A DNA stretch of 17,010 nucleotides from an uncultured Phycisphaerales bacterium (GTDB taxonomy: Bacteria > Planctomycetota > Phycisphaerae > Phycisphaerales > SM1A02). A model generated the notes under the pieces. The model saw nothing but the letters and a program-made list of their open reading frames with translations. It had not been told where the DNA came from and did not search any database. The stretch's first letter is position 1; each line of letters starts with the position of its first letter. The stretch is taken from assembly GCA_938084645.1 (NCBI GenBank), contig CALKEP010000069.1, forward strand, positions 1 through 17,010, read 5' to 3'. Shown here piece by piece: positions 1-17,010 of the stretch. The position numbers were made by a program, and so were the translations under genes.

Positions 1-227
1 TCGGGGGACGTGATCGCGAACGCGACCGATTCCGCACCGAGATTGCCGGGGATGATCGTGTCGTCGCTGACGCCGGTGAGCACGAGATCGGTGACGCTAC
101 CGATCAATTCGAGGTCGAGGAGCACGCTCGTCTGACCGCCCACGACTTCAACCATGTCCGCGCTGGCGGTGGCGGCGACTCCCGAGGCGGCGATGACCGC
201 GCAGAGTGAGTAGGACTGCATACGCAT
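1..227 (-). CDS. Exported protein, paralogue of 369..1031; N-terminal part only, runs off the window edge
   Basis: Not in the ORF track. Manual translation from ATG 227: MRMQSYSLCAVIAASGVAATASA-DMVEVVGGQTSVLLDLELIGSVTDLVLTGVSDDTIIPGNLGAESVAFAITSP. It has a signal peptide ending in ASA and an AAGGGA RBS upstream, and matches the 369..1031 protein closely (VGGQTSVLLDLELI, PGNLG, SVAFAITSP). Confidence 0.9.
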   Translation of the reverse strand, partial: MRMQSYSLCAVIAASGVAATASADMVEVVGGQTSVLLDLELIGSVTDLVLTGVSDDTIIPGNLGAESVAFAITSP

Positions 228-305
228 TTTCAATTCCCTTTTCTTCACAATTCCCGTTTCCACGGCCTGCCGAACGTACGGCGGCCCCTCCCCTGGAATC
301 GACCG

Positions 306-352
306 TCTCGGGGGTCCGGATTCAGCGAATCAGTGCGCCGACCCCGCCGAGA
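306..352. other. Imperfect intergenic stem-loop between the two paralogues
   Basis: Nested inverted repeats TCTCGG(306-311)/CCGAGA(347-352), GGGGTC(311-316)/GACCCC(340-345) and GATTC(319-323)/GAATC(327-331), just downstream of the 369 stop. No U-tract follows. Confidence 0.4.
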
Positions 353-368
353 GGATGTTCGAAGTTGT

Positions 369-1031
369 TCAGCGTCGACGTCGTCGCGCGCCGACCACGG
401 CGATCGCCGCAAGGACGAGCGGGCCGGGGCCCGGAATGGCCTGGTTGTACCCCTGGACGAACGCATCTCCGACATCGGCGCCGGTGAGGTCGGTGTCGGT
501 GAGGCCGAGGTCCAGAAGGATCGTCGCGAAGTTCTGGGTGATCAGGAGATCCCCCATGACGTCGAAGGTCTGCTCGAGCGGCGACGCGTCGGTGATGCCG
601 ACGGCGAACAACGCACCGAGACCCGTGCCATCGAAGAACGTATCCGAGACCGTGAAGGCCTCGAGCCCTGAGTCGTAGGCGATGTCGAAGTTGCCGAGCG
701 TGATCGATTCGTTGAACGTGATCGTTCCGCGATGGGCGATCGTCCCCGAGAACGAACCGAAGAAATCATCGGTGTCGTACATGAAGTCACTGCCGGCGGC
801 ACCCGCGTACGGCGAGGTGATCGCGAACGCGACCGAATCGGGTCCGAGGTTGCCCGGCGTGATCACGCCCCCGCTCACACCCGTGAGTTCGAGGTCGGTG
901 ACCGAAGCGATGAGCTCGAGGTCGAGGAGAACGCTGGTCTGCCCTCCGACGATCCCAACGAACTCGGCGGACGCGATGCCACTGAGGCTCAACGCTGCAA
1001 TGACAGCGCCTGAAGCGGTCTTGAACTGCAT
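369..1031 (-). CDS. Exported acidic, beta-rich protein with PEP-CTERM-like (IPGPG) C-terminal sorting signal, 220 aa
   Basis: Start moved to ATG 1031 (MQFKTASGAVIAALSLSGIASA, a Sec signal) with AAGGG upstream. The C-terminus AIPGPGPLVLAAIAVVGARRRRR* is a Pro motif + hydrophobic helix + Arg cluster, the exosortase-target architecture. Confidence 0.85.
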   Translation of the reverse strand: MQFKTASGAVIAALSLSGIASAEFVGIVGGQTSVLLDLELIASVTDLELTGVSGGVITPGNLGPDSVAFAITSPYAGAAGSDFMYDTDDFFGSFSGTIAHRGTITFNESITLGNFDIAYDSGLEAFTVSDTFFDGTGLGALFAVGITDASPLEQTFDVMGDLLITQNFATILLDLGLTDTDLTGADVGDAFVQGYNQAIPGPGPLVLAAIAVVGARRRRR

Positions 1032-1218
1032 ATTTGAGGACCCTTTCCCGTTTGTCCTTTTCCACAAATGCCAGCTTCCCTACGGCTGGACGAATGAACT
1101 ATGCCACGTTTTTCGCCCGAAGCAACGCAAGGACGCATCATTTCCCATAAAAATCGTGATTGCCGCCAATGAGCAACTCCGTGGCATCCCCGGTCGAGCA
1201 CCATCGAATCCCGTTCCC
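1032..1218. promoter_or_regulatory. Divergent intergenic/promoter region
   Basis: Non-coding gap between divergent genes, visibly more AT-rich than its flanks (e.g. TTTCCCATAAAAAT). No exact promoter boxes assigned. Confidence 0.45.
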
Positions 1219-1650
1219 ATGGCCCCGACTCGTTCTCAAAGCCCCCGATGGATGTCCCGATGGCTGATCGCTGCCGGGATCTACAACCTCATCTGGGGCC
1301 TTCCAATCATCCTGGCACCCGATCTGCCCTTCGAGATTCTGGGAATGCCCCCTCTGGAAGACCCGGGAAGGGCGATCTGGCAATGCCTCGGCATGGTGAT
1401 CGGGGTGTACGGCATCGGCTACCTGGCGGCCGCGAGCGATCCACTCCGCCATTGGCCCATCGTCCTGGTCGGACTGCTTGGCAAGGTGTTCGGCCCGATC
1501 GGCTTCCTCTGGACGGCCTCTCAGGGCGGGATCGAGTGGATCTTCGGCCTGAACATCCTCACCAACGACCTGATCTGGTGGGTTCCGTTCGGGATGATTC
1601 TCCTCGCAGCACGCCGATCCGCGACCGAACGAGGGCCGAATCCGGCCTGA
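1219..1650 (+). CDS. Small integral membrane protein (~4 TM helices, 143 aa), uncharacterised family often annotated as or fused to AhpC/TSA-type redoxins
   Basis: 3' part of ORF 682..1650; the upstream part is only antisense to 369..1031. It has hydrophobic segments and the motifs AGIYNLIWG, WQCLGMVIGVYGIGY, DPLRHWPIVLVGLLGK and TNDLIWWVPF. The family link is recalled, not searched. Confidence 0.8.
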   Translation: MAPTRSQSPRWMSRWLIAAGIYNLIWGLPIILAPDLPFEILGMPPLEDPGRAIWQCLGMVIGVYGIGYLAAASDPLRHWPIVLVGLLGKVFGPIGFLWTASQGGIEWIFGLNILTNDLIWWVPFGMILLAARRSATERGPNPA

Positions 1651-1655
1651 TCGCG

Positions 1656-2273
1656 TCAGGGGGCCAGCCAGCCGGCCTCGACGACGCCGCTTTCGTTCCA
1701 CCGCCAGGCGGCGCGAAGATGCCCATCGTGGTGCAGTTCGAGGCGCTCCAGACGGTCGATCCGCGTTCGCACGAGGGCGAAATTGACCCGGCCCGCCTCG
1801 CTTGCCGCGCTGTCCGGCCGGGATGCATGAAGATCGTCCGGGAGATTGGGATGCCACTCCTCGAGATCTCCCGAGGGAGGATGCGGCGCGAGATAGCAGC
1901 GACGACTCGACAGGGTCGTTCTGGCCCAGCCCGCATCCGCGACGTCGTCGTCGGCATGCACCGTGGTGATGCCCGATGCCCGGACCTGCGTCTTGCTCGT
2001 TCGCTCGTAGAACGCCCACGCAAGTCGGCCCGACGCCTCGATCTCCCGGATCTTCGGGCTCCGTCGGTCGGTGTGGAAGGTGAGCGTCCTCGCCTCGGGA
2101 TCCACCGAACGGAGCACCACCGTCCGGGCCTCGGGCCGTCCATCGACGCCGATCGAGGCGATGACGGGAAGGTGCCACTCGTGCCGACCGTTCGTGACGG
2201 CCTCCGTCAGGCCCCGCCAGGCGGCAGCGAGTTGATCAGCCAGGCTGGGACGTTGGATCTGCGGTTCGGTCAT
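1656..2273 (-). CDS. Pyridoxamine 5'-phosphate oxidase-like FMN-binding protein (Alr4036-like), ~205 aa
   Basis: Motifs GRPEARTVVLR, FHTDRRSPK, QVRASG and a C-terminal WLAP are typical of the split-barrel PNPOx-like family. Start placed at ATG 2273. Confidence 0.85.
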   Translation of the reverse strand: MTEPQIQRPSLADQLAAAWRGLTEAVTNGRHEWHLPVIASIGVDGRPEARTVVLRSVDPEARTLTFHTDRRSPKIREIEASGRLAWAFYERTSKTQVRASGITTVHADDDVADAGWARTTLSSRRCYLAPHPPSGDLEEWHPNLPDDLHASRPDSAASEAGRVNFALVRTRIDRLERLELHHDGHLRAAWRWNESGVVEAGWLAP

Positions 2274-2408
2274 GCCCGCATTCTCACACGTCGGCCCGCC
2301 CGTGTCCTCCGCCACCTGCTGAAACTCACCCCCGATCTGGACGAATTGAACGACGGTCGCCGTCATCCCGGCGAGGACATCGAGTGAATCCCGAACCGGA
2401 GCGAGCCC

Positions 2409-3167
2409 TTGAACGATCAGGTCATCCCGCCTTCATCAACCGTCGGACAGCGGATCCTCGTCATCGGCGCCGGAGGCGGCATCGGGCGGTCGCTCGTCGC
2501 CCGCCTGGTCACCCGCGGGGTCTCCGTGGTCGGCGCCGCCCGGGACGTCGACGCACTCGGGTCCGTCCCGGGACTCGAATCCCGACATCGGCTCGACGCC
2601 CGCGATCCCGACGCGACGGTCTCGCTCGTCGGGTCCATCCATGAGACGACACCGTTGAATGGAATCGTGAACCTCGCGGGATGCATCTCCCTGAAGCCCG
2701 CCCACATGGTCACCACCGACGAGTGGAACGAGACGATCGCGACCAAGCTCACGACGGCCTTCTCCTGCGTCAAGGCGGCCGGCCGGCACCTGAAGAACGG
2801 CGGAAGCGTCGTGCTCGTCTCGACCGTCGCCGCCGGGACCGGGCTCTCGAATCACGAGGCGATCGCCGCGGCAGGGGCCGGCGTGGAAGGCCTTGCGCGG
2901 GCGGCCGCCGCGACCTACGCGGCACGCGGACTCCGGTTCAACGTCGTCGCACCGGGCCTCGTCGATACACCACTCGCTTCCAAGATCACGGGCAGCGAGC
3001 GAGCCCTGGAGCATTCGCGGAAGATGCACCCCCTCGGACGGATCGGCGTCGCGGAGGACGTGGCCCCCGCCATCGACTGGCTTCTTTCCTCGGATGCGAG
3101 CTGGATCACCGGCCAGACGGTTGGAATCGACGGAGGCCTCGGGTCGCTTCGCGTGCCGGCCTCATGA
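2409..3167 (+). CDS. Short-chain dehydrogenase/reductase, atypical (no YxxxK), 252 aa
   Basis: Rossmann motif GAGGGIG plus VNLAG, LVST, NVVAPGLVDT, HPLGRIG and WITGQTVGIDGG. TTG start with GGAG 7 nt upstream; the stop overlaps the next ATG (ATGA). Confidence 0.9.
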   Translation: MNDQVIPPSSTVGQRILVIGAGGGIGRSLVARLVTRGVSVVGAARDVDALGSVPGLESRHRLDARDPDATVSLVGSIHETTPLNGIVNLAGCISLKPAHMVTTDEWNETIATKLTTAFSCVKAAGRHLKNGGSVVLVSTVAAGTGLSNHEAIAAAGAGVEGLARAAAATYAARGLRFNVVAPGLVDTPLASKITGSERALEHSRKMHPLGRIGVAEDVAPAIDWLLSSDASWITGQTVGIDGGLGSLRVPAS

Positions 3168-5596
3168 ACCTCGAGGAGATCATCCACCGGCTGCCGCCGC
3201 ATCTCGAAGAGCGGGTGCACCGCTTCGCAGACCACGGCCGCGGAGGTGATCTCGTCGTCTGCTGGATTCACCACGCCAATCGGATCGATGAGAACCCGCT
3301 GCTCGAGGTCGCCGCGGAAGCGGCCCGGGCGTTCGAACTTCCGCTCGTGGTCCATGCCGGTTTCGGCGGACGCCACCCGCACGCGAACGATCGGCACACG
3401 CTCTTCATGCTGGAAGGGCTCCGCGAAACGCAGGCCGCCCTGGGGGAACATGGCGTCCGGATGTCCGTGACCCCGCCGCCGCCGGGCACGGGGCCTTCGG
3501 GACTCCGGCGTCTCGCGGCTCGAGCGCGACTGCTGCTGACGGAAGACCAGCCGGTTCGCCCGTGGCCTCGATGGACCGCGGCCATCGCGAGCGCGGTCCC
3601 CGGCGAAGTCGCGCTGGTCGACACCGCCTGCATCGCTCCTGCCCGCTCGATCGCCGGGAACCATGATCGCGCCTTCCGATTCCGGTCGGCGGCGACGAGG
3701 GCCTGGAAGGAACGACTTCACCTGGACTGGCCGAAGGCATCCCTCGAAGCACCGGAGGCGGGGATCGAGGATCTTCCGGATGACACCATCGAGCTCGCGA
3801 ACGTCGATCTCGGCGACCTCGTCGGAGGCTGGGACATCGACCATGCCGTCGGTCCCGTTCCGGACATGCCCGGCGGGATGGCCGCCGCCGATGCGCGATG
3901 GAACACCTTCCTCGAGCATGGATTGAACCGCTACCACCGCCGGAGGAACGACGCCGTCGACGACGACGGCGTGAGCGGGCTCTCTCCATACCTGCACCAC
4001 GGAATGATCTCGCCGATGCGGATCGCCCGCGACGCCCACCGCAGCGGCGGCGAGGGTGGCGAGAAGTTCCTCGACGAGCTGCTCGTCTGGCGCGAACTCG
4101 CCCATCACTTCTGCCTGAATCACGCCGGCCACGACTCTCTCGATGCGTTGCCGGCCTGGGCGCGGAAGACCCTCGAGCATCACCGCCGGGACGAACGTCC
4201 GCACCGCCGGTCCTGGGAGACGCTGGCGCGAGGACGAACCGGTGATCGACTCTGGGATCTCGCCCAGGAGTCGCTGAAGCGAAGAGGCAGACTGCACAAC
4301 AACGTGCGAATGACCTGGGGCAAGATGCTGCTCGAGTGGACGTCATCGCCGGAGGAGGCGCTCGACCGCCTCCTGGATCTGAACGATCGATATGCACTCG
4401 ACGGTTCCGACGCCAACTCCATCGGCGGCCTGCTCTGGTGCCTCGGCCTCTTCGACCGGGCCTTCGAGCCGGAACGACCGATCGGAGGGACGATCCGGGC
4501 GCGGGACTCGAGGGATCACGCGAAGCGAATCGACCTCGACCGGTACCGATCGGTGGTCCATGGAGGCATCCGTCGCCAGTCGGCACTCGTCATCGGCGCC
4601 GGCATCGCCGGCTCGCAGGCGGCCCGGATCCTGCACGACCACGGCCACGCCGTCACCGTCATCGACAAGAGCCGAGGTCCCGGTGGTCGGTCCAGCAGTC
4701 GCCGCGGCGAAGGCACGCGTCACGACCACGGTTGCCAGGTGCTTCGACTGCGAGGCGCCGCGCTCCGACGATCGGCCGAAAGCTGGGAGGAGGATGGCGT
4801 CATCGCGCGATGGAACCCGCGAGTCCTCCTGGATGGCTCGGTGAGTCCGCGCCCTCGGGAGCCTTGGTTCGTCGGAACCCCGGGGATGAACGAACTCGTC
4901 CGACACCTGCAGCGCGATCTCGACGTCGACTTCGGCCGACGGGCGACCCGCCTGGAGAGGACCGCCGCGGGTTGGACCGCGTTCGACGAGGAAGACATGA
5001 AAATCGGCACGGGCGACCGCGTCATCATCGCCGTGCCGGCCCCGCAGGCGGTCAGCCTCCTTCGCACCGCCGGCATCGACACCGATCCGCTCGACGCGGT
5101 CCGTTTCGATCCGACCTGGACGCTGCTCCTCGACGGCATCGACCGGGATCCCGGTTTCGACGTCGCGGTCGATCCAAGCCCCGAGATCCGCTGGATGGCC
5201 CGCGAAGCCTCTCGTCCCGATCGCGCCGAGGCGGGCTGCTGGACCGTCAACGCCACTCCCGAATGGTCGCGAGCGAACCTTGAAGCGGATCCGGACGTCG
5301 TCGAAACGCGACTCCGGATGGCCGCCGCCGCGGTGCTCGGCGTTCCGATCGATCGCCCCGGCAAGGTTCATCGGTGGCGGTACGGACTCGTCGAATCACC
5401 CCTGGGCGAACCCATCCACGTCGACCCGTCGAGTGGTGCGATCGCCTGCGGCGACTGGTGCCTCGGCGGACGCATCGAGCACGCGTTCCAGAGCGGTGCG
5501 GCGGCCGCGGGCAGCCTGCTTCGAGATCCGACGTTCGCCTCACCCCGATCGAACGACGCCCCCGAGCACGGCCTGTTCGCGGAAATCTCGGAATGA
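3164..5596 (+). CDS. Fusion protein: class II CPD photolyase-like domain + renalase-like (COG3380) FAD oxidoreductase, 810 aa
   Basis: Start at ATG 3164 (ATGA overlap with the SDR). The N-part has [51 protein letters not shown] and [13 protein letters not shown], all class II-type. The C-part (from ~4570) has [38 protein letters not shown] and [17 protein letters not shown]. One uninterrupted frame. Confidence 0.88.
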
Positions 5597-5976
5597 GTCG
5601 CTCGCCACTCCCACGACGAACCTGCGAATGCTGCGGACGGACCTTCGCCTGGCGTCGAAAATGGGCACGCGACTGGGAGAACGTCCGGTACTGCTCCGAT
5701 CGCTGCCGTCGCTCGGGAACGGGCCCGTCCGATCACCGACTCGAGACGCGCATCCTCGAACGACTCAACGCCCGTTCAAGCGGAAGCACGGCATGTCCAT
5801 CGGAGATCGCACGAGCCGTCGATCCCGCCGCCTGGCGGGAACACCTGGAACCCGTTCGACGCGCCGCTCGACGGCTCGTCGCGTCCGGCCGGCTCGAGAT
5901 TCTGCAGAACGGACGCCCCGTCGATCCGGACACCGCGCGGGGCCCGATCCGACTCCGACTCGTCCGCGATCGATGA
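5593..5976 (+). CDS. DUF2256 (Cys zinc-ribbon-like) + DUF3253 fusion protein, 127 aa
   Basis: ATG 5593 overlaps the upstream stop. N-part [34 protein letters not shown] fits DUF2256; C-part [11 protein letters not shown]...[15 protein letters not shown]...ILQNG.PVDP...RGPIRLR fits DUF3253. Confidence 0.88.
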
Positions 5977-6073
5977 ATCCGACCGAAGGCAGGATTCGAA
6001 GTTCGGTTGAGAACGCCATCGATGGGGTGGCGGGCCGCGCGACATCGCGATGACATCGAACGGAGATCCAGAC

Positions 6074-6706
6074 ATGATCCACGACGCCCGAACCTGCCGC
6101 GAGATCGATTCCACCACGGACCGCGAGGAAAGACACACCCCCGCTTTCGATCAACCCAGGATCGAGGCCGCCGTCCGGGAGATCCTCCACGCGATCGGTG
6201 AGGATCCGGACCGCGAAGGGCTGATGGACACGCCGCAGCGCGTCGCGAGGGCGTACGGCGAGATGTTCGGGGGACTCGACGAATCCCCCGCCGCACACCT
6301 CGCCCGGCAGTTTCCGCAGGAGGGAAGTGACCCGGTGATGGTCACGGACATTCCCTTCACGAGCATGTGCGAGCACCACCTGCTCCCCTTCACCGGCGTC
6401 GCACACATCGCGTATCAGCCACAACACGGGCGGGTGGTCGGGCTCTCGAAGCTCGCCCGAACCGTCCAGATCCTCGCCCGGCGGCCGCAGCAGCAGGAGC
6501 GGCTCACCCAGCAGATCCGAGCGGCGATCGAGGAGCATCTCGACCCCGCCGGAGTCCTCGTCATGCTCGAAGCGACGCACTCCTGCATGCAGATCCGGGG
6601 GGCGAAGGCCCATGGCGCCGCCATGAAGACCCGCTCCGTCGGAGGCCGCTGGGAACGCGATGCCGCGACACGCCGCGAGATTCAGGAGATGATGGTCGGA
6701 AAGTGA
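6074..6706 (+). CDS. folE: GTP cyclohydrolase I (type IA)
   Basis: Motifs IGEDPDREGLMDTPQRVAR, SMCEHHLLPF, VVGLSKLAR, QERLT and HSCMQIRG with Zn ligands intact. ATG 6074 is preceded by GGAG; alternative ATG at 6050. Confidence 0.96.
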   Translation: MIHDARTCREIDSTTDREERHTPAFDQPRIEAAVREILHAIGEDPDREGLMDTPQRVARAYGEMFGGLDESPAAHLARQFPQEGSDPVMVTDIPFTSMCEHHLLPFTGVAHIAYQPQHGRVVGLSKLARTVQILARRPQQQERLTQQIRAAIEEHLDPAGVLVMLEATHSCMQIRGAKAHGAAMKTRSVGGRWERDAATRREIQEMMVGK

Positions 6707-6731
6707 TTCCGACCCTCTCTCCGGATCGAAC

Positions 6732-7997
6732 ATGTCCTCGGACGCCCCCATCCTGATCATCGGCGCCGGCCTCGCCGGTCTCGCCGCCGGACGCGAGCTC
6801 GACCGGCGGGGAGATCCCTTCCGCATCCTCGAAGCTTCGGCTCGGGTCGGTGGCCGCCTCGGTTCGACGGTCGTCGACGGCATCGTCTGCGACCTCGGTT
6901 TCCAGGTGTCGATGTCCAACTACCGCTCGCTCGAAGCACTGGTGCCTCGAACGTCGCTTCCCCGACGCCCGTTCATTCCGGGGGCGATCGTCTGGACGGG
7001 CACGGATCGGATCCGGGTGGTCGACCCGCGCCGCGCCCCGCTCGGCGCCTTCCAGGCGGTCTTCCGTGGGTTGGCGGGATGGCGGGACCTCCGAGCCGCG
7101 GCGCGGTGCCGCCGAGCCGCCGCCCGCGCGACCTCCGGTGTCGATCCGACCGGCACGGCCGATCGGTTCATCCGGGACGTGGGTTTCAGTGAACGGTTCC
7201 GCGAGTCCTTCCTCCGTCCGTTCTTCGGCGGGGTCTTTCTCGACGAATCGCTGTCGGTCTCGGCGGGGCGATTTCTCAGGACCCTGGATCGGTTCTCGAG
7301 CGGCAACGCGGAACTCCCACGCGGAGGCATGCAGGCGATCGCCGATGCGATGGCCGAACCGATCCTCGATCGGATCGATTTCGGTCGCAGCGTCACGGCC
7401 GTCGACGCGGACTCGGTGGTACTCGACGACGGCGAACGCCTCGAGGCCGGTGGTGTCATTCTCGCGGCGGATCAGGACGCCACGGACCGTCTCCTTGGTG
7501 ACGATCCCCACGTCGCTTCGGAGGGCGAGACCGCTTCACGCTGGTCTTCGACCGTCGCCGTTCACTTCGAGACACCCGAAGCGACGATCCGTGAACCGAT
7601 CATCGTCCTGAACGGAAGCGGAACCGGCGAGGTGAACCTCGTCGCCAGTTCGACCGCGGTGACCGCCGGCGTCGCACCGAAAGGTCGACACAGCCTCACC
7701 GTGAGCCTTCGACCGGGCGGGCCCACCGATCCCGATCAAGCCGGCCTCGAACGGATCGCCCGCGAGGCGGCTTCGATGCTCGACGTGGAAAGCCGGAACT
7801 GGCGACACCTCGCGACGACCGCGATCCGCCGGGCGCTTCCGGTCGGACCACCCCCCGCCTCACCACCACCGACGCCCGACCGAGTGGAGATCGCCGGCGA
7901 CTGGCTTGGCGAGCCGTCCATCGACGCCGCGGTGCGCAGCGGAATCGACGCCGTGAACCGCATGGCCGAATCAACACCCACGGGAATCCGATCATGA
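6732..7997 (+). CDS. FAD-dependent oxidoreductase, flavin amine oxidase/phytoene desaturase-like superfamily, 421 aa
   Basis: IIGAGLAGL, LEASARVGGRL, DLGFQV, FLRPFFGGVFLD, LPRGGMQAI and C-terminal AGDW...SIDAAVRSG. Substrate unknown. Confidence 0.88.
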   Translation: MSSDAPILIIGAGLAGLAAGRELDRRGDPFRILEASARVGGRLGSTVVDGIVCDLGFQVSMSNYRSLEALVPRTSLPRRPFIPGAIVWTGTDRIRVVDPRRAPLGAFQAVFRGLAGWRDLRAAARCRRAAARATSGVDPTGTADRFIRDVGFSERFRESFLRPFFGGVFLDESLSVSAGRFLRTLDRFSSGNAELPRGGMQAIADAMAEPILDRIDFGRSVTAVDADSVVLDDGERLEAGGVILAADQDATDRLLGDDPHVASEGETASRWSSTVAVHFETPEATIREPIIVLNGSGTGEVNLVASSTAVTAGVAPKGRHSLTVSLRPGGPTDPDQAGLERIAREAASMLDVESRNWRHLATTAIRRALPVGPPPASPPPTPDRVEIAGDWLGEPSIDAAVRSGIDAVNRMAESTPTGIRS

Positions 7998-9388
7998 CCT
8001 CGAGTCGACGGACCATCGCATGGCTTCGCGGCGATCTCCGCCTCGACGACAACCCCGCCCTGGCCGAGGCCCATGCACGGGGCACGGATGGATGCACCGC
8101 GGTGTATCTCCTCGACGACGCCTTCTGGTCGAAGCATCACTGGGGCCCGGCCCGACGCGGGATGAGCCTTCGGGCGGTCGCGGCCATGCGGCCGAGACTC
8201 GCCGACGCCGGGATCGATCTGCGCATCCTGACCACCGCCACGAGATCCGCGGAAGACGTGATCGCCGACGCCTGCCGCGCGTCCGGCGCGACCGAAGTCC
8301 ACGCGAACCGGGAGTTCGGCGTGAACGAACATCGTCGCGACGAGGTGGTCGCGAATCGACTCGCCGAGGCGAACGTCGATTTCCGCCGTCATCACGATCA
8401 GACCATCCTGCCGGTCGAAGAGATTCGCTCCGGCGCCGGGACCCCCTACACCGTCTTCACACCGTTCAAGAAGAAGTGGCTCAAGCTTCTCGAAACGTCG
8501 GGGGCTCCCGTCCCGATCGAACCCCCCGGGCCGCCGGTCTCACCGACGGCCGACGCACGCTTCGTCGATGAGATCGATCTCGATGCCGCGCTTCGCGACG
8601 TGCCCGAATCGGCGTTCGAGGCCGGCGAAGCAGAACCACGCCGACGGCTCGAGGCGTTTCTCGATGGCCCCGTGGAACGCTATCACGACGACCGCGACCC
8701 ACCGTCGCTCGACGGGACCAGCACGCTTTCCCCGTGGCTCGCCTGCGGCTCGATCTCCCCGCGACGGATTCTCCGGATGCTGACGGATCGCTTCGGAGAG
8801 GATCCAGCGTCCTGGCAGGAGGGACCGGCGACGTGGTTGAGCGAGTTGATCTGGCGCGAGTTCTACCGCCACGTGATGGACGGCATCCCCAAACTCTCCA
8901 TGGACCGGCCGCTCCACGGCTGGACCGACCGCGTCGAATGGCGGGATGACGAGGCCGGATTCACCGCATGGTGCGACGGACGAACCGGGATCGCGATCGT
9001 CGACGCCGGCATGCGACAGATGGCGGCGACGGGATGGATGCACAATCGCGTCCGCATGATCACCGCGACGTTTCTGGCGAAGCACCTCCTGATCGACTGG
9101 CGCCGAGGCGAGCGTTTCTTCATGCACCAGCTCGTCGACGGCGACTTTCCCAGCAACAACGGCGGCTGGCAGTGGGCCGCCTCGACCGGAACCGACGCCG
9201 CCCCCTACTTCCGGATCTTCAATCCCGATCGTCAGGCCGAACGCTTCGATCCCGAGGCGACCTACATCCGGCGATGGGTTCCGGAGTACGACGGCCCCGG
9301 ATCGATGAAGCCGATCGTCGACCTCAAGGCGGCGCGGGTCCGTGCGATCGAAACCTTCAAGTCCGCGAAGAACGCCGTGACGGCCTGA
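7994..9388 (+). CDS. phrB: Deoxyribodipyrimidine photolyase, class I CPD, 464 aa
   Basis: WLRGDLRLDDNPAL, YTVFTPFKK, GTSTLSPWL, WLSELIWREFYRH, GWMHNRVRMI and NNGGWQWAASTGTDAAPYFRIFNP closely follow E. coli PhrB. Trp-triad equivalents (RVEW, LIDW, GGWQW) are present. Confidence 0.95.
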   Translation: MTSSRRTIAWLRGDLRLDDNPALAEAHARGTDGCTAVYLLDDAFWSKHHWGPARRGMSLRAVAAMRPRLADAGIDLRILTTATRSAEDVIADACRASGATEVHANREFGVNEHRRDEVVANRLAEANVDFRRHHDQTILPVEEIRSGAGTPYTVFTPFKKKWLKLLETSGAPVPIEPPGPPVSPTADARFVDEIDLDAALRDVPESAFEAGEAEPRRRLEAFLDGPVERYHDDRDPPSLDGTSTLSPWLACGSISPRRILRMLTDRFGEDPASWQEGPATWLSELIWREFYRHVMDGIPKLSMDRPLHGWTDRVEWRDDEAGFTAWCDGRTGIAIVDAGMRQMAATGWMHNRVRMITATFLAKHLLIDWRRGERFFMHQLVDGDFPSNNGGWQWAASTGTDAAPYFRIFNPDRQAERFDPEATYIRRWVPEYDGPGSMKPIVDLKAARVRAIETFKSAKNAVTA

Positions 9389-9394
9389 GGAGCC

Positions 9395-11245
9395 TCAGAG
9401 ATCTCCGGTGACCTCGGGCACGAGCTGGAAGACCAGCACCCGATCGACCGCGGTCACCACCAGCCGCTCGCCCGACGAATCAAAACACGCGTTCGAGATC
9501 CATCGCTCGTCCGGCACGAGGGTGCGGATGAGGGCCCCGTCCGCTGACACGACGTGCACGCCCTTGCCAGTGAGCAGCACGGCGCTGTCGGAGGCCATCG
9601 CCATCCCGTCCGACCCGAGCGGGAAGAACATCCGACGCGGGCCGAGGGCGCCGCCGGGGCCGATGGCGAACTCGAAGGTCCGCCCGCCATCCAGATCGGC
9701 GACGTAGAGCCGGCTTCCGTCCGGTCGGCCGACGATGCCGTTGGGACGCTCGAAGCCGGTCGCCGCGATCTCACAGGTACCGTCGGGGTCGAGCCGGTGG
9801 ACGTCCGCCCGCAGCGGCTTCCGTCCGGACGCGAACCAGGGCCTCCGATAGAAGGGATCGGTGAACCAGATCCGTCCCGACGGCCCGACCCAGAGATCAT
9901 TGGGGCCGTTGAACGGACTCGTCCCGCCCGAGGCGAGGACTTCGACGCTCCCATCGTCATCCCACGCCACGAGTTCGTTCTCGGCTTCCGCGCATCCGAC
10001 GAGCCGGCCATCGGCGGCGACCGCCAGTCCGTTCGCTCGCCTTGCTTCGAACGGCATCACCGACACGTCCCCGTCGACGCCGATGCGGACGATCCGATCG
10101 CGTGGCTGATCCGTCACCAGCAGATCCCCCTCCGGAAGAAACACCGGGCCCTCCGAGAATTCGAATCCCTCGACCAGCACCGCCGCCGGACCGACCCGGG
10201 CCCACGCCGGATCGGCCGCGAGCGGAATTCGTCGGGTCCGTCCGACTTCGGTCCCGGATGGAATCTCGTGAAATCGCATCCATCCATCGATGGTGCCGTC
10301 CGCGAGTCGCATGGATCCGTTGAAACCGAGGACGCTCGCACAACTCGCGAGTGCGTCGGCATCGGCACCGGGCGACGCTCCACCCTGCACGAGCACCGTC
10401 ACCTCGCGTCGTGCCTCCAAGGGCCTGCCCGTCCGCGGGTCCAGAAGATGACTCAATCGCACGATCTCGCCATCCCGCTCCACTTCGAGAAACTGCTCGA
10501 CGTCACCACTGGTCGCGATCGCACCGTTCTCCAGCAGCACCACTTCGTCCTCGTCGCCCTCGACGGTCCGAATCCGCACTCGCCATCCGGCCGATCCGGG
10601 CGGCGGAAAGCCCGCGACGAGATCGCCACCGACGTCGACGAGGGCACGAACCAATCCTCGAGCCCGGAGCACCGCGAGCGCCGCGTCAGCCGCCATGCCC
10701 TTTCCGATCCCGCCGAAGTCGAGCCGAAGTCCCGCCGTTCGACAACGCAACGTGCCGGCTTCCCGATCGAACTCGATTTTCTCGATGCCGACCACGTCGT
10801 CGGCGAACTCGACACTCGCCCGAGATGGCGGAACGCCATCTCGACGAGCCGATCGCCAGAGCTGGGTGAGCGGACCGATCGTGGGATCGAACGCACCGCC
10901 ACTCCGTCGATTCCAGTGGATGGAACGCCGCAGGGCCTCGGCCAGATCGGGGGACACCCGGACCGTTTCGTCGACCCGTTCGACGAGCCGCATCGCCTCG
11001 CTCCGAGGTCGATAGTCACTCAGCACGTCCTCGATCTCGGCCATTCGCGCGAAGGCGGCCTTGGTCGCCGCGTATCCGGTCGCTTCGTCCGGCGCGTAGA
11101 CCTGGATGGTGGCGGGCGTGCCCATCACCACCCGACGATCGACCACCCGGACTTCGGGCCCGACGGCGGATGCCGCCGGGACGAACCATGGCGGGAGAAT
11201 CACGGCGGCGAGCATCGCGGCGGCGCGAACGATTTCGAAGTTCAT
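9395..11245 (-). CDS. apbE: Fusion: ApbE-family FAD:protein FMN transferase + SMP-30/gluconolactonase (SGL) beta-propeller, with signal peptide, 616 aa
   Basis: ATG 11245 overlaps the upstream TGA; signal peptide ends AASA. ApbE motifs: VMGT, GAFDPTIGPL, LDFGGIGKG, DVGGD, ATSGD, HLLDPRTG, ADALAS. SGL motifs from ~10190 down: FSEGPVF, ANGLA, FNGPNDL, IWFTDP, RPNGI, LYVAD, SDGMA. Confidence 0.88.
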   Translation of the reverse strand: MNFEIVRAAAMLAAVILPPWFVPAASAVGPEVRVVDRRVVMGTPATIQVYAPDEATGYAATKAAFARMAEIEDVLSDYRPRSEAMRLVERVDETVRVSPDLAEALRRSIHWNRRSGGAFDPTIGPLTQLWRSARRDGVPPSRASVEFADDVVGIEKIEFDREAGTLRCRTAGLRLDFGGIGKGMAADAALAVLRARGLVRALVDVGGDLVAGFPPPGSAGWRVRIRTVEGDEDEVVLLENGAIATSGDVEQFLEVERDGEIVRLSHLLDPRTGRPLEARREVTVLVQGGASPGADADALASCASVLGFNGSMRLADGTIDGWMRFHEIPSGTEVGRTRRIPLAADPAWARVGPAAVLVEGFEFSEGPVFLPEGDLLVTDQPRDRIVRIGVDGDVSVMPFEARRANGLAVAADGRLVGCAEAENELVAWDDDGSVEVLASGGTSPFNGPNDLWVGPSGRIWFTDPFYRRPWFASGRKPLRADVHRLDPDGTCEIAATGFERPNGIVGRPDGSRLYVADLDGGRTFEFAIGPGGALGPRRMFFPLGSDGMAMASDSAVLLTGKGVHVVSADGALIRTLVPDERWISNACFDSSGERLVVTAVDRVLVFQLVPEVTGDL

Positions 11246-12195
11246 GACCGGAATCGATCGCACTCTCGATACGCCTCGATGAGCCGGTCCACCCCGTCCT
11301 TTCCGCCGAGACTCAGTCCGTGTTCCATGCCCACGATTCCCTTGAATCCGCGGCGGTGGAGGTGACGGAAGACGTTGCGATAGTCGATCTCCCCGGTCGT
11401 CGGCTCGCGACGGCCGGGATTGTCACCGACCTGGAAGTAGGCGATCTCGCTCCACGCCTGGTCCATGTAGGGAATGAGATTCCCCTCGGTGATCTGCTGG
11501 TGGTAGAGATCGTTCAGGATCTTGCAGCTCGGACTGCCCACCGCTTCGCAGATCATGAACGCCTGTGGGATCTCGGTCAGGAACAACCCCGAGTGATCCC
11601 GGCGATTCAAGGGCTCGAGCACCATCACCAGATCGTGCGGCTCGAGAATCGCGGCACATCGCTTGAGGTTCTCGATCACGTTGGCCGTCTGAAAATCCCA
11701 CGAATCGGACAGGCCGTACCGGCCCGGGACCACGGTCATCCAACGCGCCCCGCACCGCTTGGCGATGTCGACCGCCTTCCTCATCTTCGATTCCAACCTG
11801 GCCGTCATGGCCGGATCGCGCTTGACGAAGGTCTCCGCACCGAAATCCCCCTCGGCCACGAACACGCCCATCTCGATGTCCAACCGACGCATCGCTTCCC
11901 CAAGCCGCTTCTGCTCCGCATCGGAACGCCCCGGCATCCCGTTGTCTTCCCATGCCCGGAATCCGTGATCGTGGGCGAACTCGAGCTGGTCCACCAGATC
12001 GTTCCCGCTCTTGGCGTTGAACATGCCGAAGTGCGGCGCGTATTTCAGATTGAATTCCGCCGCGGGTGGCACCGCGACATCGCCGACCGCGACCCCGGTC
12101 GCCAGTCCGGCCACCGTCGCCCCGCCCGCCGCGCCGAGAAAGGCCCGCCGTTCGATCCCGCCCGCTTCAGTCCCCGCTGAATCGATTCCGCTCAT
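11242..12195 (-). CDS. Tat-exported hydroxypyruvate isomerase (Hyi)-like TIM-barrel protein, 317 aa
   Basis: ATG 12195 with AAGGAG RBS; Tat signal ERRAFLGAAGG; motifs LEPLN, DLYHQQITEGNLI, QVGDNPGRREPTTGEIDY and GMEH. Confidence 0.9.
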   Translation of the reverse strand: MSGIDSAGTEAGGIERRAFLGAAGGATVAGLATGVAVGDVAVPPAAEFNLKYAPHFGMFNAKSGNDLVDQLEFAHDHGFRAWEDNGMPGRSDAEQKRLGEAMRRLDIEMGVFVAEGDFGAETFVKRDPAMTARLESKMRKAVDIAKRCGARWMTVVPGRYGLSDSWDFQTANVIENLKRCAAILEPHDLVMVLEPLNRRDHSGLFLTEIPQAFMICEAVGSPSCKILNDLYHQQITEGNLIPYMDQAWSEIAYFQVGDNPGRREPTTGEIDYRNVFRHLHRRGFKGIVGMEHGLSLGGKDGVDRLIEAYRECDRFRS

Positions 12196-12223
12196 GTCGT
12201 TCGCTCCTTGGTCCGGCTCGCTC

Positions 12224-13537
12224 TCATGCGTCGGTCGGACGGACGTCATCGCTCCGGTTCATCCTGGTCTGGCCGGGGATCGGCACCGGCGGCGTCGGCA
12301 TGTCCGTGAAGTCAGCCAGGTCGGGCATGAGATCCTGGTCGCTGTTCAAGGCTTCCTCGAAGGTGATCACCTTCCCGGTGTAGGCCGCCTCACGACCCAT
12401 GATCGCGGTGAGCGTGCTCTCCGCGATCCGCTGCCCTTCGTTGAGGTAGTCGCCGGTCCCCCGGATGGAGGCCTGCAGATCCATGTGTTCCTGGACGTAG
12501 GGACTCCGCTGCGGACCCTTGAATCTCCATGCGTTCGGGCCCGTCAGGACCGCACGCCCGCTGGTGAGCGTCGCCGTGCCGTCGGCGCCCGTGATGACCT
12601 CCTCCACCCGGCCGTCGGTTCCGGCCTGCTGCCGGCACATGCTCATCGCGAATCGATCGTCGGGATATCGATACTCCAGCCCGAAGTGATCGAAGATGTG
12701 CCCGTACTCGTCGGACGTCCGCGACTGGCGACCACCCACACCGAAGACCTCGGTCGGCGGCGACTGGAAGGCCCAGTTGATCGCGTCGAGGTTGTGCACG
12801 TGCTGCTCGACGATGTGATCACCGGAGAGCCAGGTGTAGTAGAGCCAGTTCCGGATCTGGTTCTCGGCCTCGCTCCGGTCCGGCTCGGCCGCGACGTTCC
12901 AGAGGCTTCCCATGTTCCAGTAGCACCGAGCCGCAAGGAGCCGCCCGATATCACCCCGGTGCAGTCGTTCCATCGCTTCCAGGTAGCACTGCTCGTGCCG
13001 ACGCTGCGTACCCGCGACCACCGAGAGCTTCCGGTCGTTGGCGGCCGCGGCGGCCTCCATCACGGTGCGGATCCCGGTCGCGTCGACCGCCACCGGCTTC
13101 TCCATGAAGACGTGCTTGCCGGCCTCCACCGCCGCCGCGAAGTGCTGCGGACGGAAGCCGGGCGGCGTCGCGAGGATCACCACGTCGCAATCGGTGCCGA
13201 TCACCTTCTTGAACGCGTCGAACCCCGTGAACTGCCTCGACTCGGGAACATCCACCCGGGCCTCGTCCCGCTTGCGCAGGTTGCCGAGACTGCTCTGGAG
13301 GCGGTCGGGAAAGAGGTCGCCCATCGCGTGGATCCGCACGTCCGGTCCCGCTTCGAGCGCGTTGACCGCCGCACCGGACCCCCGGCCTCCGCATCCGATG
13401 AGGCCGACGTTGATGACGTCCTCGCGGCCGAGCCGGGATCCCAGGATCGTCGGCGCGGCGGAGACGATCGTGGGAACGGTGGCGGCGAGTCCGACGGCGC
13501 GGACGAAGTCACGTCGATCAAGATTCTGGTCGTTCAT
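12224..13537 (-). CDS. Tat-exported Gfo/Idh/MocA oxidoreductase, 437 aa
   Basis: Tat signal DRRDFV; GLIGCGGRGSGA; ILATPPGFR; HVFMEKP; WLSGDHIVEQHVHNLD; GGAG RBS. Confidence 0.93.
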   Translation of the reverse strand: MNDQNLDRRDFVRAVGLAATVPTIVSAAPTILGSRLGREDVINVGLIGCGGRGSGAAVNALEAGPDVRIHAMGDLFPDRLQSSLGNLRKRDEARVDVPESRQFTGFDAFKKVIGTDCDVVILATPPGFRPQHFAAAVEAGKHVFMEKPVAVDATGIRTVMEAAAAANDRKLSVVAGTQRRHEQCYLEAMERLHRGDIGRLLAARCYWNMGSLWNVAAEPDRSEAENQIRNWLYYTWLSGDHIVEQHVHNLDAINWAFQSPPTEVFGVGGRQSRTSDEYGHIFDHFGLEYRYPDDRFAMSMCRQQAGTDGRVEEVITGADGTATLTSGRAVLTGPNAWRFKGPQRSPYVQEHMDLQASIRGTGDYLNEGQRIAESTLTAIMGREAAYTGKVITFEEALNSDQDLMPDLADFTDMPTPPVPIPGQTRMNRSDDVRPTDA

Positions 13538-13564
13538 CGCAGGAGCTCCGATCTTGGGTTTCGA

Positions 13565-13582
13565 GACGGTGGATCCACCGTC
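13565..13582. repeat. Perfect 18-bp palindrome in an intra-operon spacer
   Basis: GACGGTGGATCCACCGTC is its own reverse complement and lies in the 60-nt gap between the isomerase stop and the Gfo start. Confidence 0.8.
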
Positions 13583-13597
13583 GCCTTCCGGGATCGC

Positions 13598-14497
13598 CTA
13601 CTCGGCGGAGTCCCGGATCCGGTCCATTCGCGTCGCCACGTCGGTCAGCCAGGCACGATCGCCCCCACCGATCTCCGCGGTCATCCATCCATCGAATCCG
13701 ATCTCACGCAAGGCGGTCATCACGGCGGGCCAGTCGCAGTCGCCTTCGAGCAGGAGGACGTCGAAGCCGGCCCAACGTCCTTCCTTGTTGAGTTTCTCGC
13801 GGCTGTACTCCTTCGCGTCGATCTTCATGATCCGCGGGCCGAGGACCCGGATCCACTGTTCGGGCCAGCCGTAGGCCACGAGGTTGCCGACATCGAGATA
13901 CCACCCGACCCGGTCGCTTTCGAACGAGTCGACGTACTCCGCGGCCTCCCGCGGACTCAGCAGGAAGTTGTTCCAGACGTTCTCGAACGCGATGTCGATT
14001 CCCGCCGCCTCGGCGTCCGGGATCACCTTGAGCAGTTCGGTCCGGCTCAGTCGCCAGGCGTCGTCGTAGGCGCGGTTCTTTCCGACCACCGCCGGAACCA
14101 CCAGCACCGAGGTGGCCCCGTAGGCCTTCGCGTCCGAGATCGCCTCCCGGATCGCCGCGACGCACTTCGCCCGCACCTCCGGGTTCGAGTCGTTGAGCGG
14201 ACTCTTCCAATGTTCGCTGCAGACCACGCCGTGCACCGGAAGCCCCGTGGCCTTCGACGCCGCCACGACCTCTTCGACGCTCCACGCGTTGGGACTCGGC
14301 AACTCGACACCGTCGTAACCGAGCGACCGGAGCAGTCGGAACTTCTCTTCGAGGGTGTCCCCCTCCTGGACCATCTCGATCTTGACCGCCTTCTTCATCG
14401 CCGGGCTCACGAGGGGGCCAGAGGCCGCATGCGTCGACGCGGCCGACACGAGAAGCATGCAGAAGAGACCGATGACCGGAATGGTGAACTGAAGCAT
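13598..14497 (-). CDS. Exported sugar-phosphate isomerase/epimerase (xylose isomerase-like TIM barrel), 299 aa
   Basis: Sec-like signal peptide; GYDGVEL, VLVVP, FENVWNNFL, YLDVGN, DAKEY, EGDCDW and GWMTAE; GGAG RBS. Confidence 0.9.
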   Translation of the reverse strand: MLQFTIPVIGLFCMLLVSAASTHAASGPLVSPAMKKAVKIEMVQEGDTLEEKFRLLRSLGYDGVELPSPNAWSVEEVVAASKATGLPVHGVVCSEHWKSPLNDSNPEVRAKCVAAIREAISDAKAYGATSVLVVPAVVGKNRAYDDAWRLSRTELLKVIPDAEAAGIDIAFENVWNNFLLSPREAAEYVDSFESDRVGWYLDVGNLVAYGWPEQWIRVLGPRIMKIDAKEYSREKLNKEGRWAGFDVLLLEGDCDWPAVMTALREIGFDGWMTAEIGGGDRAWLTDVATRMDRIRDSAE

Positions 14498-14549
14498 GTG
14501 GCTCCCGTCGGTTCGAGGACGATGCGGGGCGATGTGTCCGAGACGTCGA

Positions 14550-15860
14550 TCAACTGAACTTGTAGACGCCTGGCTGCGGGATTTCGAGCGGCGGCATCGG
14601 TCCGAACTTCGGATCCTGCGGGACGATCTCCTTCTGGGAGTTCATGATCTCGTCCCAGGTGATCGTCCGCCCGCTGTAACCGGCCTCCCGGCCGAGGATG
14701 CCCATCGCCACCGACTGGGTCATCCAGTCGCCGTCGTTCAAGACCTCGCCGTCCCGGATCGCCTTGAAGAGCTCGTTGTGCTCGGTCTGGTACATGTTGG
14801 GCGTTCCGCCCTTGTACCGGAACTCCTTGGACCCGTCCGCGAACTTGAGGTTCGACTGCCGCGGCGCCCAGCCGTTCACGAATCCGATCCCCTTGGTGCC
14901 GGCGATCCAGTCGGTGTTGTCGTTCGAGCAGTTGGGAACCTGACGGCAGGTGAGGAATCCGCGTGCGCCGTTGTCCCACTCGTAGACCACCGCGAAGTGA
15001 TCGAAGATGTCGCCTCGCTCCGCGCCTTCGCGGAGACCGCGGCCGCCGAGGGCGGTCGCCTTCGCCGGCGGCCGATTCCCCATCGCCCAGTTCATCTTGT
15101 CGACGCTGTGCACCGCCTGCTCCACGATGATGTCGCCGGAGAGCCAGTTCATGTGCTGCCAGTTTCGAAGCTGGAAGTCCATGTCGGTCATGTCGGGCGT
15201 TCGGGCCCGGGTGCCCAGCGGACCGGTGTGATAGGTCGAGTGCACGGACTCGATCTCGCCGAGCGCGCCGTCGTTGATCTCGCCGTAGACCGCGCGTTCC
15301 GGCATGGCGTAACGCCAGCAGAAGCCGGACATCAACTGGGTCCCCTGGGCCTTCGCCTTCTTCGACGTCTCCATGACCTTCCGAAGCCCCGGCATGTCCG
15401 TGGCCATGGGCTTCTCGCAGAAGACGTGCTTCCCGGCCCCGACCGCCTTCTCGAGATGGTCGGGGCGGAATCCCGGAGGTGTCGCGAGGATCACCACGTC
15501 GACCCCGCTGTCCAGGACCTTGTCGATGGCGTCGAAGCCCACGAATCGACGCTCGTCTCCGACCATGACGCGGGTTCCATGCTGATTCTTGAGGCCGTTG
15601 AAGCTGTTGTTCAGACGATCCTCGTAGACGTCACCCATGGCCCAGAGCATCACGCCCGGATCCGCGTTGATCGCCTGGTTCGCCGCGCCGGTACCGCGGC
15701 CGCCGCACCCGACCAACCCAACCTTGATGCGGTCACTCGCGGCGGCGGCGCCCCAGACCGGCATCGCGAGCCCGGTCGCACCGACCGCAGCGGCGGTCTT
15801 CACGAATGCACGGCGATCGACGCCGTCGCTGGAGTTGGCTTCGGACTTGGGATCATTCAT
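14550..15860 (-). CDS. Tat-exported Gfo/Idh/MocA oxidoreductase, 436 aa (paralogue of 12224..13537)
   Basis: Start moved to ATG 15860 (AGGAG RBS); Tat signal DRRAFV; GLVGCGGRGTGA; ILATPPGFR; HVFCEKP; WLSGDIIVEQAVHSVD. Confidence 0.93.
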   Translation of the reverse strand: MNDPKSEANSSDGVDRRAFVKTAAAVGATGLAMPVWGAAAASDRIKVGLVGCGGRGTGAANQAINADPGVMLWAMGDVYEDRLNNSFNGLKNQHGTRVMVGDERRFVGFDAIDKVLDSGVDVVILATPPGFRPDHLEKAVGAGKHVFCEKPMATDMPGLRKVMETSKKAKAQGTQLMSGFCWRYAMPERAVYGEINDGALGEIESVHSTYHTGPLGTRARTPDMTDMDFQLRNWQHMNWLSGDIIVEQAVHSVDKMNWAMGNRPPAKATALGGRGLREGAERGDIFDHFAVVYEWDNGARGFLTCRQVPNCSNDNTDWIAGTKGIGFVNGWAPRQSNLKFADGSKEFRYKGGTPNMYQTEHNELFKAIRDGEVLNDGDWMTQSVAMGILGREAGYSGRTITWDEIMNSQKEIVPQDPKFGPMPPLEIPQPGVYKFS

Positions 15861-15930
15861 CGATGGACTCCTGACGGTGTACGAGAATCGAGGTCGGGGC
15901 TTCGGGCCGGGTTCGAATGGTCGGCGACGC

Positions 15931-16929
15931 TCAGGGGTCGGCGACCAGCCGGACACCGACCCAGTCGTTGGAGGCGAGCCACCACGGGCTCTTGGGAATC
16001 TGAGGATCGTCGGCGTTCCAGTCGGTGGTGAACGGGATCCGATAGTCGAGGCCGACATCGGCGACGGGGTCGATGAACGAACCGCCCATGACGACCCAGG
16101 TTCCATCCGGCGCGACGGCGTATTCGCTCAAGTTGCCCCAGATGTCGTGGAGTCCGTTGGCATCGACCGGCTTCGAACCGACCGCATGCGTGGAGTACTC
16201 GGCGTTCTCCTCGAACCACCCGGACGCGATCCGGGCATCCGCGTCGGCGATGCCGCTCGATTCCAGCAGGTATCGCATCTCGGCTTCGGTCGGGACCCTG
16301 ATCTTCCGGCCGGTCTTGATGGAGAGCCACTCGACGAACCGTTCGACGGCCGCGGGGCTCGCACTCAACAACGCATATCCAGCATGGCCGTAGCCCCGAT
16401 CCGCGAGGACGTAGGGCTTGCTCGGGCGGGTCACGGCGTCGGACGCCTCGGTGCTCTCACCCGCATCCGTATCGAGATTGAAGATGAACGCGTCGTAGAG
16501 ATCCCAGGTCGCCTCGGTGGTGGCGACGTAGAACGATTCGCCGGCTTCGGGAGAGATCGGCTGCATCGTGATCGTGACGCTCGTTCCCGGGACCACCACC
16601 TCGATCGGTTCCAGCTCGACGCGCTTCGCGTCAGCCGAGCCGAGCTTGGCGTCGACCGTGGAATCGGTCGTGGAAGCGGCCGTGGCACCGACCGCAGAAT
16701 CGCCCGAACTGCCTCTTCCTGGCGCTTCCTGCTGACGCATTTCGGTGACGCCCCCCCCATCTTCCGTCGTGGCGGTCACGCATCCCGCGAGCACCGACAC
16801 GCCGGCGAAGGACGCGATCGCCATCATGCCCCGACGCACGCCGGAACGGGCTCGGACCATGGCGGACCGGGGCGACATCGCTCCAAGCCGACGTTCTTGA
16901 CCCAACTCGACGCTTCCCTCGGGATCCAT
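15931..16929 (-). CDS. FGE-sulfatase/SUMF1-domain lipoprotein lacking catalytic cysteines
   Basis: Lipobox LAGC; FGE-domain motifs RVPTEAE, NGLHDIWGNLSEY, MGGSF and VGVRLV, plus DPQIPKSPWW. Start uncertain: 16929 has a well-spaced GGAG, while 16878 or later gives a more normal signal length. Confidence 0.85.
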   Translation of the reverse strand: MDPEGSVELGQERRLGAMSPRSAMVRARSGVRRGMMAIASFAGVSVLAGCVTATTEDGGGVTEMRQQEAPGRGSSGDSAVGATAASTTDSTVDAKLGSADAKRVELEPIEVVVPGTSVTITMQPISPEAGESFYVATTEATWDLYDAFIFNLDTDAGESTEASDAVTRPSKPYVLADRGYGHAGYALLSASPAAVERFVEWLSIKTGRKIRVPTEAEMRYLLESSGIADADARIASGWFEENAEYSTHAVGSKPVDANGLHDIWGNLSEYAVAPDGTWVVMGGSFIDPVADVGLDYRIPFTTDWNADDPQIPKSPWWLASNDWVGVRLVADP

Positions 16930-17010
16930 TCAGTCACTCCGGGTCTTCGGCCGAACGGCTGGATCGCGCGAGCGGCATCTTCGTGGTACCGACGTGGATT
17001 CCGAGCGGTT

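Follow-up and report, generated by a model that had tools for sequence, protein, structure and literature searches.

The window, a 17,010-nt stretch of DNA from an uncultured Phycisphaerales bacterium (contig CALKEP010000069.1 of assembly GCA_938084645.1), hosts a run of forward-strand genes that includes a class II photolyase domain fused to a renalase-like domain (Table 1). The fused gene overlaps the stop of the upstream SDR gene by ATGA, and its translation stays open throughout.

Table 1. Features of the locus, in window positions, with the basis or a remark for each.
Feature	Position	Strand	Basis or remark
Divergent PPOX-type FMN flavoprotein	1656..2366	-	Profile match; syntenic in close relatives
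SDR oxidoreductase, opens the gene run	2409..3167	+	ORF and profile match
Fused gene, 810 aa	3164..5596	+	Class II photolyase domain, renalase-like domain and clamp-motif tail
Class II photolyase domain, residues ~10-463	3191..4552	+	HNN[VL]RMTW subfamily; profile and structure-sequence matches
Linker, 12 aa in the window protein	4547..4582	+	Alignment of fused homologues
Renalase-like (COG3380-type) FAD domain, residues ~474-787	4583..5524	+	Structure-sequence match
EHGLF, degenerate motif resembling sliding-clamp-binding ones, within the variable C-terminal tail	5564..5578	+	Family form QxxLF; archaeal form QxxLxxW
DUF2256-DUF3253 fusion protein	5593..5976	+	Profile match
folE, GTP cyclohydrolase I	6050..6706	+	Profile match
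Second flavin amine-oxidase-family protein, not renalase-type	6732..7997	+	Profile match
Class I-type CPD photolyase, phrB	7994..9388	+	NF007955, 436 bits (cut-off 506)

The sequence-only reading had proposed a fusion within one 810-aa ORF and had pointed to positions 4560-4590 as the place where a stop or frameshift might undo it. We found neither: the translation is free of stops, and contigs from runs X2 and X8, which belong to two separate studies, span positions 2300-5705 and 4421-8136, respectively, each aligned with 0 gaps and free of listed indels. The only substitution within 4560-4590 is 4571 C>A, which changes Arg470 to Ser. Since these contigs cross the junction intact and fused homologues exist, an artefactual fusion was ruled out, and the ORF is confirmed as a genuine fused gene. 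An alternative start at ATG 2681 (971 aa) was disfavoured, because it would run through most of the SDR gene and the homologues start near 3164. In 120/120 fused homologues, 11-14 aa separate the Y461 column from the V474 column. In addition, comparison of the window gene with L005 and L006 gave dN/dS values of 0.14/0.16 and 0.17/0.15 for the halves, both of which are under purifying selection. The metatranscriptome runs X15 and X17 yielded only short contigs on the fused gene, which indicate neither transcription nor light induction.

The photolyase half matched the phr2 profile TIGR00591 over residues 28-462 with 285.5 bits (E 1e-84), far below the curated cut-off of 550.05 bits, a shortfall that counts against the explanation we favor below. 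A class I profile matched much more weakly (E 2.5e-11), whereas the class II photolyase of M. mazei (2xry) matched the N-terminal half with an E value of 1.5e-55; profile and structure-sequence searches gave no (6-4) or FeS-BCP family signal. All the motifs listed earlier for the protein (DRLW, MTW, LEW, LNDRY, DELLVW, DGSDA, FDRAF, and DHGCQVL) are present, and the alignment agrees that the Trp triad (W364/W385/W392), the flavin Asn, and the lesion pocket are kept. The flavin-site residues, which we take to be N403, R378, and D409 in class II photolyases, are retained as N407, R382, and D413, with N403 conserved in 134 and D409 in all 136 of the subfamily representatives. The triad is kept at W360, W381, and W388 in 130, 136, and 133 of them, respectively. 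Also kept in the window protein are the residues of the CPD pocket (R174, R261, N262, E305, W309, M383, and W425) and of the bubble plug (D431, R432, F434, and R445). With reference positions and M. mazei numbering taken from PMC6126647, pocket conservation among the 136 representatives was 129 for R164, 136 for R256, 124 for N257, 132 for E301, 130 for W305, 134 for M379, and 132 for W421, and bubble-plug conservation was 134 for D428, 127 for R429, and 133 for R441, with an aromatic kept at 431. With every residue of the CPD pocket, bubble plug, flavin site, and Trp triad in place, the photolyase half of the window protein likely splits CPD. Counting against this account, the W305 position is Phe in 26/26 archaeal representatives.

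The DGSDA and FDRAF segments had been listed as departures from the usual motifs, but for the most part they do not signal a new photolyase function: the subfamily consensus is DGxDP (P in 110/120) and FDRPF, and Phe in place of Trp431 is an ordinary variation among class II photolyases (PMC6126647). On these grounds, the two segments were ruled out as loss-of-function marks, and Trp-to-Phe at 431 was dropped as a mark of divergence. Absence of the antenna Asp (xAxR in place of RDQR) was also dropped as a subfamily trait, as it is common to many canonical planctomycete class II proteins. Near the DNA face, the subfamily reads RxR in place of RYM (R447 in 130/136) and has H452 in 124/136, with N414 variable. 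It forms a clade apart from 22 canonical planctomycete class II proteins (SH-aLRT 100, in a tree that left out eukaryotic and M. mazei sequences).

At the distal Trp, class II photolyases are described as having a water cluster and an auxiliary Tyr (Y345, H356, D357, Y380, K384, and E387; PMC5885780). The window protein does not match the full set; it reads R349, G360, T384, and M388 and keeps D361 and E391. Among the 136 subfamily representatives, the K384 position is Ala in 97 (Lys in 47/48 canonical proteins), the H356 position is Gly in 93 (His in 43/48), Tyr at position 345 is kept in just 32 (48/48), and Glu at position 387 in 21 (40/48). Given this remodelled end of the Trp chain, electrons might be supplied to the photolyase flavin in cis.

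The renalase-like half matched Pseudomonas renalase (3kkj/4zcc) over residues 475-787 (E 2-4e-50). The sequence-only reading had flagged DHGCQVL as a departure from DHGAQYF; it does differ from this family consensus, but it is invariant within the window's clade, in which GCQVLR replaces GAQYFT in 20/20 proteins (the C, V, and R columns). H232 and R280, presumably substrate-site residues of Pseudomonas renalase, are replaced by N696 (His in 60% and Asn in 35% of the clade) and L742 (Leu is also frequent in stand-alone relatives), so that the window protein departs at every member of the set GAQYF, H232, and R280. Most renalase substrate-site motifs are lost in the archaeal members. Relatives of this half also sit as stand-alone genes in light/singlet-oxygen clusters, and in 3/4 of the annotated plasmid regions viewed they adjoin folE, SDR, DUF2256, photolyase, or RpoE-ChrR.

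With the photolyase half alone as query, we retrieved 150 representatives, and 135 of them hold a complete or partial renalase domain. Homologues are thus not always split, and the suspicion that similar fusions occur in other planctomycetes was justified well beyond that phylum: the subfamily spans numerous bacterial phyla and extends to Marine Group II archaea. The archaeal members group as a single clade inside the bacterial diversity (SH-aLRT 99); in 5 clusters they bear the names Poseidoniaceae/Poseidoniales/Euryarchaeota/Thermoplasmatota. The family is frequent both among bacteria of sunlit waters and among Marine Group II archaea. No fusion was confirmed in viral contigs (15 pattern matches) or found on plasmids (6 matches, photolyase-only). 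The architecture is already named in JGI auto-annotations, and the family is otherwise only auto-annotated; a literature search, largely of openly accessible papers, turned up no work on the fusion or on a link between photolyases and the clamp. Collectively, the fusion is a genuine and widespread architecture that has apparently escaped study.

The two halves also part. All 9 renalase-less or decayed forms on the tree are nested inside the fused clade, and the fusion is therefore ancestral. Photolyase-only members (P0168 and P0171) lack the renalase half and retain the remodelled Trp exit. Conversely, in G314 and G315, which are of the same genus and represent one event, the photolyase half was deleted in place and the renalase half remains with a dN/dS of 0.14.

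These observations bear on a coupled two-flavin machine, in which the renalase domain would cap the exit of the Trp chain and its FAD, charged by dihydro-NAD(P), would quench the W392 radical or reduce the photolyase flavin in the dark, holding FADH- under oxygen. The intact triad beside distal-site residues swapped for small or variable ones, the narrow linker, and the ancestral fusion all favor such a machine, and yet we regard it as unlikely. Renalase-less proteins persist with the identical exit, the renalase half survives alone under selection, and archaeal members have shed most substrate-site motifs. Y380 is also missing from 32/48 canonical class II proteins, and D361 and E391 persist in the window. 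Moreover, renalase flavin is reoxidised by O2, and renalase substrates are scarce. Obligate coupling is thus weakened: because the halves separate naturally in both directions and stand-alone renalase-like genes lie in light-stress clusters, independent activities are likelier.

The family has, in addition, a candidate clamp-binding (CBM/PIP) motif in its C-terminal tail, which the earlier reading had missed. The bacterial CBM consensus is given as QL[S/D]LF and the PIP box as Qxx[I/L]xxFF (PMC9690074; bioRxiv 10.64898/2026.05.27.728225). We analyzed the last 15 aa of 122 fused representatives (50% identity) and found QxxLF in 19 and LF in 32, compared with 0/118 stand-alone renalase-like proteins for either, although these counts are inflated by kinship. 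Shuffled tails gave means of 0.22 (QxxLF) and 5.1 (LF), with 0/2000 shuffles reaching either observed count, and the background in the window's own genome was 1/2209 ORFs; the candidate motif is thus enriched over background. On the other hand, LF is absent from 90/122 fused representatives, so the majority are without the motif, which counts against our explanation. The PIP form occurred in 1/122 fused representatives, while archaeal representatives carry Qxx[LIMF]xxW in 16/26 and QxxLF in 5/26, the PIP form having arisen once on the tree. As controls, the family-B DNA polymerase in the archaeal loci ends in QTTLDTW, and the window's own genome encodes DnaE with QNMLF, MutS with QLSLF, and DinB with DPGLF directly after IMS_C. 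A clamp-type motif was also seen in 6/54 canonical planctomycete class II photolyases.

The renalase-less P0168 and P0171 retain the tails QATLF and QPATLF, whereas in G314 and G315 the tail LF reads SF. The motif thus persists upon renalase loss and decays upon photolyase deletion, a double dissociation. The window's own EHGLF has no Gln, one of the three positions said to matter most for clamp binding (bioRxiv 10.64898/2026.05.27.728225); LF is kept in 20/20 clade members, and P0008 reads QADLF. From these tails, family members probably bind the clamp, and the tag suggests that they repair UV damage while riding it. No photolyase was found among clamp partners in the literature searched, and a count of the word "photolyase" in the main text of PMC9690074 gave 0. 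The C-terminal clamp motif in this fusion is new here.

The gene run holds a second photolyase, as had been noted, here a class I-type phrB. Alongside the fused gene, the genome carries three further photolyase-family genes (class I PhrB, a NewCRY-like gene, and FeS-BCP), which leaves the fused copy free to diverge and counts against the explanation favored below. A specialised photolyase, acting on CPD only in single-stranded gaps or at forks or on another photoproduct, would fit this coexistence, the canonical class II gene that accompanies a fused-subfamily member in G212, G164, and G289, the occurrence of class I with class II despite their stated exclusive use (PMC7736829), and the fixed changes at the DNA face together with the clamp motif. 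The retained plug for the duplex bubble and the missing (6-4) or FeS-BCP signal speak against it, and we hold this specialization to be quite improbable. As for the neighborhood, DUF2256 recurs beside the fused gene in 16/76 loci outside the close clade, and another gene of the light/singlet-oxygen-cluster type lies close by in 35/76 distant fused-gene loci. The promoter scan found 1 weak site vs 0.3 expected.

We cautiously favor, as somewhat probable on the residues and tails described, a light-driven CPD photolyase of this distinct class II subfamily, with a clamp-docking tail and a largely independent second FAD enzyme. By analogy with the M. mazei enzyme, its FAD would be photoreduced to FADH- via W392-W364-W385, and a CPD would flip into the W309/W425/M383/E305/N262 pocket to be split by photo-induced electron transfer. 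The linear motif of the tail would dock in the peptide pocket of the clamp, DnaN in bacteria and PCNA in archaea, directing the enzyme to newly replicated DNA or dimer-stalled forks, where it may work beside the untethered class I PhrB; docking by the window's own Q-less tail is probably weak. The renalase-like half, whose fold and FAD motifs are evident, may use its own FAD and O2 to oxidise 1,2-/1,6-dihydro-NAD(P) or a similar reduced compound, and its substrate may have shifted in the window's clade. It would serve as a clean-up enzyme within the same light/singlet-oxygen stress regulon, and the fusion would mainly ensure joint expression, although retention in 135/150 representatives with so narrow a linker exceeds the needs of simple co-expression.

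A bolder version, a clamp-riding photolyase with its own reductase, we consider doubtful. A photoreceptor or light-gated oxidoreductase, with a repair-dead photolyase-like domain switching the renalase domain, could draw on the long branch from canonical class II, the sub-cut-off family score, the redundancy with other photolyases, and the direct fusion to an enzyme domain, but it is the least likely of the sequence-only readings and very improbable, given that all residues contacting DNA or the lesion are conserved, Asn is the N5 partner, the clamp motif tracks the clamp type of the host, and photolyase-only members persist.

Photolyases are generally regarded as acting unattached and locating dimers on their own. 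That the motif switched from a beta-clamp to a PIP form once the gene had moved into marine archaea points towards photorepair coupled to replication, and since the clamp motif occurs in canonical class II proteins too, it may have been overlooked as a general trait. The family also provides a handle on the role of bacterial renalases under light stress and on the in vivo reductant of the photolyase Trp radical. If true, the bolder version would tie DNA photorepair to the repair of metabolites, and the own-reductase reading would identify a physiological source of electrons for activating photolyase.

Compared with known systems, the photolyase half shares with M. mazei MmCPDII (2XRY/2XRZ) the domain order, the CPD pocket, the bubble plug, W381-W360-W388, N403, and R378-D409. 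Unlike canonical class II proteins, the subfamily has HNN[VL]RMTW in place of H[NG]Y[LM]RM[LY]W, adds a fused renalase domain, scores below the TIGR00591 cut-off, and has a remodelled Y345/H356/K384/E387 exit site with the triad retained. The second half is a full-length match to Pseudomonas renalase (3KKJ/4ZCC), with GxGxxG, GGR, DHGxQ, HRW, GDW, and ExAxxSG all kept, but is fused to a photolyase. The family tails fit known clamp motifs (QxxLF in bacteria, QxxLxxW in archaea), whereas the window's own copy is without the Gln. The light-induced genes of Pseudomonas include phrB, SDR, a FAD-dependent oxidoreductase, cryB, and folE (PMC9758184); like LitR or RpoE-ChrR light/singlet-oxygen clusters, the window has SDR, DUF2256, folE, and phrB, but it differs from them in having no regulator gene.

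Translation of the window gave a stop-free frame of 810 aa for the fusion gene, and both of its domains were matched: a profile search placed TIGR00591 at residues 28-462 (285.5 bits, below that model's cut-off of 550 bits), the M. mazei class II photolyase matched with an E-value of 1.5e-55, and Pseudomonas renalase 3kkj/4zcc matched residues 475-787 (E 2-4e-50). The one-ORF fusion proposed in the sequence-only reading therefore stands. The break at the junction that it had considered is not seen: contigs of two sequencing runs from other studies, X2 (2300-5705) and X8 (4421-8136), cross this point without a gap. The stretch is present wholly or partly in 20 runs; in 14 of them half or more of it is covered, and these are all from marine, estuarine or ballast water. 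The window's own genome assembly is 3.3 Mb and 97% complete, and the closest named homologues are from Phycisphaerae/Planctomycetota.

Homologue searches found the fusion in planctomycetes, where similar proteins had been anticipated, and in several further phyla. All of the best 120 matches of the full protein, a query biased towards fused homologues, are fused (758-869 aa, 41-84% identity); with the photolyase half alone as query, restricted to lengths of 256-816 aa, the renalase domain is full in 107 of the best 120, partial in 8 and absent in 5. The 150 representatives at 50% identity comprise 122 fully fused proteins, 13 partly fused, 8 with a truncated photolyase and 7 without a detectable renalase. 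A GTDB scan, one pattern of which can match canonical class II as well, yielded at least 592 confirmed stretches; the 80 matches kept include, among those listed, Planctomycetota, Acidobacteriota, Gemmatimonadetes, alpha-, gamma- and delta-proteobacteria, Rhodothermales and Myxococcales. Within Planctomycetota the subfamily is patchily distributed: a class II-like match was obtained in 118 of 301 genomes, and about 7 of these, judged by score and fetched regions, belong to it. Among nine same-genus genomes, five have the full fusion, two the renalase half only and two no match, one of the last having lost the entire SDR-fusion-DUF block. In a quick IQ-TREE phylogeny that included 40 randomly sampled fused representatives and had no eukaryotic or M. 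mazei rows, a single branch (SH-aLRT 100) separates the subfamily's photolyase domains from 22 canonical planctomycete class II proteins. P0317, a protein of 4593 aa, contains 8 stretches of PF00875 and was matched 17 times by the photolyase query; it is either a tandem array or an artefact of assembly or gene calling.

Past the renalase domain, the tails vary in length and sequence and often end in Q-x-x-L-F, which fits the beta-clamp motif as described in passages of PMC9690074 and bioRxiv 10.64898/2026.05.27.728225. QxxLF occurs in 19 of the 122 fused representatives and LF alone in 32 (shuffled-tail means, 0.22 and 5.1), counts that include kin, which are not independent; 90 have no LF. 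Neither form was found in 118 stand-alone renalase-like proteins, and QxxLF ends one of 2209 own-genome ORFs and none of 445 neighbouring ORFs. The window's own motif, EHGLF, has no Gln, the position that matters for clamp binding according to passages of bioRxiv 10.64898/2026.05.27.728225. LF is nonetheless present in all 20 proteins of its clade, and the clamp motifs of the own-genome DnaE and MutS contain Gln. The DinB of this genome has DPGLF directly after its IMS_C domain, which we take to be where the clamp motif lies. Among 54 canonical planctomycete class II proteins, 6 end in QxxLF and 13 have LF close to the C-terminus, above shuffles; tethering to the clamp may be a general trait of bacterial class II enzymes. 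Those six are stand-alone proteins of Planctomycetota (L097, L107, L140, L142, L146 and L149).

The Atlas also indicated Thermoplasmatota clusters, and a metagenome scan from three candidate seed proteins gave 79 loci and 65 complete ORFs, of which 58 are archaeal-type, archaeal names being carried by only 5 clusters and the remainder assigned via the tree. They form a single clade within the bacterial subfamily (SH-aLRT 99). Sixteen of 26 archaeal representatives end in the PIP-like Qxx[LIMF]xxW (QTDLSAW, QSNLSSW, QATLSNW, QSSLSDW, QTSLNEW and QASIFDW, for example), 5 in QxxLF and 5 in neither, the PIP switch counting as a single event; QTTLDTW ends the family-B polymerase in the same loci. 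At W305, the position that stacks on the lesion, all 26 (L180-L249, Marine Group II) carry Phe, and their renalase substrate site is strongly altered; some shorter forms (~610-660 aa) have only a decayed second domain.

The clamp motif goes with the photolyase half: P0168 and P0171, two proteins without the renalase, retain it and the tails in genomes G314 and G315 read SF instead of LF. In these two genomes (L259-L262) the syntenic operon has lost the photolyase half by an in-place deletion, counted as a single event, whereas the renalase half remains as a separate gene (P0197, P0198) and evolves under purifying selection (dN/dS 0.14). With moderate confidence, we consider it most likely that the fusion is a CPD photolyase that would be tethered to the sliding clamp, and that the attached renalase-like oxidase would work independently as part of the same stress regulon.

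The FAD-binding motifs of the renalase half are intact. The change from DHGAQYF to DHGCQVL seen earlier is real and clade-wide, GCQVLR replacing GAQYFT throughout the 20 proteins, and the window protein has Asn at the position of Pseudomonas renalase H232, presumably a residue with a substrate-site role. Because dN/dS is 0.14-0.17 in both halves (window versus two close relatives), these changes reflect change under selection, not decay. The renalase half may act on another substrate than the enzyme that has been studied does. Passages of PMC7660482 give the general renalase reaction only.

Passages of PMC5885780 link Y345, H356, K384 and E387 to an auxiliary donor and water cluster. The usual residue stands at these positions in 48, 43, 47 and 40 of 48 canonical proteins, whereas in 136 subfamily members Y345 is Tyr in 32, H356 Gly in 93, K384 Ala in 97 and E387 Glu in 21; the subfamily thus differs from canonical class II in a remodelled exit of the electron chain. 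In-cis supply, by which the renalase flavin would pass electrons to this exit, is an unlikely reading. Lesion contacts (R164, R256, N257, E301, W305, M379, W421) and the bubble plug (D428, R429, W431 or Phe/His, R441), as given in passages of PMC6126647, are all present in the window protein when mapped via the M. mazei alignment. Conservation across the 136 representatives is 124-136 at every one of these positions, with Phe at position 431 in 112. The Trp triad and N403/R378/D409 are retained in 130-136, so that the triad, flavin Asn and lesion-pocket residues noted from the sequence are near-fixed. The DGSDA noted from the sequence is a lineage variant of DGxDP. A gap- or fork-specific photolyase, or one for a different lesion, is distinctly improbable.

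The fusion's gene run reads SDR, fusion, DUF2256/DUF3253, folE, amine oxidase and class I phrB, with a PPOX flavoprotein gene divergent to it; the phrB that closes the run is the second photolyase expected in this operon. The own genome also has an FeS-BCP/DPRP gene and a further photolyase-family gene that we take to be NewCRY-like; no second renalase or class II gene was found among its called ORFs. DUF2256 and DUF3253 both recur near distant fusion homologues, and the DUF2256-DUF3253 protein is a candidate partner. Four of the 76 distant loci (L015, L039, L041, L049) have a gene for an Fpg/Nei DNA glycosylase close to the fusion.

Features of the window and of one related locus
Position	Strand	Feature
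3-263 and 369-1067	-	Tandem paralogues, secreted-looking; the complete one has no Pfam match and ends IPGPGPLVLAAIAVVGARRRRR, which we take to resemble a PEP-CTERM sorting signal
1165-1650	+	Small membrane protein, weak MFS match only; beside the PPOX gene in close relatives too
3164-5596	+	Photolyase-renalase fusion
5593-5976	+	DUF2256-DUF3253 fusion, directly 3' of the photolyase-renalase gene
9395-11263	-	ApbE (FAD:protein FMN transferase) fused with SMP-30/gluconolactonase domain; syntenic in close relatives
L093:2378-4231 (genome G017)		Fusion copy with in-frame gap, ~300 internal photolyase residues gone; renalase domain and QGELF tail retained

The architecture is already auto-annotated by JGI and clustered in the Atlas. 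A literature search, with key class II papers outside its reach, found no study of the fusion or of a photolyase-clamp link, and the searched passages of PMC7736829, PMC11237513, PMC10480650 and PMC6461757 do not mention the fusion. Outside the close clade, a light-cluster gene is nearby in 35 of 76 GTDB loci and another photolyase-family gene in 23, and stand-alone renalase-like genes lie in similar light-type clusters in three of the four annotated plasmid regions viewed (from 28 matches). That the fusion would serve as a photoreceptor is highly improbable. In Pseudomonas, according to passages of PMC9758184, such gene clusters are induced by light; the window holds a cluster of the same kind, which may likewise be light-regulated.

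Follow-up and report, generated by a model that had tools for sequence, protein, structure and literature searches.

A predicted ApbE substrate with an FGE fold and a variant flavinylation motif in a Phycisphaerales sugar-dehydrogenase operon

The operon and its FGE-fold lipoprotein

The analysed stretch of DNA (17,010 nucleotides from an uncultured Phycisphaerales bacterium, hereafter the window) carries six genes on the same strand. The first encodes a predicted lipoprotein with the fold of formylglycine-generating enzyme (FGE), and it is followed by two Gfo/Idh/MocA dehydrogenases, two TIM-barrel proteins and a fusion of ApbE with a lactonase-like domain (Table 1). A promoter and terminator scan returned nothing above shuffled sequence, and metatranscriptome contigs from four runs span parts of the operon, such contigs being unable to show transcription or co-transcription. 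At 2681-8000 and 7994-9388 (+), flavin/folate genes that include a photolyase-renalase-like fusion, GTP cyclohydrolase I, an amine oxidase and a DNA photolyase converge on the apbE operon. At the far end of the window, 3-263 and 369-1067 (-) encode two similar secreted proteins with no Pfam match, the complete one of which has a PEP-CTERM-like C-terminus made up of a PGPG motif, a hydrophobic stretch and arginines.

Table 1. Coordinates of the operon genes and protein motifs within the window
Feature	Position	Strand	Remark
Cys-less FGE-fold lipoprotein gene, proposed ApbE substrate	15931..16929	-	start 16929 or 16827
Lipobox Cys, sole Cys in the FGE-fold protein	16780..16782	-	lipoprotein status read by eye
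DSAVGAT, variable linker, rejected site	16681..16701	-	homologue comparison
DAVTRPS, predicted flavinylation motif	16420..16440	-	acceptor Ser codon 16420-16422
DPQIPKSPWW segment, subfamily signature	15979..16008	-	D 153, P 154, P 154, S 146, W 152 of 154
Gfo/Idh/MocA dehydrogenase 1, proposed electron donor	14550..15860	-	twin-arginine-like signal by eye
AP_endonuc_2 TIM barrel, sugar isomerase/epimerase-like	13598..14497	-	
Gfo/Idh/MocA dehydrogenase 2	12224..13537	-	twin-arginine-like signal by eye
Hydroxypyruvate-isomerase-like (Hyi-like) TIM barrel	11242..12249	-	twin-arginine-like signal by eye
ApbE + SMP-30/gluconolactonase fusion	9395..11263	-	ApbE domain 10298-11125; lactonase domain 9449-10159

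Counted from the Met at 16827, the FGE-fold protein contains a single Cys, residue 16, within a lipobox-like LAGC, and translation from this start bears out the original observation that the mature protein has no further Cys. The LAGC is kept in close relatives (read by eye, and indicating predicted export only), which supports the proposed membrane anchoring for the window's clade, whereas many homologues have different N-termini. A Pfam search with the protein itself gave no match at E 0.001, and its homologues match PF03781. The AlphaFold2 model (pLDDT 91) retrieved TvpA (Z 22.1), PvdO (Z 20.4), CarF (Z 19.2) and FGE (Z 16.7) in a structure search, with PorK also among the best matches, and model and search together assign the FGE fold. 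The catalytic FGE CxxxxC after GGS occurs in none of 154 subfamily members; the copper-binding Cys pair is absent from the window protein and from all of these homologues, and the claim that this is not a true formylglycine-generating enzyme therefore holds. A separate, true FGE-like gene with the CxxxxC motif lies on contig C22 of the source genome.

The DPQIPKSPWW segment marks the subfamily and may form a flavin pocket. Its DPQIPKS portion was also considered as a flavin acceptor and rejected: it is never canonical, its Ser is found in only 146 of the 154 members, and it is lost in several paralogues. Four loci (L114, L123, L157 and L159) carry the subfamily gene in tandem, in two or three copies and with neither apbE nor a Gfo gene nearby, and in three of them (L114, L157 and L159) the DP..P..W segment is altered.

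The DAVTRPS site and its homologues

Two heptamers had been pointed out as near-matches to the ApbE motif, and translation places both DAVTRPS and DSAVGAT exactly where they were reported. Against the canonical D-x-x-[ST]-G-A-[ST], given in the accessible text of PMC12052999, DAVTRPS agrees at five of seven positions and is itself not canonical. When the mature protein is shuffled 20,000 times, 49% of the shuffles contain a loose Dxx[ST]xx[ST], and because motifs in the single sequence do not rise above chance, DAVTRPS acquires meaning only through comparison with homologues. Such comparison shows the Asp and the last Ser/Thr to be invariant across 121 homologues. A wider set of 153 loci with the full motif was assembled from the window, its close relatives, a phylum-wide sample, metagenomes and one Parabacteroides record; score and a D/E-P-x-x-P signature served as filters, which removed L100, L120 and, from the 80 metagenome loci, the generic FGE domains. 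Its motif columns read D in 149; A/G in 147; V/I in 130; S/T in 133; R in 104 and G in 25; P in 141 and A in 12; and S/T in 152. The two dropped loci, L100 and L120, are missing the first Asp, keep R-P-[ST] and have apbE less than 400 bases away. One locus (L003:312-992) is alone in carrying Arg as the acceptor (DAVTRPR) in an otherwise intact operon, possibly an assembly error.

The acceptor position is Ser or Thr in 81/81 long subfamily forms and in 82/82 and 120/120 members of further sets, has swapped between the two residues 17 times or more on a FastTree tree from which the motif columns were left out, and is the sole alignment column above 98% Ser/Thr with a balanced mix. The residues around DAVTRPS are conserved equally well, and conservation alone is therefore not decisive. 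In a control set, a similar heptamer was found in 3 of 107 proteins, one of which was a subfamily member that had passed the filter. In the model, DAVTRPS begins where a short helix ends and enters a long loop (pLDDT 69-76). The expected Dxx[ST]xP[ST] form, and the invariant D-x-x-[ST]-x-x-[ST] for which an alignment was suggested as a check, are upheld at the two ends (Asp in 149/153, final Ser/Thr in 152/153) but not at position 4, where Ser/Thr is found in only 133/153. Judged by these alignments, the putative motif is better given as D-[AG]-[VI]-[ST]-(R/G/x)-(P/A)-[ST].

Moreover, the same aligned site is occupied by the canonical Dxx[ST]GA[ST] in 8 of the 153 loci, and among the best 120 relatives of one subfamily member (L140) it is canonical in 119, all from Flavobacteriaceae wherever a name is given. 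GPT and RAT intermediates also occur at this site, and the tree places the G-A motif in two separate branches, one of single-domain and one of NapC-fused proteins. According to the part of PMC12052999 that was available, Gly-to-Ala and Ala-to-Val changes halve flavinylation of a model substrate; Arg-Pro is a larger change than either, and an adapted enzyme would therefore be needed. A rule by which members with the Gly motif use a housekeeping ApbE was tried and discarded: apbE lies within 7 kb in 0/15 Gly-motif loci versus 63/96 others, but this comparison comprises only 3 independent tree pairs (p 0.5), and the rule also conflicts with three Gly-motif genomes in which an ApbE from the dedicated branch (described below) is present but unlinked.

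The statement that the operon lacks a canonical ApbE target was confirmed, with none of the six proteins containing Dxx[ST]GA[ST] or even [ST]GA[ST]. Across homologues, no conserved [ST]GA[ST] was found in the other operon families, where it is scattered over 7/155 Gfo, 2/25 TIM, 3/29 Hyi and 5/78 ApbE proteins.

Linkage of the subfamily to a separate ApbE branch

The ApbE domain of the window matches PF02424 at 214 bits, aligns its Ser/His/Asp triad with that of FmnB (7ESA) and scores 84 of 498 against the NCBIfam equivalog, under the cut-off. Its fusion to SMP-30 recurs in 10 close relatives and was not flagged among 80 phylum-wide loci. The source genome (G000) is 97% complete and a single apbE was found in it. 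No match to the known substrate families FMN_bind, NqrB/RnfD or DUF2271 was obtained there; DUF3570 also gave no match, in a search whose positive control was equally silent. Its six-frame open reading frames contain 43 canonical heptamers, the best-looking of which is antisense to a secretin-like gene. With one apbE and no match to the substrate families searched, this genome resembles the orphan-apbE genomes that, in the accessible text of PMC8238504, make up 4% of genomes.

Among 301 Planctomycetota genomes examined, apbE was present in 90/90 subfamily-positive genomes (E below 1e-40) and in 150/211 others, 18 genomes with weak partial matches being scored negative; because related genomes are not independent, these counts overstate the linkage. 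Of the 106 matches, 80 regions were fetched: apbE is no further than 7 kb from the FGE gene in 53 of them and no further than 1 kb in 50, and the fetched stretch contained no apbE in 27. In the fetched loci apbE is mostly divergent from the FGE gene, and Gfo follows the FGE gene. Among the close relatives, apbE sits 4.8 kb downstream in 11/11 with long enough contigs, the contigs of 4 others stopping earlier. ApbE and FGE domains also occur in one protein of 571 residues (P0346, one cluster member on 3 contigs), which gave no confident fold from its single sequence (pLDDT 34); no such fusion was found among proteins longer than 666 aa.

A tree of 100 ApbE domains groups the linked ApbEs in one branch (support 97) that includes 3/20 unlinked ApbEs. 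The remaining 17/20, of which 7 are encoded close to a protein with the canonical motif, fall outside it together with two second copies. The Tyr of the SGxY motif, present in 20/20 unlinked ApbEs, is replaced in the linked ones. A profile of the linked ApbEs scored at least 320 bits in 66 genomes, 65 of which carry the FGE subfamily (18/19 among genomes outside the profile building). Both a conserved acceptor and co-encoding with apbE, as expected of ApbE substrates, are thus found here. The proposal that ApbE acts on the FGE-fold protein is accordingly retained for DAVTRPS, on the comparative evidence of conservation, canonical exchange, apbE linkage and a dedicated branch, and is given up for DSAVGAT. 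We place good confidence in covalent FMN on the FGE-fold protein, as read from sequence comparison, and the protein likely represents a class of ApbE substrates that is new and uses a variant code.

Proposed electron route, alternatives and known systems

The possible redox partners of the FGE-fold protein were examined through its fusions and neighbours. CxxCH motifs stand N-terminal to the FGE domain in 21/154 members, 14 of which have four, and Pfam identified NapC/NirT in 7 and PSCyt1 in 5 of the scanned proteins. Two further cases are a DUF7133-cytochrome c-ThuA open frame in L096 and a below-threshold cytochrome c' in P0309. A multihaem-cytochrome b561/DUF4405 gene adjoins the FGE gene in 7 loci, and the accessible text of PMC11334425 links DUF4405 cytochromes to flavinylation. 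The locus of Parabacteroides distasonis (L208) holds a set of NapC-FGE, Gfo and TIM genes. In this cultured gut strain the NapC/NirT tetrahaem-FGE fusion (L208:8344-9921) carries DAISGPT and is annotated solely as SUMF1/EgtB/PvdO family. Some fusions are non-redox: a Verrucomicrobiota FG-GAP-like N-terminus, a phosphodiesterase and a transglutaminase. A Gfo/Idh/MocA gene lies within 2 kb of the FGE gene in 107/150 loci, short contigs included, and is absent beside some paralogues. The window operon itself contains no membrane electron conduit, and its FGE-fold protein carries no fused haem domain. A search of the source genome for NapC and multihaem-b561 homologues found none. This genome does encode a cluster of cytochrome b/c genes, a pentahaem protein of the type usual in alternative complex III, two oxidase subunits II and numerous cytochromes of the c type, any of which could serve as the electron acceptor.

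Enzymes of the Gfo family oxidise their substrates with bound NAD(P). In the mechanism that we propose, the operon's own ApbE would transfer FMN from FAD onto the last Ser of DAVTRPS, and the conserved DPQIPKS-WW segment may hold the flavin ring. The exported Gfo enzyme would oxidise a sugar or cyclitol with its bound NAD(P), and the FMN would take hydride from this NAD(P)H and hand single electrons to haems and so to respiration, while the lactonase and the TIM barrels would process the product of sugar oxidation. Overall, it appears fairly probable that the FGE-fold lipoprotein is an FMN-ylated acceptor that takes electrons from the exported sugar dehydrogenase and passes them to c-type haems; for the direction and the partner of electron transfer in particular, we lean towards the proposed arrangement with less assurance. 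By a narrower margin still, we favour a widespread respiratory module in Planctomycetota, Verrucomicrobiota and Bacteroidota, in which a dedicated ApbE branch reads D-x-x-[ST]-R-P-[ST] and flavinylates the FGE domain, the NAD(P)H of Gfo is re-oxidised and electrons reach cytochromes.

An unlikely alternative keeps FMN at DAVTRPS and makes it the catalytic cofactor of a PvdO-like FGE oxidoreductase acting on a keto-sugar intermediate, or lets electrons flow towards the dehydrogenase. PvdO is the closest solved sequence and is required for a periplasmic oxidation, and, according to the available text of PMC6206403, its E. coli product had neither activity nor a cofactor. The W/D/P-rich segment is conserved and could be a substrate site, and the Gfo neighbour missing for some paralogues would suit a catalytic FMN or a reverse flow. 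NapC-type proteins usually withdraw electrons from quinol, which would also agree with the reverse direction. On the other hand, the tight coupling to one Gfo subfamily and the repeated cytochrome fusions fit a relay, and an aerobic heterotroph with oxidases profits from sugar oxidation.

A marginally less probable alternative treats DAVTRPS as a structural or ligand loop in a protein that binds sugar or a non-covalent flavin, with ApbE having another target or only supplying FMN. This reading is consistent with the use of FGE folds as binding modules (TvpA, CarF and PorK being among the best structural matches) and with the loss of the SGxY Tyr in the linked ApbEs, which may point to another ApbE activity. 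Moreover, D-x-x-T-R-P is common to PvdO, which aligns D-x-x-T-R-P-G with Gly at the acceptor position, and the R-P or part of the motif may therefore be an inherited loop of the general fold. The loop reading leaves unexplained, however, the exact canonical motif in Bacteroidota, the tolerance of Ser and Thr only, and the ApbE-FGE fusion, and another ApbE target is disfavoured since no other operon family has a conserved [ST]GA[ST]. Finally, DSAVGAT as a first or second flavinylation site is highly improbable: it offers Asp at position 1, G-A-T at 5-7 and a probably flexible region, but its position 4 is Val, DxxxGA[ST] arises in 4.5% of 20,000 mature-protein shuffles, 12 close relatives are without it, and it is present in only 2/121 homologues, both of the window strain's own protein type.

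If the proposed FMN-ylated relay is correct, some of the orphan-apbE genomes described in the accessible portion of PMC8238504 would gain a substrate, and the ApbE code would extend beyond [ST]GA[ST], with an entire class escaping surveys that rely on the motif. Thousands of proteins now wrongly annotated as FGE/SUMF1 would acquire a function. The relay would also provide a route by which periplasmic dehydrogenases of the NAD(P) type turn over where there is no free nucleotide pool, and by which Planctomycetota, Verrucomicrobiota and Bacteroidota would use an NAD-type enzyme to respire sugars outside the cytoplasm. An ApbE/tag pair that follows a different code could act as an orthogonal flavin tag. 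A literature search, with subscription papers largely outside its coverage, found nothing on flavinylation of FGE folds or on an R-P-[ST] motif, and loci with this system may be listed in the large cluster table of PMC8238504, a source available in part.

Among known systems, the ApbE substrates named in the accessible parts of PMC8238504, PMC11334425 and PMC12052999 comprise FMN_bind of NqrC/RnfG/NosR/PceC, NqrB/RnfD, DUF2271, DUF3570, Flavodoxin_4 and FMN_red. The FGE-fold protein resembles these in its predicted export, apbE neighbour, seven-residue Asp-to-Ser/Thr motif and cytochrome coupling, and its Bacteroidota homologues are canonical. It differs in that the FGE/CLec fold is not among the substrate domains named in those parts, in Arg-Pro for Gly-Ala in most members, in the separate ApbE branch, in the NAD(P)-type dehydrogenase partner and in that flavinylation is here predicted. 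With FGE/SUMF1 (PF03781) the subfamily shares the fold (rmsd 2.6 A over 181 residues), whereas it is without the catalytic Cys pair.

PvdO (PDB 5HHA) is the top PDB sequence match to the family profile (E 6e-30) and shares a Cys-independent periplasmic FGE fold, its own role being redox. In contrast, the window protein scores 18.3 of 500 bits against NF051459 and belongs to a sugar-enzyme operon and not to a pyoverdine context. PvdO may itself bind flavin non-covalently or descend from the FGE subfamily, which could bear on its missing cofactor.

The operon Gfo enzymes share family and a predicted export signal with the Tat-exported Gfo/Idh/MocA proteins (Zymomonas GFOR and the Caulobacter aldose-aldose oxidoreductase) and with the BT2158 glycoside 3-dehydrogenase, and match such PDB enzymes distantly (E about 1e-9 to 1e-11). 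They lie far below the NCBIfam cut-offs (BT2158 models NF058561 at 34-36 of 750 and NF058563 at 22 of 650; IolG at 70 of 355). In GFOR-type enzymes the bound cofactor is recycled by a second sugar, whereas for the Gfo of the window an outside electron acceptor is proposed.
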